From the NCBI GenBank assembly GCA_964430475.1, contig CAYSEQ010000005.1, positions 1-61,853 on the forward strand: 61,853 bases of DNA. The letters run 5' to 3'. Positions 1-61,853 of this stretch are shown here, piece by piece. The stretch is from an uncultured Gammaproteobacteria bacterium (lineage in GTDB: Bacteria; Patescibacteriota; Microgenomatia; UBA8517). Below the pieces are notes generated by a model. That model saw only the letters and a list, made by a program, of their open reading frames with translations, had not been told where the DNA came from and searched no databases. The stretch's first letter is position 1. Every line of letters starts with the position of its first letter. The translations under genes were made by a program, and so were the position numbers.

Positions 1-15
1 ACACTCCAGGAGTGG
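1..15. repeat. REP-like palindrome ACAC-N7-GTGG (CACTCC-A-GGAGTG)
   Basis: Perfect 13-bp palindrome at 2-14; same ACAC-N7-GTGG frame as 21716-21730 and 44082-44096. Confidence 0.4.
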
Positions 16-159
16 AATAGATAGACACACTTAGTTTGCGCTTCTGAGTTAATTCAAGAGAAAATAAATTTTTAAAAGTTAAGTATTAAACAAGGAATTT
101 TTTGTTTAAAATAAAATTTATTCAATCAAAGCTTTCAAAACTGTAAAAATGTTTTGAAA

Positions 160-281
160 GAAGTATTACAGTTGTAATTTCTACATGTATCGATGATTCG
201 AATCATCAATACAAAGGTGAGCTTTGAATTCTTCAAAAGGAAATAAGATTAGCTCTTGAGCGCCTACCAACTCTTACTTGA
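160..281 (+). pseudogene. Possible 3' remnant of a RelE/HigB-type toxin
   Basis: 228-281 reads ILQKEIRLALERLPTLT*, resembling the KEIxxAxxR tail of HigB/RelE-like toxins; directly upstream of an XRE antitoxin; frame broken by stops upstream. Confidence 0.3.
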
Positions 282-306
282 CAAATTATAACATATAGGT
301 TATAAA
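278..306 (+). promoter_or_regulatory. Sigma70 promoter with overlapping inverted-repeat operator
   Basis: TTGACA (278-283), 17 nt, TATAAA (301-306); perfect IR TTATAAC (286-292) / GTTATAA (299-305). Confidence 0.75.
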
Positions 307-356
307 TTTGACTAATTATTAATAAAAACTTATAAAGATAAACGACTAATCTAAAT

Positions 357-629
357 ATGAAAAGCCGGAAAGTGCTTAAAAAAGAATTAATGAAGGATAA
401 AGCTGTGGCAAGAGAGTATAAAAGGCTTGCTCTTCGTTATGAGTTTATTTCTAGTCTAATTGAGGCAAGAAAGAAAATGGGATTGACACAGGAAGAACTT
501 GCTAAAAAGATTGGAACAAAACAAGCCTCAATTGCAAGACTTGAGTCAGGCAGGGCAAACCCCACCATTGGTTTTCTAGAAAAACTAGCAAAAGCTCTAG
601 ACTCGAAATTAACAGTCAAATTGGAATAA
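357..629 (+). CDS. XRE/HTH_3 transcriptional regulator, HigA-like antitoxin
   Basis: ARKKMGLTQEELAKKIGTKQASIARLESGRANPTIGFLEKLAKAL is a classic HTH-XRE signature; 90 aa. Confidence 0.9.
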   Translation: MKSRKVLKKELMKDKAVAREYKRLALRYEFISSLIEARKKMGLTQEELAKKIGTKQASIARLESGRANPTIGFLEKLAKALDSKLTVKLE

Positions 630-904
630 TAAATATAATTACCTGTGGAAGTTGATATATATCCGAAGAATTTTCAAAAATATGTCTTTGGCTAAAGACA
701 GGAAGGTTGTGAAGTTTGTATATTCAGCTTCTTACGAAGAGGTTTTGATAAAGCTTTCTGGCGGGGAACCGAGTTTAAAGTTTTTCAGGGAAGGTGTAGA
801 ATCTGTTGTTGTTTTTTGTATTAACCTTAATAAACCTTCCTTAATAAACCTTTTAGAATAGGCGTGGGCTTCTGTGATACTATTAAAATATAAAATAAAA
901 ATAG

Positions 905-3469
905 ATGACCACTTCACCTAGTAGTATAAACAGCTTACTGTTTTATTGTTCAAGGAGTGACATACAGAGTTGTTTTTCTCTTTTGAAAAGTGGGATTCAC
1001 GGTCTTAGCTCTTCTCAAGTTTTAAAAATTCAAAAGAAACTTGGTAAAAATGTACTCTATACACAAAAGAAAAAACATATTTTATTTGAATTATTGAGAA
1101 ATTTTTCTAACCCTCTTATTTTGATACTTCTTGTTGTTTCTGTCATCAATCTTTTCTTAGGGGAGGTTGTCAACGCCTCGATAATTATAGCTATGGTAAT
1201 TTTGAGTGTGGTTCTTAACTTTTTTCAAGAGCACAAAGCTAATAAAGCTGCGGAAGAACTTAAGGCTAAAGTTGCCTTGGTATCCTGTGTTTTACGTGAT
1301 GGAAAAGAAATAGAAGTGAGGGCAAGTGAAATAGTTCCTGGAGATATATTGATTTTGAATGCGGGCGATTTGATTGCAGCTGACGCTAGAGTCGTCGAAG
1401 CTAAAGATTTTTTTGTCAATCAATCTGTTTTAACCGGAGAATCTTTCCCGGTAGAAAAAGATTCAAAGAAAGTCGAAGACGATAAGATTAATACTCTGGA
1501 TTTGACCAACATCGTCTTTGCTGGAACGAGTGTTGTAACCGGCTGGGCTAAGGCTTTGGTTTTTGCAACAGGGGGAAATACTCAATTTGGTAGTATTGCT
1601 GAACAGCTGCAGGAAAGAGAGTTTGAAAATAGCTTTACCTTGGGGATAAAAAATTTTAGTTATTTTATTTTGAGGGTTGTCTTAATTTTTGTTGTTTTTA
1701 TATTTTTGGTTAATGCTTTTATAAGGCATGATTTTTTGGAATCTCTTACCTTTGCCATAGCCATTGCTGTAGGGCTTACCCCCGAATTTTTACCCATGAT
1801 AATGTCGGTTACTATGGCCAAGGGGGCTATTGCCATGTCTAAAAAGGGTGTCATTGTTAAGAAATTAAACGCAATTCCGACTTTTGGTAGTATGAATATT
1901 CTTTGTACGGACAAAACAGGTACCCTTACTCAGGATAAGATTAAGCTGGTTAAGTATCTTAATTCTTCCGGTCAGTCGGATGAAGAAGTACTAAAGTTGG
2001 CGTATTTAAATAGTTTTTTCCAAACAGGTATCAGCAATCCTTTAGACGAAGCCGTAAAAGACTTCAGGAATCTAAATATAAGTGGGTATGTAAAAGTCGA
2101 CGAAATACCTTTTGATTTTGAAAGGAAAAGGATAAGTGTGGTTGTGAAAAAAAAGGGCGAAACACTGATGATTACTAAGGGTGCACCTGAGGAGATATTT
2201 GAGATTGCAAATCAATATTGGGACGGAAGGAAGCTATTAACTCTGGATGAAGTTACAAAGGAAAAACTTTTGAATATGTATGAAAAATTAAGTTGTGAGG
2301 GTTACCGTATACTTTCTGTTGCGACAAAGAGAATTTTCAAGGAAAAAGAGCGTTTTTCCAAAAAAGACGAAACAGAGCTTGATTTTGTGGGTTTTGCGGC
2401 GTTTTTGGACCCCATAAAAGAAAATGTTCGAGAGGCGATTGACAGGCTTGAGGAGATGGGTATAGAGATAAAAGTTATTACTGGGGACAATGAGTTTGTT
2501 GCGAAAAAAGCATGTATAGATGCTGGGATTAATATAAAGGGAATAATGTTAGGCCGAGAAATAGACCATCTTACCGATCAAGAATTAAGTTTAAAAGCCA
2601 TGAAAACTACGATTTTTGCCAGATTTTCTCCTGCCCAAAAAAATCGTGTTATTGCGGCTCTTAGGAGCGAAAAAAATGTTGTTGGTTATATGGGAGACGG
2701 GGTTAACGATGCTCCGTCGCTAGAGAGTGCCGATGTAGGAATTTCGGTTAACAACGCTGTCGATATTGCCAAGGAAACGGCAGATTTTATATTGACTAGA
2801 AAAAGCCTTATGGTGCTTGCAGACGGCGTCAAAGAGGGTCGAAAGATATTTGGCAACACGATGAAGTATATAATGATGGGATTGAGTTCTAATTTTGGCA
2901 ATATGTTTTCTGTTCTTGGTGCAATCTTGTTTTTGCCCTTCTTGCCAATGCTGCCAATACAGATTTTGCTTAATAACTTCCTATACGATATTTCGCAACT
3001 GACTATTCCTTCAGACAATGTGGATGAAGAGTATCTTTTAAAACCACAAAGATGGAATATTTCATTCATTCGCAAGTTTATGCTTTTTTTTGGACCGATA
3101 AGTTCGATTTTTGACTTTGCTACATTTGGCTTGATGTATTATTTTTTTAGTCATAGCGCAAGTAGTTTCCAGACCGGTTGGTTTATGGAATCTTTAGCGA
3201 CGCAGACTTTGGTCATCCATATTATTCGTACTAGAAAGATACCTTTTTTACAAAGTGTTCCGAGTATTGCTCTTTTAGTTTCTACTACCTTAGTTGTTTT
3301 AATCGGATTCATTATCCCTTTTAGTCCTTTGGGATACTTTTTTAAATTTGTTCATCTTCCTTGGTATATACTTGTTATGATATGTTTATTGGTTGTTGGC
3401 TATCTGCTTATGGTTGAAATTTTTAAAAATATATTTTACAAGAAATTACTCGTTTCCCAACAAGTTTAA
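905..3469 (+). CDS. mgtA: Magnesium-translocating P-type ATPase (type IIIB)
   Basis: TGES, GLTPEFLPMI, DKTGTLT (phospho-Asp), TGDN, GDGVNDAPSL, SSNFGNMFS and ESLATQTLVIHIIRT motifs typical of MgtA/MgtB. Confidence 0.93.
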   Translation: MTTSPSSINSLLFYCSRSDIQSCFSLLKSGIHGLSSSQVLKIQKKLGKNVLYTQKKKHILFELLRNFSNPLILILLVVSVINLFLGEVVNASIIIAMVILSVVLNFFQEHKANKAAEELKAKVALVSCVLRDGKEIEVRASEIVPGDILILNAGDLIAADARVVEAKDFFVNQSVLTGESFPVEKDSKKVEDDKINTLDLTNIVFAGTSVVTGWAKALVFATGGNTQFGSIAEQLQEREFENSFTLGIKNFSYFILRVVLIFVVFIFLVNAFIRHDFLESLTFAIAIAVGLTPEFLPMIMSVTMAKGAIAMSKKGVIVKKLNAIPTFGSMNILCTDKTGTLTQDKIKLVKYLNSSGQSDEEVLKLAYLNSFFQTGISNPLDEAVKDFRNLNISGYVKVDEIPFDFERKRISVVVKKKGETLMITKGAPEEIFEIANQYWDGRKLLTLDEVTKEKLLNMYEKLSCEGYRILSVATKRIFKEKERFSKKDETELDFVGFAAFLDPIKENVREAIDRLEEMGIEIKVITGDNEFVAKKACIDAGINIKGIMLGREIDHLTDQELSLKAMKTTIFARFSPAQKNRVIAALRSEKNVVGYMGDGVNDAPSLESADVGISVNNAVDIAKETADFILTRKSLMVLADGVKEGRKIFGNTMKYIMMGLSSNFGNMFSVLGAILFLPFLPMLPIQILLNNFLYDISQLTIPSDNVDEEYLLKPQRWNISFIRKFMLFFGPISSIFDFATFGLMYYFFSHSASSFQTGWFMESLATQTLVIHIIRTRKIPFLQSVPSIALLVSTTLVVLIGFIIPFSPLGYFFKFVHLPWYILVMICLLVVGYLLMVEIFKNIFYKKLLVSQQV

Positions 3470-3676
3470 GAGAAAAATATAAAGATAGGAAATTCTTTAA
3501 ACTCAATTCCGATAACTTGATGCTTGAGATCAGCCTGAAAGTACTCAATTTTTCTTTGTCTGACCTAGAAAAACTTAGTCCTCATCCAATGTTCCATACC
3601 CGCTATGTGATATAGTTTCACAGAATTCGGATATAGCCCCGGACTTCGGTTGATAAGAATTAGCTTTAAACCTTTT

Positions 3677-4494
3677 TTATACTTCAGTTCTGGAATATGC
3701 ATCTTTTGGGTTAAGTTGTCTTAAAACATTTGCAGCCCTTTGCAAATCGTCATTGACTACGAAAGCAATATTTTCTCCCTGTAAGAGTAAATCTATTATA
3801 TCCTTAAATTCGGAGATGTTTCATTCACCTAAAGTACCTTCTATTCCTTCTTCAAAGTTTCCCCCTTCCTCTAAAATTCTTTTTGCATATCGCAGTGTAA
3901 GGTGGGCAAATACTGGCTCATCCGGTATTACATATATGACTACCCATCCAACATCAGGATTTTGTATGCAGTCCCTTTTTCTAAAGCTTTATCAATATTT
4001 TCCTTTCTAAATCCATATCTTCCGCGACCTGGTTTATAATCTGTCCTAAAAAATAAGCCTTCATCTTCAAATTCTTCTTCGCTTAAGGATTCATAATCTA
4101 CAGCGTCTTTTTCACCCGGCCTGGGATTGCGTGTTGTTGTTTGTAATACTCTTTTTGGCAATCCTGCTTCTTTTGCCAAAGTGTCTTTACCGGAACCAGC
4201 CGCTCCCACAATTCCTATTATCATTTTTGAGTTAGTACGTTTTATATTTTCTTTTGTTATTTCTTCAAGTGCATAGGGAATTGATCGGGAGGAGGTATCT
4301 AAATTAAACTTTCCCTTTGCCTTTTGAAGTTGCTCTTTCCATTTTTTCCAGAGAGGAAGAAGTTTTTCAAGATGCGATTTTATTAAGTCTTTAGCCTTTT
4401 CAGGATATGGGAAGACTTTTAACGCCGCATCTATATCCTTCTGAAATAAGGTTTTATCGTCATCCATATTATTTTCCTTCTCAGTCATAGACAT
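3677..4494 (-). pseudogene. Guanylate-kinase-like P-loop kinase with N-terminal extension, disrupted
   Basis: GAAGSGKDT P-loop and TTRNPRPGEKDAVDY; after about 3960 the kinase continues in another frame (PDVGWVVIYVIPD...VVNDDLQRA) with an in-frame TGA at 3821-3823. Confidence 0.75.
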
Positions 4495-4612
4495 TGGTAA
4501 TTATATATTAGAAATTTCTTAAATTTAAAGAGTTTAAACATTAGAAGTTTGAACCCGTCGAATTGATTAGGTTTTACTATCACAAGTTTGCCAGTAGAAG
4601 AGAAGTTAACCT

Positions 4613-4822
4613 TTAATTTTTGGAGGGAGAAGATTTTTCCTCTCCCGACTCTAAAGCTTCTGTTTGAGAAAGTAAAGCCTCCTGAACAGTTATCCTCCTA
4701 GCCGGCGGGGGTCCTGCATCTTCTTGGGCTTCCCAAAGCGCATTTAGGTCAGCATCACAAGCTAATTCGACGCTAGTCTGGCTAGGGACAATTCTTGGCT
4801 CTCCTTCTTTACCTCCTGCCAT
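4613..4822 (-). CDS. Hypothetical small protein
   Basis: 69-aa ORF, ATG start, same strand as its neighbours; no motif recognised. Confidence 0.35.
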   Translation of the reverse strand: MAGGKEGEPRIVPSQTSVELACDADLNALWEAQEDAGPPPARRITVQEALLSQTEALESGEEKSSPSKN

Positions 4823-4906
4823 AGTTTTAAGTTTATCAAAAATATTGATGAAAATAAACTCCAGATCCTTTGAGGAATCTTTATCTTCATCAGGATGTAG
4901 TTTGGC

Positions 4907-5654
4907 TTATTGTCTTTTAGTAAGATTAATTCCACCGCAAGTTAGTTCTTCTAACAAGTTGAACAAGTCTCTGGCTTTTTGCACTGGTTTAAATTGATAA
5001 ATTTTTAATACCTTTTCTTTTAGGTCGCTGGGTAACGAATCTAAAGTTTCTCGCCACGCATATTGTAATTTTCTAAGTGGAGACTGTTTCCACCTGTCCT
5101 TACCGAACTGGTGAAAAGGTAGGTAAGGTGAGTGATCATAAGAGAAATTATTTTTTCGCATCCACCTTGCAAAAATAATCGCGTTAGCCCAGTCTTTTTT
5201 GCGGAATGGACCGCCAGTAAAAGTGAAAGTGTGAAGAAGAGTTGGAGCTGGAAGAGTGTTGAAATGGGTTCCTTTTATGCTGAGTTCTACGGGCTGAAAT
5301 AGTTCTGGTTTAAGTGGGTATTTAATGTTTCCATGCTCTTTAGGAAGTATTCTCCATTTTCCTCTATTAGAATGTTAGATAAGCTCGTATCAAAATTTAT
5401 TTGAGAGTGTTTTTCTTGTAGTTCTGCAATTATTTTTTTTATAATTCTGATTGTTCCTTATTGGGAATTAGAAGATCTATTTCTGGGGATATGTCTGTCA
5501 CTTCCTCTTGCATATAGGATTTTCTTGCTATTGAACCGATAATAAAGTAATCAATTCCAGCACTTTTAAAGGTTTTGTCGAGGCCATCTATCGCTTTTAC
5601 AATTTCTGATCGAATTTCTTCACTTAAAGGTAGGGTCTCGGGTGAGGTTTCCAT
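4907..5654 (-). pseudogene. Nucleotidyltransferase-superfamily gene broken by two frameshifts
   Basis: YFIIGSIARKSY...EIDLLI NTase motif in 5439-5654; frames rejoin near 5450 (RIIKKIIAELQEK...) and near 5345 (HGNIKYPLKPELF...RKKDWANA...MRKNN) to give one protein of about 250 aa. Confidence 0.65.
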
Positions 5655-5766
5655 AATTGATAATCCTATCAGAAAATGCCTAAATATGGCTTTTTGCTTG
5701 TTTTTTAATCTAAGTGAGTAATAACCCTCGTGTTTATTTAAATTATAATTTTTTAGACAGGTTTAC

Positions 5767-6192
5767 CTATCTCCCTCCAAAGGCTATCAAAAAGGTTCCA
5801 GCTAGCATCAAGGCAACTCCAAAGGCAATTGGGAGGTTAATTTTTTCATGAAGGAAAATAACAGCTAATATTACAGTCAGGGCAAGGCTCAATTTGTCTA
5901 TAGGTGCAACTTGTGAAGCCTGTCCAAGTTGTAAGGCTCTAAAATAAAAAAGCCAGGAAAGACCCGTTGCGATACCTGAAAGTATCAAAAAAATTAGAGA
6001 AAATCTTGATATCGTACTTATTTCTTTAAGGGTTCCTTGCCAGATAACAATCAGCCAAGCAAAAATAAGGATAACAAGTGTCCTTATGGCTGTTGCTAAA
6101 TTAGAATTGACATCCTTGATTCCAACCTTGGCAAGAATGGAAGTTAGCGCGGCAAAAAATGCAGAAAGAAGTGCAAAGAAAAACCAGTTCAT
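5767..6192 (-). CDS. EamA/DMT-superfamily small membrane transporter (single EamA repeat)
   Basis: MNWFFFALLSAFFAALTSILAKVG...FYFRALQLGQASQVAPIDKLS; 5 hydrophobic segments. Confidence 0.85.
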   Translation of the reverse strand: MNWFFFALLSAFFAALTSILAKVGIKDVNSNLATAIRTLVILIFAWLIVIWQGTLKEISTISRFSLIFLILSGIATGLSWLFYFRALQLGQASQVAPIDKLSLALTVILAVIFLHEKINLPIAFGVALMLAGTFLIAFGGR

Positions 6193-6248
6193 ATAGAATA
6201 GATCTTAGCACAATTTTTGTAATACTAACATTCTGATTAAGTTTTGTA

Positions 6249-7244
6249 ATGTTTGAACAATTTATGGATAAAAAGATTTTGAACTTCTTGACTAAAATGA
6301 TTTGTATAAGAAGCAGTAGTATGTTAAAAAATATGATAGTGCAAGAAGGTGAGAATTTAAAACAAAACCCTAATTTACAAAATATTCAAAATCAAGGTTT
6401 AAAAGATACACCTATGATATCTAGACCGAAAGTAGTAAATACTAAAAAGTTAGTAATCTCTTTCCTAATAGCTTTTCTTCTTATGGTAGTTATTATTTTT
6501 GGTGTTTTTCTTCTTTATCAAAGTCAAAAACCTAAGAAAGTTTCAAAAATTATCAGTTTTGAAGATTGTATAAGTTTAGGTGGAATAGTTATAGAGGAAT
6601 TTGAGGAGTTAAATAATTCTCGTATATGTAGACTTAAAGACGGTAGGGAGTTGGGGGTCGTTACAATCCCTGAGGCAACTAAGCTACCTGAGACACCATC
6701 TCCTACTGGAGCTGAAGTAACTTCTTCTCGACAGTCAATTACAATCCAGTACTTACCCAAAGGCGATTGGGAAACATATACAGACAATATTGCCAAATTT
6801 AGTATACAATATGACACCAGACCTAAACCTCCTTCTACTTCGTATTTGGCTCTTGGTAAACACAAAGAAGGCGAAGAAGTGACAATTTTAAGTTGCCTTG
6901 TCCCTCAAGGAGGTCCGCAAGCGGGTAAAGAGGTTTGTCAGGATGTACTTAATATTACGATTCATAACTTTGACAATAGTGATCTTGCAAATTGGTTTAG
7001 ACGAAACTTTAGCTATTATCCTAGCTGCAGATATTATTATACCGATATCACTTTAGCTGGGAAGAAAGGACTAGTTTCTACTAATAATTGTAGTTCGTGG
7101 GGAGGGACCTTTATACTTATACCAAATCAAGGTAAGGTGGTAGTTACTTTTGAAAAGAGTTTTAGCCGTGAAGAAGAAAGCGGAGAAATAATTCTTTCGG
7201 ACTGGCTTAAAGAGATTCTTTCGACATTCAGATTCAACAGTTAA
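6249..7244 (+). CDS. Single-pass membrane/surface protein with Cys-paired domain; true start probably 6303-6333
   Basis: TM segment LVISFLIAFLLMVVIIFGVFLLY; SFEDCISLGG...RICRLKDG; Pro/Thr stalk; WETYTDNIAKFSIQY. Confidence 0.7.
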   Translation: MFEQFMDKKILNFLTKMICIRSSSMLKNMIVQEGENLKQNPNLQNIQNQGLKDTPMISRPKVVNTKKLVISFLIAFLLMVVIIFGVFLLYQSQKPKKVSKIISFEDCISLGGIVIEEFEELNNSRICRLKDGRELGVVTIPEATKLPETPSPTGAEVTSSRQSITIQYLPKGDWETYTDNIAKFSIQYDTRPKPPSTSYLALGKHKEGEEVTILSCLVPQGGPQAGKEVCQDVLNITIHNFDNSDLANWFRRNFSYYPSCRYYYTDITLAGKKGLVSTNNCSSWGGTFILIPNQGKVVVTFEKSFSREEESGEIILSDWLKEILSTFRFNS

Positions 7245-7357
7245 TTTAGGAGAAAGTTTGAAATATTAGCTTAATTAGGTCCAAATTCTCTATTTACTCG
7301 ATATTCTTTAAAACCTACTGTTTTATACAAGAAGGGGCAAGTAGGATCGAGCAATTT

Positions 7358-8026
7358 ATGGATACAAAAATCTATAATCTTTCTCCTTCAACAATTTCCC
7401 TTTTGATTGAATGTCCAAGGTGTTTTTGGCTTCATATCAAGAAGGGTCACAAAAGACCAAGTGGAGCTTTCCCTTCACTTCCGGGTGGGATGGATCTAAA
7501 AATTAAGGAGTATTTCGACAAGTATAGGGGAAGTCTTCCTCCTGAGATTCAGGGAAAGGTTAGGGGAGTATTGTTTGAGGATTTGGAAATTCTTAATAAA
7601 TGGAGATACTGGAAGACATCGCTTTCTTTTAAAAAAGAAAATGTTAAAGTGTATGGCGCCTTTGACGATCTTTTGGTAGATGGTGACGTATTTATCCCGC
7701 TTGATTACAAAACAAGAGGAAGTTCCCCAAAAGGCGAGACTTTAGATTATTACCTTCACCAGCTTGATATCTATACCCTCCTTCTTAACCGAAACGGCTT
7801 TAAAACTGAGAATGAAGCCTACCTTATTTACTTTTATCCCAAAAAGATTTTTGAAGGAGGAATAGTAGAGTTTAGTGTTGAACCCAAGAAGGTTGTATCT
7901 TCTATTAAAAGGGCCATGGATTTAATAGATGAAGCAATCGGGATTTTAAATTCAGATGAACCTCCCTCGAGCCATAATGAGTGCGTATTTTGCAACTATG
8001 TAAATTCTTTCTCGGATTTTGATTAA
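7358..8026 (+). CDS. PD-(D/E)XK nuclease family protein (RecB/Cas4-like)
   Basis: LSPSTI...ECPRCFWL, GAFDDL, DYKT, QLDIY and C-terminal ECVFC. Confidence 0.85.
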   Translation: MDTKIYNLSPSTISLLIECPRCFWLHIKKGHKRPSGAFPSLPGGMDLKIKEYFDKYRGSLPPEIQGKVRGVLFEDLEILNKWRYWKTSLSFKKENVKVYGAFDDLLVDGDVFIPLDYKTRGSSPKGETLDYYLHQLDIYTLLLNRNGFKTENEAYLIYFYPKKIFEGGIVEFSVEPKKVVSSIKRAMDLIDEAIGILNSDEPPSSHNECVFCNYVNSFSDFD

Positions 8027-8131
8027 TGAAATTGGGTTTAAGTTTTTAGAAGTGAGCGAGTGTAGTAAAATTTAAGGAAAGAGGTGGAGATCTATCTGAA
8101 AAACAAGAAAAGAAGGGTTTAGGGTACTTCT

Positions 8132-9394
8132 ATGTTTGTAGAAAGAGTAGTACCTTCAGTTGAATCCGAGCGAAGAGATGAGAGAAGTCCTCGCTATTTC
8201 GGCTCAATTGATTCTTTTTTGAAAGAAACTTTAATAACCTCGGAACCTCTTTGTCTTTCAGAATTGGAATTTCGGAATTTGAGAGAGATTACCTTAAGAA
8301 TTGTTTCGTTTATTGATAGATTTTCTTTAAAGGAAAATTGTATTGCTATTGGTGCAAATCCCAACATTGTAATTAGGAGTCTGATGATAGATAGCTATGG
8401 AGATTCTTCTATGCGCTACGGTGGACTTGATATATACCAGGATCCAAATTTGGGCTTTAAGGTTCTTGAAATTAACCCCAGGGTCCAGGCTCTAGGATTA
8501 CAAGACTTTAGACAAAAGGAGTTAGGAATTGTCAATCAACCGAATCTTTTTTCAGATTTACTGTCTTGGTTAAAGGGTAGAGGATTTGAGGAAATATTAG
8601 TTTTAGGTAGTAGAAAAAATCCTTTCTGGAGGGCTTATGAAGAGTTAACTCTAAACTTAAATCGTGAGGGATTTAATGCCCATTTTTGGGATGCTCAGAA
8701 ATTTTTAATTGAGAATAAGATGTCTGGTTATAATCCTGATTTAATTTTGAAATTCTGTAGTAATAAAATCTTTTTGGATAGCGATTATTCAGAAGAACTT
8801 ACAACTATTGTTGCCAAATACAGTATACCGATAATTAACCCTTTGCATTCTTCTTATTTTGGTTATAGAGGTTTTTTGGAAAAGTTAAGAGAGTTTATGC
8901 CTGATATAGTGCCTGGACAAAAGATTTTGAAATGCGATGCCTCAGATCAAAAGTTATTAGAGTTTCCATGGGTTAAGCTTGAAGCATCAGGCTATGAGTA
9001 TGTTGTTAATTACCGAGGTTTGAAACGCTGGGGTAAGGAAGCCCTCTTGGGTTTGATTCGGGGTGATATATTGTTTTCTAAGACTGTATTGCGAGATAGG
9101 AGCGGATCAGATGCATCTAAACTGAGGGAGGTTGCCTATGTTTTGGAGAATGTTCCTCCCGAAGAAATTGTTTGGCTGGCTCAGTCTAATGTTAGACCTT
9201 TAACCAGGGAACTGAGAACTAAAGAGGGTTTAGTGAAAATGGATATTTTGCACAGAGTGTATTGGTTCAAAGACGATGAGGGAAATGTTAATATTAGTTT
9301 GGAAGCTTTTGGGTGTACTGACTCTCAGTTGAAGCAATCTAAGGGAAAAATCAATGCAGGAACTGGTTATGCTATACCCGTAGTGATTGGATGA
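8132..9394 (+). CDS. Circularly permuted ATP-grasp (glutathionylspermidine-synthetase-like) ligase
   Basis: GLDIYQDPNLGFKVLEINPRVQALG resembles the D..G.f.vlExN motif; later WVKLEASG, WLAQSNV and DILHRVY elements. Confidence 0.55.
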   Translation: MFVERVVPSVESERRDERSPRYFGSIDSFLKETLITSEPLCLSELEFRNLREITLRIVSFIDRFSLKENCIAIGANPNIVIRSLMIDSYGDSSMRYGGLDIYQDPNLGFKVLEINPRVQALGLQDFRQKELGIVNQPNLFSDLLSWLKGRGFEEILVLGSRKNPFWRAYEELTLNLNREGFNAHFWDAQKFLIENKMSGYNPDLILKFCSNKIFLDSDYSEELTTIVAKYSIPIINPLHSSYFGYRGFLEKLREFMPDIVPGQKILKCDASDQKLLEFPWVKLEASGYEYVVNYRGLKRWGKEALLGLIRGDILFSKTVLRDRSGSDASKLREVAYVLENVPPEEIVWLAQSNVRPLTRELRTKEGLVKMDILHRVYWFKDDEGNVNISLEAFGCTDSQLKQSKGKINAGTGYAIPVVIG

Positions 9395-10140
9395 AAGATA
9401 TTAAAAACGAATCCATACTTTTAGCAGAAATAGAAGGTAATAGATACAAGGTTATCTTTGAGAAAGAAAGTTTTCTTACATTTTGTTCTGCTAGTCTTTC
9501 AAAAGTTTTTTTGGCGGTTGAATTTTTAAGGCTTCTTGACGAAAAGAAAATAGTTAACAGGGTAATAACCATCTCTAAAGAAGACTTGGAGGGTTATGGT
9601 ACTGATGTTTTGTATGATTTATATAAGGAAGGAAATTTGATAAAAATCGATGGACTTACCCTAATGGGATTGATGATAAAGTATAGCTGTAATTCCTCTG
9701 CCCTTATTTTGTCTAGATATTTTCTACCCAGAAGAAAAGTTTTACAAAGGAATGCGCACAGAATTTGGGGTTTAAAAGATGTTACTTTGACTAGTAAGAG
9801 GGGTGAGATTTTAACTTATTTTTCGTTAATGGATTTTCTGATTTTATTTAAGTATATCTTTTCAAAAGAGGGTGAGAATTGGGATTTTTTGAGGGAAAAG
9901 TTGAAAACATCTCGTAATATTTATTATCTTTTTGATCAATTGGAGATTGACATCTTGGGTAGTAAGTCCGGCACGCAACATCTAAACGGTGTTTATTGGA
10001 TTAGTAATTGTGGGTTATTTCGCTTGAAAGATAAGGTTTATTTCGCAGGCGCAAGTGTAAGTAGTGATAAAATATCCTCAGCTGTTAATAGGATAAGAGA
10101 AATAGGTAAGGTGCTGATTGCTGTCGCGGCTGGAGGTTAA
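9391..10140 (+). CDS. Serine hydrolase of the class A beta-lactamase/PBP fold, no signal peptide
   Basis: SxxK (FCSASLSK), SxN (MIKYSCNSSA), KxG (GSKSGT); 4-nt ATGA overlap with the upstream gene. Confidence 0.75.
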   Translation: MKDIKNESILLAEIEGNRYKVIFEKESFLTFCSASLSKVFLAVEFLRLLDEKKIVNRVITISKEDLEGYGTDVLYDLYKEGNLIKIDGLTLMGLMIKYSCNSSALILSRYFLPRRKVLQRNAHRIWGLKDVTLTSKRGEILTYFSLMDFLILFKYIFSKEGENWDFLREKLKTSRNIYYLFDQLEIDILGSKSGTQHLNGVYWISNCGLFRLKDKVYFAGASVSSDKISSAVNRIREIGKVLIAVAAGG

Positions 10141-10486
10141 TGGAGATTATTTCTGTCCCTAGTTTAATTTTTAAGTCAATTGAAGTAATTAAAGCCAGTG
10201 TAATTTGGTTTTGCTCACCTGCGGAGTAATGCTTAGGTATGTTGTTAAATTCATTTTCCGATCTTGAGGCTTTATATACAGTTATGAGATACATTCAAAA
10301 TAAATTTATTTTTTTCTTGATTTTTAAAAGATAGTTGAATAAAGGCGTCTAATGTTTTTATACTGTTTTAGTGGCCCTGTCAAGAAAATTTTAGGATATT
10401 AGAAGTCAAGATATTCGAGGTAAGAATAAATAGCGGTTATAAAAATTATTAGATATATATAAAAAAATTAAAAGATAAATATCTTA

Positions 10487-13400
10487 GTGAAAAATTTTAA
10501 AATTTTATTTTTCAATAAAAATTCTTTTTGGATTAGCATTCTTCTTTTTCTTTTAACCTCTTTAGGAGCATATTATTCTTCTAACAGTCTTTTAGGGAAG
10601 AAAGAGCAATTAACTGAAACTCTGCAGCTGGAAGGACAAGGCCAAGTACAGTTCAAGCAAGGCAATCAGGAAGTCCAAGGAACAGTGTCAGGATATTTGA
10701 GGCCTCAGATCACATTTTTGGAGGGGACAAATGTTTTAATAGTGGAGGGTTGATACCGCTTGCTTCCACCGACGAGCCAGTTATAACTATAAGTGGGTAT
10801 GATCTAAAAGGTGATGCAGAAATCGAGATGTACGAAGCTGACGAGGGTTCGGTGATCAGGTATCTTGTCCACGATAAAGATGGAAATCAGATAAATAAGA
10901 ACCCAGATGTTAGCCAATTTCGATACATAACTTCGTTGAAGCAGAACCTGGGGACAGAAGGCTACACAAATACCAAAATTTCGCTTCCTTTTACAGAGAC
11001 AGGAATATTTTATCTAAAAGTCAAAATTGGTTCTATTAGCGCAGAATCCTTTGTTATAAGATCGAATTTTGGTGTTTTGGTAAGGGAGGGAGATAATCAG
11101 TTTATATTTTGGGGGCAAGATTTCAAGACCAAAAGAAGCGTTTCGGATGGAGTGATAAGGATAATGGATTTGCAGGATATTCCTAAGGAACTCCAGATAG
11201 TTTCCTTCGACACAGAGGGAATTGCTCGAGCAGATATTAATGCTATGGCAGATATAGCATTGGTTCAAAGGGGAGCTGATCGAGCAATTGTGCCTTTGAA
11301 TTTGAAATACATGAATCGTGAGAGTTATTATAAAGATTTTATACCGAAAGGAAGACCACTGAGGTATTTTATTTTTACTGATAGACCTCTTTATAAACCC
11401 GGAGACACCGTTTATTTTAAAGCAATTTTAAGAAATGATGACGATGCAAGATATTCGATTCCATCTGGAGAAGCCCTAGTGAGGATTTATAGATCCTCAA
11501 TTGATGCAAAGGTGGTCTTTGAGAAGAAAATTTCAATTTCAGAGAGAGGAACGATAGAAGGTCAATACCAAATTCCAGAAGATTCTAAAGTTGGTAATTA
11601 TCAATTGAGTGTAAATATTGATTCTCAAGTTGGGGAAGCTGATTATTGGAGTCATGAATTTTCATCTGGTTCAACTTCATTCGGCATTGAATACTTTAGA
11701 AAACCTGAGTTTTTTATTGATATCACAGCCCCTGTAACAGAATTGATAGCAGGCGATCGACTTACCTTCAAAATTAGTGGAACTTATTTTTCGGGTCAAC
11801 CCTTAATTGGTCAAAAAGTAAAATATGTAGTTTATTCGTCTGACTACTACCAGTACGATTATCTAACCAATCGACAAAAACCGATATTAAGTGATAACTA
11901 TAGATATGGCTATTGGACTGGTGGAATAGTTACAGAAGGAAATACAATACTGAATAAAGACGGGGAGGCAGAGGTAAATCTTGATACTAAGGTTAATTTT
12001 AGCGTGGGTTTAAATAAAATTTTTTCTATAGAGGTTACTACTGAAGGTGAAGTACAAAGCCCCGCTTTTAGTAGGAAAAACATCTTAATCTATTCTGGGG
12101 AGTATGCAATATTCAGGAAGGATGTAGGGCGAAATGAAAAAGTAAATACAACTGTTGACTTACCCATTATATTAATTCCGTACAATAACAACTTTAGTGT
12201 TTCAGAAGTGGAATTGAAGGCAAAGATTCAACGTAGTGATTGGATCAAGTATGATGACCCAAACCAAAAGTATCCAGTCTATAAAGAAGTAAGAGAAAGT
12301 TTACCCGATATCTTTACAAAAACGGACAGTCAAGGTGAGGCCAATTTTAGGTTTACTCCCTCCAAGACTGGATTATATACGTTGACAGTTGAAGGTAAAG
12401 ACTCTCGAGGGAATTTAATATCTCATGAGTTTTTCATTTATGTCACTGAGGAAGGACAGCCAGTATATGAAAAGGACAAAGTCTTTAAAGATATATCCAT
12501 ATCGGCTGATAAACGGAAATACTTTCCTAATGAATCCGTAAGGTTTTACATTTATTCTGAGATTCCTGATAGAGATATCTTCTTGTCATTAGAAAGGGGT
12601 AGGCTTGATAGATTTCGAGTTGTCCACCTTGATGGTAAAAATACTTATGTTGATATCCCCCTTGTCAACACTGATATACCTAATATATATGCTAATGTTT
12701 CAAGCTTCTCCGATAAAAGCTTAAATTTTGACGAAATTAACTTGAGTGTCTCGTCAGATAGCAAAAAAGTTGTTATAAATATAACTCCTAATAGTAAAAG
12801 ATTCGGTCCTGGGGAGACTGTGACTGTTGATATCCTTACTACAGATGTAGAGGGTAAACCTGTCTCAGGGGATCTTGCTTTATGGGCAGTTGATAAAGCT
12901 ATATTTGAACTTTCGTATAGTAGACTTGGGAATATATTTGATACTTTTTGGAAGGAGAGGTTTAATTCAACAAGCAGAGCCCATTCATTAGAAGGTATTT
13001 TTTTCTATGTTCCTGCGGAAATGGGTGGTTGTTTTGTTGGGGGAACTAAGGTTTTGATGGCTGATGGTAAGCTGAAGAACATAGAAGATGTTAAGATAGG
13101 GGATTATGTTTTGACGAGAAAGAGTGGTTACGATTCCACATTGGTCAAAGCGAGAGTTCTTAAAACTTACAAAGCTGAGGAGTCAGGTTATTTGATAATC
13201 AACGGAAATCTTAAAGTTACAGCTGACCACATAGTTTGGTCAAACGACGCCTGGAAGGAGGCTGGGAGTATTCAGATCGGGGACACCCTACTTGACGATA
13301 AAGGAAGGAAACTGAAGGTAAATTCTATCGAATGGCAGACGGAGAAGGTTAGTGTCTATAACCTTTTGGTTGAAAATTACCATAGCTATTTTGCAAATGG

Positions 13401-15795
13401 CATTTGGGTTCACAATGATAAAGTTTCTGCAAGAACTGTCTATAAAGATACAGCTTATTGGAACCCCTCGATTAGTACTGATTCGTCAGGCAGGGCACAA
13501 GTGAGGTTTAAATTACCCGATAATCTAACAACTTGGGTGATAGCTGCGGTTGCAGCAACAGCTGATACACAAGTTGGGCAGAGTACAACTGAAATTGTTG
13601 TTACAAAAGATGTAATAATTCGCCCAATACTACCTAATATATTTCGTAAAGGAGATGAGGTTGTAGTTTCAGCGTTAGTTCAAAACTTTACCCAGCAGGA
13701 TCACACTTTTGAAGTAGGCCTTGAATTTGATTCGGGGGAAGTGGAGCAAGAAGAACAAAATTCTGCGCTGATAAAATCTAACACAATGCAGAAGTTTCAC
13801 TGGAAGATAAAGCCAACGAAGGAAAATGAGAGATCAAAGCTTGTTTTTTCAGCAAAGGTTAAGGATAACCCTAGCTTGTCTGATATTGTTAGACAAGAAA
13901 TTCCTATAAGAGCTTTCGGTTTTGAAGAGGAAAGAGGGGAATCGGGAGAGGGAACGAAAAGTTATAACATTAAGCTTGCAGTTGATATCGACAAAGATAA
14001 ATCAAAAATTACTTTGTACTTAACGCCTAATATCCTAAGTTCTCTTCAACCAACTATGAAATATTTAATCAATTATCCTTATGGATGTGTAGAACAAACC
14101 ACCAGTAGATTTGTACCAGCGATTATAGCAAAGACCAACCCTGATTTATTTTCGGATGTTCCCGAAGATAAGAACTTGGATAAAATAATACAAAAAAGTA
14201 TCGAACTTCTCACAAGCCAGCAACAGAAGGATGGAGGTTGGACTTGGTGGTTTAGGGGCAGATCGGACCCCTTTATAGTTTCTTATGTTATAGAATATCT
14301 TTTACAAGCAAAGAAGTTAGGTTTCAAGGTTGAGGATGAGGTACTAGCTAGAGCCAAGAGATATTTAGAGGAAGAATTTACCTTTGACCCAAATACTGGC
14401 CAAAAAATACCATACAATAAAGAGGAGTCAATCGCAAAGAATTACGGTCTAATTTTGCTTGGTGAAAAAGAAAAGGTTAAGCGATTGACTGACCTTAATA
14501 ATATAAGCCCCGATTTTCTATCCATTGCGGTAATGGCTAATTATCTAAATGGTGATAAAAACCCACAGAGTAATGGTTTGATTCAACTTTCCTCGTTAGC
14601 AAAAACTCAAGGGGATGTTGTTTTCTGGGAAGCAGGGAATAAATTAAATTTTGGTTCAAAAGAAGCATCGACTGCTTTAGCTATAAGAGCTCTTCTTCTT
14701 GCCGGAGGAGATAGAGATTTAGTGATTAAAGGAGCAAAATATCTAATTCGACACAAAAACCTATATTGGTCAAATACTTTTGCAGCATCCCAGGCAGTAA
14801 GAGCTTTGGCTGAGTTTTCGAATACATTTAAACAGCTAGAGCCAAATTATAGTTACATTGTTACCTTGGATGGGAAGCAAATTTCCCAAGGAAAAGTTAC
14901 TGATGCAAAACAAGTCATAAAAGAGATTGATGTACCAATTTCAAAAATAAGACCAGATGGTTCGACACTTTCTGTGGTTAAAGAAGGTGAAGGACAAATT
15001 TATTCGACTCTATTAGTGAGAGAGTTTCATACAGATAAAAATGCTAAGGCTGTAAATCGCGGTTTTTCGATCAAAAAAGAATTTGTTAATGAAAGAGGAT
15101 TGGGTTTTAGCTTTGGAGTTGGAGATATCGTTATTGTAAAAATTACAGTAAAAGGTTTACAAGCAGAAGAAAATTATGGTGTTATCAAGGACGATTTGCC
15201 TGCGGGTTTGGTTCCTATAAACCAATCATTTAAAAATGAGAGATTCAACCAACCGGATTATTATGGGTATGGGGGTTTGGTAGGTGGAGAAGTAACAGAG
15301 AATGGGATTATTTTGTCGCTTTATAAAATAAATGCTGGTGAAAACATTTACACTTATAGGGCAAGGGTAGTTAATGCAGGAAAGTTTATCGTTCCTCCAG
15401 TTTCTATTTCACTGATGTATTCTCCTGAGATCTCTGGAGTATCGGAGGTAGGGTCAATTGAGGTAGTTGAAGAATCTAAATATATCGGAATTGAGTCAAT
15501 TGTTGAAAAGAGTAGAGAAAGCGTGAGGAGTACCCTGAATCAAAAAGAAAATCTTATTAGTTTATTTCTGATAGTCATTTTAACATTGACAGTTCTATCT
15601 TATTTATTCCTTAGGAATGGAGGAATTGTAAAAATAAAGGTTTTCAAAAGTCGATTGGCTAACTTAGTTAAGGATAAGGTTAAAAAACTTTTTAGAGTAG
15701 GAGAGCATTATCGATCAGAAGCAATTACAAGAAGGGTAAAAAGTGATAATTTTCCAGGCTCTTCTAATGATGACAAAAATAGTGGTGATAGTTAA
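10487..15795 (+). CDS. Alpha-2-macroglobulin family thioester protein with Hint insertion; N-terminal 10487-10719 is out of frame with the main ORF 10750-15795
   Basis: FIFTDRPLYKPGDTVYF (MG2), DTAYWNP, FKLPDNLTTW, YPYGCVEQ thioester (14086-14097), YTYRARVVNAGKFIVPP; signal/TM segment in the 10487 ORF; C-terminal TM. Confidence 0.92.
13030..13416 (+). other. Hint (intein-like, BIL/PT-HINT type) domain, 129 aa, no homing endonuclease
   Basis: CFVGGTKVLMADG (block A), VTADH (TxxH, block B), VYNLLVENYHSYFANG (block F), VHN (block G) followed by Asp. Confidence 0.92.
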
Positions 15796-16689
15796 AGTAT
15801 TTTTCATTGTCTTCTTATTGGTAGTAACAGGGTCTGTCTTTTATAGTAAATCTTCTTACCCCGTTTATAAAAGTAGTGTCCCGACTACATCGGAAACTAC
15901 TTATAATTTAAAAATTAACCCTGTGCACTGGATTAAATTTTTTGATGAACAAACGTTTTTTTGGCGATAAATAGAAGTAAGAATAAACTATCATTTTCGA
16001 CTCGCGTAAGGGGTGGAATAATTCCCCACCATTTGCTGGTTTCGGATGTAATAGCGGATTTTTTTAGTAGGCTTTCAACTCAAAAACCTACAACAATTAT
16101 TTTAGTTGGACCAAATCATTACGAAAGAGGTAATTTTGAGGCATTGACGAGTCTTTACGATTGGGAAACCCCATTAGGTATTGTTCATGCTGATGAATCT
16201 ATAATTGGCGCACTTATTGGAAGTCAGTTAGTAGTGGTTGACGAAAAGACTCTACCAGATGATCATTCCTTATCGGCTATTATGCCTTTTATTAAATATT
16301 ATTTACCTGATGCGAAAGTAGTACCTATTTTAGTAAGTAGAAGTTTATCGAAAGAAGAATCGGAGATCCTAGCTACCAAGTTGAGTAGTTTGTTTAATGA
16401 TAATACTGTAGTAGTTGCTTCAGTTGACTTTTCGCATTATTTATCAAGTACCGAGGCGAGAGATAAAGACGAAATTACTCTTCAGATATTAAAAGAATTT
16501 GATTACCAAAGATTGTATTTGCTAGATAACGACTATTTAGATAGTCCAGCATCTGTTGGGATTTTGCTTATGACAATGCAGAAATTAGGTAGTACAAATA
16601 TGGAGATTTTATTCCACACAAATTCCGGAGAAATACTTAACAACAAGTTCATTCCCACTACCAGTTACTTTGAAATTGTTTATTATTAG
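15767..16689 (+). CDS. MEMO1/AmmeMemoRadiSam protein B family with N-terminal membrane anchor; split by a frameshift at T7 15956-15962
   Basis: GGIIPHH, LVGPNH, DHS, VVASVDFSHY; upstream frame gives a TM segment and ...KFFDEQTFF; adding one T joins FF-LAINRSKNK. Confidence 0.8.
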
Positions 16690-16890
16690 TTTTTACCCCC
16701 TTAGCTGTTTGCACGCTTTTGGATAGCGTTCATCTTTGAGAATTGGTAAATACTATTAGAAATTTGTTAAATTTAGGGTGTTAAAATTTAATAAACTAGC
16801 GAAGAAATTTATATTCAACAAGTTATTTTGGCTTTGTCAAAAATAATAAAATAATGTTAATATGGATAAAGCGCTGAGACAAATTGAAAA

Positions 16891-17295
16891 ATGCCTATTA
16901 AATGCGTTGAATTCGGAAGTGGGGGATTTCCTTTTAATCCAAGCGAGGATATTGAGGATCAAATAACCGCTGCCTTGTCGGATGTTAAAAATTATACTGA
17001 AAAAACTTTTGAACCTGGAATATATGACCTTACACCGAAAGAATGGGAGGATCCGAATTTTAGATATTGGTTGAAGGTAGAAAATGACGGGACAGGGAGG
17101 ATCTTGATGATTCCATTTGTTGAAGGTGCAAGATCTAAGTTTGTTGAAAATCGGGAATGGCAAGCAGGATATCGGGAATTTTGGTTGCGTCCGGATAGCG
17201 AGAAAGTGGTTATTGCTGGGGGTAGTAGAGAAAGTAGTACAGGGTTGGCTTTATATAAATTGATCTTTTATGTGGAATCTTCAGGTAGCGTTTAA
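16891..17295 (+). CDS. Hypothetical protein
   Basis: 134-aa ORF, ATG start, isolated, coding-like composition. Confidence 0.55.
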   Translation: MPIKCVEFGSGGFPFNPSEDIEDQITAALSDVKNYTEKTFEPGIYDLTPKEWEDPNFRYWLKVENDGTGRILMIPFVEGARSKFVENREWQAGYREFWLRPDSEKVVIAGGSRESSTGLALYKLIFYVESSGSV

Positions 17296-17362
17296 AAAAT
17301 TGGAGATTTGCTTTATAAAAAATATAAAAAGTAGGACATTTAGCAAACGAGTCTAATAGTTC

Positions 17363-18514
17363 TTAGTCTTTGATAAATTCTTTAATCTTTAGTGTATTTC
17401 TTTTATTATTAAGTACAGCTAAAACCTTAGGATAGTTTTTCATAAGCCTATTTTTAATTTTAACCGCTTTGATAATTTTTTCAGCCAAGTCCTCGGAATC
17501 TTCTTTTTCAAAGATTAATCCAAATCCGGTTTTTTTGACTAAAAATCTTGCTCCTGGAATATTTGCAACGATTGAGGGGTTTTTATGAAGCACTGCTTCG
17601 GCTTGAACCAGAGGGAAGCAATCGCTTCGTGAAGGGACAATGATAAAGTCAATCGTTTGGTAAAATTTCGCAAGTTGTTTGCTATCCAAAAGGCCAAGAA
17701 AGGTCAAGTGTTTTTTAAGTTTTTGGACTTCTTTTTTTAAAGATTCAAAGGTTTTTTCGTATTGAATATTGGTTTCTCCTGCAAAAACAAAATGCACCTG
17801 GGGAATTTTTTCAATAACTTGGGGTATCGCTTTAAATAATACATCAAATCCCTTTTCTTCGACAAATCTTCCCGCAAAACCGAAAAGTATCCCTTTTTTT
17901 CTTTTTAGTGTTTTTATTTTCGCTAAAGACCTATTTGGTTTGGAAGTTGAAAGAAATTTTTCATTAAGATCTATTGGCGGAATAATGGGGATAAATTTTT
18001 TAAGAAAATATTTTAGAATTCTTGAATTTTTTGCATAATCTTGAGTGTATGTAGAGACTTTATTAGATAAAAGACAGGCAGTTAGGGTAGAAACATCAAA
18101 GATTCTTTCAATAAACCAATTTGTTACTCCTTTAGGCAAGATGAGGTCTCCTTGGTGAAAGATAAGAATCTTTTTCCTTGAGATTTTGGCGATGATGCTA
18201 ATCGGTAGTATTAGAGAAAGTGGGCTATTAAGAAAGACGACATCGTGTTGGGGAAGTATCCTTATAAACTTAGTGATTAAAGAAAGTGATATCTTAGCTC
18301 GACTTAAGGAAAATAGATAATCTTCTCGGATTATTTTGATTTTTTCGATAAAATCCTGTTTTTTTAGGTTTTGTTGATGGCGGACGGTTAGGACGCAAAA
18401 CTCAAATTCTTTTTGAAGACTTTTTGCGATGTTAAAAACCGATTTAACAATTCCTGTCCAGTGGGGATAAAAGTAATCGCTAACGATAAGAACTCTTTGT
18501 TTATTTGACGACAT
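17363..18514 (-). CDS. Glycosyltransferase family 4 (GT-B)
   Basis: VLIVSDYFYPHWTGI, FAGRFVEEKGFDVL, IVPSRSDCFPLVQAEA. Confidence 0.9.
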   Translation of the reverse strand: MSSNKQRVLIVSDYFYPHWTGIVKSVFNIAKSLQKEFEFCVLTVRHQQNLKKQDFIEKIKIIREDYLFSLSRAKISLSLITKFIRILPQHDVVFLNSPLSLILPISIIAKISRKKILIFHQGDLILPKGVTNWFIERIFDVSTLTACLLSNKVSTYTQDYAKNSRILKYFLKKFIPIIPPIDLNEKFLSTSKPNRSLAKIKTLKRKKGILFGFAGRFVEEKGFDVLFKAIPQVIEKIPQVHFVFAGETNIQYEKTFESLKKEVQKLKKHLTFLGLLDSKQLAKFYQTIDFIIVPSRSDCFPLVQAEAVLHKNPSIVANIPGARFLVKKTGFGLIFEKEDSEDLAEKIIKAVKIKNRLMKNYPKVLAVLNNKRNTLKIKEFIKD

Positions 18515-18786
18515 TTTTAATATTTTATTCTTGAGTTAGTGCTAAAGTTTGATCTAAATTTAACGATTCAAAAACGCAAATTATATAAGGTATTTTATCT
18601 TTTAATTCCATTGAATGTACAGTGTTAAAGACTTTTCCATTTAAAGTTTTTTATTCTAGTTTTTTGGGAAGTTGTAGTAAAGAGGATTTATAAAAGTATC
18701 TATATTTTGTAGGGTTTGGTGTTAATTAATAGTTTATAATTTAAAGAGAGGTTAACAAATTCCCAAGTTTTTTAAAGACTTGGTTT

Positions 18787-19782
18787 ATGAATATAAGAAA
18801 GAAAAAAATTTTAGTAATAGGAGGAGGAACAGGAACTTATACCGTACTTTCAGGGCTAAGAGAATTTCCAGTAGATCTTGGGGTTATCGTCTCAATGATG
18901 GATGATGGCGGAAGCAATCGCGTGATTCGAGATGAATTTGGTTTACTTCCAACCTCAGATATTAGACAGTGCATAGTAGCGTTATCTAAACAAAGACCAA
19001 ACGACCTTATCAGGAAGCTGTTTACTTATCGTTTCAATTCGGGTGTGGGTATAAGTGGTATGACATTTGGAAATTTGTTCATGGCCGCACTTACTGACAT
19101 CTATGGCTCCCAGAAAAAAGCGATTGAAAAAACTTGTGAATTTCTCAAGGTTAAAGGAAAAATTATACCTGTTACATACGAGAAAACGAATTTAGTTGCT
19201 CTTTATAGCAATGGAAGTCAAGTTTTAGGAGAGCATGAAATAGATGAACCACCAGAACACTTAGCGGGATATAGGATAGTAGAAATAGGTGTTTTTCCAA
19301 AAGTAAAGGCTAATCCAAAAGCAATTCAGGCAATAAATGAGGCAGACTTAGTAGTTCTTGGTCCTGGAGATTTATATACTAGTGTACTTCCAAATTTGGT
19401 TATAGAAGGAGTTGCGCAGGCGTTGAGGAAAGCCAAAGCTAAGGTTATCTTTGTTATGAATCTTATGACTCGTTGGGGACAGACAAATAACTATACTGCT
19501 TATGATTTCTTTAGCGAGGTTGAAAAGTATTTAGTTAAGGGTAGGCTGGACTATGTTTTAGTAAACAAGGGGAAAATTCCGAAAAAGGCGCTAGAATGGT
19601 ATAAGAGGGTTAAATCTGTCCCTGTAAAGGATGATCTTGAGGGTAAGGTTAAGGCGAAAGTAATAAGGGGAGATTTTGTTTCCAATAAAATTTACACGAA
19701 AACTCCAAGTGATACTTTGACAAGGAGTTTGGTACGCCACGATTCAGCTCAACTTGCAAAAGCGATAATTTCACTAATCTAA
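18787..19782 (+). CDS. yvcK: YvcK/UPF0052 (CofD-like) uridine-nucleotide-binding protein
   Basis: GGGTG, DDGGS, SDIRQC, GPGDLYTSVLPNL. Confidence 0.9.
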   Translation: MNIRKKKILVIGGGTGTYTVLSGLREFPVDLGVIVSMMDDGGSNRVIRDEFGLLPTSDIRQCIVALSKQRPNDLIRKLFTYRFNSGVGISGMTFGNLFMAALTDIYGSQKKAIEKTCEFLKVKGKIIPVTYEKTNLVALYSNGSQVLGEHEIDEPPEHLAGYRIVEIGVFPKVKANPKAIQAINEADLVVLGPGDLYTSVLPNLVIEGVAQALRKAKAKVIFVMNLMTRWGQTNNYTAYDFFSEVEKYLVKGRLDYVLVNKGKIPKKALEWYKRVKSVPVKDDLEGKVKAKVIRGDFVSNKIYTKTPSDTLTRSLVRHDSAQLAKAIISLI

Positions 19783-19783
19783 A

Positions 19784-20617
19784 ATGGAAATAACCACCAA
19801 ATTAGTAAATCCAGAACATATCTACGATAACTTTCGACAAAAGGTTGCCACTTCTTACATCAAACACGAGTTTAGAAACCTTCTAAGAAGGGTGCCGAAA
19901 GAAAGCTGGAAGGCTATAGACAGAGATATTTCAGATTGGGTTAAATCTCCAGAATTAGCAAAACCGCGGGATTTTTGGAATGGATTTCATGGAATTTGTA
20001 TGGGGTTTAAATTAAAAATCGGTCTTATCTATTTTGTGACTGCTGAAAATGTTTCTTGGCAGAAGAAAAGTATGAATATTTCAGACTTATGGTTTGGTGT
20101 TGAACTTCAACAGACTAAAGTAGTGGGGGATGGGAAATTGCCAGCTTATGAGGTAATGAAATTTTATCGTGTCCCAAAGAATGCCCAGGAAAGAAGAAAA
20201 CAACTTAATTTTACCCTAAACCTTACTCGGAAAACTTTAGCTAGAGATAAACATCCGATTATTGTTGTCCAAAAGAAAAAAGATAATAAACTTATTTATT
20301 CTGTTTACGATGGTAATAGAAGATTAGCAAAGGCAATCCTGCAAGGAAAAGATAAAATTACTGCCTTTGTCGGTAGTTTTACAAAAGGCGATCAACCAGT
20401 AAACTACTGGATTCCAACAACCATATTGACGGAGAATTTATATTTTGCCAGAAATGCATTCGAAAGGGGAGATAAAAAAATATTTTCAGATTATTTATCA
20501 ATATTAGAAGATATGATTAGTAAATCAGAAAGCGCAAAGTATGAATTAAGAGAGCGGGCATTAATTGGCGATCAGGCATTTAAGGATGAGGTTTTGAAGT
20601 ATTTAAAATTTATTTAG
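19784..20617 (+). CDS. Hypothetical protein with a ParB/Srx-like motif
   Basis: HPIIVV...YSVYDGNRRLAKA; 1 nt downstream of yvcK. Confidence 0.55.
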   Translation: MEITTKLVNPEHIYDNFRQKVATSYIKHEFRNLLRRVPKESWKAIDRDISDWVKSPELAKPRDFWNGFHGICMGFKLKIGLIYFVTAENVSWQKKSMNISDLWFGVELQQTKVVGDGKLPAYEVMKFYRVPKNAQERRKQLNFTLNLTRKTLARDKHPIIVVQKKKDNKLIYSVYDGNRRLAKAILQGKDKITAFVGSFTKGDQPVNYWIPTTILTENLYFARNAFERGDKKIFSDYLSILEDMISKSESAKYELRERALIGDQAFKDEVLKYLKFI

Positions 20618-20675
20618 TATTTGGAGATTGAGTAATAAAAATAGTAACTTCTTTCTAGGTGGAATATTATTAAAA

Positions 20676-21254
20676 TTATTCTGTTAAATCTCCACATTGA
20701 AATATTGGATTGGGAGAAGAGGCATAAATTTCAGATATACCCTTTTCTGCGTCAGAAAATTGGAAAAAGACATAATCATTAATCTCTTCAGCAGGTATCT
20801 TGATAAATTCAGAAAATTCCTGTGTTTTTGCTTTACAGGCGCCAATTTTATCTGTCCAGTAAGTCACTTTACTAATGCTAATTTCTTTATTGAGGTTGGT
20901 GATTTGGAAGGTAGCAATCATTCTTCCTTGCTCATTATCAAGTCTATAAGGATCTATCTTTATGGAGATTCCTTGGGAAGTATTCTGTTGTTGGTTGGCC
21001 AAGGGGGTAATTGAGGGGTTAATTGAAGTTTTACATTCTGTAACAGATTTAGCTAACTTATTACTTAACTCGTTATTATTTTTTACAAAGTAAGCTAATA
21101 ATCCTAGTGCCAGAAATAGCGTTATTAAAGACATAACAAATCCTGTCTTCCAATAATTTGGGCGTTGGACCGAGTTAAAAGGTTGGTCTGGTTGATTTTT
21201 AGAAAAAGTAGAAGGGTGTAAGTAATTTTCTTGCATTGCTTCAAGGTATATCAT
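20676..21254 (-). CDS. Single-pass membrane protein, hypothetical
   Basis: TM segment GFVMSLITLFLALGLLAYFV, Gln/Pro stalk, Cys pair. Confidence 0.65.
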   Translation of the reverse strand: MIYLEAMQENYLHPSTFSKNQPDQPFNSVQRPNYWKTGFVMSLITLFLALGLLAYFVKNNNELSNKLAKSVTECKTSINPSITPLANQQQNTSQGISIKIDPYRLDNEQGRMIATFQITNLNKEISISKVTYWTDKIGACKAKTQEFSEFIKIPAEEINDYVFFQFSDAEKGISEIYASSPNPIFQCGDLTE

Positions 21255-21285
21255 TTTAATATATCATTTTTAAGTTAAGTATTAA

Positions 21286-21995
21286 AATACGATCCGATAC
21301 CTAAAATTGCAAGGTTAAAATATCCTGTTACCCTTTTTATTTTTTGCGATTTCTGACAAGTACTCTTATCTGTTCCTAGAAATAGTGCCATAATATAGCT
21401 TTGACTGTAAGAGAACTAGGTATTCTTGGAAATACTGTTTAGCGCTGAATTGAAAGAGGAAGAACTACCTATGATTATCTGAAATGGAAGGGAATAGAAA
21501 GAAAATCTACTAAACCAAAAACTATCCATCGAATTTTAAAACCTCAAGAAGAAGATGTGGTTAACCCAAAGAAAGGACTGGATTTAATACTCCTTAGGTT
21601 AGCTTGGTGATTAAGAATAAAAAAGATTGGTATTTCTACCTCTAACTCTACTTACCGGATTAATAAGAAAATAAAAACCAAGAAAACTCGAAAAACCTAC
21701 ATGTGCCAACGTAAAACACCTGACAGGTGGTTTTAATTCTTCAGGCCTTAAGTCCTTCTCGGTCAACTCTAAAACATACATTGAATCTTCAACAATTCCA
21801 ACTAAGACGCTAACTCCCAAAGCCTGTAGTGCCATTTGTTCCCTCCCTCTTTTGTGAATCGCAACATGTTTTCAACCGCGAGAATATCAAATATCCTATA
21901 ATACCAAAAGAGCCCATGAGTCTTTAGGTTTTAAATCACCCTTAGACTATCTTTTAGAGAAAGGAGGAATGTCTAAAAAGTACCGAGATTGTACA
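21286..21995 (+). mobile_element. Degenerate, internally deleted IS481-family element
   Basis: HTH remnant NIALTVRELGILGNTV*R*IERG...KSTKPKTIHR (about 21390-21530); integrase-core tail YNTKRAHESLGFKSP (21897 onward); right end ...TGTACA at 21995; imperfect left IR near 21286-21304. Confidence 0.7.
21692..21730. repeat. 39-bp dispersed repeat, copy A, with palindrome CACCT-GAC-AGGTG
   Basis: 34/39 identical to 44058-44096. Confidence 0.75.
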
Positions 21996-22000
21996 AGAAC

Positions 22001-22029
22001 TTGATCTTAATAGAATGTTTTCATATAAT
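22001..22029 (+). promoter_or_regulatory. Sigma70 promoter
   Basis: TTGATC (22001-22006), 17 nt, TATAAT (22024-22029); ATG at 22040. Confidence 0.6.
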
Positions 22030-22115
22030 ACTCATCCATATGCAGATTGAGAGAAGACTAGATAAGTCAAGCTGTTGAGGCAGCGGAGTTTGCCAGAAAG
22101 AACGGTCGGGTCATT

Positions 22116-22928
22116 ATGGCGGCCGAACTAGCAGCAATAGGATTGGGCCTTACAAGCTTGCCCTTAACCGATGAAGAAGTGTCTCAACTAGCTCACGACC
22201 CGGAACAAAGAGCTATTTTAGCTTGTTTGGCTAGAATCCATGTTGATGCTCTTAAAACAGTGGCCAATCAAGCCAAATTGCCCTCCCGAGCCTTGCCCCC
22301 TTTAGAGGAAGCTACTAAAACAATTGTGACTGTTTACAGAAGTAAGACATTAAGAGAAGAGTTAAGGGGAGTTGTCCAAGACCATAAGGGACGAAGGCAT
22401 GATTTTCTTCCGGAAATGGCTCGTGATGAGGCCAAAACACTATTTGCAGCTTCTGTGTTGTATTATGGCACAGGAGGGGCCAAAAGCCTTATTCTACAAG
22501 GAGAGAGGATCTTATCTTCCACTTATGATTCTTTACCCAACGATCACCCCACTAAGCCTTTGATAGGAGTTGAGTTGCAACTCAGTAGAGCTGGTCGTGG
22601 TGAACGCCTTGACAAAGCTTCTTCGTTAGGTAATTTTAATAGTTTGGTTGATTCAGATATAGAGACAAATCCTCATAGAGTAGCAACAGTTGCCTCTTGG
22701 TTGGTGGCTTGGGGAGAAAGAATCGGCGACGAAGATGTTCGTGGAAGAGGCCTAGAAGTTTTCTCTAGAATCATTCAACAGCATAGGGAATGGCAATTTA
22801 TGATTGATAGCGAGAGACGAAAAATAGGCCGACAAAAAGAAAGAGAATTATTTTTTAGATTATTAACGCCAATAACAACAAACCCCGCGAGAAGAGAGAA
22901 ACTTAAGAACAGACTTATAGGTAAATAA
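22116..22928 (+). CDS. Hypothetical helical protein; may start at 22040 with a frameshift or stop near 22060
   Basis: 270-aa ORF; frame open upstream to TAG 22059-22061; promoter-proximal ATG 22040 lies in another frame. Confidence 0.65.
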   Translation: MAAELAAIGLGLTSLPLTDEEVSQLAHDPEQRAILACLARIHVDALKTVANQAKLPSRALPPLEEATKTIVTVYRSKTLREELRGVVQDHKGRRHDFLPEMARDEAKTLFAASVLYYGTGGAKSLILQGERILSSTYDSLPNDHPTKPLIGVELQLSRAGRGERLDKASSLGNFNSLVDSDIETNPHRVATVASWLVAWGERIGDEDVRGRGLEVFSRIIQQHREWQFMIDSERRKIGRQKERELFFRLLTPITTNPARREKLKNRLIGK

Positions 22929-23002
22929 GGAACAAAGGTTTAGAACTTGATATACCTTAAATAAAGGTAATTGGTGAAGAAAATTGCCCTTAGATTTCTT
23001 AC

Positions 23003-24010
23003 CTAATCTGTACGAAAGCCTAATCTTAATGCACCATAATTCGATAGTAATTCAGGATTATAAGTATAATATTCCCTTATCTTTTGTAGAGCGGTTTCAA
23101 ATTGTTTATCTAAAAGATTTTGAATGAGTTCCCTTCTAATTTTTACCCTTTCACTCTCACTTAAATTAGACCACCTGATGAAAATAATAGTGCCGATTAT
23201 TTTATCTACATTTTCTTCGTTCCCTGGGTACTCTTTTTCCAAGATTTTTTGTTCTTCCCTTCGCAGTTTCATCAATGCTCCTGTAAAATGGGATATCTTT
23301 CCGACTATTTTTGCAAAATAAGAATCTGCAGGAAAAACTCTTGTTTCTAATTGATAAGAAAATTGGGTTATAAAGTCAGAAATAAACATTGTTAATCTTT
23401 TTCCCAAAACATGCCTGGCTAGTTTTAAGGTTATAAGTGAGAATTCAGGTGAGTTTGGGTCTAAACCCACCTCTTTTAAGACATCCTTCAATAGGATTCT
23501 GGTTATCGTAATCTCAATAGTGTCAATTTTGTTCCTACGGTTTCCGACATTTGAAGCAAACCTGCCTATGATAATGCTTAAGTCATAAGGGCGAGAGTGA
23601 GAAATTGCCGCATCTCGGAAACTTTCTATGAATTTTTCAGCTTTTCGCCATCCTCTAAAAAAATGGCTTTGTATGGCGGGCTCAAATCTTTGATCTGAAA
23701 AAACATTCCAGACAGAATTCTCTGATAGAAACTTCCAATAATCTTCTTTTGCTAGTTTTGATAGTTCCCTAGTTTTATGAGGATTACTCTCAGAACGGGA
23801 GTTTTGATAAATATCTGCTATTTTCTCTTTTAATGATTGAAGTCCTTGCTGAGCAATTGGTCGATCAAGATGTTGAGCAATAAGAGTTAGAAATTGTCTT
23901 TCTCTTTCGGCTAGAGGCAGGGTAGGTAATTTTCTAATAAATTCTTTTGTCCTTTGGTTAAGTGTGTGGAAGTTTGAATAGTCTTGTGGTAGTTCTCGCA
24001 TCCTTTCCAT
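23003..24010 (-). CDS. Hypothetical helical protein, start MERMREL at 24010
   Basis: Long ORF; the extension to 24097 in the ORF track runs into the IS; promoter TTGACT-16-TAGTCT ends 8 nt before ATG 24010. Confidence 0.7.
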   Translation of the reverse strand: MERMRELPQDYSNFHTLNQRTKEFIRKLPTLPLAERERQFLTLIAQHLDRPIAQQGLQSLKEKIADIYQNSRSESNPHKTRELSKLAKEDYWKFLSENSVWNVFSDQRFEPAIQSHFFRGWRKAEKFIESFRDAAISHSRPYDLSIIIGRFASNVGNRRNKIDTIEITITRILLKDVLKEVGLDPNSPEFSLITLKLARHVLGKRLTMFISDFITQFSYQLETRVFPADSYFAKIVGKISHFTGALMKLRREEQKILEKEYPGNEENVDKIIGTIIFIRWSNLSESERVKIRRELIQNLLDKQFETALQKIREYYTYNPELLSNYGALRLGFRTD

Positions 24011-24051
24011 ATAGTCTAAGACTAAGATTGTACTACAGGAAGTCAATTTTT

Positions 24052-24735
24052 TGCACTGGCAGGGGTCATCGGTAACACTTGAGAGTAGTACTGGCAAGCA
24101 TACTCGATTGGTGTTTGGTAATCAAGAGAGTGGTGGGGTCTTCTGAAATTGTATTCGATCAGCCAGCCAGTCAGATCTTGATTAGCCTCTGAGATTTCGT
24201 CTAGGCCAAATTCAGACAGTTCTAACCACTCATCCTGTAGAGTCCGGTTAAATCTTTCTAAAGCAGGATTGTTTTTAGGTGTTTTGACCCGATTGTAGAC
24301 TTGTTTAATGCCCAGCTGTAAACATGCCTTTTCGAACTCTCCGGCAAACTCAGAGCCATTATCCGAGTGGATAATTCTAATCTGGCTTTGGGAAAGATAA
24401 ACCAGTCTTTGTAAGAAGTCTTTGACTTGTCGGGAGGAGGCTGATTGATAAACCCTGGCGTACCCCAACTTGGTTCTGTTTTCAGTGGCAGTAAAGATGA
24501 TTCTTCTTTGCCCGTACCACCAGAGGATAATGCTATCGGTATGCCAGAGCTTGCCAGACTGTGGATTAAAGCCGGCTTTCTTTAACTGCTGGATTCTAAT
24601 TTTAGGTTTGGTTTGTTTCCACCTCCTTCTCCTCCTGAGCTTCTCTTACTGCTCTTCTGGATTAGGATAGAGATGGTGCTTTCTGATGACTTTCTCGATC
24701 TTCCAAGTTGAAATTGACTCTTGATACTCTTTTCA
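24052..24735 (-). mobile_element. 5'-truncated IS481-family transposase pseudogene
   Basis: ISTWKIEKVIRKH...WHTDSI...IHSDNGSEF...ALERFNRTLQDEW...YNFRRPHHSL (DDE core); in-frame TAA at 24646-24648; ORF ends at TGA 24043. Confidence 0.85.
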
Positions 24736-24974
24736 TTCTGCCAGTCCACTGAGACGGAGATATCCTCGCTATCCATCGAGATTGAGGTAACTGGAGTTAC
24801 GGAAAGAGCCTGAGACACTGGTTGTTGCGATGACTGAGTACGAAGTGGAAGAAGTTGATATTGGGTAAATAGAGTTCTAAGAACAAGCACAAAGGCTACC
24901 AGTAACATAACGCCAGACAGGGAAATTACAAAGCGGATAATACTTTTTGGACTTGGATGAGCTTTCTTAGTCAT
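24582..24974 (-). pseudogene. Membrane-protein 5' part fused to IS-derived sequence
   Basis: TM segment FVISLSGVMLLVAFVLVL and Ser/Thr stalk; sequence below about 24735 is an alternative frame of the transposase. Confidence 0.5.
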
Positions 24975-25154
24975 GGTGTTGTCTTTTTTATTATGAGTTA
25001 ATCCTTCGTGTTGGTCTATACCTCCAAAATGCTACAAACCTTTTAGAATGTTCTCTATGGAAGGTGTAAAGAAATACCCTGAAGATGGTAGGAGGAGGTA
25101 GAGTATATTTTAAGGTTTATTGATAAATTAAGCCTTGTGAGAGTTTCAAGAAAG

Positions 25155-25895
25155 TTAAGGATTGACATTAACAAACCTAAAATTTGAAAGAATTAAGTCG
25201 AGATTAGATTTTGCTAGATTTTTATCAGCTAAAGGATAATCATAGCTTATATGTATCTGCGTTTTGATAGGGTAAATATCTTCATTCTCGATGGGAATTA
25301 AGACAAAGGTATTGCCAAGGTTAGCGTATTTCTCGGGCTCATCGCAGGCTTCCGACCCTCCAACACCATCTGCTGTCTCAGCCTTTCTACCTGCTACATT
25401 GATCTCTTTTCTCTCCCCGTATTTGTAACAGTAACCAAAACCAGTCACACGCCAAACTGAAATAGTAATATTATGCCCATTTGCTATATTGGAAAAAGAC
25501 ACTGTGTCATCTTGTCCTTGGGTTTTATTTATTTGCCAATTCTTGGGATATTTAAAGCTAAACTGATATTTTTCATTACTATATGTGTTAAAACCTTCGG
25601 CCTGAGTTGTTGAAGGTAGTGGTATTTCTTCAGGCTGGTGAGGAAGATTTTTAATTTGCAGAGTATCAATCTGTTTCTTCAATCCATAATACTTATAGGC
25701 GAATACGCTTGTAGTCCCAATTAGAAGGATAATCAAAAATACTAATAACCACGTGATGATGGACTTAGTTGCGTCCAATTTTTGAGAATTTGATACTTCG
25801 GTTGAGTTTGGAATATTAATTTGCTGGGAAGAAGATTCTAACCTATGTTCCGGGTAAGAAGATTGATCTGTGTTCATTTTGTCGTATAACACCAT
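25155..25895 (-). CDS. Single-pass surface protein with PsbP-like C-terminal domain
   Basis: TM IITWLLVFLIILLIGTTSVFAYKYY; TYSNEKYQFSFKYPKNW; Cys pair; ends LDLILSNFRF. Confidence 0.75.
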   Translation of the reverse strand: MVLYDKMNTDQSSYPEHRLESSSQQINIPNSTEVSNSQKLDATKSIITWLLVFLIILLIGTTSVFAYKYYGLKKQIDTLQIKNLPHQPEEIPLPSTTQAEGFNTYSNEKYQFSFKYPKNWQINKTQGQDDTVSFSNIANGHNITISVWRVTGFGYCYKYGERKEINVAGRKAETADGVGGSEACDEPEKYANLGNTFVLIPIENEDIYPIKTQIHISYDYPLADKNLAKSNLDLILSNFRFVNVNP

Positions 25896-25933
25896 CGCAA
25901 TATTAAGCCTTTCTAGGCTTTAGCGATTAAAAG

Positions 25934-26230
25934 TTAATGTCTATCTGGTTCGGATATATTTAAGTTGAGTCCTTTTTTCGGCGTGGTGTAAGTAAATGGT
26001 GTTTTAAGATTGCTTTCAACCTTTTCTTCTTTTACTACTACTTCTTCCTGGTCTATACCGTTTATTTCTTCAACTGTTTTCAAAGTACTTTCGGATTCAG
26101 CCAAGGTCTTTTCGTAATTTTTATTATTTGTTGAAATAAGATATACGCCAACAACAATTCCCAAAGTTAAAGTAGCAGTCATAAACCCCACTAAGAACAT
26201 TTTTAGATTATCAAGGTTAGTATTAAACAT
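25934..26230 (-). CDS. Small single-pass membrane protein
   Basis: One TM segment; 2 nt downstream of the 414-aa gene, so likely co-transcribed. Confidence 0.6.
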   Translation of the reverse strand: MFNTNLDNLKMFLVGFMTATLTLGIVVGVYLISTNNKNYEKTLAESESTLKTVEEINGIDQEEVVVKEEKVESNLKTPFTYTTPKKGLNLNISEPDRH

Positions 26231-26232
26231 TT

Positions 26233-27477
26233 TTAGTTAGGTATAGTTACCCCATTTCCATTATATGTTTTTTGTACAGCATTTCCAGGGAATTGTATAT
26301 ATCTTGCAGCTGAGCTTATATATTGTTCTAAACATTTATTTTGATAAGTTTTGCCATCTTTTCCTATAGTGGTTGCAGAGGGTTGGCATCTGGGATCACT
26401 CGGCCCTGAGACTATTTCGCCAAATTGTGTTGCCCAAAAAACTCTGTCTTTAGGAGGATTTCCTCGGTTGGGATCCACAGATCCCGGGGCGCTATACCAA
26501 GCAAGTTCAAGTCTTCTTGTTAAACCTAAATCGCCTGTTTTTTGCCAAGTAGACTGGTCAAAAACGCCTGTTAAACTATTCGGATCACCTGAAAGCTCTC
26601 TTTCTCTATTATAAAATGTTGTTGAACCACAAATTGTAATGCCAAAGTCAATAGACCAAGGGGCAGTATCTGCATACCATTGCTCGCAGGTTATACCTTG
26701 GTCAAAAGAGGTTTGATCGGTAACCAGAATAATAGGCCTTGTACTTTCGCAAGGAAGAGGTGGATTTCTTCTTAGACACCTGTCGTTTTCGCTTAAGGGA
26801 TTTCCCGAATAGCTCCAACCTTGAAGGTGAGATACATGTGTTGGATCGTTATCGTTGGATGGTCTCATCCAAAGTTGATATGAGTGATAACTTCCAAATC
26901 GTTCTTGAGGATTTGAAGCAAAATGGTAAATAAGATAAATATCCATTCCGTTGAAGGTCACGGAATAACCTTTCATTGATGTATGTTTTATCATATTTTC
27001 AATACCTGATGTACTGTGCATTCCTGAAAACATAGGATTGTATCCTGCGGCGTATATCCAGGATGGGGGAGGATCTCCATGTTCATGACCTGTTGCGCAA
27101 CCATTGACGACCGGAGGGTGCCATTCGTCCATTGATTCGCCACACTTACCAACCATTTGTTCATTAGGATTGGGGGTTGGATTTGGAGAGGAGGTTGGTG
27201 TGACTGAAATTCCAGGTATAGTAGTTGGATTGGTTGTAGGGATGATTGGAGTTGGTGTGGATCTTGTCTTGGCGGTACAGTAGACATTAAGGATGCCTGT
27301 AAAAAGATTTCTGCTTGTACTTATTTTTCCTCCCGAGCACTGAATTCTTAAAATATCGCCAACCTGCATGGAGATGCTATTACTTGCAGCTCTAACTAAG
27401 CTAAATCCAGAAAGTACAAGAAGTGAAGTCAGAAAAATTCCAACTAAAAATTTTTTTTCCCTTATTAAATTTAACAT
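26233..27477 (-). CDS. Secreted protein with Pro/Thr linker and a Cys/His-rich domain of unknown function
   Basis: Signal peptide ending VRA; TPTP-rich linker; CGESMDEWHPPVVNGCATGHEHGDPP. Confidence 0.8.
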   Translation of the reverse strand: MLNLIREKKFLVGIFLTSLLVLSGFSLVRAASNSISMQVGDILRIQCSGGKISTSRNLFTGILNVYCTAKTRSTPTPIIPTTNPTTIPGISVTPTSSPNPTPNPNEQMVGKCGESMDEWHPPVVNGCATGHEHGDPPPSWIYAAGYNPMFSGMHSTSGIENMIKHTSMKGYSVTFNGMDIYLIYHFASNPQERFGSYHSYQLWMRPSNDNDPTHVSHLQGWSYSGNPLSENDRCLRRNPPLPCESTRPIILVTDQTSFDQGITCEQWYADTAPWSIDFGITICGSTTFYNRERELSGDPNSLTGVFDQSTWQKTGDLGLTRRLELAWYSAPGSVDPNRGNPPKDRVFWATQFGEIVSGPSDPRCQPSATTIGKDGKTYQNKCLEQYISSAARYIQFPGNAVQKTYNGNGVTIPN

Positions 27478-27483
27478 TTATTA

Positions 27484-27512
27484 AGTATTTCAGAAGTTTT
27501 TATTCTTGTCAA
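27484..27512 (-). promoter_or_regulatory. Possible promoter giving a near-leaderless mRNA
   Basis: TTGACA (27512-27507), 17 nt, AATACT (weak -10), ATG 6 nt later at 27477. Confidence 0.45.
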
Positions 27513-27520
27513 GGGCTTTA

Positions 27521-28739
27521 TGTCCGGTGTTCAGGACATACTATACACTTTTTAAGGTTTGATTATTCTGTATATGCCTCCAAGATACTAGAACTTCTTG
27601 ACATTGATCCTCAAAAGATAGATTTTAGTAAGTATGAAAAGTACCACCCATATGAAGATTGACTACAAAGCTTTAAGAAAGATTAATCCTGAAGCAGCCA
27701 GAATGGTTGTTTTAGAGTATCTAAAAGCCTATGGAGGTAATATAGCTGATTGTGCCAGGGTCCTTTGGTATCCAAAGAGTGGTTGTCTATGATATCTTAA
27801 GGAAAGAAAAAGAGGGAGATCTAAAGGACAGGTCTAAAGCTCCCAAAAGATCTCCTAACAAAACACCAGATGAGGTTGAGGACAAGGCCATTGAGATGAA
27901 AAACAAAACCAGGTATGGTCCTCAAAGGTTATCAATCCACCTTAAAAGAGATATTACTTTCTTCATGTTGCTCCAGGAACAATCAGGCATATCCTAAGGA
28001 GAAACAAGCATAGATTAACTTACAAACTCAAGACAAGGGATGGGAAGATTACTAAAAGAGAATTTGTGGACTGGTACTCATCAAAACCGTTTGAGATAGT
28101 CCAGATTGATATTAAATTCATCAGAGATCAGAAAGCCTTAACTCTATCTCAAATACTACATCTGGACAAATATGCCATACCCAACTACCAGTGGAGCGCA
28201 GAAGATGTTAACTCCAGATTCAAGCTGATTGCCTATGCTAGAGAAAAAACCTGAACTAATGGACTGTGTTTTTATCTATGGGTAATCTCCTACCTAAGAA
28301 GTCATGGAGTAAAATCAGAGATAATCTTCACAGTTGACCATGGAGAAGAACTAGGAGGAAAATCCTGGATGAAGCTAACTGAGCTTAGAAAGCTAATATC
28401 AGGCTTTGGTTGTAGGCTAATCCAGAATCACAAAGGTCATCCTGAGGAGAATGCTCATTTAGAAAGATCCCACAGAACAGATGATGATGAGTTTTACATA
28501 TTCCGAGTATTCAAGATTAAATCAGAGGAAGATTTACTCAGTGAAGCTTTAAAATACCTCTACTACTACAACTTTTTAAGAGAACATTCATCCCTTAATT
28601 ACAAAACTCCCTACCAACACCTAAAAGAAACAATGCCTGATATTGATGACTCCATCAGATTTGTTATTCCATTTATCTTAGATGATGTATCTACTACCTT
28701 AGGTTCTTGGGGTGGATATCATCTCCTGGCTCAGAACCA
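27521..28739 (+). mobile_element. Full-length but inactivated IS481-family element (transposase 27652-28752)
   Basis: MKIDYKALRKINPEAAR HTH...VQIDIK...TVDHGEE...AHLERSHRTDDDEFY...YNFLREHSSL; two frameshifts (about 27752 and 27960) and TGA at 28252; imperfect terminal IRs (12/24); hairpin TATGTCC/GGACATA at 27519-27540. Confidence 0.85.
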
Positions 28740-28810
28740 AAGATTGGATTAGTTAATATCTACACGGTAGAAAAATATTTAACAGGCGAGGAATATCATT
28801 TTATGAGTAA

Positions 28811-29137
28811 AATTCTTTATTTGGAATTTTTCCTTACAGGCAACCATTAAATCAAGATGAAGTTTTTCAAGGCTCAGGAACTCTACCCAACTTTATTTAT
28901 GCAGGAAAAGCGTGTATTGCTTTAGACGAAGGCTGTATGGCTGAATATATAGGTGATGCTGGAATTGTAACAAATAATGATCCTAGGGAACTTGGAGGAG
29001 CAATAAATCAGCTATTGTTAGATGAAATAAGAATTAAATTTGAAAACAAAGTGGTAGAAAGAGTAAATTTATTTTCTATTGAACACCACGCGAAAGAATG
29101 TTTGAACTATTTTAACTTATTGCTTGGGAGTAAATGA
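28811..29137 (+). pseudogene. C-terminal remnant of a GT4 glycosyltransferase
   Basis: IFPY...GSGTL...AGKACIALDEGCMAEYIGDAG...DPRELGGAINQLL; no 5' part; lies just beyond the IS right end. Confidence 0.65.
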
Positions 29138-29623
29138 ATCCACTATTCTCCAGTTATTATCTCCTTGTTTGTAGTCATATCTAATTATTTGTGTTTCTCC
29201 ATAACTATTAAAATAATTCTTTGCTTCATCAAAGGTTATGTTTAAAAATGATTGGAGGATACTTTTGTTAATGCTTGAATGCGCAACAATCATTACAGTG
29301 TCGTATAAATCATAAAATGAAAAAATTTTAGGCATGACTCTTGTAATTCCCATTGTTGTGCTTTCTGCATCTGTTTTATCTGTTCTTGTGTAATATTCGT
29401 TAAATGAAGCAGAGGGTATTATCTTACTAGCGTTCGGATTAGCTCTTTCAGCAGTTTGTATAGTTCTTTTGTAAAGACTTGTAAAAATTATTTCTGGTAA
29501 GATACTTTTACTTTTTAGAAATTCCTTAATTTCACCAGCTTGAGTTTTACCATTTTCTGTAATCTTTCCATCTGGCTGCTCTTTAAAGTTTTCGGTATGT
29601 CTAACAAGAATCAATGTTTTCAT
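29117..29623 (-). CDS. Histidine phosphatase (phosphoglycerate mutase) family protein
   Basis: LILVRH, FTSLYKRTIQTA, FNE, IVAHS. Confidence 0.85.
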   Translation of the reverse strand: MKTLILVRHTENFKEQPDGKITENGKTQAGEIKEFLKSKSILPEIIFTSLYKRTIQTAERANPNASKIIPSASFNEYYTRTDKTDAESTTMGITRVMPKIFSFYDLYDTVMIVAHSSINKSILQSFLNITFDEAKNYFNSYGETQIIRYDYKQGDNNWRIVDSFTPKQ

Positions 29624-30202
29624 AAACTTTTCAATGATACCACCGTTTTACTTATTCCAGAAGGACTAAAGCCACCTTGCAATTCAAAGAATTGAACGCC
29701 ATCCTGGATAAGTAAATTAAATAATATTTCTGAACCACATTCATAATTAGGAGTGTCAGCATCCCTTCCTAATAGTTGATCTTGTTCTAATAGGCCAATT
29801 GGTGTTTTGGACATTTGTCTCATTCTTCGATAAAAAAACAGACTGCCTAAACATTTTTAGTGCCTCCTCGTCTTCTAATTTTCTCACCGAATTTCCTTTT
29901 GTAGTAGATTCCATATTTAAGAATACCCATTTACTCACTCTTCTTGGAGTACCAGCTATAATGCCAGCTCTATATAGCCCCACAGGCGATGTGGTTCGGG
30001 TTACTGAGCCAGTCTCATTGTTTGTTTCAGTCCATTCTTCGAATCCAAGTTTTTTATCTCTAAAGATGGTATCTAAAGTAATTTGTCTGATTAAAACTTC
30101 GTTTGGAAAGGGAAGTATGATAACTTTTCCGTCTTTTATGCCCAATATAATTTCATCATTAGAATAAAAGTTAAAATTTGGATTTTGATATAATTTCTTC
30201 AT
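29620..30202 (-). pseudogene. Hypothetical protein of about 194 aa split by a frameshift at the T7 tract (A7 at 29832-29838)
   Basis: Removing one T joins RQSV-FYRRMRQMSK; the downstream frame stops in an ATGA overlap with the phosphatase start. Confidence 0.55.
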
Positions 30203-30355
30203 GTGTCTTTCTGTAGGGATAGAAAAGCTATTTCACAACCTTAGACTTCAAATTTAGCTTCATACTTCCAAACAAATGGAAGGTAGACTTTATTTTGTAA
30301 CTATTTTGTTCAAAAGGTTGTACAATTGTGGTGATATAAGCTGAAGTGTAGAGGT

Positions 30356-30466
30356 ATGGTAAGGACAGGGATTAGAGCATCGGCAATAATTATTAAGGAT
30401 AATAAAATTCTTTTGATTCACAGAAAGAAAGAGGGGAGAGGGTTAGCTTTAAACCCGTCGGGTTGA
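30356..30466 (+). pseudogene. NUDIX hydrolase 5' fragment
   Basis: MVRTGIRASAIIIKDNKILLIHRKKEGR, cut just before the expected PGG/Nudix box by a palindrome (AACCC-GTC-GGGTT, 30452-30464). Confidence 0.6.
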
Positions 30467-30586
30467 ATAGATTTAAACCTTTCGGATTTCGTTTTTAAGA
30501 TTTCGTACTTGAGCTTGAGCTTCTGAAACTTAAACAAAATAACTTCATTTTTGCTAAAATTAGTTGTTAACTAATTATCTAAACCA

Positions 30587-31561
30587 ATGTCAAGTCTATC
30601 TGTAGGAATTGTCGGACTTCCAAACGCCGGAAAAAGTACCCTTTTTAATGCTTTGGCAAGCAGGCGTTTGGCAGAAACTGCTCCGAGGCCTTTTACCACG
30701 ATTAAGCCCCACGAGGCAGTGGTTCCTGTTCCAGATGACAATCTAGAGAAGCTGGCGAGAATTATTAAGAGTGATCAATCTAATCCTCCTGAGATTGTTC
30801 CCGCATCAATTACTTTTATTGATATAGCAGGACTTGTAAGGGGAGCACACAAAGGTGAAGGGCTTGGAAATCAATTCTTAGCGAAAATCCGTGAGGTAGA
30901 TGCAATTGTGCATGTGGCGAGAGCTTTTTTTGACCCTTTTGTTACTCATCAACACCAAACACACGAGCCGGGAACTTTAGAGCAAATTTTGGAGGACATC
31001 GAGATTGTTTCTTTAGAACTTCAGATCGCAAACATCGTCAAACCCCAAATTTATGTTCTTAATTTTGATGAAAAAAGATTATTTAGTGATGAAGCCAAAA
31101 GATACGAAGCAGTAGTTTCACAACATTTTAATGGCCTAACTGTTTCCATATGTGCAAAGCTTGAGGAAGAGCTTATTGATTTTGAAAGTGTAGAAAGGGA
31201 AAAATATTTAAATCAAATTGGAGTTTCTGAGTCGGGTATTGAAAAACTCGTGATTCTTGCGTATAAGATTTTGGGGCTTATTACCTTCTATACAATAAAG
31301 GGTGGAAAGGAAATTCATGCATGGAATCTTAAGGAAGGAGAAAGCGTTTTGAAGGCAGCTGAAAAGGTGCATTCCGATTTTGCCAAGAACTTTATCAAAG
31401 CAGAAGTTATCTCAGTTGAAGATTTATTAAGTCTAGCTATTACGAAGGAAAGCCATGAAGACTTGTGGAAATTAGCGAAAGAAAATGGACTTATTAGACT
31501 TGAAGGTAAGGACTACATTGTTAAAAATAAAGATGTGATTGAGTTTAAAATCTCAGCCTAG
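30587..31561 (+). CDS. ychF: Obg-family ATPase YchF, shortened
   Basis: GIVGLPNAGKSTLFNAL, DIAGLVRGAHKGEGLGNQFL, FIKAEV, EGKDYIV. Confidence 0.9.
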   Translation: MSSLSVGIVGLPNAGKSTLFNALASRRLAETAPRPFTTIKPHEAVVPVPDDNLEKLARIIKSDQSNPPEIVPASITFIDIAGLVRGAHKGEGLGNQFLAKIREVDAIVHVARAFFDPFVTHQHQTHEPGTLEQILEDIEIVSLELQIANIVKPQIYVLNFDEKRLFSDEAKRYEAVVSQHFNGLTVSICAKLEEELIDFESVEREKYLNQIGVSESGIEKLVILAYKILGLITFYTIKGGKEIHAWNLKEGESVLKAAEKVHSDFAKNFIKAEVISVEDLLSLAITKESHEDLWKLAKENGLIRLEGKDYIVKNKDVIEFKISA

Positions 31562-31631
31562 GCTTTTTAGATAAAGTTTTATCTTTATCATCTTTTATTT
31601 TTTTTTGCTTTTTAGTATACTTTTGCCTTGT

Positions 31632-31922
31632 ATGGAAACTTACGAATTAACTTGTATTTTACCTGGCGAGGTTACTTCGCAAAAGAAAAACTCATTTATT
31701 CAAAAGTTGGAAAAGACCTTAAACGAGGTAAAGGGTGAAATTTTAAATACTCAAGAATGGGGGAAGATAGATCTGCAGTATCCTATTAAAAAGAACAGCG
31801 TTGGATTTTTCTTGCATTTTACTCTAAAATTAGAAAAATCATTGCTTAAGAAGTTAAATGAAAAGTTAAGGATTGATGATGATATTATTAGGTATCTTTT
31901 GGTGAAAAGCGAAAGGAAGTAA
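31632..31922 (+). CDS. rpsF: 30S ribosomal protein S6
   Basis: METYEL...WGKIDLQYPIKK...IIRYLLVK; rpsF-ssb-rpsR order. Confidence 0.92.
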   Translation: METYELTCILPGEVTSQKKNSFIQKLEKTLNEVKGEILNTQEWGKIDLQYPIKKNSVGFFLHFTLKLEKSLLKKLNEKLRIDDDIIRYLLVKSERK

Positions 31923-31933
31923 AAAAACAATAA

Positions 31934-32485
31934 ATGGCAAGAAGTCTTAATAGGGTTCAATTAATAGGGAATCTAACGCGGGATCCGGAATTAAGATATA
32001 CTCCTCAGGGGACTGCGGTGTGTACATTTGGACTTGCGACTAATAGGCAGTGGGTGACAGATGCCGGTGAGAAGAAAGAAGAAGTTGAGTATCATAGGAT
32101 TGTTGCCTGGAATAAGTTAGCCGAGCTTTGTGCTCAGCTTCTTTCCAAAGGGAGGAAGGTTTTTGTCGAAGGTAGACTCCAGACGAGGCGTTGGACAGGT
32201 CAAGATGGGCAAGAAAGAATTGCGACAGAAATTGTTATTAGCGATATGATTGTTTTAGATTCTAAACCCCAAGCAATAGGTGAAGATTTAGATGTGCCTA
32301 TTGAGCCGTCCGAGGAGATAGGAAGTATTGATGAGGAAATTGAAGCTAAAGAATCCACAGGAATAGACGCAACACAAGATACAGCTTTGGCGAAAGCTCA
32401 AGGCGATAGTAAGACTAAGAAAAAAGTGCAAAAAAAGGATGAAAAAGAAGAAAATAAGGATGAAGATGAAGATATACCCTTCTAA
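31934..32485 (+). CDS. ssb: Single-stranded DNA-binding protein
   Basis: [19 protein letters not shown]; acidic tail ending DIPF. Confidence 0.97.
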
Positions 32486-32499
32486 ATAATATTATTCTT

Positions 32500-32754
32500 A
32501 TGATGCCATCAAAGACTTTACCACTTATTAAAAAAAGTGAAAAAACCAATGAGCTGTGCCCGTTTTGTAAAGAGGGATCTTCCCCACCGGATTATAAAAA
32601 TTATAAAGAGTTGCTCCCTTTTATTTCCGAAAGAGCGAGGATTTTGCCAAGATTGAGAACCGGAGTATGTGCGAAACACCAAAGACGTTTAGCTCGTGAG
32701 ATTAAAAGGGCAAGACATTTGGGTCTTCTTCCCTTTGTCCCCAAGGTTGAGTGA
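32500..32754 (+). CDS. rpsR: 30S ribosomal protein S18 (Zn-binding type)
   Basis: CPFC...DYK...[26 protein letters not shown]. Confidence 0.95.
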
Positions 32755-32790
32755 TGATTTCTTAAGTGGGGTTAAATTAAAACATCGTTT

Positions 32791-34044
32791 ATGGCTAGTC
32801 TTCCAAACATAAAAGTAAAAACAGTGAGGAATGTAATTTTGTCGGTTTCAATTGTTGTTTTTTCATTTTTGAGCGGTTATTGGTTTGGCATTGAGGGTTT
32901 AGTTTTAAGAGTTAATGGTCTTACCAAGGTAAAAATTGATCGGACCTTGCCTTTGGAGAAGAAAGATCTTGATTTCAATCTTTTTTGGAAAGTCTGGGAT
33001 GAGGTACACGCTAAATATTTTGATAAATCAAAACTTGTTGATTCCAACATGGTATATGGAGCGATCAAGGGTATGGTTTCGGCTATTGGAGATCCTTACA
33101 CGGTTTATTTGCCACCCGAGGAGAACAAGCTAGTTCAGGAAGATTTGCAAGGAACTTTCGAAGGGGTTGGAATTCAAATCGGATTTAAAGGAAGTCAATT
33201 GGTGGTTATATCACCGCTTCCAGGCTCGCCAGCTGAGAAAAAAGGAATTAAGGCAGGCGATTTTATCGTTGAGATAAAAGATGCAGGACGCGGAATTGAT
33301 ATTAATACTTTTGGAATTACACTTCCGGAGGCTGTCCAAGCGATAAGGGGTAAAAGTGGTACAAAGGTAACACTTACTATTTTGAGAGAAGGGGTTAACG
33401 AGCCGTTTGAGGTGGAGATTGAAAGAAAGACGATTGATGTTCCTAGCGTGACAGTTGAGTATTTAAATGGCGATAGGGTTGCACATATAAAGATTTTGAA
33501 GTTTTCCCGAGAGACTTTAGATGAATGGGAAGAAAAGGTGCGAGATATTCTCAAAAGAAGAGAACTCTCCGCCATTATCCTTGATTTGAGGAATAACCCT
33601 GGAGGATTTATGGAAGATTCAATAAATATAGCTTCTGATTTTTTGGATACAGGAAGCGTGGTTGTTGTAGAGGAAAGAGGAGATGGAACCAAAACCGAGC
33701 ACAAAGTAAGCAAATTAGGAAGACTAAGAAACTACCAGGTTTTGGTTTTAATAAATAAAGGATCGGCCTCTGCATCAGAAATTTTAGCCGGTGCGTTAAG
33801 GGATAACAACAGGGCTCAATTGGTGGGCGAGGAAACATTTGGGAAGGGCACGATTCAAGATCCCATTCAAATTCCAGGAAATGGGGGATTGCATGTTACT
33901 GTAGCCCGCTGGCTTACACCAAGTGGTTTTTGGGTAAATGAGAAGGGTTTAAAGCCCGATTTTGAGGTTAAAGATAACGATGAAACGATCGAGGATGAAC
34001 AGCTTAATAAGGCTTTAGAAGTTCTCCAAGCACGAAGTTTTTAA
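32791..34044 (+). CDS. ctpA: S41 family C-terminal processing protease with PDZ domain
   Basis: GDPYT, DLRNNPGG, SASASEILAGAL, GEETFGKGTIQ. Confidence 0.92.
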   Translation: MASLPNIKVKTVRNVILSVSIVVFSFLSGYWFGIEGLVLRVNGLTKVKIDRTLPLEKKDLDFNLFWKVWDEVHAKYFDKSKLVDSNMVYGAIKGMVSAIGDPYTVYLPPEENKLVQEDLQGTFEGVGIQIGFKGSQLVVISPLPGSPAEKKGIKAGDFIVEIKDAGRGIDINTFGITLPEAVQAIRGKSGTKVTLTILREGVNEPFEVEIERKTIDVPSVTVEYLNGDRVAHIKILKFSRETLDEWEEKVRDILKRRELSAIILDLRNNPGGFMEDSINIASDFLDTGSVVVVEERGDGTKTEHKVSKLGRLRNYQVLVLINKGSASASEILAGALRDNNRAQLVGEETFGKGTIQDPIQIPGNGGLHVTVARWLTPSGFWVNEKGLKPDFEVKDNDETIEDEQLNKALEVLQARSF

Positions 34045-34104
34045 GCTTATTCTCAGAAATTTTGCTATACTTTATTGTTAAGCAATAGGTATCGTGTAAG
34101 TTTT

Positions 34105-35268
34105 ATGAAGAAAGAAAGACTTAAAGGATTGATTATTGGTTTGGCCATAGGTCTAGTCTTATTAGCTTCCGCAATCGGAGGAGCCTTAGCAGATAGGCTT
34201 TTTGTTTTTAAACCTCTTGATTATCTTGTAAAAAGATCTTTAGACACTAAAAGTTTCAGAGTAGGGGAGGTTCAACAAAAGGTTTTGTCGGAAGAATCAG
34301 TGGTGATAGAGGTTGCTGAGAAGGTTTCTCCTTCTGTCGTGACTGTCTCAATACAAACTCCCAGAAGGAGGATTTTAGAGTTTAGTCCGTTTGGCGGTTT
34401 TAGTTCAAGGATTGAAGGTGGTGAGCCTCAGGATATTGGAAGTGGATTTATAGTTTCAAGTGACGGACTAGTGGTAACTAACAAGCATGTTGTAAATACT
34501 CAAGGTGCAACCTACAAGGTAATAACCAAAGATGGAAAGGAATATGAGGTTAAAAAGATAAGTAGGGATCCTGCCAACGATTTAGCTATCTTGAAAATAG
34601 ATGCTCAAAATCTCACGCCGGTTGAATTGGGGGATTCGGAAAATCTGAAAGTTGGACAGTTTGTAATCGCGATAGGAACAGCCCTTGGGGAATTTCGTCA
34701 TACTGTGACTACAGGAGTAATTTCTGGGTTGGGAAGAGGTATTACAGCAGGGAGTGTTTTTGAGGGGTATGTTGAAAGGTTGGATGATGTTATACAGACA
34801 GATGCTGCGATAAACCCAGGAAACTCTGGAGGACCACTGCTGAATTCTCTTGGGCAAGTAATAGGGATTAATGTTGCTGTGGCTCAGGGGGCGGAGAATA
34901 TTGGTTTTGCGATACCAGTGAATGTTTTAAAGGAGGCACTTAATCAGTTTAAGTCAACTGGGAGTTTTGCTTCAAGACCCTTTTTGGGTGTCCAGTACCA
35001 AATGATTGATCGAGCAACAGCAATCTTAAATAAAGTTCCTCAGGGAGCGTATGTTGTCGAGGTAGTTGAGGGTTCTCCTGCCGAGAAAGCAGGTATAAAG
35101 GCAGGAGATATTATCACAAAATTGGATTCAGAGGAAATAAATGAGGAAAATGGAGGTTTGGCAAAGGTAATTTCGAAAAAAAGCGTTGGACAAACTGTAT
35201 CGCTTGAGATTTGGAGAGATGGTGAAACACTAAATCTTTCCGCAACACTCAGCGAGGCAGGAGAATAA
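34105..35268 (+). CDS. htrA: HtrA/DegP-family trypsin-like serine protease with PDZ domain
   Basis: GSGF, TNKHVV, DLAILK, IQTDAAINPGNSGGPL. Confidence 0.93.
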   Translation: MKKERLKGLIIGLAIGLVLLASAIGGALADRLFVFKPLDYLVKRSLDTKSFRVGEVQQKVLSEESVVIEVAEKVSPSVVTVSIQTPRRRILEFSPFGGFSSRIEGGEPQDIGSGFIVSSDGLVVTNKHVVNTQGATYKVITKDGKEYEVKKISRDPANDLAILKIDAQNLTPVELGDSENLKVGQFVIAIGTALGEFRHTVTTGVISGLGRGITAGSVFEGYVERLDDVIQTDAAINPGNSGGPLLNSLGQVIGINVAVAQGAENIGFAIPVNVLKEALNQFKSTGSFASRPFLGVQYQMIDRATAILNKVPQGAYVVEVVEGSPAEKAGIKAGDIITKLDSEEINEENGGLAKVISKKSVGQTVSLEIWRDGETLNLSATLSEAGE

Positions 35269-35286
35269 GATCGTTGAATTTTAAAC

Positions 35287-35451
35287 CTACTCCCTTTTTA
35301 TTTTTTCAGGGTCATTAAGCTCAGGAGACACTGGCTTGAGCTGTTTTTTGGCAATATCTCTCAATCTTTTCCATGGATCTTCCCTCTCTTCTCTTGTACC
35401 ATCAGCATGAATTGCATGAATTAGTGTATCTCTTCTCTTTTCTTTTCCCAT
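35287..35451 (-). CDS. Small hypothetical protein, 54 aa, below the ORF-track cutoff
   Basis: MGKEKRRDTLIHAIHADGTREEREDPWKRLRDIAKKQLKPVSPELNDPEKIKRE*; starts 12 nt after the prfA stop and fills the gap to htrA. Confidence 0.5.
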   Translation of the reverse strand: MGKEKRRDTLIHAIHADGTREEREDPWKRLRDIAKKQLKPVSPELNDPEKIKRE

Positions 35452-35463
35452 AGTTATTATCTA

Positions 35464-36180
35464 TCAGGCATTATAACTTAAATTTCTTGTAGACTCAAGT
35501 ATCTTGTCTAAATCGCCGTCAATCACTTCTTCCAAGTTTCCCCAAGATTTTCCGATTCTATGATCTGTTACACGATTTTGGGGAAAGTTGTAAGTTCGAA
35601 TTTTTTCCGGCCTCATACCCCTACCAATTGGTGAGCGGTAGCCTGCGATTTCTTTTAATTTTCTTTCTTCTTCTTTTTCCCAAAGTTTGGAGCGTAAAAG
35701 TTCAAGAGCAATCTTTCTATTTTGTTCCTGAAATCGTTCTTCTTGTGCGGTTACCACGATTCCTGTTGGTTTGTGGATTAGTCTAACCGCGCTTGAAACT
35801 TTTTGGACATTTTGCCCGCCTTGGGAGGAGGCTCTAAAAAATTGCCACTCCAAGTCGTTAGGATTTATTTGGATTTGGGTTTCTTTGATTTCGGGCAGAA
35901 CTGCGACAGTTGCCGTTGATGTGTGAATTCTTCCTCTTTTTTCAGTGATTGGAATTCTTTGGACCCTATGCACGCCAGCTTCATTTTTGAGAGTTTCAAA
36001 AGCAGATGGGCCGATAATTAAGATAGTCTGATCATCGATTGGATTCACTTTCCAACCCTTTTTAGTGGCAAATTTTATGTACATACGCATTAGATCAGTT
36101 GCCCAGATTTTTGCTTCATCTCCTCCGGTTGCGCCTCTTATTTCGATATAGACTTTTTGGATTTGGTTATTGTCGTTCAT
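35464..36180 (-). CDS. prfA: Peptide chain release factor 1 lacking N-terminal domain 1
   Basis: EIRGATGGDEA, GVHRVQRIPITEKRGRIHTSTATV (PxT), GGQ, IRTYNFPQNRVTDHRI; downstream of rpmE; 238 aa. Confidence 0.85.
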   Translation of the reverse strand: MNDNNQIQKVYIEIRGATGGDEAKIWATDLMRMYIKFATKKGWKVNPIDDQTILIIGPSAFETLKNEAGVHRVQRIPITEKRGRIHTSTATVAVLPEIKETQIQINPNDLEWQFFRASSQGGQNVQKVSSAVRLIHKPTGIVVTAQEERFQEQNRKIALELLRSKLWEKEEERKLKEIAGYRSPIGRGMRPEKIRTYNFPQNRVTDHRIGKSWGNLEEVIDGDLDKILESTRNLSYNA

Positions 36181-36252
36181 AAGAATCTTTGATTCTCGAA
36201 ACAAAAATGTCAGGTAAAAACTGTTAAAAATACTCATAACTTATAAAAAATC

Positions 36253-36609
36253 TTATTGTTTGCCTGTATGGGGTTTTTGGGAACCGGAGTTTTTTGTTGA
36301 CTTTGATTTTCTTATTTCCTCAAGGCTTTCAGGCAATTCTAGCTCAAGTTTTATCCTGCGCTCTCTCTTTAATCTTCTTTTTTCAGCCTTAGATAGAACT
36401 TTCCCTTTTGCTTTACTCCTTTTGGATTCAAATGCTTCCACCCTTCCTGCTGTGTCGACATACTTCATCTGCCCGGTATAAAAGGGGTGGCATTTTGAAC
36501 ACACCTCAACCTCAATTTTGGCAAGCGTCGACCCTGTGGTAAATGTGTTTCCACAGGCACAAGAAACCTGCGCATCTGAATACCATTGTGGATGAATTTT
36601 TGTTTTCAT
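36253..36609 (-). CDS. rpmE: 50S ribosomal protein L31 with basic C-terminal extension
   Basis: [27 protein letters not shown]. Confidence 0.93.
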
Positions 36610-37562
36610 ACGGCCTTGTTATTATAGCTTCTTTTTTTCGTTTCGGCAACGATAAGACCAATAAGAATTATTATGGCTCCAAGAAGAAAACTCATTGAAA
36701 GACTTTCCTTAAGCCAGAATATCGCAAGTGGGATAGAAAAGATAGGTTGGAGGTAGAAAAAAAGCACTGCCTCTGAAACCTCAATTGAGCGCGTTGCCCT
36801 TACATAAAGAAAGTATGCCAAAGTTCCGGATAGAAAAGACATATACCAGACTCCCAGATGGTATTCTAGGGGTAGAAGAAGTATTTGAAGAAGTAATCTA
36901 TCTAATCCGTAAATAAGGATTGCGAGTGGGAAAACACTCAAAAACCCAACCATAAAGGTAAGGTTGGTAAGATTTGCACTCTTGACGCCTTTCCGGATCG
37001 CTTTCTTGGCAATCAGAATAGAGGAGCTGTCCGACAAAAGGTAAATTAAAAGAAAAATATTTCCACTAAGTGTTGGTTTATTACTAAATAAAGGAATAAA
37101 AGAATTTATTACTACACCCAAAAGAACGATTGCAATTCCAAGCTTTTCTTTGTTTGTTATGTGTTCATGGAAAAAGATTGCACCTCCAAGTGTCACCATC
37201 AGTGGACCGACTACTCCAATTAAGGTGAGATCAAGGACGGTTGAATTGTCAAGCCCAAGGAAAAGGGTTCCAAGCGCCAAAGGTACTGCCAAGAAACTAT
37301 AAAGGAGTGCAAGACCAAAATTTGCTCTTAATTTTTTAAACTTTTTACCCCTTTTTATTTTTATTAAGAAGAAAAATAAGGAAAACATAGAAGAAAGGAA
37401 AAAGCGATAGGTTAAAAAGGGGAGGGGGTCAATGCCTTTGAGAGTGAATTTAATGATTGGTCCTGCAGCTCCCCATATTGCTGCGACCAAGACTAGCATA
37501 AGGTATGCTTTTAGCCTTTTTTTAGTTATAAAAATACTTAAGATTTTTATTGTTTTCTGCAC
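36606..37562 (-). CDS. DMT family transporter (two EamA repeats)
   Basis: LVLVAAIWG, about 10 TM segments, [17 protein letters not shown]. Confidence 0.85.
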
Positions 37563-37606
37563 AATTTTTAGATTAAATGAGGCTTTTAATTGAGTTTAGG
37601 AAATCC

Positions 37607-38851
37607 TTAAGTTAGAGTCTTTATCAAATCCTTCCTTTTAATCTCTAGTTGTCGACCTGTTTCTAAATCTTTGGCTATAACAGTATTTCTTTTAGCCTCA
37701 TCAGGCCCAATGACGATGAACCATTTTATGCCCTTTTTGTCCGCGTATTTAAGTTGTTTTTCCAAATTTGTATCCTCATCGGGGTAGAGCTCCACTTTAA
37801 GATTTTCACTTCTGAGGTTTCCTACAAGTTCAGCTGTTGTGGATATTAATTCCTGGTTAAATACTGCCACTAATATGCCCATCCTTTTATTTACACTAGG
37901 AAAGAGTCCAAGCTGTTCCATTGCCTGAAGAGTCCTGTCAAAACCAACTGCAAAACCTACAGCAGGGATGTCTATACCGGAAAGTTCTCTAATTAGTGTG
38001 TCGTAGCGCCCACCCCCTAACACCGAGCCAGCTTTGTAATCTTTAATTTTTATTTCGAAAATACAACCTGTATAATAATCTAGACCTCTTGCTAGCCTTG
38101 CTTGGAAAAGGATCCTGCCTTCTTCAACTCCTAGGTATCTTGTATATTCAATTATCTTTTCTAGATTTTTGGTTGGTTTGCTTTCTTCTAGGTGATGAAA
38201 AAGATGCTCTATCGATCTTTCTTCTATTCCTTTGTTTTTTAATTCCTGACTTACTTCGTCTTTTGATTTCCGGTCAAGCTTATCTATTTCTGCAATAGTG
38301 CTAAGTCGTAAGTTTTCCGGGATAGAACAAACCTCCATTAAATCAAAAAGAATTTTTCTGTCGTTTAGATATATTTGGAAATCCTTAAAACCTAGTTTTT
38401 TGTAAAGATGATTTGCCAAAGAAATAACCTCAGCATCGGCAAGAGGGGAGTTTGACCCGTAAATATCAGCATCGCATTGTAAAAATTCTCTAAATCTTCC
38501 TGCTTGGGGATTTTCGGCTCGCCAGACATTTTGAATCTGATAGCGTTTGAAGGGGAAGGGAAGTTTTTGGTGGTACATTGCTAAGATTCTTGCTGTGGGA
38601 ACTGTTTGGTCGTAACGCAGTGCAATGTCTCTACCTCCTTGATCAGTAAAAGAATAGATGAGTTTATTTGCCTCATCGCCATATTTTCCCATAAGGAGTT
38701 CTTTGTATTCCAAAGCTGGTGTTTCTAGAGGCTCAAAGCCCCAGTCTTCAAAGGCTTTTTTGATAATATCGATTGCGTACTGTCTTTTTCTGGCTTCGTC
38801 GGGTAAAAAATCTCTAAATCCCTTTAAGGGTTGAAGTTTTGTATTTTGCAT
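37607..38851 (-). CDS. hisS: Histidine--tRNA ligase
   Basis: LRYDQTVP, GRFREFLQCDADI, RGLDYYTG, GGGRYD. Confidence 0.97.
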   Translation of the reverse strand: MQNTKLQPLKGFRDFLPDEARKRQYAIDIIKKAFEDWGFEPLETPALEYKELLMGKYGDEANKLIYSFTDQGGRDIALRYDQTVPTARILAMYHQKLPFPFKRYQIQNVWRAENPQAGRFREFLQCDADIYGSNSPLADAEVISLANHLYKKLGFKDFQIYLNDRKILFDLMEVCSIPENLRLSTIAEIDKLDRKSKDEVSQELKNKGIEERSIEHLFHHLEESKPTKNLEKIIEYTRYLGVEEGRILFQARLARGLDYYTGCIFEIKIKDYKAGSVLGGGRYDTLIRELSGIDIPAVGFAVGFDRTLQAMEQLGLFPSVNKRMGILVAVFNQELISTTAELVGNLRSENLKVELYPDEDTNLEKQLKYADKKGIKWFIVIGPDEAKRNTVIAKDLETGRQLEIKRKDLIKTLT

Positions 38852-38922
38852 TAGAAAAATAATAACACTACTCTTACCTAAAAACCAAGAAGAAAAAGTG
38901 ATAATTTTTACCTGTTTGTGGA

Positions 38923-39921
38923 TCAGGGTACAACATAGATTGTTCTTATAGTCATGGTATTATCCTTAGGTTCGCCGATTGCAATTAGTTTGTCTCCAAC
39001 TTCTAATTCTTTTATTTCAGGTCCTTCCCAGCGTCTGGGAAAATGTAATTGCCATTCTACTTCATCTTCCTTTAAGGAAACAATTCTACCTGTTATTTTT
39101 AAGATTGTTCCGTGAATAACCTTTATTTTTAAATCTTCCGGAGGATCGGTGACTAAGATTCTTTTAGCTAAAAGGACATCTTTTTTATTTTCTGGTGGAA
39201 GAAACCCCATTGCTACAACAAAATCTCCAATCGCGATATCAGCGAAAGAAATTTTTTCGCTGGATTTGGAGAGTTTTACAAAAGAGGCATTATCTTCGAT
39301 TGAAGCAAGTTTGATTTCGCCTAAAGTATTTTTAATTTGGAGGGAGTCCTGGCTTTTGTCCGTTATCACCCCAATGTATGCTGTGGGATTTTTCTTAACT
39401 ATTCCAATCTTTTCCTTTACCTTGTTAATTATTGATTCTGCAGCTTCAGTTGCTACTTTTGTCTCAATTTCAGGTTCAATTTCCTTTGCGAATTCACTGG
39501 AGTATACAACAGTTCTTAAAATTTCTGATTTTTCGCCATCTTTACTGATCATTGTAAGAAGAATCTGATTTAAACCCGGTAAAAGTTCAATGTCTTGAGA
39601 AAATTCCCCATTTTCTTGGATTTGGGTTTGGAGAATGTAATCTTTATCTCTTGTTGATATGGCTATTAGTGAACCCTTTTTAGTTATTCCTGAAACTCTT
39701 GCGGGATTTTCTATTAATATCTCATTTTCCTCAGGTTTTACAAGAGCGGTTTTAATTTCTTGTTGAGGCTCATTTTTTGATGAGGGTGGAGCTGGGAAGC
39801 TAACGGATTCTTGGTTGTCTTTTGTTAATCTAAAGACTTTGTTAAATCGCCAGATACCAATTGAAAGGATGATTCCTATGGAAATTCCAAAAATAATAGC
39901 GACTGTCAACTCTTTACGCAT
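38923..39921 (-). CDS. Membrane-anchored hypothetical protein with Ig-like and OB-like segments
   Basis: N-terminal TM; GEFSQDIELLPGLNQI; DIAIGDFVVAMG. Confidence 0.7.
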   Translation of the reverse strand: MRKELTVAIIFGISIGIILSIGIWRFNKVFRLTKDNQESVSFPAPPSSKNEPQQEIKTALVKPEENEILIENPARVSGITKKGSLIAISTRDKDYILQTQIQENGEFSQDIELLPGLNQILLTMISKDGEKSEILRTVVYSSEFAKEIEPEIETKVATEAAESIINKVKEKIGIVKKNPTAYIGVITDKSQDSLQIKNTLGEIKLASIEDNASFVKLSKSSEKISFADIAIGDFVVAMGFLPPENKKDVLLAKRILVTDPPEDLKIKVIHGTILKITGRIVSLKEDEVEWQLHFPRRWEGPEIKELEVGDKLIAIGEPKDNTMTIRTIYVVP

Positions 39922-40031
39922 AATAGAGTCTTGGACAATGGTTAATATATAATAATAGACATCATATTTTCAACTTTTTAAAAAATCTATCTTGCGAATA
40001 TTTTCAGTGTTTGTTAGTATGTGATCGCTTT

Positions 40032-40685
40032 ATGGATATAACTTTTTTGGGACATTCTGCTTTCAAGATTCGCGGTAAAGACGCAGTGGTTTTGACTGAC
40101 CCCTTTGACCCAAAGGTGGTGGGTCTAAGATATCCCAAGGTTGAAGCTGATATTGTGACCATCTCCCATAAGCATTCTGACCATAATTTTTTGGAGAGAG
40201 TTGAGAAGGCAAAAATGGTTATTTCAGGTCCTGGTGAATATGAGATTTCATCTGTTTCAATTATGGGTGTTGCAAGTTTTCACGACGATAGAAAAGGAGA
40301 GCTGAGGGGAAAGAATACGATATTTGTTTTTGAGATTGATGGTTTGAGGATTGCTCATTTAGGGGATTTGGGTCATAGGCTTGGTGATAAAATTTTGGAA
40401 GATATCGGAAGTGTTGATATTTTGATGATACCTGTGGGGGGAATATATACAATTGGTTCTCGAATAGCTAATGAGATAGTAAGAGATATAGAACCCACAA
40501 TAACCATTCCGATGCATTATAAGGTTGAGGGTATTAATGAGGAAATTTTTGGTAAGCTTGAGAAAGTTGATAATTTTCTTTCTGATATAGGATTGCCGGT
40601 TGAAAAAATTGATAAATTGAGTATAAAAAAAGTTGCATTATCTGAAGAGGACAAAAAGGTGGTGGTTCTTGAAGTTAAATCCTAA
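40032..40685 (+). CDS. MBL-fold metallo-hydrolase
   Basis: ITFLGHSAF, ISHKHSDHN, HLGDLG, IPMHY. Confidence 0.9.
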   Translation: MDITFLGHSAFKIRGKDAVVLTDPFDPKVVGLRYPKVEADIVTISHKHSDHNFLERVEKAKMVISGPGEYEISSVSIMGVASFHDDRKGELRGKNTIFVFEIDGLRIAHLGDLGHRLGDKILEDIGSVDILMIPVGGIYTIGSRIANEIVRDIEPTITIPMHYKVEGINEEIFGKLEKVDNFLSDIGLPVEKIDKLSIKKVALSEEDKKVVVLEVKS

Positions 40686-40776
40686 AAAAAGAAAGATCTA
40701 GGTTATTTTAAATTTCCTAAATTGAAGTTCTTATAATACCTTTAGAGTTTTAAAAGTTGTAGATTTGCTAGATAAA

Positions 40777-42099
40777 ATGCCTGATCAATTACCTGTACGA
40801 ATTCCTCCACACTCTCCAGAAGGAGAAGAATCTGTTCTAGGAGCTCTTTTTTTGGACAAAGATGCAGTGGTGGCAGTCGCGGAATTTCTAAAGCCAGACG
40901 ACTTTTACGATGAAAGACATAAAGAGATTTATGAGACCTTTCTTGAGCTTTATGAAGAAAGAATCCCCATTGACATCCTAACGGTTTCTGAAAGGTTAAA
41001 AAAAAGAAAGAGTCTTAAGAAAGTTGGAGGAGTAAGTTATCTTGTTGAACTTGCCAATAAGGTTCCTACAGCCGCGCATGTAGAACATTATGGGAGGATT
41101 GTTAAGGAAGCTTCCACTAAAAGATCTTTAATGAAAGCTGCCAGCAAATTAATAGATCTTTCGATGGATGAGTCTTTGGCAGCTGACGAGCTTCTTGATA
41201 AGGCTGAGGCGGAAGTATTTTCCTTAACTCAAAAACATCTTGAGAAAACTTTTATAGCGGTAAGAGACGCTCTAGCGGAAAGCTTTGATAGACTTGATGA
41301 ATTACATAAACAAGGAGAAGGTCTAAGGGGAGTACCGACCGGTTTTAAAGATTTAGACGATACCTTAGCGGGACTTCAAAAGTCTAATTTAATAATTTTG
41401 GCTGCAAGACCGGGAGTTGGCAAAACTACGCTGGCGTTAAACATCGCTCAGAATTTATCCGTTAAATATAAAAGACCCGTTGGATTTTTCTCTTTAGAAA
41501 TGAGTAAGGAGGAGCTTGTAGATAGACTTTTGGTTGCCCAAGCAGATATTGATGCTTGGAAGTTGAAAACCGGAAAACTTTCAGAGGAAGACTTTACGAG
41601 ACTTTCGAATGCTATGGGAGAATTGGCTGAAGCCCCACTTTTTATTGATGATACTCCAGCACAAACAATTCTGGAAATGCGCACGAAAGCAAGAAGACTG
41701 CAGGTTGAGAGTGGAATTGATCTTTTGGTTGTTGACTATTTACAGCTTGCTCGATCAAGACAGTTGGAGAATAGGGTACAAGAAGTTTCTGAAATTTCCC
41801 AAGGACTTAAGAATTTAGCACGCGAGCTAAAGATTCCCGTACTTGCAGTCTCTCAACTTTCTAGGGCAGTTGAGCAAAGAGGGGAGAAAAGACCTCAACT
41901 TGCGGATCTTAGAGAGTCAGGAAGTATTGAGCAAGATGCAGATGTTGTGATGTTTTTGTGGAGGGAAGAAGAGGAAAACCTTGAGAATATTAATCTTGAT
42001 GTGGCAAAACACAGAAATGGACCCTTACGCTCAATTAAGCTTTTCTTTAGAGGTGATAGGATGAAGTTCTACGGAAGGGAGACGAAAAGGGAAGAGTGA
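40777..42099 (+). CDS. dnaB: Replicative DNA helicase, no intein
   Basis: PPHSPEGEESVLG, AARPGVGKT, FSLEM, DYLQL, DLRESGSIEQDAD. Confidence 0.97.
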   Translation: MPDQLPVRIPPHSPEGEESVLGALFLDKDAVVAVAEFLKPDDFYDERHKEIYETFLELYEERIPIDILTVSERLKKRKSLKKVGGVSYLVELANKVPTAAHVEHYGRIVKEASTKRSLMKAASKLIDLSMDESLAADELLDKAEAEVFSLTQKHLEKTFIAVRDALAESFDRLDELHKQGEGLRGVPTGFKDLDDTLAGLQKSNLIILAARPGVGKTTLALNIAQNLSVKYKRPVGFFSLEMSKEELVDRLLVAQADIDAWKLKTGKLSEEDFTRLSNAMGELAEAPLFIDDTPAQTILEMRTKARRLQVESGIDLLVVDYLQLARSRQLENRVQEVSEISQGLKNLARELKIPVLAVSQLSRAVEQRGEKRPQLADLRESGSIEQDADVVMFLWREEEENLENINLDVAKHRNGPLRSIKLFFRGDRMKFYGRETKREE

Positions 42100-42104
42100 T
42101 AAAG

Positions 42105-42360
42105 TTAGTTAAAAGTTAAAAATTAAAGTTCAAAATTAAAAAATTCTAATTAAGAAGCTAGAATTTTGTATTTTGTATTTGTTTGGAATTTAGGATTTAG
42201 GATTTGGAATTTGTTTAGAATTTAGAGATCAGAATTTAGGATTTAAAAATTTTGTTATTTGTCATTTGTAATTTGTATTTTGAAATTGTTTAGAATTTAG
42301 CCTGTCTGCCGCCTAGGCAGGGATTTAGAATTTAAAAAATTAGGATTTAGGATTTTGAAG
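42105..42360. repeat. Heptamer-periodic low-complexity array with embedded palindrome (42301-42321)
   Basis: Runs of AGGATTT/AGAATTT/TGTATTT-like 7-mers; CCTGTCT-GCCGCCT-AGGCAGG. Confidence 0.8.
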
Positions 42361-42365
42361 CAGAA

Positions 42366-42719
42366 ATGCCAAAGCCTTTAGTAAGAATTAAAAGAATTTA
42401 TAATGAACCTTCAAAAGAAGATGGTTTTCGGATACTTGTGGATAGACTTTGGCCGAGAGGGCTTTCTAAAAAGAAAGCGAAGGTGGATTTATGGTTAAAA
42501 GATGTTGCTCCTTCTGATAGTCTAAGAAAGTGGTTTAATCACGATCCTAAAAAATGGGAAGAATTTATTGAAAGGTACTCCAAAGAATTAAGTCAAAATA
42601 AAGCGCTTCAAGAATTAAAAAAAACATTTAAGGATAAAAAGGTTATCAGTTTACTTTTTGGAGCAAAAGACGAAACGCACAATAATGCTGTGGCTCTTAA
42701 AATAATTCTTAATAAATAA
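42366..42719 (+). CDS. DUF488 (YeaO) family protein
   Basis: DGFRILVDRLWPRGLSK, WLKDVAPSDSLRKWFNHDP, HNNAVAL. Confidence 0.92.
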   Translation: MPKPLVRIKRIYNEPSKEDGFRILVDRLWPRGLSKKKAKVDLWLKDVAPSDSLRKWFNHDPKKWEEFIERYSKELSQNKALQELKKTFKDKKVISLLFGAKDETHNNAVALKIILNK

Positions 42720-42837
42720 GGTAATAGTGTTTGTAGACAAGCTTAGAGGCTTGATTTAGATTTTATACAGATTTCTGAAGTGTTTATGAGTTTGGTAAAA
42801 TCCTCTCAATATCAAATTAATCTTTAAGAAAAGTTCT

Positions 42838-43599
42838 ATGTCAAAGAACCCTGAAAGTTTGTCCAAGCATGAAGATAATTTGGTAGTAGGATTTTCTAAA
42901 GAAGATGCTAGGAAGGTTAGAATACACTTAGAAAGACTTTTACCCTACCTTGTTCCTGATGAGTTTGTTTTTGTCGGAGGGATTGCTATTCGCTACCATC
43001 TCAATAAAGCAGGGATTAGTTATCCTCCTAGACCCTTTAATGATTTAGATATTATCGTTAAAAGTTCTGAAACTCTTCTTCCTTCGGTTAAGACGGATTT
43101 CCTTATCTACCATTATCATCCTAATAAGAATGGTTGGTTTTTTGTTGCTTTAGTAGATCCGGTTTCAAAAACCAAAGTTGATATCTTTCCCTATGATCCT
43201 GCTCCTGAGGAAACGATTCAGGTCAATTTTGGAGGGTATCAGGTAAGGTTGGTAAGCTCTGAGGACCAACTTATAAAAACTGCACTTGATATAAGAAGAG
43301 TTTCTCCCAAGATAAAAGTTGATCCAAAACAGTTTTCCGACGCTGACTATTTACTCAAGATCGTGGATTTGAATAAGGCGGAAAAGATTTGGCGTAGGAA
43401 ATTTTACGCATTGTACGGAACAACGCTTTCTGAGACGATACAAACTGCCAAAAATATTGCTTTACTTCATCCCGAGTGGATTAAGGAAAAACCATTTAGA
43501 AAACCCAACCCTTATGTTTGTAAAGACTGCGAAAGTACTCCAGATTTCCCTCTGACTCCCATGGAGGAGGTTTATAAGGTCTTGGGATATATAGAATAA
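42838..43599 (+). CDS. Nucleotidyltransferase-superfamily protein (AbiEii/DUF1814-like)
   Basis: FVFVGGIAIRYH...RPFNDLDII...KVDIF...KQFSDADYL. Confidence 0.6.
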   Translation: MSKNPESLSKHEDNLVVGFSKEDARKVRIHLERLLPYLVPDEFVFVGGIAIRYHLNKAGISYPPRPFNDLDIIVKSSETLLPSVKTDFLIYHYHPNKNGWFFVALVDPVSKTKVDIFPYDPAPEETIQVNFGGYQVRLVSSEDQLIKTALDIRRVSPKIKVDPKQFSDADYLLKIVDLNKAEKIWRRKFYALYGTTLSETIQTAKNIALLHPEWIKEKPFRKPNPYVCKDCESTPDFPLTPMEEVYKVLGYIE

Positions 43600-43724
43600 T
43601 TTTATTAAAAAGATTGAAGTTAGGAAGTTGTGTCTTTTGCACCTTTTTCTTGGGGATTTTAAAGATAGCCTGAATATTTTTGCCACTCGCGACAGGCTTC
43701 TGATTGTTTATTTTTTCTTGCAGG

Positions 43725-43810
43725 TGCCCAGGGTGGGAGTCGAACCCACACGAGCTTTTAGGCTCATAGCTTTTTGAGAGCTACGTGTCTGCCAATTCCA
43801 CCACCTGGGC
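43725..43810 (-). tRNA. tRNA-Leu(CAA)
   Basis: GCCCAGG acceptor stem, GGAATTGGCAGACAC D-arm, anticodon stem TAGCT/AGCTA with loop CTCAAAA, long variable arm, GGTTCGACTCC T-arm; CCA not fully encoded (ACCT). Confidence 0.93.
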
Positions 43811-43981
43811 GTATACTTTCTTTTTTTGACAACCTCTTATTCCTACTTCGTAGGAAAGCTTTTGTCGCTTCGTCGAGTTCAACTCGACTTCGCTTTTGCT
43901 AAAGCTTTTCTTCCTCGCTTTGCTCGGAATTCATTACGCTCGCACGAGAGCTTAAGTGTCTGCCAATTCCACCACCTGGGC
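43811..43981. mobile_element. Hairpin-rich mini-insert bounded by a duplicated tRNA-Leu 5' half
   Basis: 43956-43981 is identical to 43785-43810 (26 bp); palindromes TCCTAC/GTAGGA, GTCGAGTT/AACTCGAC and AAAGCTTT x2 lie between. Confidence 0.55.
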
Positions 43982-44057
43982 TTATTTGAAGCATATTTTA
44001 ACGCAGAACCGGCTTGTTAGTAAACCCCTATGGAGTATTCTGGATTCAAACAACCCC

Positions 44058-44096
44058 AAAACCTACAGGTGTCAACGTAAGACACCCGACGGGTGG
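44058..44096. repeat. 39-bp dispersed repeat, copy B, with palindrome CACCC-GAC-GGGTG
   Basis: 34/39 identical to 21692-21730, with a compensatory C-G/T-A change in the hairpin. Confidence 0.75.
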
Positions 44097-44099
44097 ACC

Positions 44100-44465
44100 A
44101 TTAAAGAAGCAAGAAGTAAGAATCAAGAATCTAGAATTAAGAATCAAGAATTTTTAATCATTAACCATTTTTTAGAATTTTGGATTTTGAGAATTTGAAA
44201 TTGTTTAGGATTTAGGATTTAGGATTTGGAATTTTTCTAGTATTTAGCTTGTCTGCCGCTAGGTGGAGATTTAGGATTTAGTATCTCTTAATCATTATTC
44301 ATTAACCATTAACCATTAATCATTATCCATTTTTTTGAAAATTTGGATTTTGAGTTTTGAAATTGTTTAGGATTTAGAATTTAGAGATTAGAATTTAGAG
44401 ATTAGAGATTCTTGACCACTAACTACTAACCACTAACAACCAACCACTAACTACTAACAACCGCT
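44100..44465. repeat. Heptamer-periodic array with several 7-mer types
   Basis: AGGATTT x3 (44207-44227), CATTAAC-type x4 (44300-44327), AGAGATT-type x4 (44383-44410), CACTAAC-type (44417-44437 and onward); degenerate palindrome copy near 44247-44266. Confidence 0.8.
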
Positions 44466-44512
44466 CTCCAACTTGTCTTTGTGCTGGGGGGAGGAGTAAA
44501 ATAGCATCCAGT

Positions 44513-45619
44513 ATGTCTTTGACTGATCCAAGAGTAGTAAAACAAGCCGAAATTTTAGTCAATTATTCAACCAAAGTTAAAAAGGGGGATAGGGTTTTGA
44601 TTGTAAGCGATTTTCCTGCAAGGCCCTTGGCCTTGGAGGTCTATAAAAAGGCAATCGTTGCTGGTGCTTCCGAAGTTAGGGTGCATTTTGATGTCGATGA
44701 ACAGGTAATCAGCCGTTCCTATAACGAATTCGCCGAAGCATTTTTTAAACTCGCCAAACCTTTTCAGATAAAAGCGTTTCCAAAACTTGCATTTGAAGAG
44801 ATAAAAGGCGTTGATGTCTGGATTAGAATCTACGCGCAGGTGAATACCAGAGGGTTTTCGAATTTAGATGCGAAGCTTATTTCGGAGCGGGCAAAGACAG
44901 TCCGACCTCTGATTGATTATCGGGTTCAAAATACGCGTTGGGTGATAACAAAATTCCCAACCGAAGCCCAAGCCCAGGAAGCTGATATGTCTTTAAGCGA
45001 CTATGAGGATTTTGTTTTTTCAGCTATTAACGAAGTTGATTGGGAGACCAAGAAAAGAGAGCAACAGAAACTAAAGAGGTTAGTAGATTCGGTAGATAAA
45101 GTAAAAATTATTGGTCCTGAAACCGATCTTTCTTTCTCGATAAAAGGTCGAAAAGCGGAAAATGGAGATGGGAGGTTTAATATGCCGGATGGTGAAGTAT
45201 TTACCTCTGTTGTTGAAGATTCAACTCAAGGATATATCACTTTTACATATCCAGCAATTTATTTGGGTAAGGAGTTTACGAATGTTTATTTAGAATTTGC
45301 GAGGGGTAGGGTTATAAAAGCAAAAGCAGATAAGGGAGAAAAAGATTTGAATAAAATTTTAGATATGGATAAAGGAGCCCGAATTATTGGGGAATTTGGT
45401 ATCGGTAATAACTTTAAAATTAAAAGATTTACCAAGGATATTTTGTTTGATGAAAAAATTGGTGGAAGCATACATCTTGCTTTAGGTAAAGGTTATAAGG
45501 AGACTTTGAGCAAAAACGAGTCTGCGCTCCACTGGGATATGATTAAGGATCTGCGAAGTGGGGGAGAGTTATGGTTTGACAAGCGTTTAGTTCAAAAAAG
45601 TGGCAAATGGGTTATATAA
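44513..45619 (+). CDS. Aminopeptidase, M29 (AmpS/AmpT) family
   Basis: NMPDGEVFT, GEFGIG, LFDEKIGGSIHLALG, SALHWDMI. Confidence 0.92.
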   Translation: MSLTDPRVVKQAEILVNYSTKVKKGDRVLIVSDFPARPLALEVYKKAIVAGASEVRVHFDVDEQVISRSYNEFAEAFFKLAKPFQIKAFPKLAFEEIKGVDVWIRIYAQVNTRGFSNLDAKLISERAKTVRPLIDYRVQNTRWVITKFPTEAQAQEADMSLSDYEDFVFSAINEVDWETKKREQQKLKRLVDSVDKVKIIGPETDLSFSIKGRKAENGDGRFNMPDGEVFTSVVEDSTQGYITFTYPAIYLGKEFTNVYLEFARGRVIKAKADKGEKDLNKILDMDKGARIIGEFGIGNNFKIKRFTKDILFDEKIGGSIHLALGKGYKETLSKNESALHWDMIKDLRSGGELWFDKRLVQKSGKWVI

Positions 45620-45625
45620 GAAGTT

Positions 45626-46186
45626 ATGGTAGAAGTAACAGATCTTAAAAACGGTGTAACCTTTTTATCAAATGGGAAACCCTATAAAGTGCTTAAGTAT
45701 TCCCATATTAAAATGGGAAGAGGTGGGGCAATTGTTAGGGTAGTTGTTAGAAATCTTGAAACCGGCGCAATTGAAGAGAAGACCTTTAGCTCGAATATTA
45801 AAGTTGAAGATATTTTAACCCAAAAAAGAAAATTACAATTTCTTTACCGGGATAATGTAAACGCAGTATTCATGGATGCCAAAACATTTGAGCAGGTGGA
45901 GGTACCTGTAAAAATTATAGAAGATGAATTAAAATACATAAAGGAGGGTCAAGAAGTAACCCTTCTTTTTTGGGAGGATAAAGCCTTATCCATTGAAATT
46001 CCTCCAAAAGTTGTTTTGAAGGTAATAGAGGCACCCCCTGGTGTTAAGGGAGATTCAGCTACAAATATTTATAAACTAGCCACATTAGAAAACAATCTTC
46101 AAATAAAAGTTCCACTTTTTGTCAATAGTGGTGAGAAGGTAGTGGTAGATACGAGAACCGGTGAATATGTTGAAAGAGCAAAATAG
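45626..46186 (+). CDS. efp: Elongation factor P
   Basis: HIKMGRGGAIVR, PPGVKGDSA, VDTRTGEYVER. Confidence 0.95.
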   Translation: MVEVTDLKNGVTFLSNGKPYKVLKYSHIKMGRGGAIVRVVVRNLETGAIEEKTFSSNIKVEDILTQKRKLQFLYRDNVNAVFMDAKTFEQVEVPVKIIEDELKYIKEGQEVTLLFWEDKALSIEIPPKVVLKVIEAPPGVKGDSATNIYKLATLENNLQIKVPLFVNSGEKVVVDTRTGEYVERAK

Positions 46187-46214
46187 GACTTAAATCCTTA
46201 AGAGACTAAAAGTC

Positions 46215-46676
46215 TTACTTTAATATCCATAAAAATGAAGCTAAGACGGTTAAGACTTGAGTTAGAAGGCCCGGAAGGATTGAGGCATCTACCTGAATCG
46301 ATTTTTGAAAGGCGACCCAACGCCTTATAAGTTTCCCACCTTTATTTAAGAAAAAATATGGTGCCTCGATAAGGTCGGGAAGTGCAGCGGCGAAGGATGC
46401 AACCAATATTATTAAAGCGCGTTTTAGGTCTGGTAGAGCAAGAGAAGCAATGCTAATTGCACAAAAAGCTGCCAAAAATGCATCAGCGAATACAATCCTT
46501 GTAGTTTGGGGAGTAATCTTGCCATACTTTGTCTTTTCTGTGTTAAGATGAGGATTCCAATGAGGCACTTTTTCAAGAACGAAATGACTTCCCAAAGCTA
46601 GTGGGATTGCAAGGACAGGGTTAGCCACTTTAAAAGCTATTGCGGCTCCCACAACTACATGTGGTGTTTCTAACAC
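46215..46676 (-). CDS. Membrane protein, possibly metal-dependent-hydrolase-like
   Basis: TPHVVVGAAI...SHFVLEKVPHW...PDLIE; GTG start. Confidence 0.6.
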   Translation of the reverse strand: MLETPHVVVGAAIAFKVANPVLAIPLALGSHFVLEKVPHWNPHLNTEKTKYGKITPQTTRIVFADAFLAAFCAISIASLALPDLKRALIILVASFAAALPDLIEAPYFFLNKGGKLIRRWVAFQKSIQVDASILPGLLTQVLTVLASFLWILK

Positions 46677-46732
46677 TTTCTAACTGGTATAATAGCTAAA
46701 ATCTCTATATTAAGTCAACAAGGAGAACCTTT

Positions 46733-47341
46733 ATGTCATTGTTTTTGAAATTAATTTTTATTGTTCTGGCCTCAACCTTCTTTTTGTATGTTTTTTGGAA
46801 AAGGCTAAAAGAGGATTATATGGACTACCAAATTTTTTCAACCGGATTTTATACACTTTTTGGAATAAGTTTGGGCAGCATTGTAGCTTCTTACTTTGCA
46901 CCTATCTGGTGGTTTTGGTTAAGTCTTTTGGGAGGGTTGATTGGTATCTTTTTAGGAATTTTGCGATTTAGACTTAAATTTATAGAAGTGCTGGAGGCAG
47001 GAATTTTGGGAGGGTTGATAATTCTTAACTTGTTTTTATCTTATTCTCTGATGATAACAAGAAATCTTGTACTTTTTTTGACTTTTGTTTTTGGGTTATT
47101 ACTTATCCTCCTTTTCTTACTTTTGGATAGACATTACAAAAAATTTACATGGTATAAATCTGGGAAGATCGGGTTCTCGGGTTTTACTACTGCGGGTATT
47201 TTTTTTCTTGTCAGATCTATAGTTGCCCTTTCTTTACCTAATATGCTATCCTTTGTAGGTAATTACGAAGTTTATATTTCAGCGATTGCTGCATTTGGAA
47301 GCTTTTTAACAGTTTTTAATCTTTCAAGGCTTGCAGAATGA
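46733..47341 (+). CDS. Polytopic membrane protein, hypothetical
   Basis: About 6-7 TM segments; 4-nt overlap with the next gene. Confidence 0.7.
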   Translation: MSLFLKLIFIVLASTFFLYVFWKRLKEDYMDYQIFSTGFYTLFGISLGSIVASYFAPIWWFWLSLLGGLIGIFLGILRFRLKFIEVLEAGILGGLIILNLFLSYSLMITRNLVLFLTFVFGLLLILLFLLLDRHYKKFTWYKSGKIGFSGFTTAGIFFLVRSIVALSLPNMLSFVGNYEVYISAIAAFGSFLTVFNLSRLAE

Positions 47342-47757
47342 GAAAGAAAAAAAATAAAAAAGAAAGTAAAAATTTAAAGAAAGGCAACACCAGTGTTATT
47401 AGGTTTCCGGTAAAACTACTTGAGCCAATTTCCGGATTCTTAAAACAACGGCTAGAAGAACTTAAAAAGCGAAAAGAAGAGATTGCTCGGGAGGATCCCT
47501 TTCGAAACCAAGAGAGACTTATTGACAATGCTTCACCTGACGCAGACGCTGCGGAACAATTTGGACATGCAAGAGCTTCCGCGATAAAAGAACAACTAGA
47601 CAGAAGAATAATTCAAACAAGGAAGGCGCTAGCTCGGATAAAGATCGGAAAGTATGGGATTTGCGAGGATTGTGGACAGATGATAGATACTGATCGTCTA
47701 ATGGTCTATCCTGAGGCTACTCTTTGCGCCAAATGTCAGGCAAAAAGGGAAAAATAA
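47338..47757 (+). CDS. TraR/DksA C4-type zinc-finger protein
   Basis: ALARIKIGKYGICEDCGQMI...RL...PEATLCAKC. Confidence 0.9.
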   Translation: MRKKKNKKESKNLKKGNTSVIRFPVKLLEPISGFLKQRLEELKKRKEEIAREDPFRNQERLIDNASPDADAAEQFGHARASAIKEQLDRRIIQTRKALARIKIGKYGICEDCGQMIDTDRLMVYPEATLCAKCQAKREK

Positions 47758-47912
47758 AAGGGGAGAAATTTTTGAAGGTATTATCAATTGTTTTTAAAAT
47801 AATAACTGAATAAGAAAGTTTTAGAACTTTTTAATTTTAACTTCACTTTAGACATTCACCTTAAGAAGATATATAAATTTATGGAAATAATCTAATTTTT
47901 TCTAATTGGTTT

Positions 47913-48641
47913 ATGGAATCTCCGAAAATTATTTTTCAAGACGAAAGTATTTTAGTATTGGATAAACCTGCGGGTTGGGTGGTTAATGAGGCGGAAACTG
48001 CGAAAAAAACGCCGGTTATTCAAACATGGCTGAAGAAAAATTTTAATTACGAGATAGTGAATAGCAGGGATTTAAGAAGTGGGGTTGTTCACCGACTTGA
48101 TAAAGAAACAAGTGGTATTTTATTAGTCGCAAAAAATAGAAAAGTTTTTGAATCTTTACAGCTTCAATTTAAAGAAAGGAGGGTAAGAAAGACTTATCTA
48201 GCTTTGGTTCATGGAAAGGTTGTTCCCAAGATTGGTGAGATAAAAGCGCCAATTGGACGGCTTCCCTGGAATAGGGAGAGATTTGGGATTTTGCCTGGCG
48301 GAAGAGATGCATTGACAGAGTATAAGGTAATTTCTTATTTTTTTCTAGCAAGTGAACTAAAGAATAATTTCTTTTCTCTAGTTGAGATTTACCCTAAAAC
48401 TGGAAGAACACATCAAATAAGAATTCATCTTAAATATCAAGGTTATCCAATAGTTTCTGATACCTTCTATTTAGGAAGGAAATTGGCAAGGAGGGATAGT
48501 ACCTTATGTCCGAGACTTTTTCTTCACGCAAAGGAGATATCTTTTGAGCATCCCGAGAGTAAGAAAGACTTAACCTTGAAATCAGAAATTCCTTTAGAAT
48601 TAAAGCTTGTGCTTAAAAAGTTGAAGAAGATTGAAACATAA
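47913..48641 (+). CDS. RluA-family RNA pseudouridine synthase
   Basis: DKPAG, HRLDKETSG, KTGRTHQIRIH, RLFLHA. Confidence 0.93.
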   Translation: MESPKIIFQDESILVLDKPAGWVVNEAETAKKTPVIQTWLKKNFNYEIVNSRDLRSGVVHRLDKETSGILLVAKNRKVFESLQLQFKERRVRKTYLALVHGKVVPKIGEIKAPIGRLPWNRERFGILPGGRDALTEYKVISYFFLASELKNNFFSLVEIYPKTGRTHQIRIHLKYQGYPIVSDTFYLGRKLARRDSTLCPRLFLHAKEISFEHPESKKDLTLKSEIPLELKLVLKKLKKIET

Positions 48642-48699
48642 TTTTATTAAAGTATCTTATTGAAATACCTTCCCAAACTTCTTAAGCTAAAATTAATAT

Positions 48700-50379
48700 A
48701 TGGAGTTTTCTGCATTTGCCTTGTTGCTTCTTTTTGCTTCCCTTTTCGGGGTGATTTCGAAATTTTTAAAACAACCCTTGATTGTCGGATATATTCTTGC
48801 TGGTATCTTCCTGGCTTCAACAAATATTGTCCAAGATACAGCCCAAGTTAAAAACCTAGCCCAAATTGGAGTGACACTACTTCTTTTTACTTTAGGAATT
48901 GAGATGAATATTTCAGAAATTTTTAAGGTGGGGAGGGTGATTCTACTTACCGGGGTCGGTCAGATACTTTTTACTTCAATTCTAGGACTTTCCCTTTCGC
49001 TTTTTTTAGGCTTTAACCTTTTAACATCGGTTTATTTTGCTATTGGTCTAACATTTTCATCAACTATTATCATAGTTAAACTTTTGTCAGAGAAAAAAGA
49101 TTTGCAAAGTCTTTACGGAAGGGTTGCAATTGGAGTTCTTCTTATGCAGGATTTTATGGCGCTGGTTATCTTAATGTTTTTGTCTGGGATTGGAGAGGGG
49201 ATTGTATCGATTCAAGGGTTAATTTGGATTGGAATTAAGGCCGTGATCCTTTTGGCACTTGTTCTTTACACTTCTAAAAAGATCCCGTTGGTTTTCGAAA
49301 GGGTGGCGACCTTTGCCGGTAATGAACTTTTGTTTTTATTGAGTATTTCTTGGGTTTTAGGTTTTTCTAGCTTTGTAGAGAATACTCTTGGATTTACCCT
49401 TGAGATAGGCGGATTCCTTGCTGGTCTTGCTTTGTCGAATGTTCCTGAACATCTCCAAATAGTAGCTCGAACAAGGCCGTTACGGGATTTTTTTCTAACA
49501 CTTTTCTTTCTCGTTTTGGGAATCCAACTAAATATCTTTGATCAAAATTTTCAAAGACTTCTCTTGCCATCATTCTTTTTTGTTATTTTTGTACTTTTTG
49601 CAAACCCCTTTATTGTCTTTATGATCTTGAGTCTTTTAGGCTATCGCAAAAGAACATCTTTTTTTACAGGGTTAACCTTTGGCCAAATTTCTGAGTTTTC
49701 TTTGATTCTTATTGCAACAGGCCTAAAACTTGGCCATGTTGAAGAAAACGATGTTTCGCTTCTTACCCTCGTTGGTATGGTGACTATGACAATCTCAACC
49801 TATTTTATTTTGTCCTCAGATAAGATTTATAAAAAACTCAAAAACTTTCTTAAGGTATTCGAGAAAGTACATACCAGAGAAATAACTTCTACAGTTTACC
49901 AATCCAAACTCAAAAACCATTTAATCCTTGTAGGTTGTGATAGAACAGGGATGAGCTTATTGCCATTTTTACTTAAAAAGAAGTTTAATTTTGTGGTGGT
50001 TGATTTTGATCCCGAGGTTTTTGTAAAACTTTCAAGTATGAAAATCCCCGTGGTATTTGGAGATATCTCTGATGAGGATGTGCAGGAGGAGGTAAATATG
50101 AGGGATGCGAAGATGATAATTTCAACAATTAACAATTTAAGTGATAATTTGAACATACTAGAAAGGATAAAGTTGGTTATTCCCAGACCTAAAACAATAT
50201 TTACACAATCAACGCGTAAGGAAGCCATAAAACTTTACGAGGAAGGAGCAACCTATGTTATTGTTCCTGAGGCAGTTGCGGGAGATTATATTAGGAACCT
50301 TATAAAGGCGTTTGGTCTTGAAGGAGACGGCCTGGAGAAGTTGGGAGAGAATCATTTCAAAAAACTTTTGTATGCTTAA
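48700..50379 (+). CDS. CPA2 cation:proton antiporter with TrkA-N domain (Kef-type)
   Basis: KQPLIVGYILAG, QISEFS, LVGCDRTG...VVVDFDP...VVFGD. Confidence 0.9.
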   Translation: MEFSAFALLLLFASLFGVISKFLKQPLIVGYILAGIFLASTNIVQDTAQVKNLAQIGVTLLLFTLGIEMNISEIFKVGRVILLTGVGQILFTSILGLSLSLFLGFNLLTSVYFAIGLTFSSTIIIVKLLSEKKDLQSLYGRVAIGVLLMQDFMALVILMFLSGIGEGIVSIQGLIWIGIKAVILLALVLYTSKKIPLVFERVATFAGNELLFLLSISWVLGFSSFVENTLGFTLEIGGFLAGLALSNVPEHLQIVARTRPLRDFFLTLFFLVLGIQLNIFDQNFQRLLLPSFFFVIFVLFANPFIVFMILSLLGYRKRTSFFTGLTFGQISEFSLILIATGLKLGHVEENDVSLLTLVGMVTMTISTYFILSSDKIYKKLKNFLKVFEKVHTREITSTVYQSKLKNHLILVGCDRTGMSLLPFLLKKKFNFVVVDFDPEVFVKLSSMKIPVVFGDISDEDVQEEVNMRDAKMIISTINNLSDNLNILERIKLVIPRPKTIFTQSTRKEAIKLYEEGATYVIVPEAVAGDYIRNLIKAFGLEGDGLEKLGENHFKKLLYA

Positions 50380-50408
50380 GATTTTTTAAAAAGAGAAAAG
50401 TTGTTACC

Positions 50409-51329
50409 ATGCCTGCCCTGAGAACCACAAGGAGAAATTATCAAAGGTCAAAAAAAGTTAAATCTCGGATTTTAAAGTACCTTTTTTTATTTTTCTTCTT
50501 AGTATTTTTTATAGGTTTAATTTTTCTATTTGGAAAGGTGTTTGGTGAAGGTTTTGAAAAAACGATTCTGGTGGTTAAGGGTGCGGATGGGGGAGCGGAT
50601 GTTGTGATTTTTGACCCTGAAACTGAGGAGCTTATTAGGATATTAATACCCGCTGAGACCCAGGTTGAAGTTGCAAGAAGTTTAGGGGTTTGGAGATTAA
50701 GGAGTCTTTGGGAATTAGGGAGATATGAAGGGGTTAATGGTGCGCTGGTTGCAAAGACAATTACTGGATTTTTTAATTTTCCTGTTTATTATTGGGCCGA
50801 ATCTTCGCACAAAATTTTAGATTTAAACCCGATTAATATTTTTAAGGTTGTCTTTTTCTCTAAAACAAATTTAAGTTTAAAGGACAAGATTAAATTAACA
50901 CTTTTCTCTTTAGGTGTAAAAAATGTCAAAAGGATAGATATTGATCTTTCGCAAACGCCTTATCTTAAAAAAGAGGTACTTATTGATGGGGAAGAGGGTT
51001 ATATATTGACACAAGCGCCAAAAGATATTTTTGTGTTTTTTGCTGAACCCGTATTTGCAAAAAGAGGTTTAAGGATTATGCTTGTTGATTCAACAGGAAC
51101 ATTCCAGGTATCTGAAAAAATAAGCAAAATCTTGGAAGTTATGGGTGGCAAAGTAGTCTTATTGACAAAGGAGGAACCAAAAGAGCTTAATTGTGTTGTA
51201 GGAGGTAAAGACGAGCGTATTTTGAAAAAGTTGGTTTTGCTTTTTTCTTGCGATGTTGAAGACCAACCCCCCCCGGAAAACTTTGATTTAAAGCTTATTG
51301 TTGGAAAAGAGTTTCTGAAGAATAATTGA
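50409..51329 (+). CDS. Membrane-anchored hypothetical protein with LytR-C-like C-terminus
   Basis: Basic N-terminus, TM segment, ends FDLKLIVGKEF. Confidence 0.65.
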   Translation: MPALRTTRRNYQRSKKVKSRILKYLFLFFFLVFFIGLIFLFGKVFGEGFEKTILVVKGADGGADVVIFDPETEELIRILIPAETQVEVARSLGVWRLRSLWELGRYEGVNGALVAKTITGFFNFPVYYWAESSHKILDLNPINIFKVVFFSKTNLSLKDKIKLTLFSLGVKNVKRIDIDLSQTPYLKKEVLIDGEEGYILTQAPKDIFVFFAEPVFAKRGLRIMLVDSTGTFQVSEKISKILEVMGGKVVLLTKEEPKELNCVVGGKDERILKKLVLLFSCDVEDQPPPENFDLKLIVGKEFLKNN

Positions 51330-51348
51330 GTATTTCTAAAGACAAGAC

Positions 51349-52050
51349 CTAAATAACCTCTTCACTTTCTTCTTCTACAATTTCTTTCACTATTTCTTCT
51401 TTTTTATGAACTAACTCCGGAGGGGTGAAGGACACATATTCGATTTTTTCCGGAGGAAAGGAGGGTGTGTGAGAAAGTCGGGGTGATCTTTTGACCTCAC
51501 GAATGAATACTTTTACTGTCCTTCCACTAATGGATTTTATAAATACCTGATATGCGTTTCCCAAAGATATTAGTCTTTTAAGTTTTGCTGAAAGGTCGTC
51601 AGGTAATTTCCCAACTAGGTTTCCATCCATTGTCGTGACACAAATTCTGTGTGAATGTGTATTTAGCTTTACCTCATCGCCACTATCGAGTTTAGCAAGA
51701 ATTTTGGGATTACCTACATGGATAAGAGTGACGACTTTAGTTTTCCCCGGTTCTTCCAAGAAGACATCGGGTTTTGTGGGTTTGGAATTGTAAATTTCGC
51801 CCTTTTTTAACTTTTTCCACTTTTCTAAAGATTTTGTTGCAATGGAATTAAAGGGGTCTATCTTTAAAACTTTTAATGCCGTTGCTTTTGCCTCTTTTAT
51901 GCGTCCTAATTCAGCAAGACACCTAGCCAGGCGGTTAAGAGCGTCGATATTTTCAGAATCTTTAGAAAGGATCTCCTGGTTTATTTCAAGTGCTTTTTGC
52001 CAATTTCCCTTTAGGGCTTGGGAAATTGCTTCTTGGGCAAGCTCGTCCAT
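51349..52050 (-). CDS. TPR-repeat protein
   Basis: MDELAQEAISQALKGNWQKA...DALNRLARCLAELG...DPFNSIA. Confidence 0.8.
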   Translation of the reverse strand: MDELAQEAISQALKGNWQKALEINQEILSKDSENIDALNRLARCLAELGRIKEAKATALKVLKIDPFNSIATKSLEKWKKLKKGEIYNSKPTKPDVFLEEPGKTKVVTLIHVGNPKILAKLDSGDEVKLNTHSHRICVTTMDGNLVGKLPDDLSAKLKRLISLGNAYQVFIKSISGRTVKVFIREVKRSPRLSHTPSFPPEKIEYVSFTPPELVHKKEEIVKEIVEEESEEVI

Positions 52051-52169
52051 AAACTGTTTAATTTTATACTTTAAGTAGTATAAGGACAATGTAGTGAAAG
52101 TCAATAAGTAGATAAGGTATAATAAAGGGCTTATAATTTATCCAGAAAGTTTTAGGAAAATAAAAGTTT

Positions 52170-52916
52170 ATGTCAGGGCATTCGCATTACGCAACAATAA
52201 GAAGACAGAAAGAGGCAAGAGATGCAGCCAAGGGGCAAATCTTTTCTAAACTTGCCAGGGCAATTCAAATTGCCGTAAGAAGCGGAGGAAGTTCCGATCC
52301 CCAGACTAATTACAAGTTGAGGGTTGCTATTGAACAAGCCCGAGCGGCGAATATGCCTAAAGAGAATATTGATCGGGCAATCTCAAAGGGAGTCGGGACA
52401 AGCGAGGCGATAGAGGAGGTATCTTATGAGGGGTATGGGCCTGGTGGGGTTGCAGTTTTAGTAGAGGCTGCCACAGATAACAGAAATAGGACAGGTCAAG
52501 AAATTAAGAACTTGTTTGAAAAAAATGGTGGAAATCTTGCAGGACCGGGATCTGTTGCTTTCAATTTTGAGCCTATGGGTTTGATTGTAGTGAAAAAGGA
52601 GCAAAATGTTGAGGATCAAATGCTTAAAATCATAGATCAACAAGTGGAGGATTTACAGGAAGTGGACGATGCAATTGAGGTTTATGTAAGTCCGGACATG
52701 CTTTCTGATGTAAGGAATAAACTTAAAGATTTAGGGTTTACTATTTTATCCTTTGAATTAATTAAAAAGCCAAAGAGCTTGATTCAGGTTACGGAACCCA
52801 ACCTTGCTCAAAAAATCCTTACCTTTTTAGATAAATTGGAAAGTCACAGTGATGTTCAAAAGGTTTATGCCAATTTAGATATTCCTAGTGATGTCCTCAA
52901 AACCCTTAAAATCTAA
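52170..52916 (+). CDS. yebC: YebC/PmpR family protein
   Basis: MSGHSH, NMPKENIDRAI, YEGYGPGGVA, TDNRNRT, DVQKVYAN. Confidence 0.95.
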   Translation: MSGHSHYATIRRQKEARDAAKGQIFSKLARAIQIAVRSGGSSDPQTNYKLRVAIEQARAANMPKENIDRAISKGVGTSEAIEEVSYEGYGPGGVAVLVEAATDNRNRTGQEIKNLFEKNGGNLAGPGSVAFNFEPMGLIVVKKEQNVEDQMLKIIDQQVEDLQEVDDAIEVYVSPDMLSDVRNKLKDLGFTILSFELIKKPKSLIQVTEPNLAQKILTFLDKLESHSDVQKVYANLDIPSDVLKTLKI

Positions 52917-52937
52917 TTTTTAAATTAATCATTTTTT

Positions 52938-53717
52938 ATGTCCAGGATTTCTAAAAGAAAGCGTTTCTTGGCAAGTTCTTTTATTCTCTCTTTAGGTTTT
53001 ATAGGAATAAATTTTTTGCCTGAAGCGCAAAGATTCATGGCAATAGGATTTCTGGGTTTTTTGGCATTTATCCTCTTTGTCTTTTCATTATGGGAAGGGC
53101 TAGGAATAAATCAAACGCTTCTGACATTAATTCTTCCGCCTTTATTTACTGTAGGAGTGGGACTTTTTTGGTTTTTGCTGCCTTCAAATTTTCTTGCCAA
53201 GGTTCCAGTTATTATCTTTTTTGGTCTAGGAATTTATGCGCTTTGCCTTACTTTAAACATTTATACTGTTTCTGCGATTAGAACAATAGCTTTATTAAGA
53301 GCGGCGAGGGGAGTAGGTTTTGTTATCACTCTTGTTACTTTATTCCTTATTTTCGATACAATAATCTCTTTAAGACTACCCTTTTATTTTTCCAGTTTAC
53401 TGGTGTTTGTCGTTTCGTTTCTACTTTTTCTACAAGGTTATTGGTCTATACCTCTTGAGAAGGAATTTTCCTTTAAATTGTTAAGGCTTTCTTTGGTATC
53501 AGCACTAATAGTAGGGGAGATAGAGATCTCCCTTTTCTTTTGGCCGGTTAGTGTCGCGGTTGGTTCTCTTTTATTAACGACTACTTCCTATATGCTTTTG
53601 GGTTTAGGTCAGGCGTATTTGGAGGAAAGACTTTTTGCCCAAACCGTAAGGGAGTATCTTTTGGTTGGTATAGCTGTTTTTTTTGGAATGTTTCTAGTAA
53701 CTCGTTGGGGCGGATAA
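52938..53717 (+). CDS. Polytopic membrane protein, hypothetical
   Basis: About 8-9 TM segments; LTLNIYTVSAIRTIALLRAA. Confidence 0.7.
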   Translation: MSRISKRKRFLASSFILSLGFIGINFLPEAQRFMAIGFLGFLAFILFVFSLWEGLGINQTLLTLILPPLFTVGVGLFWFLLPSNFLAKVPVIIFFGLGIYALCLTLNIYTVSAIRTIALLRAARGVGFVITLVTLFLIFDTIISLRLPFYFSSLLVFVVSFLLFLQGYWSIPLEKEFSFKLLRLSLVSALIVGEIEISLFFWPVSVAVGSLLLTTTSYMLLGLGQAYLEERLFAQTVREYLLVGIAVFFGMFLVTRWGG

Positions 53718-54336
53718 TTTTATTTTTTTAAAGTCTTTTGCCAAATTTTTTATAGCACAAGGATAAAGAAAGAGGGGAGAGGGAGAGGAAGTAAGTCAAG
53801 TAAAATATTATAGGGTAATATATAAACTTGAATTTTCACGAAAATTATAGGGTATTTTCACGCTGCGGTACAAAGTCTTTAATCCCAAGAATACCCGAAA
53901 AAAGGTTAAAAGAAAGATCCGGACGAAGTAGAAGATAAAGTAAAAGATTAAGTTTTGATCTTTATTGCATTTCTATCACTTTATTACCTCCCACTCAAAA
54001 ACTTTTCTATTAATTTCAATTGTTATACTTTGATATAGTTTTTAGCTTCATTTTTGACTTTTAAGCATTTTTAAAGACCCTTTTTATAAACCGTCCAAAA
54101 ATTTTGCATAGATTTTAGTTTAAGAGTTTGTGGATAATTTCAAGTGGCCTAAAAAATAATGACAAAAATAAAAAAAATAAAAAATTGAACTTATTAATAA
54201 TAAAAAAATAAAAGGAGCGAAAGTTTTTGGACGATGATAATTTATCTATCTCCTCTTAAATTTTAATGCCATTTTTAAATTAGCTTAAAAAGCTTTAAAA
54301 TAAAGACAAAAAACAGCGAGGGGATAAAATTACTCT

Positions 54337-54364
54337 ATGTCGCACAATAATACTTTTACGAACA
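54337..54364. other. Candidate dif (Xer recombination) site
   Basis: ATGTCGCACAA-TAATAC-TTTTACGAACA: 11-6-11 imperfect palindrome; left arm resembles the E. coli dif arm GGTGCGCATAA; about 430 bp upstream of xer. Confidence 0.6.
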
Positions 54365-54747
54365 ATATAGCTTTAAGTTAGAGGAGGAGGTTTTTTTTAT
54401 CAATTTCCTAGTAAAGAACTTTCTTTATGTTTTTCTTTCAAATATTTATTTTTAAAGATTTTATTTCCCTTTTAATAGGTTGTCCCAAAATATTAAACCA
54501 AAAAAATCCCGAAGAAAATATGCTAATATCTAATACTGATTAATCCCCTACCCCTACAAATTTTGAGCATTTAAGTTTCCAAAAAATCCTATCATTCGGT
54601 AAATTTGAGATAATTTTCATTTTAAACGATAAAAATTTTCTAAATAATCAAATAATAAATTTGATAAAAATTTTGGGTTAATAGGCTGGGAAGGTTAGAA
54701 TCTGATTGATCTTAAAGCTTTATAAATTTCAAAAGACTTTTTTGAAA

Positions 54748-54789
54748 TTGTCGCACAATATTGACAAAGTTTTAGGAACATTATAGACT
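54748..54789 (+). promoter_or_regulatory. xer promoter overlapped by a second copy of both dif-like arms
   Basis: TTGACA (54761-54766), 17 nt, TAGACT (54784-54789), ATG 54798; arms TTGTCGCACAA (54748-54758) and TTTTAGGAACA (54770-54780). Confidence 0.7.
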
Positions 54790-54797
54790 TTTATAGC

Positions 54798-55754
54798 ATG
54801 CCCGAATCTGCCTCTTCTCAGACTTCAGATCTTGAGAAAAAAATAAATATGTTTCTTGAATTTCTTGAGATTGAGAAAGGTTGCTCTTCTTTGACAATTA
54901 GAAATTACAGACACTATTTAAATCGTTTTTCCCAATGGCTTAAAAGGGAAGGAATTAGTTTGAGGGTAGAAGATATAAATCCTGAGGTAATTCGGCAGTA
55001 CAGGGTATATCTTTCAAGGCTTTCGGATGGTAAAGGTGGGTATTTAAGCCGTAAAACCCAAGGATATCACGCAATTGCATTAAGGAGTTTCTTACGCTTC
55101 CTTATAAAGAATGATTTTAAAGTAATGTCGCCGGATAAGATTGATCTTCCAAAAGTTTCGGAAAGACAGGTAAAATTTCTGACAGGTGAACAAATTGAGA
55201 GACTTCTTAACGCACCTTCGCTTTCGACGATCCAAGGAAAAAGAGACAAGGCAATATTAGAAGTTTTATTTTCAACTGGACTTAGGGTTTCGGAACTTGT
55301 AAAGCTAGATCGTGATAAAATTGATCTGGAAAGAAGAGAGTTTGGAATTGTGGGAAAAGGAGGACGAGCAAGAGTAGTTTTTCTATCTACTAGAGCCACT
55401 GAATATCTAAAAAAGTATTTATCTGAAAGGAAAGATAACTTTAAACCTCTTTTTATTCGTCATAAAGGTAAAAAGGATGTAACTTTAAGCGATGAGGATG
55501 TAAGGCTTACGGTAAGGTCTATTCAAAGAATGATTAAAAATTACGGAAGAAAAATAAAGTTGCCGATTGAAGTCACACCTCATGTCATTCGACATTCTTT
55601 TGCGACTGATCTTTTGATGGCGGGTGCGGATTTAAGAAGTGTACAGGAAATGCTAGGACACAAAAATGTTTCAACCACTCAAATTTATACCCATGTTACC
55701 CATAAACATTTGCGCGAAATTCATGAAGCTTTTCATGGTAAGGGAGGTGGATAA
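54798..55754 (+). CDS. xer: Xer-family tyrosine recombinase (XerC/XerD-like)
   Basis: TIRNYRHYL, RDKAILEVLFSTGLRVSEL, GKGGRAR, TPHVIRHSFATDLL, LGHKNVSTTQIYTHV (R-K-H-R-H-Y intact). Confidence 0.93.
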   Translation: MPESASSQTSDLEKKINMFLEFLEIEKGCSSLTIRNYRHYLNRFSQWLKREGISLRVEDINPEVIRQYRVYLSRLSDGKGGYLSRKTQGYHAIALRSFLRFLIKNDFKVMSPDKIDLPKVSERQVKFLTGEQIERLLNAPSLSTIQGKRDKAILEVLFSTGLRVSELVKLDRDKIDLERREFGIVGKGGRARVVFLSTRATEYLKKYLSERKDNFKPLFIRHKGKKDVTLSDEDVRLTVRSIQRMIKNYGRKIKLPIEVTPHVIRHSFATDLLMAGADLRSVQEMLGHKNVSTTQIYTHVTHKHLREIHEAFHGKGGG

Positions 55755-55757
55755 TAA

Positions 55758-56264
55758 ATGTTTACGCTAGTTTTACCGGGTTATTCTCAACATAACGAGG
55801 AGTGGGCTGAAGAAGTAGCCAATAAACTAAGACTTTCCCATGAAATAAAAATTCATAGGTGGGGGCATTGGAGCGGTGGGAATTTTTCTTTGGAAGAGGA
55901 AATCAAAAAACTTATAAACGAGATAGGCAAAGAAAAGATAAATATTATTGCGAAATCGATTGGTGTTTATGTTGCTTTCAATCTTATCCCTAAGATACCG
56001 TCTCAAATAGGAAGGGTCATTTTCTGCGGAATTTCAAGTGTTGAGCGCGAGGATGAGAAAAAACTAATAAAAGAAGTCGTAAGTTTAGTAGGCGAAGAAA
56101 ATATCTTATGTATCCAAAACGAGCAGGATAAGTATGTTTCTTATTCCAATGCAGAGAAATTCTACCACTCGGCAAGTCCGAATTTAAGAATTATTTCTAA
56201 ACCTAGGGCAGATCACGAATATCCTTATTTTGAGGATTTTGAAAATTTTCTTAAGAAGAAATGA
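55758..56264 (+). CDS. Small alpha/beta hydrolase-like protein
   Basis: LVLPGYS, IIAKSIG nucleophile elbow, QNEQD, ADHEY. Confidence 0.65.
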   Translation: MFTLVLPGYSQHNEEWAEEVANKLRLSHEIKIHRWGHWSGGNFSLEEEIKKLINEIGKEKINIIAKSIGVYVAFNLIPKIPSQIGRVIFCGISSVEREDEKKLIKEVVSLVGEENILCIQNEQDKYVSYSNAEKFYHSASPNLRIISKPRADHEYPYFEDFENFLKKK

Positions 56265-56269
56265 ACTCT

Positions 56270-58918
56270 TTAAGTTTCCTGTTTTTCTTCACCCTCCTCG
56301 TTCTTATTTAGAGGAGCTACTGCAGCAACCGCGTCTTTTTCTTTGGCAAAACGCATGAGAATTACTCCTTGAGTTGCCCTTCCCATCCGAGGAATATTTT
56401 TTATCGGAAGTTTAATTACTTGCCCAGTTTTTGATGTTATTATTATTTGGTCAGTATCGTGAGTGACAAGGGTTGCAGAAGCAAGATCTCCGGTTTTTTG
56501 GTTGACGACTGCCGCTTTTACCCCCTTGCCTCCCCTCCTTTGGATTGGGAAAAGTTCAATAGGAGTTCTTTTACCAAGACCTTTTTCAGAAATCGTTAAT
56601 ATATCCCTGAACAACTTTTTACGCTTATCAGTTTGAATGCTAGTTGAAGAAGGAAAAACTTGTGCATTTATTACCTCATCTATTTTTTCCAATTTTATTC
56701 CCCGCACTCCGCTTGTAGCCCTTCCCATTGCTCTTACATTAGTTTCAGGAAAAACAATTCCCTTACCTTTTTTGGTGATAATTATTACATTGTCGGCTCC
56801 ACTAGTTTCGTGTACAGAAACCAAACTATCATCAGGATCAAGTTTTATTGCAATAAGTCCAGACGAACGCAGATTTTGGAATTCTTCAACCGGAGTTTTC
56901 TTAACAACCCCTTTCGAGGTTGTCATTAAAAGGTGCGCGCCCTTTTTCTTAAGAGGTAGGACAGACATTATTTTTTCGGAAGGGTCGATGTTGAGAATAT
57001 TGACAATTGCCTGGCCTTTTGACTGTCTTGTTGATTCCGGAATTTCCCAAACTTTTGTCGAGTAAGCCTTTCCTTTATCTGTAAAAAATAAAATAGTATC
57101 GTGTGTTGTTGCAGAGATTAAATGTTCAATTTCATCTTCCTCCTTGGTCACCATTCCCACCACTCCCTTCCCTCCTCTTCTTTGTGTCCTATAAGTTTGG
57201 CGTGGTACTCTTTTAATATACCCAGTTTTGGTTAAGGTAATGATGGTTTCTTCTTTAGGAATAAGATCTTCTTCTCTAAAGTCTCCAATTTTTTGATGAT
57301 AAATTTTAGTGCGTCTTTCATCACCAAATTTTTCTTTAAGATTTGATAATTCTTTTTTAATGATTTCCAACACTTTTGTTGGATCTTTAAGTATTGCGGT
57401 GAGTTTCTCAATAAGTTTTCTAACTTCTTCGTACTCATTTTCTATTTTTTCCCTTTCAAGAGCCGCAAGCCTCCTTAATTGCATATCAAGGATTGCGTTT
57501 GCTTGAATTTCAGTTAGGGCGAATTTTTTCATTAGGTTGTTTTTAGCGTCTTCTTGGGTTTTTGATTGACGGATTGTTTGTATCACCTCATCAAGATTAT
57601 CAAGAGCAATTTTGAGCCCCTCCAAAATATGTGCCCGGCGCTTGGCATTGGTTAGCTCAAATATGGTTCTCCGTGTGACAACCTTTTGCCGATGTTTAAT
57701 ATACTCAACTATTATCTGCTTAAGATTTAAAGTGTATGGGGTTCCTTCTACTAAAGCCACAAAGTTCGCAGGAAAAGAAATTTGAAGTTGGGTATGTTTG
57801 TAAAGATTATTAAGGATAGATTTTGGCCTTGCATCCCTCTTAAGATCAATGACTATTCGCATTCCTTCTTTGTCGGATTCGTCCCTTAAATCTGAAATAC
57901 CCACTAATTTCTTTTCTTTCACAAGTTCGGCTATTTTTTTAACTAATTGTGATTTATTTACTTGATAAGGTATTTCGGAAATGACTATCTGTTGTTTGCC
58001 TTTAGCATGTTTTCCTGTCGCCTCTTTAATTTCGGCTATCCCCCTAACTAGAATTTTTCCTCGTCCTGTTGCGTAGACTTCTTTTAAAGAAGTTGCATCG
58101 TAGATGCTTCCTCCTGTTGGAAAATCTGGGCCTGGAATTATTTTAATTAGTTCATCTATTGTAACGTCGCTTTCAAAGCCAACCTCTGTTATCTTCGCCT
58201 GATTTTCTCCGTCTTTATACTGATTGCTATCTTTGCCATTTTCTCCTGTTGCGATAAGATCAATTTTTTTAATTACAAAGTCCGTTGAATTTTCCTGAAC
58301 TTCTTTTTCAAAGACTACCCTCCCCTTTTCAATTGTAGCAACAATTGCATCTACCACCTCACTTAGATTATGAGGCGGAATTTTCGTTGCCATCCCCACA
58401 GCTATTCCTTCAGAACCCATAAGGAGTAAGTTTGGTAAAAGGGCTGGGAGGTATTGAGGTTCTTTTAAAGTTGCATCAAAATTGTCCATGAAGTCAACAG
58501 TTTCCTTTTCAATATCAGAAAGCATAAATTCCGAAATTTGAGAAAGCTTAACCTCGGTGTATCTCATTGCAGCAGGAGGATCGCCATCAACCGAGCCAAA
58601 ATTACCTTGACCCTTGATAAGCGGATACCTTAAAGAAAAGTCTTGTGCCATTCTAACCAATGCGTCGTAAACTGCCATATCTCCGTGGGGATGGTATTTG
58701 CCTAGAACTTCTCCTACAACTTTGGCAGATTTGGTAAAAGATGAGGTATGGGTAAGACCCATCTGTTGCATCGCATAGAGAATTCTTCGGTGTACAGGTT
58801 TTAGTCCATCACGCACATCCGGGAGAGCCCGAGCTACGATAACGCTCATTGCGTAATCAAGGTAGCTTTTCTGTACTTCATCAACAATGGGTGCGGGTTT
58901 TATCTTGCCTATTTCCAT
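56270..58918 (-). CDS. gyrA: DNA gyrase subunit A
   Basis: [29 protein letters not shown] (catalytic Tyr), GyrA-box QRRGGKG. Confidence 0.97.
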
Positions 58919-59277
58919 TAGAGTTTGAACAAAAGTGGATTACACACCTAAAAAGATGGGACGTAAGTTAGGAAGCAATAATTTTAAACCGAATGTTTGC
59001 TTCTTAACTCGCCTCCCATTACTTTTTAAACCTTTTTATACTTTATATTGTAGACTTTTTGAAGTGAAAATACAAGGAAAAGTGTGGTGTGGAAACATAT
59101 TCTTATCTCTTCTTATAGTATGGGTTTAGGTGAAATGATCTTTGCATGAATTTCTTTTTTTTAACCATAACAAAAAGTACGAAATTTCTTAAAAACGAAT
59201 AAATCTTTCATACTAAAACTTGGAAGGAATGCTTTTAAATGTATTTTTCGTTTTTAGAGATCGATATAATTATTGTT

Positions 59278-59525
59278 ATGGCTAAAAAAAGGTACGATAG
59301 ACTTTCTATTCTGGGTATTCTGTTTCATTTCTCGCAATTCTAACATCAATGTTCAGTTTAAAATTAGGATTTATTATTTCACTGTCCTTTTTAATATTAG
59401 GATATTTTATTATTAGGTCAAGAAATGTTAAATTTAGTTTTGTTGAATATTTGGGAATATGGTTAATTATTATGACAAAATGGCAATTTAGAAGACTAGA
59501 ACTTTTTAGGATTTTTTGTTATTGA
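59278..59525 (+). pseudogene. Possible frameshifted small membrane protein
   Basis: TATAAT (59265-59270), 7 nt, ATG; MAKKRYDRLSILGI then hydrophobic VSFLAILTSMFSLKLGFIISLSFLILGYFII in the next frame. Confidence 0.3.
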
Positions 59526-61604
59526 AATACCCAAAATTCCCAGAAGGAAGATTACTAAAAGCCAATGGATTAAACTTAAACTTTTCAGACTTACAATTAT
59601 TGGAGCGATGAGTAAAGCAACAAGATTCATTACTTTTATTAAAGGATTCATGGCAGGACCTGAGGTGTCTTTTAGAGGATCTCCCACTGTATCCCCAACT
59701 ACCGAGGCTTTGTGCGCATCCGAGCCCTTCCCACCAAAAAGTCCTTCTTCAATCATCTTTTTGGCATTGTCCCAAGCTCCGCCAGAATTTGCCATAAATA
59801 CGGCAAGAAGTTGTCCAGTAAGGATAGTTCCTGCTAGATATGCGCCTAAAGCTTCCTCTTTAAGTGCTATACCGACCATAATAGGAACCAATATTGCAAC
59901 AAGCGCGGGTGTTGCCAAGGATTCTAAAGAGGCTTTTGTGGTTATGTCTACGACTTTTGCATAGTCGGGTTTTTGCTTTCCCTTCATTATTCCTGGCATT
60001 TCCCTAAATTGTCTTCTTACCTCGTTAATTATTGCGAAAGCACTTGATGAAACCGCTTTTATTGTTAAGGCTGAAAATAGAAATGGTATAGCACCTCCAA
60101 TAAGCAGTCCTACAAAAGCTTGTGGGTGTGAGACATTAATACCTGGAAGTCCGGTATCTGCAAGATAAGATTCAAAAAGCGAAACTGCTGCAACAACCGC
60201 AGAGGCGATTGCAAAACCCTTTGTTGTTGCCTTGGTGGTATTTCCGATTGAGTCAAGTTTGGGTAAAACTCTTAGTGCTTTTCCTTTCATACCTGAAAGT
60301 TCAGAAATTCCCTGGGCATTGTCTGCGATTGGTCCGTAGGAATCCATTGAAACAATAAGTCCGGTAGTGGTTAGCATTCCCATTCCAGCCAAAGAAACAC
60401 CATAGCTTGCTGTTAAAGGATCTTCAAAAAGTAGGAATGAGATCAGTATGGTTATTCCAATTGCAAGGATTGCCCATACTGTAGAAGAAAAACCAGAGAC
60501 TAAACCCTGTAGAATTACTGTTGCCGGACCAGTTTGAGACTGCTTGGCAATTTCTTTTACAGGTGAATGATCACCTGTTGCATATTCAGTTAGTAAAAAT
60601 ATTACTACCGAAAGAACAATGCCGATAGTGGTTACTAATGCGAGTCTATTGTCTAGATTTAGAAAGTTACCCAAAAGAAAAAAGCCAGCGATTGATGCAA
60701 GAGCAGAGATAACAAAGGCGTTGATGATTCCTTGTACGCCTTCTTTTATTTCCCTTTTACCTTTTCCACGAACAGCTAGAATTCCCAAGGTTGAAGTAGC
60801 CACCCCTAATGCTCTTACGCTAAGAGGAAAAAGAACTCCAGGTAACCCGAAGGTTTTTCCGCCTAAAATCATTGCTGCAACTAAAGTAACTTCATAACTT
60901 TCAAAAAGGTCAGCAGCCATCCCGGCGCAGTCACCTACATTGTCACCCACCTGATCTGCAATTACTGCTGCATTCCGCGGATCGTCTTCCGGGATTCCCT
61001 TTTCAACTTTGCCCACCAGATCCGCTCCGACATCCGCTGCCTTAGTGTATATTCCTCCCCCTACCCTCATAAAAAGAGCAAGAAGACTTCCTCCAAAACC
61101 AAAACCCACCAAAACCTCAGTTGCCAACTCTTTGTAGATCCAATAAATTATTGTTGCACCCAATAAGCCCAAACCTACCGTAAGCATCCCTGTTGTTGCT
61201 CCAGCTTTAAATGCAAGTTCAAGTGCATTACCAAAACCTCTGTTGGATGCTTGTGCGACTCTAACATTTGCTCGGGTTGCAATATTCATCCCGATTGTTC
61301 CGACCAATGCGGAGAAAAATGCGCCCATTAAAAATGCTAAAGATCTACCGATCCCTAGAAATGTTGTTCCGGCTGTGAGATAAAGAAAGATGGTAAGCAA
61401 AAAGACAATTGGAATAATTGTTTTGAATTGGCGTTTTAAATAAGCATTTGCCCCTTCCTTTATCGCGTTTCCTATTTCTTGCATTTTGGGGTTTCCGGAT
61501 TCTTGTGAAAGTACTAAATTTGCAAGCCAAAATGCTATGCCTATTCCAGCAATTGCGAAGATTAAGATGATAGTAAGAAAGTTATTTATTTGAGTCTCCA
61601 ACAT
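59496..61604 (-). CDS. hppA: Membrane-bound proton-translocating pyrophosphatase, K+-independent signature
   Basis: GGGIYTKAADVGADLVGKVEKGIPEDDPRN, DNVGDCAG, GNTTKATTKG, GDTVGDPLKDTSGP. Confidence 0.93.
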   Translation of the reverse strand: MLETQINNFLTIILIFAIAGIGIAFWLANLVLSQESGNPKMQEIGNAIKEGANAYLKRQFKTIIPIVFLLTIFLYLTAGTTFLGIGRSLAFLMGAFFSALVGTIGMNIATRANVRVAQASNRGFGNALELAFKAGATTGMLTVGLGLLGATIIYWIYKELATEVLVGFGFGGSLLALFMRVGGGIYTKAADVGADLVGKVEKGIPEDDPRNAAVIADQVGDNVGDCAGMAADLFESYEVTLVAAMILGGKTFGLPGVLFPLSVRALGVATSTLGILAVRGKGKREIKEGVQGIINAFVISALASIAGFFLLGNFLNLDNRLALVTTIGIVLSVVIFLLTEYATGDHSPVKEIAKQSQTGPATVILQGLVSGFSSTVWAILAIGITILISFLLFEDPLTASYGVSLAGMGMLTTTGLIVSMDSYGPIADNAQGISELSGMKGKALRVLPKLDSIGNTTKATTKGFAIASAVVAAVSLFESYLADTGLPGINVSHPQAFVGLLIGGAIPFLFSALTIKAVSSSAFAIINEVRRQFREMPGIMKGKQKPDYAKVVDITTKASLESLATPALVAILVPIMVGIALKEEALGAYLAGTILTGQLLAVFMANSGGAWDNAKKMIEEGLFGGKGSDAHKASVVGDTVGDPLKDTSGPAMNPLIKVMNLVALLIAPIIVSLKSLSLIHWLLVIFLLGILGISITKNPKKF

Positions 61605-61779
61605 TTTATTTTTTTAAAAGTCAATTTTTAAGAATTAATAAATATTAATAAATAAAAACGACTCTTCTTTCAAGAGTCAGGTCTTTATTATATTTTATTG
61701 AATAAATTTTTGTATTGCAAGTCTTTGTGCAGGCTATAGACCTTTTAGTTATCCATTAAACTTTTTAATCCTAAATTTT

Positions 61780-61853
61780 AAACAAACTACAAATTAAGTT
61801 AAAAGTTAAAAATTAAAAATTTTAGAATTAAGAAGCAAGAATCAAGAATTAAG
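61780..61853. repeat. Start of a third heptamer-periodic array, cut by the window end
   Basis: AAAAGTTAAAAATTAAA matches 42111-42127; AAGAAGCAAGAA and AAGAATCAAGAA match 44104-44150. Confidence 0.65.

Follow-up and report, generated by a model that had tools for sequence, protein, structure and literature searches.

We identified, in the 61,853-nucleotide stretch of DNA analysed here (the window), the gene of an alpha-2-macroglobulin (A2M) of the Microgenomates, predicted to be membrane tethered, in which a Hint domain is a fixed part of the bait loop. We give an even chance to the reading that the outcome of this arrangement would be an autocatalytic maturation into two chains that needs no protease, a self-firing of the A2M, or both. 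The architecture itself, the position of the insert, its full set of catalytic residues, its conservation across the family and the lack of a nucleophile at the +1 position were observed directly. We found no publication describing A2M plus Hint architectures, in keeping with a preliminary description of this DNA that knew of none, but the arrangement is not unique to the window gene, and databases already annotate its relatives automatically, under names such as 'Intein C-terminal splicing domain-containing protein'.

Architecture of the A2M gene

The main ORF (positions 10750..15795, + strand, 1681 aa) is by its domain content a full bacterial A2M with an unbroken CVEQ thioester. It is laid out in the order MG domains, BRD, Hint, MG, CUB/TED, CTMG, C-terminal transmembrane (TM) helix and basic tail, and every Pfam match to the superfamily domain set (MG2, A2M_BRD, A2M, TED_complement, and bMG10) exceeded its own cut-off. 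On the + strand these comprise an MG2 domain (aa 206-304, 11365..11661; PF01835, E=3.8e-20), the A2M_BRD region (aa 582-721, 12493..12912; PF07703, E=1e-11), whose end is formed by the LNK helices predicted at aa ∼716-733, an A2M family MG domain (aa 901-989, 13450..13716; PF00207, E=2.7e-21), the N-terminal part of the thioester domain (aa 1100-1208, 14047..14373; PF07678), which aligned to SaA2M 1172-1292, and the C-terminal MG domain bMG10 (aa 1438-1560, 15061..15429; PF17973, E=6.4e-18). The bMG10 domain keeps the MY of the ECAM E-x-M-Y motif (SLMYSPE). The thioester motif C1113-V-E-Q1116 (14086..14097, +), inside YPYGCVEQT, was found intact downstream of the insert at residue 1113, as the preliminary description had it, and its C, E, and Q are the same in all relatives compared (120/120). 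The AF2 fragment gave fold matches to ECAM, SaA2M, A2Moo, and C3/C4/C5.

The same description had treated 10487-15795 as one A2M. This holds for the main ORF, but positions 10487..10753 (+) form a separate 88-aa ORF in a frame that differs from the main one. By comparison with homologues, the 88-aa ORF is the true N terminus of the A2M, split off by a 1-nt frameshift: homologues read without interruption through ...PQIYISGGEQGYSSGGMIALASTDEP, and in the window copy one frame reads PQITFLEGTNVLIVEG and then a stop, and the next frame reads SGGLIPLASTDEP. The site of the shift, GGAGGGTTGA (10745..10753, +), lies after codon 88 in a G/T run that is one base short, and reading TGA as Gly (code 25) still did not restore the frame across it. 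The frameshift reflects either a mistake in the assembly or a mutation of very recent date. Residue numbers such as C761-N889 are therefore to be read as counts from the main ORF only, without the 88 N-terminal codons.

Within the 88-aa ORF, aa 14-30 (DNA 10526-10576) form a membrane anchor or signal segment, and the main ORF ends in the TM helix LISLFLIVILTLTVLSYLFL (15553..15612, +), followed by a Lys/Arg-rich tail; this helix was found in most clade members. The protein is thus predicted to be surface anchored via its terminal TM segments, and TM anchoring and Hint presence showed no co-variation across the clade. Directly 3′ of the A2M ORF lies a Memo-like gene (15961..16689, +; PF01875, E=2.5e-33), which adjoins the A2M gene in 6/8 related loci and is also found beside Hint-less A2M loci. 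The neighbours of the window A2M gene are this Memo-like gene and a beta-lactamase-like ORF; pbpC is absent among them.

A Hint domain in the bait loop

The Hint domain (13030..13416, +) spans the 129 residues C761-N889, is of the type-A BIL/PT-HINT kind and lacks an endonuclease insert. It starts with CFVGG at residue 761 and ends with VHN at residue 889, it is flanked by ...VPAEMGG before the Cys and DKVSARTVYKDTAYWNP after the Asn, and it has all the Hint blocks: Cys761 (A), T824-x-x-H827 (B), VYNL...H..F (F), and H888-N889 (G). PT-HINT (PF07591, cut-off 27.7 bits) matched at E=1.3e-16 and 61.6 bits in the whole protein and at E=5.6e-18 and 66 bits with the excised 129 aa, and in a search of PDB sequences the Hint aligned over its whole length, residue 1 through the His-Asn, with the Clostridium thermocellum BIL 2lwy (E=3.5e-15). 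By these sequence comparisons, the Hint match is far above chance level, and it recurs in 226 independent homologues. The domain is the only Hint in the whole window, lies in frame, and was modelled at a pLDDT of 84-94 by AF2. The ORF translation, Pfam, and the 2lwy alignment thus bore out the 129-aa Hint domain of the preliminary description. Its assignment to the BIL/PT-HINT type agrees with the presence of Cys1, TxxH, and His-Asn, and the residue at +1 is Asp890, a non-nucleophile as claimed.

Two other assignments were rejected. A canonical intein is at odds with Asp890 in place of Cys/Ser/Thr at +1, where a nucleophile almost never occurs in the family, and with the PF14890 score of 27-30.7 bits, below the cut-off of 35.8. 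A Hedgehog-type Hog domain (PF01079, 21.5-22.2 bits) also stayed below its cut-off (29.7), and the His-Asn end leads straight into alpha'NT, with no sterol/adduct-recognition region after it.

Alignment with YfhM, which the preliminary description had proposed for fixing the bait register, put the insertion at ∼G949/D950, within the ECAM bait region R923-∼R956. Upstream, a residual bait linker, RAHSLEGIFFYVPAEMGG (aa 743-760, 12976..13029, +), aligned to YfhM 921-949 and ends in an invariant Gly-Gly immediately before the Hint; 17 of its residues, RAHSLEGIFFYVPAEMG (aa 743-759), are predicted to be disordered (pLDDT<50). Only ∼17 disordered bait residues therefore precede the folded 129-aa Hint, compared with the ∼30-40 usual for the A2M superfamily. 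Downstream, Asp890 (+1) and Lys891 (+2) lead into the alpha'NT plug segment DKVSARTVYKDTAYW (13417..13461, +; query 893 aligned to 6tav 730), in which R895-T-V-Y898 aligns with R732-K-Y-F735 of human A2M. R895 is present in 120/120 relatives and F/Y898 in 118/120. The C-terminal junction of the Hint lies 5 residues upstream of the plug in the window gene, and among 226 complete Hint copies the distance from the His-Asn to the plug Arg is 4-10 residues, with a mode of 5. The AF2 model has a confidently folded Hint with a low-confidence linker on either side; the pTM of this fragment is only 0.49.

Taken together, the YfhM and human A2M alignments place the Hint nested within the bait loop, in the same slot as the anaphylatoxin (ANA) domain of complement C3. 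The earlier statement that the Hint stands in place of the bait is accurate as to the loop, but the bait is not replaced, since 17 of its residues remain.

Conservation of the Hint and its loss in relatives

We compared 226 complete Hint copies sampled from the Microgenomates (CPR) clade, drawn from many assemblies, and counted A2M residues in 120 relatives. The search for A2M plus Hint proteins in Patescibacteria that had been suggested beforehand showed the architecture to be widespread: it is common to hundreds of relatives and is the majority state of this large clade. No copy lacks Gly-1, Cys1, or the His-Asn (226/226 each), and the +1 residue is Q in 124, D in 48, E in 32, G in 13, N in 3, K in 3, S in 2, and L in 1. 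Lys occupies +2 in 222/226 copies; this near-fixed Lys could be a feature of the A2M rather than of Hint chemistry, if ECAM K955-R956-G-G is a guide.

About 10% of relatives are Hint-less, and the Hint is kept in ∼90% of lineages. The Hint-less state goes back to at least 16 independent changes, and presence and absence are scattered over 16-20 events. At the Hint site these relatives carry a poly-Gly linker, AE(K)GGGGG..R, so the Hint is not essential, though most relatives keep it; they also retain CxEQ and all domains, which indicates that the A2M scaffold works without it. The preliminary description had offered, as an alternative, an A2M left almost without bait after excision, and these relatives, with AE(K)GGGGG..R only, are its natural counterparts. 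Mean pairwise identity is 46% for the Hint against 38% for the host A2M, and the two co-diverge (r=0.58). Conservation above that of the host, co-divergence, and ∼90% retention despite at least 16 in-frame losses are evidence that selection maintains the Hint.

Possible outcomes of Hint processing

The trigger of A2Ms is chain discontinuity, and a Gly/Ser bait is functional (Harwood 2022, PMC9352918). Once the bait is cut, the alpha'NT plug retracts; in C3-type proteins, a cut C-terminal to ANA releases alpha'NT and sets off the conformational change, whereas the N-terminal furin cut does not (PMC9352918). The Hint-bearing A2Ms run from the LNK helix through ∼17 flexible bait residues and Gly-Gly to Cys-Hint-His-Asn and (Q/D/E)-Lys, with the alpha'NT plug (R..F) 4-10 residues further on. 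We propose that, after export and folding, Cys761 would carry out an N-S acyl shift at the Gly760-Cys761 bond and cyclisation of Asn889 would then cut the Asn889-Asp890 bond, with no canonical splicing branch because the +1 residue is non-nucleophilic. The N terminus of alpha'NT would be freed where a protease (A2M) or a convertase (C3) breaks the chain, and this break would lead to the conformational change and exposure of the thioester. A cut at the N-terminal end of the Hint alone would be comparable to the furin cut, which does not trigger, and the cut at its C-terminal end would be the triggering one. Since the Asn889 cut would fall at the triggering site, the Hint would take the part of the complement ANA and remove itself.

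Processing itself, its rate and an end state with a broken rather than a religated chain are inferred. Without any protease, the A2Ms of this clade can probably sever their own trigger loop or join it again. Firing of the thioester without a protease, as had been put forward, stands as one possible outcome, but type-A BILs can also religate their flanks by aminolysis, and the scaffold of the viable Hint-less relatives needs no Hint. Several points weigh against the main reading. The A2M fold keeps both flanks near each other, which favours religation; constitutive self-firing would be wasteful for a protease trap, so that a purpose has to be assumed for it (a timer, covalent attachment, or two-chain maturation as in C3/TEP1); and the Hint-less AE(K)GGGGG..R resembles a would-be spliced product. 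In addition, the window copy of the gene is frameshifted near its 5′ end.

Resealing by BIL-type splicing is the first alternative, which we regard as possible but doubtful. Here the +1 alpha-amine would attack the Gly760 thioester as the Hint is excised, leaving a conventional A2M of one chain whose bait is short and Gly-rich (...AEMGG-DKVSAR...), and the Hint would be a benign, intein-like passenger passed on vertically, or a folding/export aid with no role as a trigger. Such aminolysis is exactly the route of type-A BILs, but those tested give mainly cleavage products (PMC4031507). Gly at -1 forms the thioester with the least hindrance, and the A2M fold would hold the flanks together; aminolysis would be favoured by a small +1 residue (Ala/Gly), however, and the residue there is Q/D/E, and Asn cyclisation would leave a transient break at the alpha'NT plug, whose retraction would compete with religation. 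A functional A2M tolerates a Gly/Ser bait (PMC9352918), and the Hint-less relatives have an equivalent linker. As to a passenger, its scattered presence over 16-20 events is like that of intein-like elements, but an element easily deleted between flanking runs of Gly codons should not last in ∼90% of lineages, nor should it exceed its host in conservation, and this 129-aa Hint has no homing endonuclease or remnant of one.

Some inteins splice conditionally, and a switch of this kind offers a further, rather improbable, alternative. The Hint would stay intact at rest, poised at the thioester equilibrium, and would resolve only on a cue, which could be a nucleophile or thiol from outside, a shift in redox state or pH, or protease cleavage within the 17-residue upstream linker. 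The A2M would then be a cue-triggered covalent trap or adhesin whose Gly thioester could pass to a second acceptor as in Hedgehog. The upstream linker, predicted to be disordered, is still a possible protease target, the junctions (GG/CF and HN/[QDE]K) are conserved beyond the needs of the fold, and the terminal TM segments would anchor the protein at the cell surface. Against this, anchoring is independent of Hint presence, the sequence bears no sign of regulation, and apart from the Memo-like neighbour, which occurs at Hint-less loci too, we found neither a partner gene nor a sensor element or adduct-recognition region. Finally, it is very improbable that the Hint lacks activity and is only a structural or bait-like insert, that the whole feature is an artefact, or that the gene is dead in this genome: although the window copy is frameshifted after codon 88, its 1681-codon ORF is otherwise intact with a single in-frame Hint, and the catalytic positions, of which Cys1 or Asn is normally lost in inactive Hint domains, do not vary across the 226 independent sequences, which come from many assemblies.

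Returning to the broken chain, we suggest, tentatively, that the Hint serves as a stopper able to remove itself, 'convertase plus ANA' in one domain, whose Asn cyclisation lets go of the alpha'NT plug and so fires the conformational change of the A2M. A CPR surface protein anchored in the membrane would then expose its thioester by timer or chemical cue and bond covalently to what is nearby. If so, the covalent targets would be the host-cell surface, an attacking enzyme, or the cell's own envelope, and the Gly-thioester of the N-terminal chain would be a second acyl-transfer site. A host-attachment device and a Hedgehog-like transfer chemistry, both raised in the preliminary description, are speculation.

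Comparison with known systems

E. coli YfhM/ECAM and Salmonella SaA2M (PDB 5a42, 4u48, 4rtd) have a like domain order (MG, BRD, MG, CUB/TED with CxEQ, and C-terminal MG), are likewise monomeric and membrane tethered, carry the bait loop at an equal place, and match the AF2 fragment at E∼1e-15. They are distant in sequence (E∼1e-14 to 1e-18 over parts only), and their bait is ∼35 disordered residues, in contrast to the folded Hint and Gly-rich linker of the window A2M. YfhM/ECAM has a lipoprotein lipid anchor and a pbpC neighbour where the window A2M has N- and C-terminal TM helices and a Memo-like gene. We rejected a YfhM/ECAM-type lipoprotein A2M, as the N-terminal TM segment has no YfhM-like lipobox context, the C-terminal TM helix is extra, and pbpC is missing. 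The engineered 'tabula rasa' human A2M of Harwood et al., with its Gly/Ser bait, has natural counterparts in the Hint-less relatives and the would-be spliced product. Its featureless Gly-rich bait still supports the native fold, but tabula rasa baits are at least of wild-type length, and the natural AE(K)GGGGG..R linkers are much shorter.

Class 1 mini-inteins (Mtu RecA 2in0) share with the window domain the Hint fold, Cys1, TxxH, and the terminal His-Asn, and match it weakly (E∼3e-4 to 7e-4). Unlike canonical inteins, the window Hint lacks a +1 Cys/Ser/Thr, falls below the Pfam Intein_splicing threshold (27-31 versus 35.8 bits), resides in a fast-evolving, secreted host at a flexible linker rather than a conserved active site, and is inherited vertically. 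In complement C3/C4/C5, the ANA domain occupies the topological slot that the Hint fills in the window A2M. ANA is helical and is cut out by an external convertase, whereas the Hint is beta-rich and predicted to be able to cut both its own ends; the two are non-homologous, and the likeness is one of analogy only. A complement C3/C4/C5-type TEP was rejected, as the Pfam search of the window protein gave no ANA match and the Hint fills the slot.

The closest likeness is to the type-A BIL/PT-HINT domains (2lwy), which share size, blocks A, B, F, and G, Cys1, the terminal His-Asn, the lack of a +1 nucleophile, the lack of an endonuclease, and a secreted bacterial protein as host. PT-HINT is regarded as an autoproteolytic releasing peptidase (PMC3482391). 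Known BIL/PT-HINT domains lie in variable regions of adhesin-like proteins or before toxin domains, where they release a C-terminal module, whereas the window Hint is nested in a loop of a folded protein, and the continuity of that loop governs activation of its host.

A PT-HINT domain nested in an alpha-2-macroglobulin

The main open reading frame (ORF) of the alpha-2-macroglobulin (A2M) gene occupies positions 10750..15795 on the + strand and encodes 1,681 residues. Within it, a 129-residue Hint segment runs from residue 761, where CFVGG starts, to residue 889, where VHN ends (DNA 13030-13416, +), with FFYVPAEMGG immediately before Cys761 and DKVSARTVYKDTAYWNP immediately after Asn889. Pfam analysis placed MG2 (residues 206-304), A2M_BRD (582-721), PT-HINT (769-890; E=1.3e-16 in the whole protein), A2M (901-989), TED (1100-1208), and bMG10 (1438-1560) along the same ORF, and the CVEQ thioester motif was read from the sequence at residues 1113-1116. 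The parts flanking the Hint matched Salmonella, E. coli, and human A2M among PDB sequences. The ORF coordinates, Pfam order, PDB matches, and intact CVEQ thus confirmed the preliminary description of a Hint domain inside an A2M. The scaffold has the features of the A2M/TEP superfamily, and not those of the YfhM lipoprotein/pbpC subtype; no second Hint or second A2M was found elsewhere in the window.

When excised, the Hint alone scored 66 bits against the PT-HINT profile (E=5.6e-18; cut-off, 27.7), and it aligned over its full length with the C. thermocellum bacterial intein-like domain 2lwy (E=3.5e-15, PDB sequences). Its block B motif is T824-A-D-H827, and by every sequence test it is a type-A BIL/PT-HINT domain. 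A canonical intein was ruled out by the +1 residue, the profile score, and the kind of host, and a Hedgehog-type (Hog) Hint by the profile score and the lack of an adduct-recognition region.

The Hint lies in the bait loop, close to the alpha'NT plug

To fix the bait register, E. coli YfhM was added to the clade alignment, in which KERFNSTSRAHSLEGIFFYVPAEMGG aligned with YfhM 921-949, QKRYGADIYDIYGQVIEGQGRLAALRFGG. R923-L942 and R956 both belong to the bait region of the E. coli protein (ECAM), the former being disordered once elastase has cut (PMC4498604); this alignment therefore places the Hint within the bait loop, towards its C-terminal end. The domain had been proposed to stand in place of the bait; it does map to the bait loop, but it sits within the bait, with ∼17 flexible residues kept upstream. 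In the PDB sequence search, query residue 893 was aligned with human A2M residue 730, which makes R895-T-V-Y898 the counterpart of human R732-K-Y-F735, the conserved "plug" residues of alpha'NT (PMC9352918). This register rests on the full-protein alignment coordinates and the motif R..[FY].[DE]T..W; with residues 881-1017 as the PDB query, only the MG domain was aligned, to C5. In the clade alignment, R895 is invariant, position 898 is F or Y, and the C-terminal junction of the Hint is 4-10 residues (mode, 5) upstream of the alpha'NT Arg. An AlphaFold2 model of residues 575-1100 had a mean pLDDT of 83 (84-94 in the Hint) and matched ECAM, SaA2M, A2Moo, and C3/C4/C5 at E∼1e-15; low-confidence linkers adjoined the Hint at residues 743-759 (RAHSLEGIFFYVPAEMG) and 893-899.

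Of 226 Hint copies, 222 have Lys at +2 (Lys891, window 13420-13422), and another three have it at +1; many Hint-less forms likewise carry a Lys ahead of their Gly run. It can be compared with ECAM, in which K955-R956-G-G belongs to the stretch of bait that binds the C-terminal MG domain once cleavage has occurred. Candidate roles for Lys891 are catalysis, action as a nucleophile, or an A2M activation contact.

Membrane anchors and an interrupted 5′ end

The gene had been taken to start at 10487. That position belongs to a separate 88-residue ORF in another frame, although this ORF does encode the membrane anchor end of the A2M (hydrophobic segment, residues 14-30; window 10526-10576, +). Homologues are continuous through ...PQIYISGGEQGYSSGGMIALASTDEP..., whereas in the window one frame gives PQITFLEGTNVLIVEG and a stop, and the next gives SGGLIPLASTDEP. 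The segment GGAGGGTTGA (about 10745-10753, +) is therefore one base short, which splits the first 88 codons from the 1,681-codon ORF. The G/T run is short, and the frameshift in it reflects either misassembly or an inactivating mutation of very recent origin. Recoding of the TGA at 10751-10753 to Gly (code 25) was rejected as a way of fusing the ORFs: it leads to a further stop a few codons on, and a 1-nt indel accounts for the homology in both frames.

At the other end of the protein, the sequence has a C-terminal transmembrane (TM) helix (15553-15612, +) followed by a basic tail. Both terminal hydrophobic segments are present in most relatives, and we therefore regard the A2M as a membrane-tethered cell-surface protein, in which any Hint cleavage would leave both chains tethered. 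The C-terminal helix is absent from the deepest-branching, Hint-less relatives. Presence of the Hint did not covary with double anchoring, as forms with and without it mostly carry both N- and C-terminal TM segments.

The Hint is the majority state of the clade

In a 5.8-billion-protein collection, all 120 best matches (45-62% identity) had a PT-HINT at the same position, and CxEQ was invariant in these 120 closest relatives. Named carriers belong to Daviesbacteria, Gottesmanbacteria, Woesebacteria, Woykebacteria, and Blackburnbacteria. Across 226 complete Hint copies, Gly-1, Cys1, and His-Asn were invariant, and the +1 residue was Gln in 124, Asp in 48, Glu in 32, Gly in 13, Asn in 3, Lys in 3, Ser in 2, and Leu in 1. 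Among the matches listed from species-representative genomes, the Hint occurred in seven CPR-type loci only; none was found within 8 kb on either side of 73 listed A2M loci of Acidobacteriota, Planctomycetota, Armatimonadota, and others. The Hint-A2M contigs of four related loci (L002, L003, L004, and L008) are titled Nevskiaceae, "uncultured Gammaproteobacteria" (one of 1.57 Mb), or Micavibrio; these are probably mislabelled metagenome-assembled genomes, the alternative being real transfer outside CPR.

Databases name members "Alpha-2-macroglobulin domain protein", "Intein C-terminal splicing domain-containing protein", or hypothetical. Literature searches for A2M with Hint, and with intein, PT-HINT, or CPR, returned no paper on the combination, in agreement with the earlier suggestion that the architecture had no published description. 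A2M and Hint each belong to known types. What appears new, in that we could not find it described, is the placing of one inside the other at the trigger point in most members of an entire clade.

The clade was retrieved from 1.84 billion representatives by a profile-free search with the C-terminal 792 residues as the query, and a scan with a local Hint HMM identified 24 of 239 full-length proteins as Hint-less. At the Hint site these have a poly-Gly linker, such as ...HSLEGINVSMAEGGGGGGGGDIREVFEDTAYWNP or ...AEKGGGGGDVRSVFKD..., and in P0127, P0139, P0149, P0220, and other clade proteins 4-9 glycines (AE(K)GGGGG..R) make up almost the entire bait (about 7950-8010 in locus L009). The engineered Gly/Ser "tabula rasa" bait has a natural equivalent in this linker; the linker would hardly be cut by ordinary proteases, and it may perhaps be aimed at Gly-Gly endopeptidases of the lysostaphin/M23 type.

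The Hint-less proteins occur at scattered points of the tree, where their nearest relatives bear the Hint, and they also form the deepest branches of the clade. With P0149 as the query, Hint-bearing matches came first, and four other Hint-less proteins were among the best 120. Fitch parsimony on 25 neighbor-joining trees (24 of them bootstraps) gave 16-20 changes for the 24 Hint-less taxa. At the DNA level, Gly-codon runs flank the Hint in most members, offering an easy route for its in-frame deletion. The Hint is nonetheless retained in ∼90% of lineages; its mean pairwise identity is 46% versus 38% for the host, and the two co-diverge (r=0.58). We infer that the scaffold can do without the Hint but that selection normally maintains it.

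Genomic neighbourhood

The window is ordinary chromosome (DnaB, GyrA, P-type ATPase, H+-PPase, CofD, S41 peptidase), with a tRNA-Leu(CAA) at 43723-43810 (-) as the sole Rfam/ARAGORN match in its 61.8 kb. Directly 3′ of the A2M gene lies a Memo-like gene (15961-16689, +; PF01875, E=2.5e-33), whose product is of the Memo/LigB fold. This neighbor is kept in six of eight related loci (L002, L003, L005, L006, L008, and the Hint-less L009), where it frequently overlaps the end of the A2M ORF. Two overlapping ORFs on the 5′ side (8132-10140, +) encode 420 residues without a Pfam match and a 249-residue class-A beta-lactamase-like protein (PF13354, E=3e-6); neither is conserved beside A2M in related loci, and no conserved cell-wall partner akin to pbpC was found there or in the window.

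Possible outcomes of Hint activity

Experiments on A2M-family proteins have shown that they are triggered when the chain ceases to be continuous, after which the alpha'NT plug exits the MG2-MG3-LNK channel, and that a Gly/Ser bait is functional; in complement, the furin cut N-terminal to the anaphylatoxin (ANA) domain is non-triggering (PMC9352918). Type-A BILs end in His-Asn, lack a +1 nucleophile, and combine an N-terminal thioester with a C-terminal cut by Asn cyclisation (PMC4031507); PT-HINT domains are considered to be releasing peptidases that act by autoproteolysis (PMC3482391). A cut at Asn889 would release alpha'NT as a bait or convertase cut does, whereas a Gly760-Cys761 cut alone would keep a bulky stopper on it, as in furin-processed C3. 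The Hint could therefore play the part of an ANA domain that removes itself, so that maturation, firing, or both would need no protease. We put such broken-chain self-processing at about even odds.

Alternatively, splicing may religate the flanks into a normal single-chain A2M, whose linker would resemble that of the Hint-less relatives. In type-A BILs, aminolysis can rejoin the flanks, "although cleavage products dominate" (PMC4031507), and we consider this outcome possible but distinctly less probable than self-processing. That the Hint would serve as a cue-dependent switch seems improbable, and a Hint without chemistry very improbable indeed.

Discussion

To our knowledge, all A2M/complement-family proteins studied to date need an external protease to break the bait or ANA region. 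If broken-chain self-processing holds, this would be the first natural A2M/complement family with a built-in trigger or maturation step, its autoprocessing domain lying 5 residues from the alpha'NT plug. The family would offer a natural test of the "chain discontinuity/plug-in-channel" model, with the Hint-less relatives as matched controls, and could inspire self-arming, protease-free covalent capture reagents. The Microgenomates of this clade are uncultured and probably live attached to other cells, and the Hint-A2M, as their majority state, may therefore bear on protease defence or attachment. For BIL/PT-HINT domains, hitherto described in toxin release and variable adhesins, the context is new: here one is embedded in a loop of a folded machine, in the slot that the ANA domain holds in complement C3/C4/C5, by analogy and not by homology.

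Follow-up and report, generated by a model that had tools for sequence, protein, structure and literature searches.

Two of the insertion sequences in the window, the whole 61,853-nt stretch of DNA analyzed here, are very probably relics of an IS481-like lineage that would integrate site- and orientation-specifically just upstream of sigma-70-type promoters, as judged from the element ends and from those of their relatives elsewhere. These relatives share the position of the insertion, the target-site duplication (TSD), the orientation, the anatomy of the adjoining promoter and the use of its stop codon. An initial annotation had drawn the pattern from the window alone, with elements ending exactly 5 nt upstream of a -35 box and borrowing the TGA of TTGA as stop, and the motifs that it quoted are present on both strands (Table 1). 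E1 ends in TGTACA at 21990-21995 and its frame reads TGT ACA AGA ACT TGA, with the stop at 22002-22004 inside TTGATC, while E2 ends in AGT GCA (last base 24052) and reads AGT GCA AAA AAT TGA, with the stop at 24045-24043 inside TTGACT. A consensus scan ranked the promoter beside E1 as the best-scoring promoter-like site of the region (10/12 matches) and did not call the one beside E2, where TAGTCT agrees with TATAAT at 3/6 positions. Because promoter-like motifs occur in the region at chance frequency (24 found vs 20.8 +/- 4.2 in shuffles), the two cases in the window are not significant alone, and the statistical weight comes from relatives elsewhere.

Table 1. Coordinates of the window elements E1, E2, and E3 and of the features beside them
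Feature	Positions	Strand	Remarks
E1, heavily decayed IS481-like relic	21406..21995	+	Right terminus ...TGTACA at 21995 firm; left boundary uncertain
AGAAC, 5 nt in TSD position beside E1	21996..22000	+	By analogy with the 5-bp TSD of the E2 clade
Host promoter TTGATC-17-TATAAT beside E1	22001..22029	+	TTGATC 22001-22006, TATAAT 22024-22029
Downstream host gene A	22040..22928	+	270-aa ORF 22116-22928; without family match
E2, 5'-truncated IS481-like relic	24052..24735	-	Ends ...GTGTTACCGATGACCCCTGCCAGTGCA; NCBIfam best match is the IS481 family
AAAAA, 5 nt in TSD position beside E2	24047..24051	-	5-bp TSD proven in relatives
Host promoter TTGACT-16-TAGTCT beside E2	24019..24046	-	TTGACT 24046-24041, TAGTCT 24024-24019
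Downstream host gene B, 335 aa	23003..24010	-	ATG 8 nt past the -10, leaderless-type; without family match
E3, second very abundant IS481-like clade	27521..28738	+	Full-length 1218 bp, frameshifted; IRL is TGTCCGGTGTTCAGGACATACTATACAC
Promoter TTGACA-17-AATACT of gene 26233-27477	27484..27512	-	10/12 matches, with TG; fires away from E3

All three window elements are decayed, dead relics. E1 is a fragment of ~590 nt without an ORF, whose three-frame translation yields fragments only, including a C-terminal piece, YNTKRAHESLGFKSPLDYLLEKGGMSKKYRDCT; its last ~110 nt are ~90% identical to L188, the sole homologue found. Its left end is a reading of the sequence at 21406, where TGTAAGAGA..TAGGTA resembles the IRL of the family and may mark the boundary; no second copy of AGAAC was found at this decayed end. 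In E2 the C-terminal ~225 codons survive, interrupted by one in-frame stop, and the left end and approximately the first 95 codons are lost; homologues share 50-78% identity with it. Searches of the window for an IRL-like sequence belonging to E2, and for further IRL copies, were empty. E3 carries several frameshifts and one stop. The initial annotation had a host gene starting 8-10 nt past each -10, which holds beside E2, where the ATG at 24010 opens 335 aa, and fails beside E1, where the ATG at 22040, 10 nt past the -10, opens 12 codons only and the 270-aa ORF lies in another frame. Neither an empty site nor another context was recovered for the host genes of the window, the 335-aa and 270-aa products not being on record, and a 414-aa neighbor used as an empty-site probe returned only the same genome, in a Logan contig that breaks inside E3. 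Pre-insertion sequences were reconstructed from TSDs alone.

To place the -35 and -10 boxes relative to the element end, we used 107 unique, independent right-end sites of E2 relatives, drawn from 160 loci. Counting from the terminal ACA, positions +6 to +8 are T, T, and G at 97, 93, and 86 of the 107 sites, respectively, and TTG is complete at 81. From +6, 64 sites read TTGA, 59 TTGAC, and 41 TTGACA. At any other offset TTGA starts at no more than 5 sites, including one at +5 and two at +7, so that both the 5-nt distance and the enrichment of TTGA at +6 to +9 across many insertions, which the initial annotation had named as its test, are borne out. A count free of any motif filter likewise placed TTGAC near the extrapolated element end in 74/143 loci, compared to 1.9% of control windows. 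A -10 of the form TAnnnT starts at +28 to +30 in 63 of the 81 sites with TTG (background 4.8) and in 15 of the 26 without it (background 1.7); TG is enriched at +26/+27, and the two boxes lie about 17 nt apart (16-18-nt spacers). A few sites have no promoter whatever (L035, L019, and L069). The one E1-type relative follows the same layout, its ACA being succeeded by AGATA and TTGGCA-17-TAAAAT. We also observed -10 boxes at the right distance from poor -35 hexamers, most clearly in L025, where GGTTTC occupies the -35 position of a site with a perfect TSD and TGgTATAAT, and this argues for recognition of the whole promoter, not of TTGAC alone.

The five nucleotides between element and promoter are a duplicated target. 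A perfect 5-bp TSD flanks 26 of the 81 complete elements, against 0.08 expected and 0-1 in shifted controls, and is absent in 55; TTG immediately follows it in 24 of the 26. Neither the TSD nor the left flank shows sequence conservation. Where one IS occupies more than one site, the TSDs differ and TTGAC stays the same (CTCTA in L057 and GCCTA in L058; also L149/L152 in one MAG), and the flanks of such copies diverge right after ACA save for TTGAC (L057/L058; L039/L047/L075/L076). Since the TSD adjoins TTG, the -35 box is host DNA and not part of the inverted repeat, which answers the concern that TTGA might prove to lie within the element's own terminus.

The inverted repeats span ~28 bp, with asymmetry over the outer 14-15 nt. 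IRR ends in ACA (T third in the reverse complement, 97%), and IRL starts with TG, the next base being C, T, A, or G. Orientation is fixed, with the right end (IRR, ...ACA) always toward the promoter, and a same-strand ORF starts no more than 300 nt away at 69/80 sites, with varied functions; one target precedes a tRNA. The fixed orientation, the -10 at ~17 nt and the same-strand ORFs that begin within 300 nt together show that the targets are real promoters, in keeping with the promoter-targeting strategy originally suggested for an IS481 lineage. Two further ideas were set aside. Mimicry of the inverted repeats, in which the promoter resembles IRL or the IRR-IRL circle junction, is too weak, as only TG and TA..A coincide with the register shifted by one nucleotide. 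A bias toward highly expressed downstream genes was not evident in a sample of ten products: seven were unknowns, and the others were a DEAD helicase, a LacI-type regulator, and a weak match to an HTH of IclR/MarR type.

In the relatives the transposase ORF is open to the last base of the element, and the C-termini are conserved up to ..ST (..VLPMxxxST) and variable beyond. Exactly two flank codons are read before the stop at 62/107 sites, and at the remaining sites the ORF continues into the flank for up to 130 codons; TGA is the stop used at 76/107. The TGA of the -35 box is therefore a frequent stop, as initially claimed, and the added claim that the target guarantees termination does not hold.

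We propose that an element of ~1.1 kb, encoding a single DDE transposase (HTH domains at the N-terminus, core of the rve type) between asymmetric ~28-bp inverted repeats, would insert through a staggered cut that yields a 5-bp duplication, the promoter-side edge of which lies directly against the leading T of the -35 hexamer. With IRR facing the promoter, the transposase gene reads toward the host gene, and the core promoter (-35, spacer, and -10) is left intact on the host side. With its core promoter intact, the downstream gene probably remains under its own promoter and is deprived only of sequences farther upstream, and it is reasonable to infer, as did the initial annotation, that insertion spares this gene. 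The transposase ORF has no stop of its own: its C-terminus is encoded by IRR to the final base, after which the frame passes through the five duplicated bases and the leading T of TTGACA, two codons in all, and ends at the TGA of TTGA. The register is presumably set by an IRR-bound transposase that reads the -35 (TTGAC) directly, while the asymmetry of the inverted repeats would fix orientation. Such an arrangement may offer the element a low-cost safe haven.

Other explanations of the pattern fare differently against these data. If the promoter belonged to the element, as an outward-facing promoter in an extended right end with the true terminus downstream of the -10, one might point to the outward -35 boxes that many IS carry in their IRR, to the 25 nt that L007 and L008 have in common after ACA, and to the AGA after ACA common to E1 and L188. 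However, 26 elements carry at their left end a second copy of the 5 nt that separate ACA from TTG, same-IS copies share nothing but TTGAC beyond ACA, and spacers and downstream sequences are unrelated between sites. The TSDs refute an element-owned promoter for the E2 clade, and the rare E1 type stands at n=2; overall we regard this explanation as next to untenable. Only slightly better placed, and still very improbable, is the notion that the elements land widely with little or no target specificity, and that purifying selection in compact genomes spares only those copies upstream of promoters. The genomes are gene-dense, and many copies are old, given that 55/81 have no TSD, but selection cannot generate a single-nucleotide register (64 sites at +6, 1 at +5, and 2 at +7) or a strictly fixed orientation, and the pattern is strongest among young, TSD-bearing insertions (24/26).

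A more serious contender, though one to which we give clearly less credence than to the account proposed above, accepts the targeting as real and has the promoter recognized via protein: the transposase would dock on sigma region 4 or on the bound RNA polymerase holoenzyme, and DNA would matter only by recruiting polymerase. Targeting through a transcription factor has been shown for Ty3, which is guided by TFIIIB. Docking is consistent with the correctly spaced -10 at 15 of the 26 non-TTG sites, with the young insertion L025 (extended -10, no -35 consensus), with insertions nested in other IS copies (L011 and L064) at -35-like and -10-like boxes 17 nt apart, and with the use of the same promoter feature in another geometry by the E3-type clade. 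A precedent has been proposed for TnGBS/ISLre2 (PMC3942029). Yet the register is nucleotide-exact to the -35, whereas the -10 is blurred by 16-18-nt spacers, and poor -35 hexamers at old sites may reflect decay after insertion. Moreover, the integration site, at about -36 to -40, falls inside the usual RNA polymerase footprint, and TTG in 24/26 young insertions is above what typical promoter sets show.

E3 presents a second geometry: between its left end and the -35 of a promoter that fires away from it there are 8 nt, and this arrangement recurs in 7 of 10 distinct E3-type left flanks, in a clade that makes a 4-bp duplication. The third IS noted initially near TTGACA (27512) thus reflects a real pattern of its clade, although the geometry is not that of the other two: in the E2/E1 type the right end adjoins the promoter at 5 bp from its -35 and the element runs in the direction of the host gene, and in the E3 type the left end is involved and the promoter is divergent. 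A right end of E3 placed by homology and following the 5-nt rule (ACC, AAAGA, TTGGAT-18-TAGAAA) was discarded, as ten E3-type right flanks are without any motif, and so was a 24-nt inverted repeat (27432-27455 / 28809-28832) as the ends of E3, since homologues define the true IRL and IRR. A scan of IMG/VR for E3-type IRL gave five matches, all by chance and without a transposase. We tentatively raise the possibility that at least two separate IS481-like clades evolved to read promoter architecture, through promoter-bound sigma or RNA polymerase or by means of an HTH in the transposase that imitates sigma region 4, with the -35 also co-opted as stop in the E2 type. If true, this would be a bacterial counterpart of Ty3-TFIIIB targeting, and expression of the E2-type transposase would be coupled to occupancy of the host promoter.

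The best model for the transposase is NCBIfam NF033577 (IS481), which aligns over its whole length (positions 2-283 of 284). Scores are 153-213 bits for full-length relatives, below its curated cut-off of 224, and 125-129 bits for the window fragments; with IS481 as the best match and scores under the cut-off, the lineage is a divergent IS481-like clade. The transposase of relatives is a single ORF of 305-335 aa that has HTH_23/28, HTH_32, rve, and rve_3 domains and lacks an IS3-type programmed frameshift, in elements of mostly 1.09-1.18 kb whose termini fit the TGT...ACA of the IS481 family; the stop supplied by the target (TGA of TTGA, 62/107) is also a trait of that family. A TSD of 5 bp without internal preference departs from the usual 6-bp NCTAGN without excluding membership, as IS481-family TSDs range from 2 to 15 bp (PMC10045372). 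With right ends at a constant 5 bp, the length of the TSD, before the -35 and a fixed orientation, the lineage targets promoters in the manner of ISLre2/TnGBS/ISKra4, but its core is of the rve/IS481-like type rather than a Mutator-like (p-MULT 3/4) DDE with the signature motif linked to promoter targeting, and it works like that kind without being a member. A size of 1.1 kb, a transposase of ~320 aa, and promoter targets likewise place it outside the IS1202 family. The lineage reaches beyond CPR genomes and also occurs in Dehalococcoidia, Omnitrophota, and Planctomycetota MAGs.

To our knowledge, nucleotide-precise, orientation-specific promoter homing in bacteria is known only for the Mutator-like elements TnGBS, ISLre2, and ISKra4; full-text literature searches found no description of it for IS481-like elements, although absence is unproven. 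The distance from an ISLre2/TnGBS element to the -35 downstream of it is about 15-17 bp, whereas the duplication described here abuts the -35. The transposases of ISLre2/TnGBS/ISKra4 (prokaryotic Mutator-like DDE transposases) belong to an unrelated superfamily, and a target-supplied stop codon has not been described for them, unlike in the E2 lineage. Asymmetric inverted repeats are a shared feature, and have been proposed to set orientation in ISLre2/TnGBS (PMC3942029). The ISAjo2/ISAba32 group of the IS1202 family, the "dif site hunters", inserts 5 bp from the XerC arm of dif/pdif in one orientation with a 5-bp TSD (PMC10132070; bioRxiv 10.1101/2022.12.17.520857). As in the E2 lineage, the duplication abuts the recognized site and orientation is fixed; the IS1202-family transposase is distantly related to IS481/IS3. 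In contrast, the target is a Xer recombination site, the elements are 1.5 kb with a transposase of ~440 aa, and the left end faces the target, resembling the E3 type, as opposed to the right end in the E2 lineage. Copies of IS1239 in Streptococcus pyogenes have variable C-termini through reading into the downstream flank, and the accessible part of that report (PMC13630536) describes neither promoter targeting nor a regular target-supplied stop.

The lineage also resembles canonical members of its family, IS481 (Bordetella) and ISRe46/TnRErm46 (Rhodococcus equi), with one DDE transposase of HTH and rve domains, ~1-1.2 kb and TGT...ACA-type termini. As in the canonical family, the transposase ORF reaches the element end and takes its stop codon from the target; ISRe46 stops at the TAG within its direct repeat, NCTAGN (PMC6794481). 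In contrast to canonical IS481, the target is not a CTAG palindrome within the duplication but the -35 TTGACA beyond it, the TSD has 5 instead of 6 bp, orientation is strictly fixed, and the TGA stop lies two codons past the end. A target-supplied stop is thus already known in the IS481 family, and promoter homing in an IS481-like lineage would be new. Homing by this unrelated, integrase-like lineage would make landing just upstream of a promoter a convergent safe-haven strategy, found here in two geometries and spread over Patescibacteria/CPR, Dehalococcoidia, and other uncultivated phyla. At 1.1 kb, the lineage is a simple system in which to ask how -35 boxes are read by a DDE transposase, and it provides a free promoter annotation, as each insertion marks a -35/-10 pair where promoters lack experimental mapping. 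It also ties promoter homing to the odd way in which the IS481 family leaves its stop codon to be supplied by the target.

Three IS481-like relics lie in the window, namely E1 (tentatively from 21406, to 21995, plus strand), E2 (24052 to 24735, minus strand) and E3 (27521 to 28738, plus strand), and the motifs that the initial annotation had read at the right ends of E1 and E2 are present at exactly the coordinates it reported. The transposase frames cross these ends as ACA AGA ACT TGA in the remnant of E1 and as GCA AAA AAT TGA in E2. IS481 was the best NCBIfam model for all three transposase remnants, and none of the three elements is intact or alive: some 590 nt of E1 remain, without an ORF; E2 lacks its left end and ~95 codons and is interrupted by one in-frame stop; and E3 is full length and frameshifted. 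The claim that a host gene starts 8 to 10 nt past each -10 held on the minus strand, where ATG 24010 (8 nt) opens a 335-aa ORF, but not on the plus strand, where ATG 22040 (10 nt) opens just 12 codons and the 270-aa ORF near E1 begins at 22116 in a different frame. As a -10, TAGTCT is weak (3/6 matches). Promoter-like motifs are no more frequent in this AT-rich region than chance predicts (24 versus 20.8 +/- 4.2 in shuffles), and the window alone therefore proves nothing; the test needs relatives.

Positions of motifs beside E1 and E2 in the window, and bases counted after the terminal ACA at 107 unique right-end sites of E2 relatives
Feature	Position	Strand	Sites	Remark
TGTACA	21990-21995	+		E1 end
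AGAAC	21996-22000	+		between E1 end and TTGATC
TTGATC, 17-nt spacer, TATAAT	22001-22006, 22024-22029	+		-35/-10 beside E1
...AGT GCA	last base 24052	-		E2 end
AAAAA	24051-24047	-		between E2 end and TTGACT
TTGACT, 16-nt spacer, TAGTCT	24046-24041, 24024-24019	-		-35/-10 beside E2
T	+6		97/107
T	+7		93/107
G	+8		86/107
TTG	+6 to +8		81/107
TTGA	from +6		64/107
TTGAC			59/107
TTGACA			41/107

The relics occupy a decay zone (21300 to 29140) in which the 12-codon ORF at 22040 precedes an ORF at 22116 to 22928, and a membrane-protein ORF (24582 to 24974) owes its 3' part to E2 read in the wrong frame. Between E1 and E2 two ORFs run toward each other, neither with a family match, and the C-terminal remnant of a glycosyltransferase lies at 28937 to 29137.

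Homologues of the 191-aa C-terminal part of E2 number in the hundreds (50 to 78% identity), mostly from Microgenomates/Patescibacteria metagenomes. Alignment of 26 of these proteins showed conservation as far as ..VLPMxPA(S/R)T. In ~15/26 the stop comes precisely two variable residues later, and the second of the pair is always an amino acid with an NNT codon, which is the pattern expected of an ORF leaving the element into N5-TTGA; the other aligned proteins have long, mutually unrelated C-terminal tails. Across 80 metagenome and 80 genome loci, the right end reads ...GTGTTACCGATGT-N11-ACA and the left end TG(C/T/A)..GATGAGATACATCGGTAACAC, with inverted repeats (IRs) of ~28 bp whose outer 14-15 nt are asymmetric. 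TTGA is enriched at +6, every other offset occurring at most five times. A second flank signal (T29 A30 ... T34, with TG at +26/+27) is the -10, frequently an extended one and separated from the -35 by a 17-nt spacer, with TAnnnT starting at +28 to +30 in 63/81 TTG sites (background 4.8) and in 15/26 sites without TTG (background 1.7). When the element end was extrapolated from tblastn alone at all loci, as a filter-free control, TTGAC fell within -6 to +20 of that end at 74/143 loci versus 1.9% of control windows, and most loci missed by the motif filter show the same flank pattern by eye.

These boxes belong to the host. In 26 of 81 complete elements the 5 nt preceding the left IR (IRL) recur directly after ACA, where 0.08 such cases were expected and shifted controls gave 0-1 matches, and TTG directly follows the duplication in 24 of the 26; no sequence preference was seen within the duplication or the left flank of the 81. 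Where one element occupies several sites, its copies differ straight after ACA, TTGAC excepted, as with CTCTA at L057 versus GCCTA at L058, or at L149 and L152 from one MAG. Duplication and divergence together establish that the element ends at ACA, that the 5 nt represent a target-site duplication (TSD), and that the -35 and -10 boxes were already part of the host sequence, which places TTGA outside the element's own IR. Two loci, L007 and L008 (right end 3522), carry the same element with different left flanks and no TSD, and have the same 25 nt following ACA (AAAAT TTGACA gaatttggtataat), beyond which the flanks diverge.

The E2-type transposase ORF is open through the last element base and, at 62/107 sites, takes in exactly two flank codons before its stop, upholding the proposal that the TGA of TTGA is borrowed as stop; the stop codon is TGA at 76/107. 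At the other sites the ORF continues for 0-130 codons, and the suggestion that termination is guaranteed overstated a regularity of ~58%.

Orientation among E2 relatives is invariant, with the right IR (IRR) and the transposase gene's 3' end toward the promoter. At 69/80 sites an ORF of 60 aa or more begins on the same strand within 300 nt; leaderless starts (ATG 6-11 nt past the -10) and Shine-Dalgarno leaders both occur, the sampled genes are diverse in function, and one target precedes a tRNA gene. The short ATG distance is common at targeted promoters (24010, 27477 and 22040 in the window, plus many loci), suggesting frequent use of leaderless mRNAs by these organisms. At three loci an E2-type copy is nested within the 3' coding part of another, at promoter-like sites in L011 (1186, 1268; TTGATT-17-TATGCT) and L064 (3561, 3652; TTGCCT-17-TATATT) and at a poor -35 position, CACTGG, in L040 (823, 1308); such insertions leave duplicated ..VLPMWSAST ends. 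By analogy with the argument made for ISLre2-type elements, IR asymmetry probably sets the orientation. L035 (2417-3534) offers a natural test case: its left arm is IRR-like (28/30 complementary, a nearly symmetric IR pair), and no promoter lies past its right end.

Insertion is orientation-specific and nucleotide-exact relative to the -35, with the 5-bp TSD abutting it; core promoters stay intact on the host side, and the target supplies the stop codon. Selection alone, acting without target specificity, is a most improbable source of promoter-adjacent insertions, since it accounts for neither single-nucleotide register nor fixed orientation. Recognition of the promoter via sigma or polymerase, as proposed for TnGBS (PMC3942029), is a less likely alternative here. 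Sites that combine a poor -35 with a correctly spaced extended -10 speak for it (L025, L018, L044). Against it, the register is tied to the -35, with the -10 blurred by variable spacers, TTG is present in 24/26 young, TSD-bearing insertions, and the insertion site falls inside the usual RNA polymerase footprint. For these same reasons we favour direct readout, in which TTGAC would be read by the transposase complex at the IRR. The observation made from the window is confirmed, and its reading as promoter targeting by an IS481-like lineage is supported.

The 3' end of E1 has a single homologue in a 5.8-billion-protein collection, P0241 of locus L188, likewise a relic and ~90% identical to E1 over the last ~110 nt. 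Its end (ACA, AGATA, TTGGCA-17-TAAAAT) resembles that of E1, so the E1 type follows the same rule (n = 2), with a less certain terminus because AGA after ACA is common to both copies. The type (L188 1-420; window 21885-21995) is extremely rare, represented solely by two 3' relics that both keep the promoter-abutting end.

The very abundant E3 clade comprises more than 1100 proteins at E <= 1e-10, with 70-87% identity among the 120 matches listed. At the right end its ORF continues into unrelated flanks, which give it tails of 0 to >50 residues, and no motif was seen in that right flank. The TTGACA noticed near this third element reflects a real pattern of differing geometry, in which the left end faces a promoter firing away from the element. 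In the window (27484-27521) and loci L162-L171 and L177-L187, a TTGACA-like hexamer (reverse complement) lies 8 nt outward from the IRL in 7/10 distinct flanks (TTGACA three times, TTGACT twice, TTGATT, TTGTAT), TAnnnT follows 17 nt past it in 4/6 with enough flank (L162, L165, L166, L187), and a 4-bp duplication matched in four independent insertions. The contigs of each pair, L166/L167 and L178/L183, have one E3-type copy in common, together with its TSD and as many as four more flank bases; their left flanks diverge about where the -35 hexamer starts, with TTGAC in only one member per pair. Just one other assembly covers this region of the genome, L161 (Logan SRR11582147_522, ~window 27561), and it ends 84 nt upstream of gene 26233-27477, within the E3 left end, which points to repeated E3-type copies in that genome.

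The full-text literature searched, whose coverage is incomplete, yielded no account of IS481-like elements homing to promoters. Judged by sequence, the E2-lineage transposase is IS481-like: the IS481 model ranks first and aligns end to end, at 153-213 bits, below the curated cut-off of 224. Termini, size and single-ORF architecture fit that family, whereas the 5-bp TSD and target are unlike the canonical 6-bp NCTAGN. A target-supplied stop is not a new principle in the family, the transposase of ISRe46/TnRErm46 ending at the TAG of its NCTAGN target duplication (PMC6794481); there the stop comes from within the duplication, whereas here it comes from the -35 hexamer just beyond. ISLre2/TnGBS/ISKra4 elements are alike in function through their promoter homing, but their transposase is unrelated. 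Closest in geometry are the IS1202-family 'dif hunters', whose 5-bp TSD abuts the XerC arm in fixed orientation.

Follow-up and report, generated by a model that had tools for sequence, protein, structure and literature searches.

A xer-linked inverted repeat with a lone arm at the xer promoter in Microgenomates (CPR) bacteria: a likely site-specific recombination module

In the genome of a Microgenomates (CPR) bacterium, the gene for a tyrosine recombinase is preceded by an ORF-poor, AT-rich gap of 1.08 kb (53718-54797), which holds two paired-arm sites, the promoter of the recombinase gene and an array of short motifs, and a similar gap is present in the relatives. The locus thereby raises the question of whether the encoded recombinase acts on a site within the gap and, if so, what that site would do for the cell and whether the recombinase would also govern its own synthesis. 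Herein, the region was analyzed within a stretch of 61,853 nucleotides (hereafter, the window) and compared with related loci, with mobile elements and with the known Xer systems. In our assessment, it is probably a xer-linked site-specific recombination module that likely includes an autoregulatory half-site.

The recombinase, its conserved core and the same core on mobile elements

The xer gene (54798-55754, + strand) encodes a 318-aa tyrosine recombinase, which was assigned to the XerC/D/A type on the basis of its domains, profile matches and structural neighbors. The protein comprises Phage_integrase and SAM_1 domains, and its best NCBIfam models were XerD, XerC and XerA; XerD and XerC gave the higher raw bit scores, while XerA_Arch (NF040815) was the only model whose curated cut-off was passed (230.9 bits vs a cut-off of 220). 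The name of the NF040815 model also covers integron integrases. The nearest solved structures were those of E. coli XerD (E = 4e-44) and archaeal XerA. The structure of XerH was far more distant (E = 2e-12), and the score for the XerS model was 127.6 bits vs a cut-off of 267, placing the protein outside both the XerH clade and the XerS family. As is characteristic of the Xer group, the catalytic residues R163, K187, H262, R265, H288 and Y297 were at least 97% conserved in 79 orthologs. No second xer paralog was found within the window, and among 80 related loci only two (L065 and L077) had one, both of them lacking the core described below.

Upstream of xer, a 28-bp inverted repeat (site 1, 54337-54364) consists, on the + strand, of a left arm ATGTCGCACAA (54337-54347), a 6-bp centre TAATAC (54348-54353) and a right arm TTTTACGAACA (54354-54364). 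A second, differently spaced pair of arms (site 2, 54748-54780) lies at the xer promoter. Direct reading confirmed both sites with the coordinates and sequences given by the first-pass annotation of this DNA, the paired arms being identical at 10 of 11 positions. The 10-mer TGTCGCACAA occurs in only two places in the 61.8-kb window, sites 1 and 2, with 0.08 occurrences expected from the base composition. Site 1 has the generic layout of dif sites, namely about 28 bp of non-coding sequence with two imperfect inverted arms of about 11 bp and a centre of 6-8 bp, and its distance of 459 bp from xer in the window is in good agreement with the genetic linkage that marks single-recombinase modules.

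Among the 80 related Microgenomates loci fetched, about 66 contained the 24-bp core GTCG[CT]ACAA-N6-TTTT[AG]CGAC linked to xer, and most of the core-less loci had less than 700 nt of upstream sequence; the arms were thus conserved in the relatives, as the first-pass annotation had anticipated. In the window, GTCG[CT]ACAA corresponds to 54339-54347, and the right arm, whose family consensus is TTTT[AG]CGACGT, has an A in place of a nearly invariant C at 54362 (CGAA vs consensus CGAC). The core was found in a single copy per locus (one per 20-kb locus, and one in the 62-kb window), in fixed orientation and 0.35-4.5 kb upstream of xer in about 66 genomes. Across 69 orthologous sites, the arms hold about 2 bits per position and the flanks have low information; the centre is 6 bp long in all 69 and reads TAATAC in 41 of them, the others being TATAAC, TGATAC, TGTAAC and further variants. 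Site 1 is the ortholog of this strongly conserved 11-6-11 inverted repeat.

The arms of the core are near-identical when inverted (GTCGCACAA vs GTCGCAAAA), and such near-symmetry would suit one recombinase on both arms, compatible with the single-recombinase system that the first-pass annotation had supposed. The variable arm position was independent between the two arms (C with A in 16 of 69 sites; Fisher p = 0.12), and this lack of co-variation favours protein-binding DNA over an RNA stem; the palindrome as an RNA hairpin was rejected on the same ground. From the sequence, we infer that Xer would bind the arms GTCGCACAA and TTTTACGAA of the near-symmetric core around the 6-bp centre (54337-54364) as two protomers and would exchange strands across that centre.

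A scan for the arms with any centre revealed that they also occur, with other 6-bp centres, on at least 120 viral contigs. The 120 viral contigs listed were of 30-61% GC and had diverse centres; none showed the Microgenomates gene order, only one had a weak Xer match, and an ORF for any tyrosine recombinase was detected in only three of them by a profile built from the 79 Xer orthologs in the sequence stretch examined. At least 23 of the viral contigs with arms encoded Zot-like morphogenesis ATPases, which are typical of filamentous phages, and several of these Zot-bearing elements are whole contigs of 4-6 kb. One element, which encodes a primase and a replication-relaxation protein, resembled a plasmid. 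Among the contigs listed, the element centre nearest to the Microgenomates TAATAC was TAATCA, with four of six bases in common. In a metagenome scan, contigs with Microgenomates-type centres showed the xer-linked gene order, and many other contigs had the core outside that order, some of them chromosomal and 72-346 kb long. Three contigs had genes for GluRS and/or MurG, then the core and then variable genes, some of which are typical of mobile elements, and the core with the centre TATATC was found in 54 unrelated contexts.

An identical 24-bp core was observed both on contigs that resemble phages and on large chromosomal ones whose GC content is similar. Furthermore, in several groups of elements (L089/L100, L104/L138 and L109/L198 in one set, and L135/L283 against L176 in a second) one flank is common to the members and the similarity stops precisely at the core, as would be expected if recombination took place there. 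The occurrence of the core on integrase-less elements matches the pattern of Xer-exploiting elements and of plasmid cer/psi (PMC5357621; PMC9765430); the combination of a dif-like site with the lack of an own recombinase is a property of these related contigs, not of the window. The 80 Microgenomates loci contained neither inovirus genes integrated beside the core nor an integrated element flanked by a pair of sites. The mobile-element pattern provides the strongest indirect evidence for the core as a working Xer target, and the shared core on integrase-less elements together with the flank exchange strongly suggests that site 1 is, with high probability, a genuine Xer core.

Gene orientation, skew and the sequence left of the core

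For the cell, the most likely use of such a core would be chromosome dimer resolution, which on balance we favour for site 1, and mobile elements would use the site too. The first-pass annotation had noted that genes point toward this region from both sides and had predicted a skew switch near 54.3 kb. The genes do converge on it: within 8 kb in the window, 5879 coding bases are on the + strand and 755 on the - strand to the left of the site, and 1462 and 4756, respectively, to its right, while in 52 loci 85% of the left-hand coding bases are on the xer strand and 68% of the right-hand ones on the opposite strand. The expected skew switch did not hold up. Cumulative GC skew across the window reaches its maximum near 56 kb, a turn-over accounted for by the switch in coding strand. 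Top-strand GC3 skew was +0.18 on the left and +0.13 on the right for genes of either strand; on the coding strand, it was +0.178 for + genes and -0.176 for - genes on the left, and +0.128 and -0.137, respectively, on the right. The top-strand value was positive in each of the 1-kb bins between -10 and +11 kb (about 68 genomes), and in two genomes reached via a protein search with the window's pyrophosphatase it was still positive at +19 and +22 kb. A clear inversion from left-positive to right-negative was seen in no locus; a few right-hand values were near zero, and those of the window's own two right-hand genes, likewise near zero, are ambiguous. At the cores of other lineages, the skew was too noisy on short contigs. 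Over the 10-22 kb examined, a GC-skew inflection at or near the site, as would mark a terminus, was thus absent.

The one complete relative, CP066686.1 (1,079 kb), has the locus near 852 kb, about 79% of the way along the record, and the local skew has the sign expected for the second replichore. According to the published protocol of the depositing laboratory, the start of a finished genome is moved to the origin (PMC7111523), and if this was followed here the record starts at the origin and the site would be located mid-replichore. In Legionella, dif sites can be as far as 79 kb away from the inflection of the skew (PMC9765430), and an offset of this order would leave room for a terminus some tens of kb away. 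Counted against our preferred reading were the location away from the skew switch, the position of the locus in CP066686.1, the change at a nearly invariant position of the window's right arm and the possibility that an arm just ahead of a -35 element activates transcription.

The gene neighbourhood of the core is conserved as well. In the window, the neighbours are YebC, DUF5656, a small hydrolase, gyrA and an H+/Na+ pyrophosphatase, and these genes and the relatives recovered assign the window to the Woesebacteria-like part of the Microgenomates within the CPR. The conserved order runs from a Na+/H+ exchanger through a 306-aa gene, a TPR gene, YebC and DUF5656 to the gap and the core; after the core follow the rest of the gap, an optional HAD-like gene, xer and, on the opposite strand, gyrA, and beyond gyrA lie the pyrophosphatase, gyrB and holB. 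With E. coli fragments as queries, tblastn gave no match to dnaA or ftsK in the fetched loci, a weak negative as these queries are approximate.

To the left of the core, the gap holds several short motifs. Two direct TTTTCACG repeats, 22 bp apart, start at 53833 and 53855 (53833-53862, + strand). Across loci, TTTTCAC[AG] repeats amounted to 132 + strand copies within 750 nt left of the core, compared with 0.3 per 250-bp bin far off, and in the related contigs among those listed the pairs had a spacing of 21-23 bp. A GATATAG motif (GATAYAG; 54032-54038, + strand) lies within TGATATAGT, which resembles an extended -10 element, and across loci, + strand copies of GATAYAG are concentrated to the left of the DnaA box. 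This box, the perfect 9-mer TTATCCACA (54129-54137, - strand), lies 210 nt from the core on its left side, and the tract at 54140-54215 is very rich in A and T. About 57 of 69 loci have one perfect DnaA box in this orientation, at a distance of 120-720 nt to the left of the core. After the core come a G-rich patch and then a T-rich stretch; a small ORF there was rejected, since its translation was not conserved in the first six loci read. Searches of the gap revealed no credible non-coding RNA (Rfam gathering scores and E up to 10), no tRNA or tmRNA and no intrinsic terminators.

The array on the left could be accessory sequence as at cer/psi, a promoter or another DnaA-controlled element. Taking up the first of these options, the core might be a cer/psi-like resolution or docking site off the terminus, at which the left array serves as accessory sequence for architectural proteins, possibly DnaA, that provide directionality without FtsK. 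The distance of the site from the skew switch speaks for this, as do the oriented array, which about 57 of 69 loci keep at 120-720 nt to one side of the core, and the perfect DnaA box that the phage- and plasmid-like elements have 160-300 nt from the core. Furthermore, the only cut-off passed by the protein was that of archaeal XerA, which is described as FtsK-independent (PMC5357621), and in Sulfolobales the dif site is a near neighbour of xerA, with one of its two flanks conserved (PMC2958812). On the mobile elements, however, it is the other arm that faces the DnaA box, and the distance between array and core varies sixfold; the motifs were linked to no protein, and the array could serve transcription or another chromosome function. 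Weighing these points, we consider a cer/psi-like role off the terminus rather unlikely.

The arm at the xer promoter

Site 2 comprises, as read directly on the + strand, a left arm TTGTCGCACAA (54748-54758), an 11-bp spacer TATTGACAAAG (54759-54769) and a right arm TTTTAGGAACA (54770-54780). The TTGACA in its spacer had been taken as the -35 element of xer, and the geometry bears this out: the promoter (54761-54789, + strand) consists of TTGACA at 54761-54766, a 17-nt spacer and the -10 element TAGACT at 54784-54789, which ends 8 nt before the ATG. This short distance suggests that the xer mRNA is probably leaderless. A solitary copy of the left arm, GTCGCACAAT (54750-54759, + strand), which we propose as an Xer operator, ends one base before the -35 element.

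A motif check upstream of orthologous xer genes, which the first-pass annotation had recommended, was carried out in the 79 genomes with enough sequence upstream of xer. The arm 9-mer of the core was found between -160 and +10 of xer in 64 of them, the expectation being 0.007 per such interval, and in 61 of these 64 it was a lone copy on the coding strand. Elsewhere, in 1.45 Mb outside the core and the xer promoter, 58 copies were seen vs 65 expected, which is chance level; the arm motif is confined to the core and the xer promoter. The Woesebacteria-like genomes, with the window among them, have TTGACA 1-4 nt downstream of GTCGCACAAT, then a spacer of 17 nt and the -10 element TAnnnT, which ends 7-9 nt short of the ATG, so that a leaderless xer mRNA is probable in this group; the TTGACA-17-TAnnnT geometry and the distance to the ATG were matched in about 47 relatives. 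In the Levy-, Curtiss- and Gottesmanbacteria-like genomes, the arm lies over the -10 element itself (TTGACA-17-[GTCG]TA(C/G/A)AAT), a few bases before the ATG. The arm thus tracks the promoter though its position within the promoter shifts, which fits an operator better than a promoter element.

A putative recombinase-binding motif that overlaps the core promoter elements of its own gene is the arrangement expected of autoregulation, and the promoter arm would probably be an Xer operator. Most likely, free Xer would feed back on its own synthesis via the single left arm on the xer promoter, and repression appears to be the most plausible direction. An arm over the -10 element should repress, and one just upstream of the -35 element could mediate either repression or activation.

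The first-pass annotation had gone further and proposed that site 1 is the terminus dif and that site 2 is a dif copy with 5 additional bp in its centre, which two protomers would occupy without recombining and thereby repress xer. In addition to the convergent genes and the peak of the window's cumulative skew near 56 kb, the right arm of site 2 lends this model some support, since it is a real copy in this genome, and in this genome only: 17 of 21 positions of the site-1 right arm and its flank recur at 54770-54790 (+ strand), in the promoter spacer and the -10 element. Nowhere else in the window do 16 or more of the 21 bases match, and the probability of so good a match no more than 40 positions from an anchor, in sequence composed like the gap, is about 5e-5; the right arms of both sites also share the rare GAAC variant. 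Right-arm-like elements at odd spacing from the promoter arm were also seen in the relatives L226 (15 bp) and L051 (17 bp). However, the right arm is missing from the closest relatives (L001, L300, L314 and L275), whose Xer proteins are 74-77% identical to that of the window, and mis-spaced right arms beside solitary arms were not enriched (6 seen vs 2.8 expected), so that the mis-spaced right arm was rejected as a general feature. The right-arm similarity, moreover, runs on into the flank and the -10 region and is interpreted as sequence copied recently between promoter and core flank, not as selection for a second arm, and the synonymous-site skew is without inversion within 10-22 kb. Of the proposal for site 2, the left arm conserved on the xer promoter stands, and the conserved mis-spaced full dif does not. 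We regard the model in its entirety as distinctly unlikely, and the full mis-spaced-dif operator within it as slightly less probable still.

Palindromes of the 11-6-11 size are common operators. This size and the location of the motif on a promoter would also be compatible with an operator of some other DNA-binding protein that regulates xer and its neighbours, in place of a recombination site. A dimeric regulator would not be expected on a lone half-site, yet this is the state of 61 of 64 promoters; the full palindrome is 0.35-4.5 kb away from xer, and the two are often separated by a further gene, and the presence of the core on integrase-less inovirus-like elements together with the flank exchange fits recombination. 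Another regulator thus appears very improbable. The same low standing is given to the AT-rich gap as a replication origin with an associated Xer site, for which the perfect DnaA box, the direct repeats with 21-23 bp spacing and the AT-rich tract at 54140-54215 would speak, but which was rejected on skew, being positive on both sides instead of negative then positive, and on gene orientation, the genes converging instead of diverging, with only a single DnaA box per locus falling short of an oriC, no dnaA found in the fetched loci (by approximate queries) and the CP066686.1 locus lying away from the start of the record.

Comparison with known Xer systems and implications

In the literature searched in full text, no described dif site or Xer system was found for CPR/Patescibacteria; the first-pass annotation, for its part, was aware of no defined dif and no such feedback design for this lineage. 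Within that literature, Xer recombinases and autoregulation came together in one paper, the title of which is unrelated.

The preferred reading, a xer-linked recombination module with a likely autoregulatory half-site, can be compared with several known systems. In XerS/difSL (streptococci, lactococci) and XerH/difH (Helicobacter, Campylobacter), the recombinase gene and the site form one genetic module (PMC5357621). The present locus shares with them this gene-site module, near-symmetric arms, inner arms of the AAAA/TTTT type and a single protein presumed on both arms. In contrast, the proteins of the XerS/XerH clade have 350-360 aa, whereas the present Xer has 318 aa and is of the XerC/D/A type; the centre of their sites is 11 bp long as opposed to 6 bp in the present core; and their sites are immediately adjacent to the gene, whereas the present core lies 0.35-4.5 kb from xer and not at the skew switch. 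With archaeal XerA/dif, the common properties are the 11-6-11 layout, nearly identical arms and the XerA_Arch cut-off passed by the present Xer, but the archaeal dif consensus is of the ATAA/TTAT type, to which the present arms are unrelated, and the organism is bacterial (CPR).

The XerL/dif system of Legionellales likewise has a lineage-specific dif that had previously been unrecognised and was revealed via the dif mimic of a mobile element, and XerL is a single-recombinase system whose function was experimentally shown (PMC9765430). XerL forms a distinct clade; the present loci differ further in having no skew inversion within 19-22 kb, in genomes that are likely near 1 Mb (1.08 Mb in the complete relative). 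As for the mobile elements, those described here have in common with the IMEX (CTXphi, VGJphi and TLCphi) and with cer/psi that integrase-less filamentous-phage- or plasmid-like elements carry a host-type Xer core; they differ in that their centres depart from the Microgenomates TAATAC.

A wider reading would join these observations into one dif type (GTCGCACAA/TTTTRCGAC) across a very wide range of uncultured bacteria, probably much of the CPR, located in Microgenomates at mid-replichore beside a conserved accessory array of a DnaA box and iteron-like repeats, exploited by phages and served by an Xer that is sensed through a half-site; this is offered tentatively, as a possibility that we hold to be doubtful. 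In its details, dimer resolution would be uncoupled from the terminus as in Sulfolobus or at plasmid cer, integrase-less filamentous phages would exploit the site, and Xer would gauge its own level on a leaderless promoter.

For testing the preferred reading, that of a xer-linked module with a likely autoregulatory half-site, the organism need not be grown, as purified protein and plasmid assays in E. coli would suffice. If it is true, the 24-bp core would mark, at the sequence level, where dimers are resolved in a large group of uncultured bacteria and would offer a means to tie integrase-less phages and plasmids to those hosts. The locus would also be a bacterial example of an Xer site away from the skew switch, and it would represent a simple feedback design in which one recombinase arm is placed on a leaderless promoter.

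Promoter and translation start of xer

Downstream of the core, the 11-6-11 inverted repeat at 54337-54364 that constitutes a candidate Xer recombination site, the xer gene (54798-55754, plus strand) is preceded by a promoter whose -35 element lies beside a solitary copy of the left arm (54750-54759, hereafter the promoter arm). Both in the window (54784-54800) and in the related loci, the -10 element ended 7-9 nt before the ATG and no Shine-Dalgarno sequence was found ahead of xer, and thus the mRNA from which the gene is translated is probably leaderless throughout the group. Just within the start of the coding sequence, a CTGCC(C) motif (54808-54812 in the window) was located 54-63 nt past the promoter arm in approximately 19 of 64 genomes. 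As judged by eye, its reading frame differed between genomes, which would point to a constraint acting on the nucleotide sequence.

The promoter spacer itself contained the pair TTGACACTTCG-N-GCTCAGTGTAAACT, which was kept in many Woesebacteria (L002, L019, L021, L024, L029, L032, L041 and L077), while in two further related loci, L042 and L050, both members had changed in a matching way (TTGATGGTTCG..CTCACCACAAGC). The pair could represent a second operator or a hairpin. In addition, the core right arm together with the adjoining flank (54354-54374) had 17 of 21 bases in common with the promoter spacer and -10 element (54770-54790), including a rare GAAC variant in both the core right arm and its promoter copy. 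Such similarity was found in the genome of the window only, and looks like the outcome of a recent copying event in either direction.

Surroundings of the core

To the left of the core, an oriented array was identified at 53833-54137 and in about 57 of 69 related loci. It combines a pair of TTTTCACR repeats, with a spacing of 22 bp in the window, with GATAYAG and a single perfect DnaA box, and is possibly an accessory sequence, a promoter or an element of DnaA control. On the right side, a G-rich patch gave way to about 80 nt rich in T and poor in G (54381-54470 in the window; +43 to +130 from the core in relatives), after which came the C-rich motif CCCCTACCCC (54545 in the window). Reading of the G-rich/T-rich region in a few loci revealed no conserved ORF. 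Many relatives carried, between the core and xer, a gene for a HAD-like protein of about 230-250 aa (e.g., 9184-9939 in L021) that was absent from the window, and in several of them its last codons (..NVAQY) traversed the promoter arm and its stop codon fell within the -35 element.

In two further relatives (L323 and L325), gyrB, a pyrophosphatase gene and gyrA shared a strand and lay no more than 12 kb from the core, next to holB, and neither dnaA nor dnaN was among their called genes. Elsewhere in the window, 10750-15795 encodes a 1681-aa alpha-2-macroglobulin-like protein having a Hint/intein-type domain at residues 760-890.

Xer arms on viral and metagenome contigs

The Xer arms, flanking many differing 6-bp centres, were also present on at least 120 viral contigs (L081-L200) and at least 120 metagenome contigs (L201-L320). 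One of the latter, the 7490-bp L238, contained three identical cores spaced by exactly 2398 bp, and thus represents either a tandem array or a 2.4-kb circular element bearing the core that was assembled as a concatemer. Many of the arm-bearing contigs were inovirus-like (Zot) or plasmid-like and were devoid of an integrase, and flanks were exchanged among these contigs exactly at the core.
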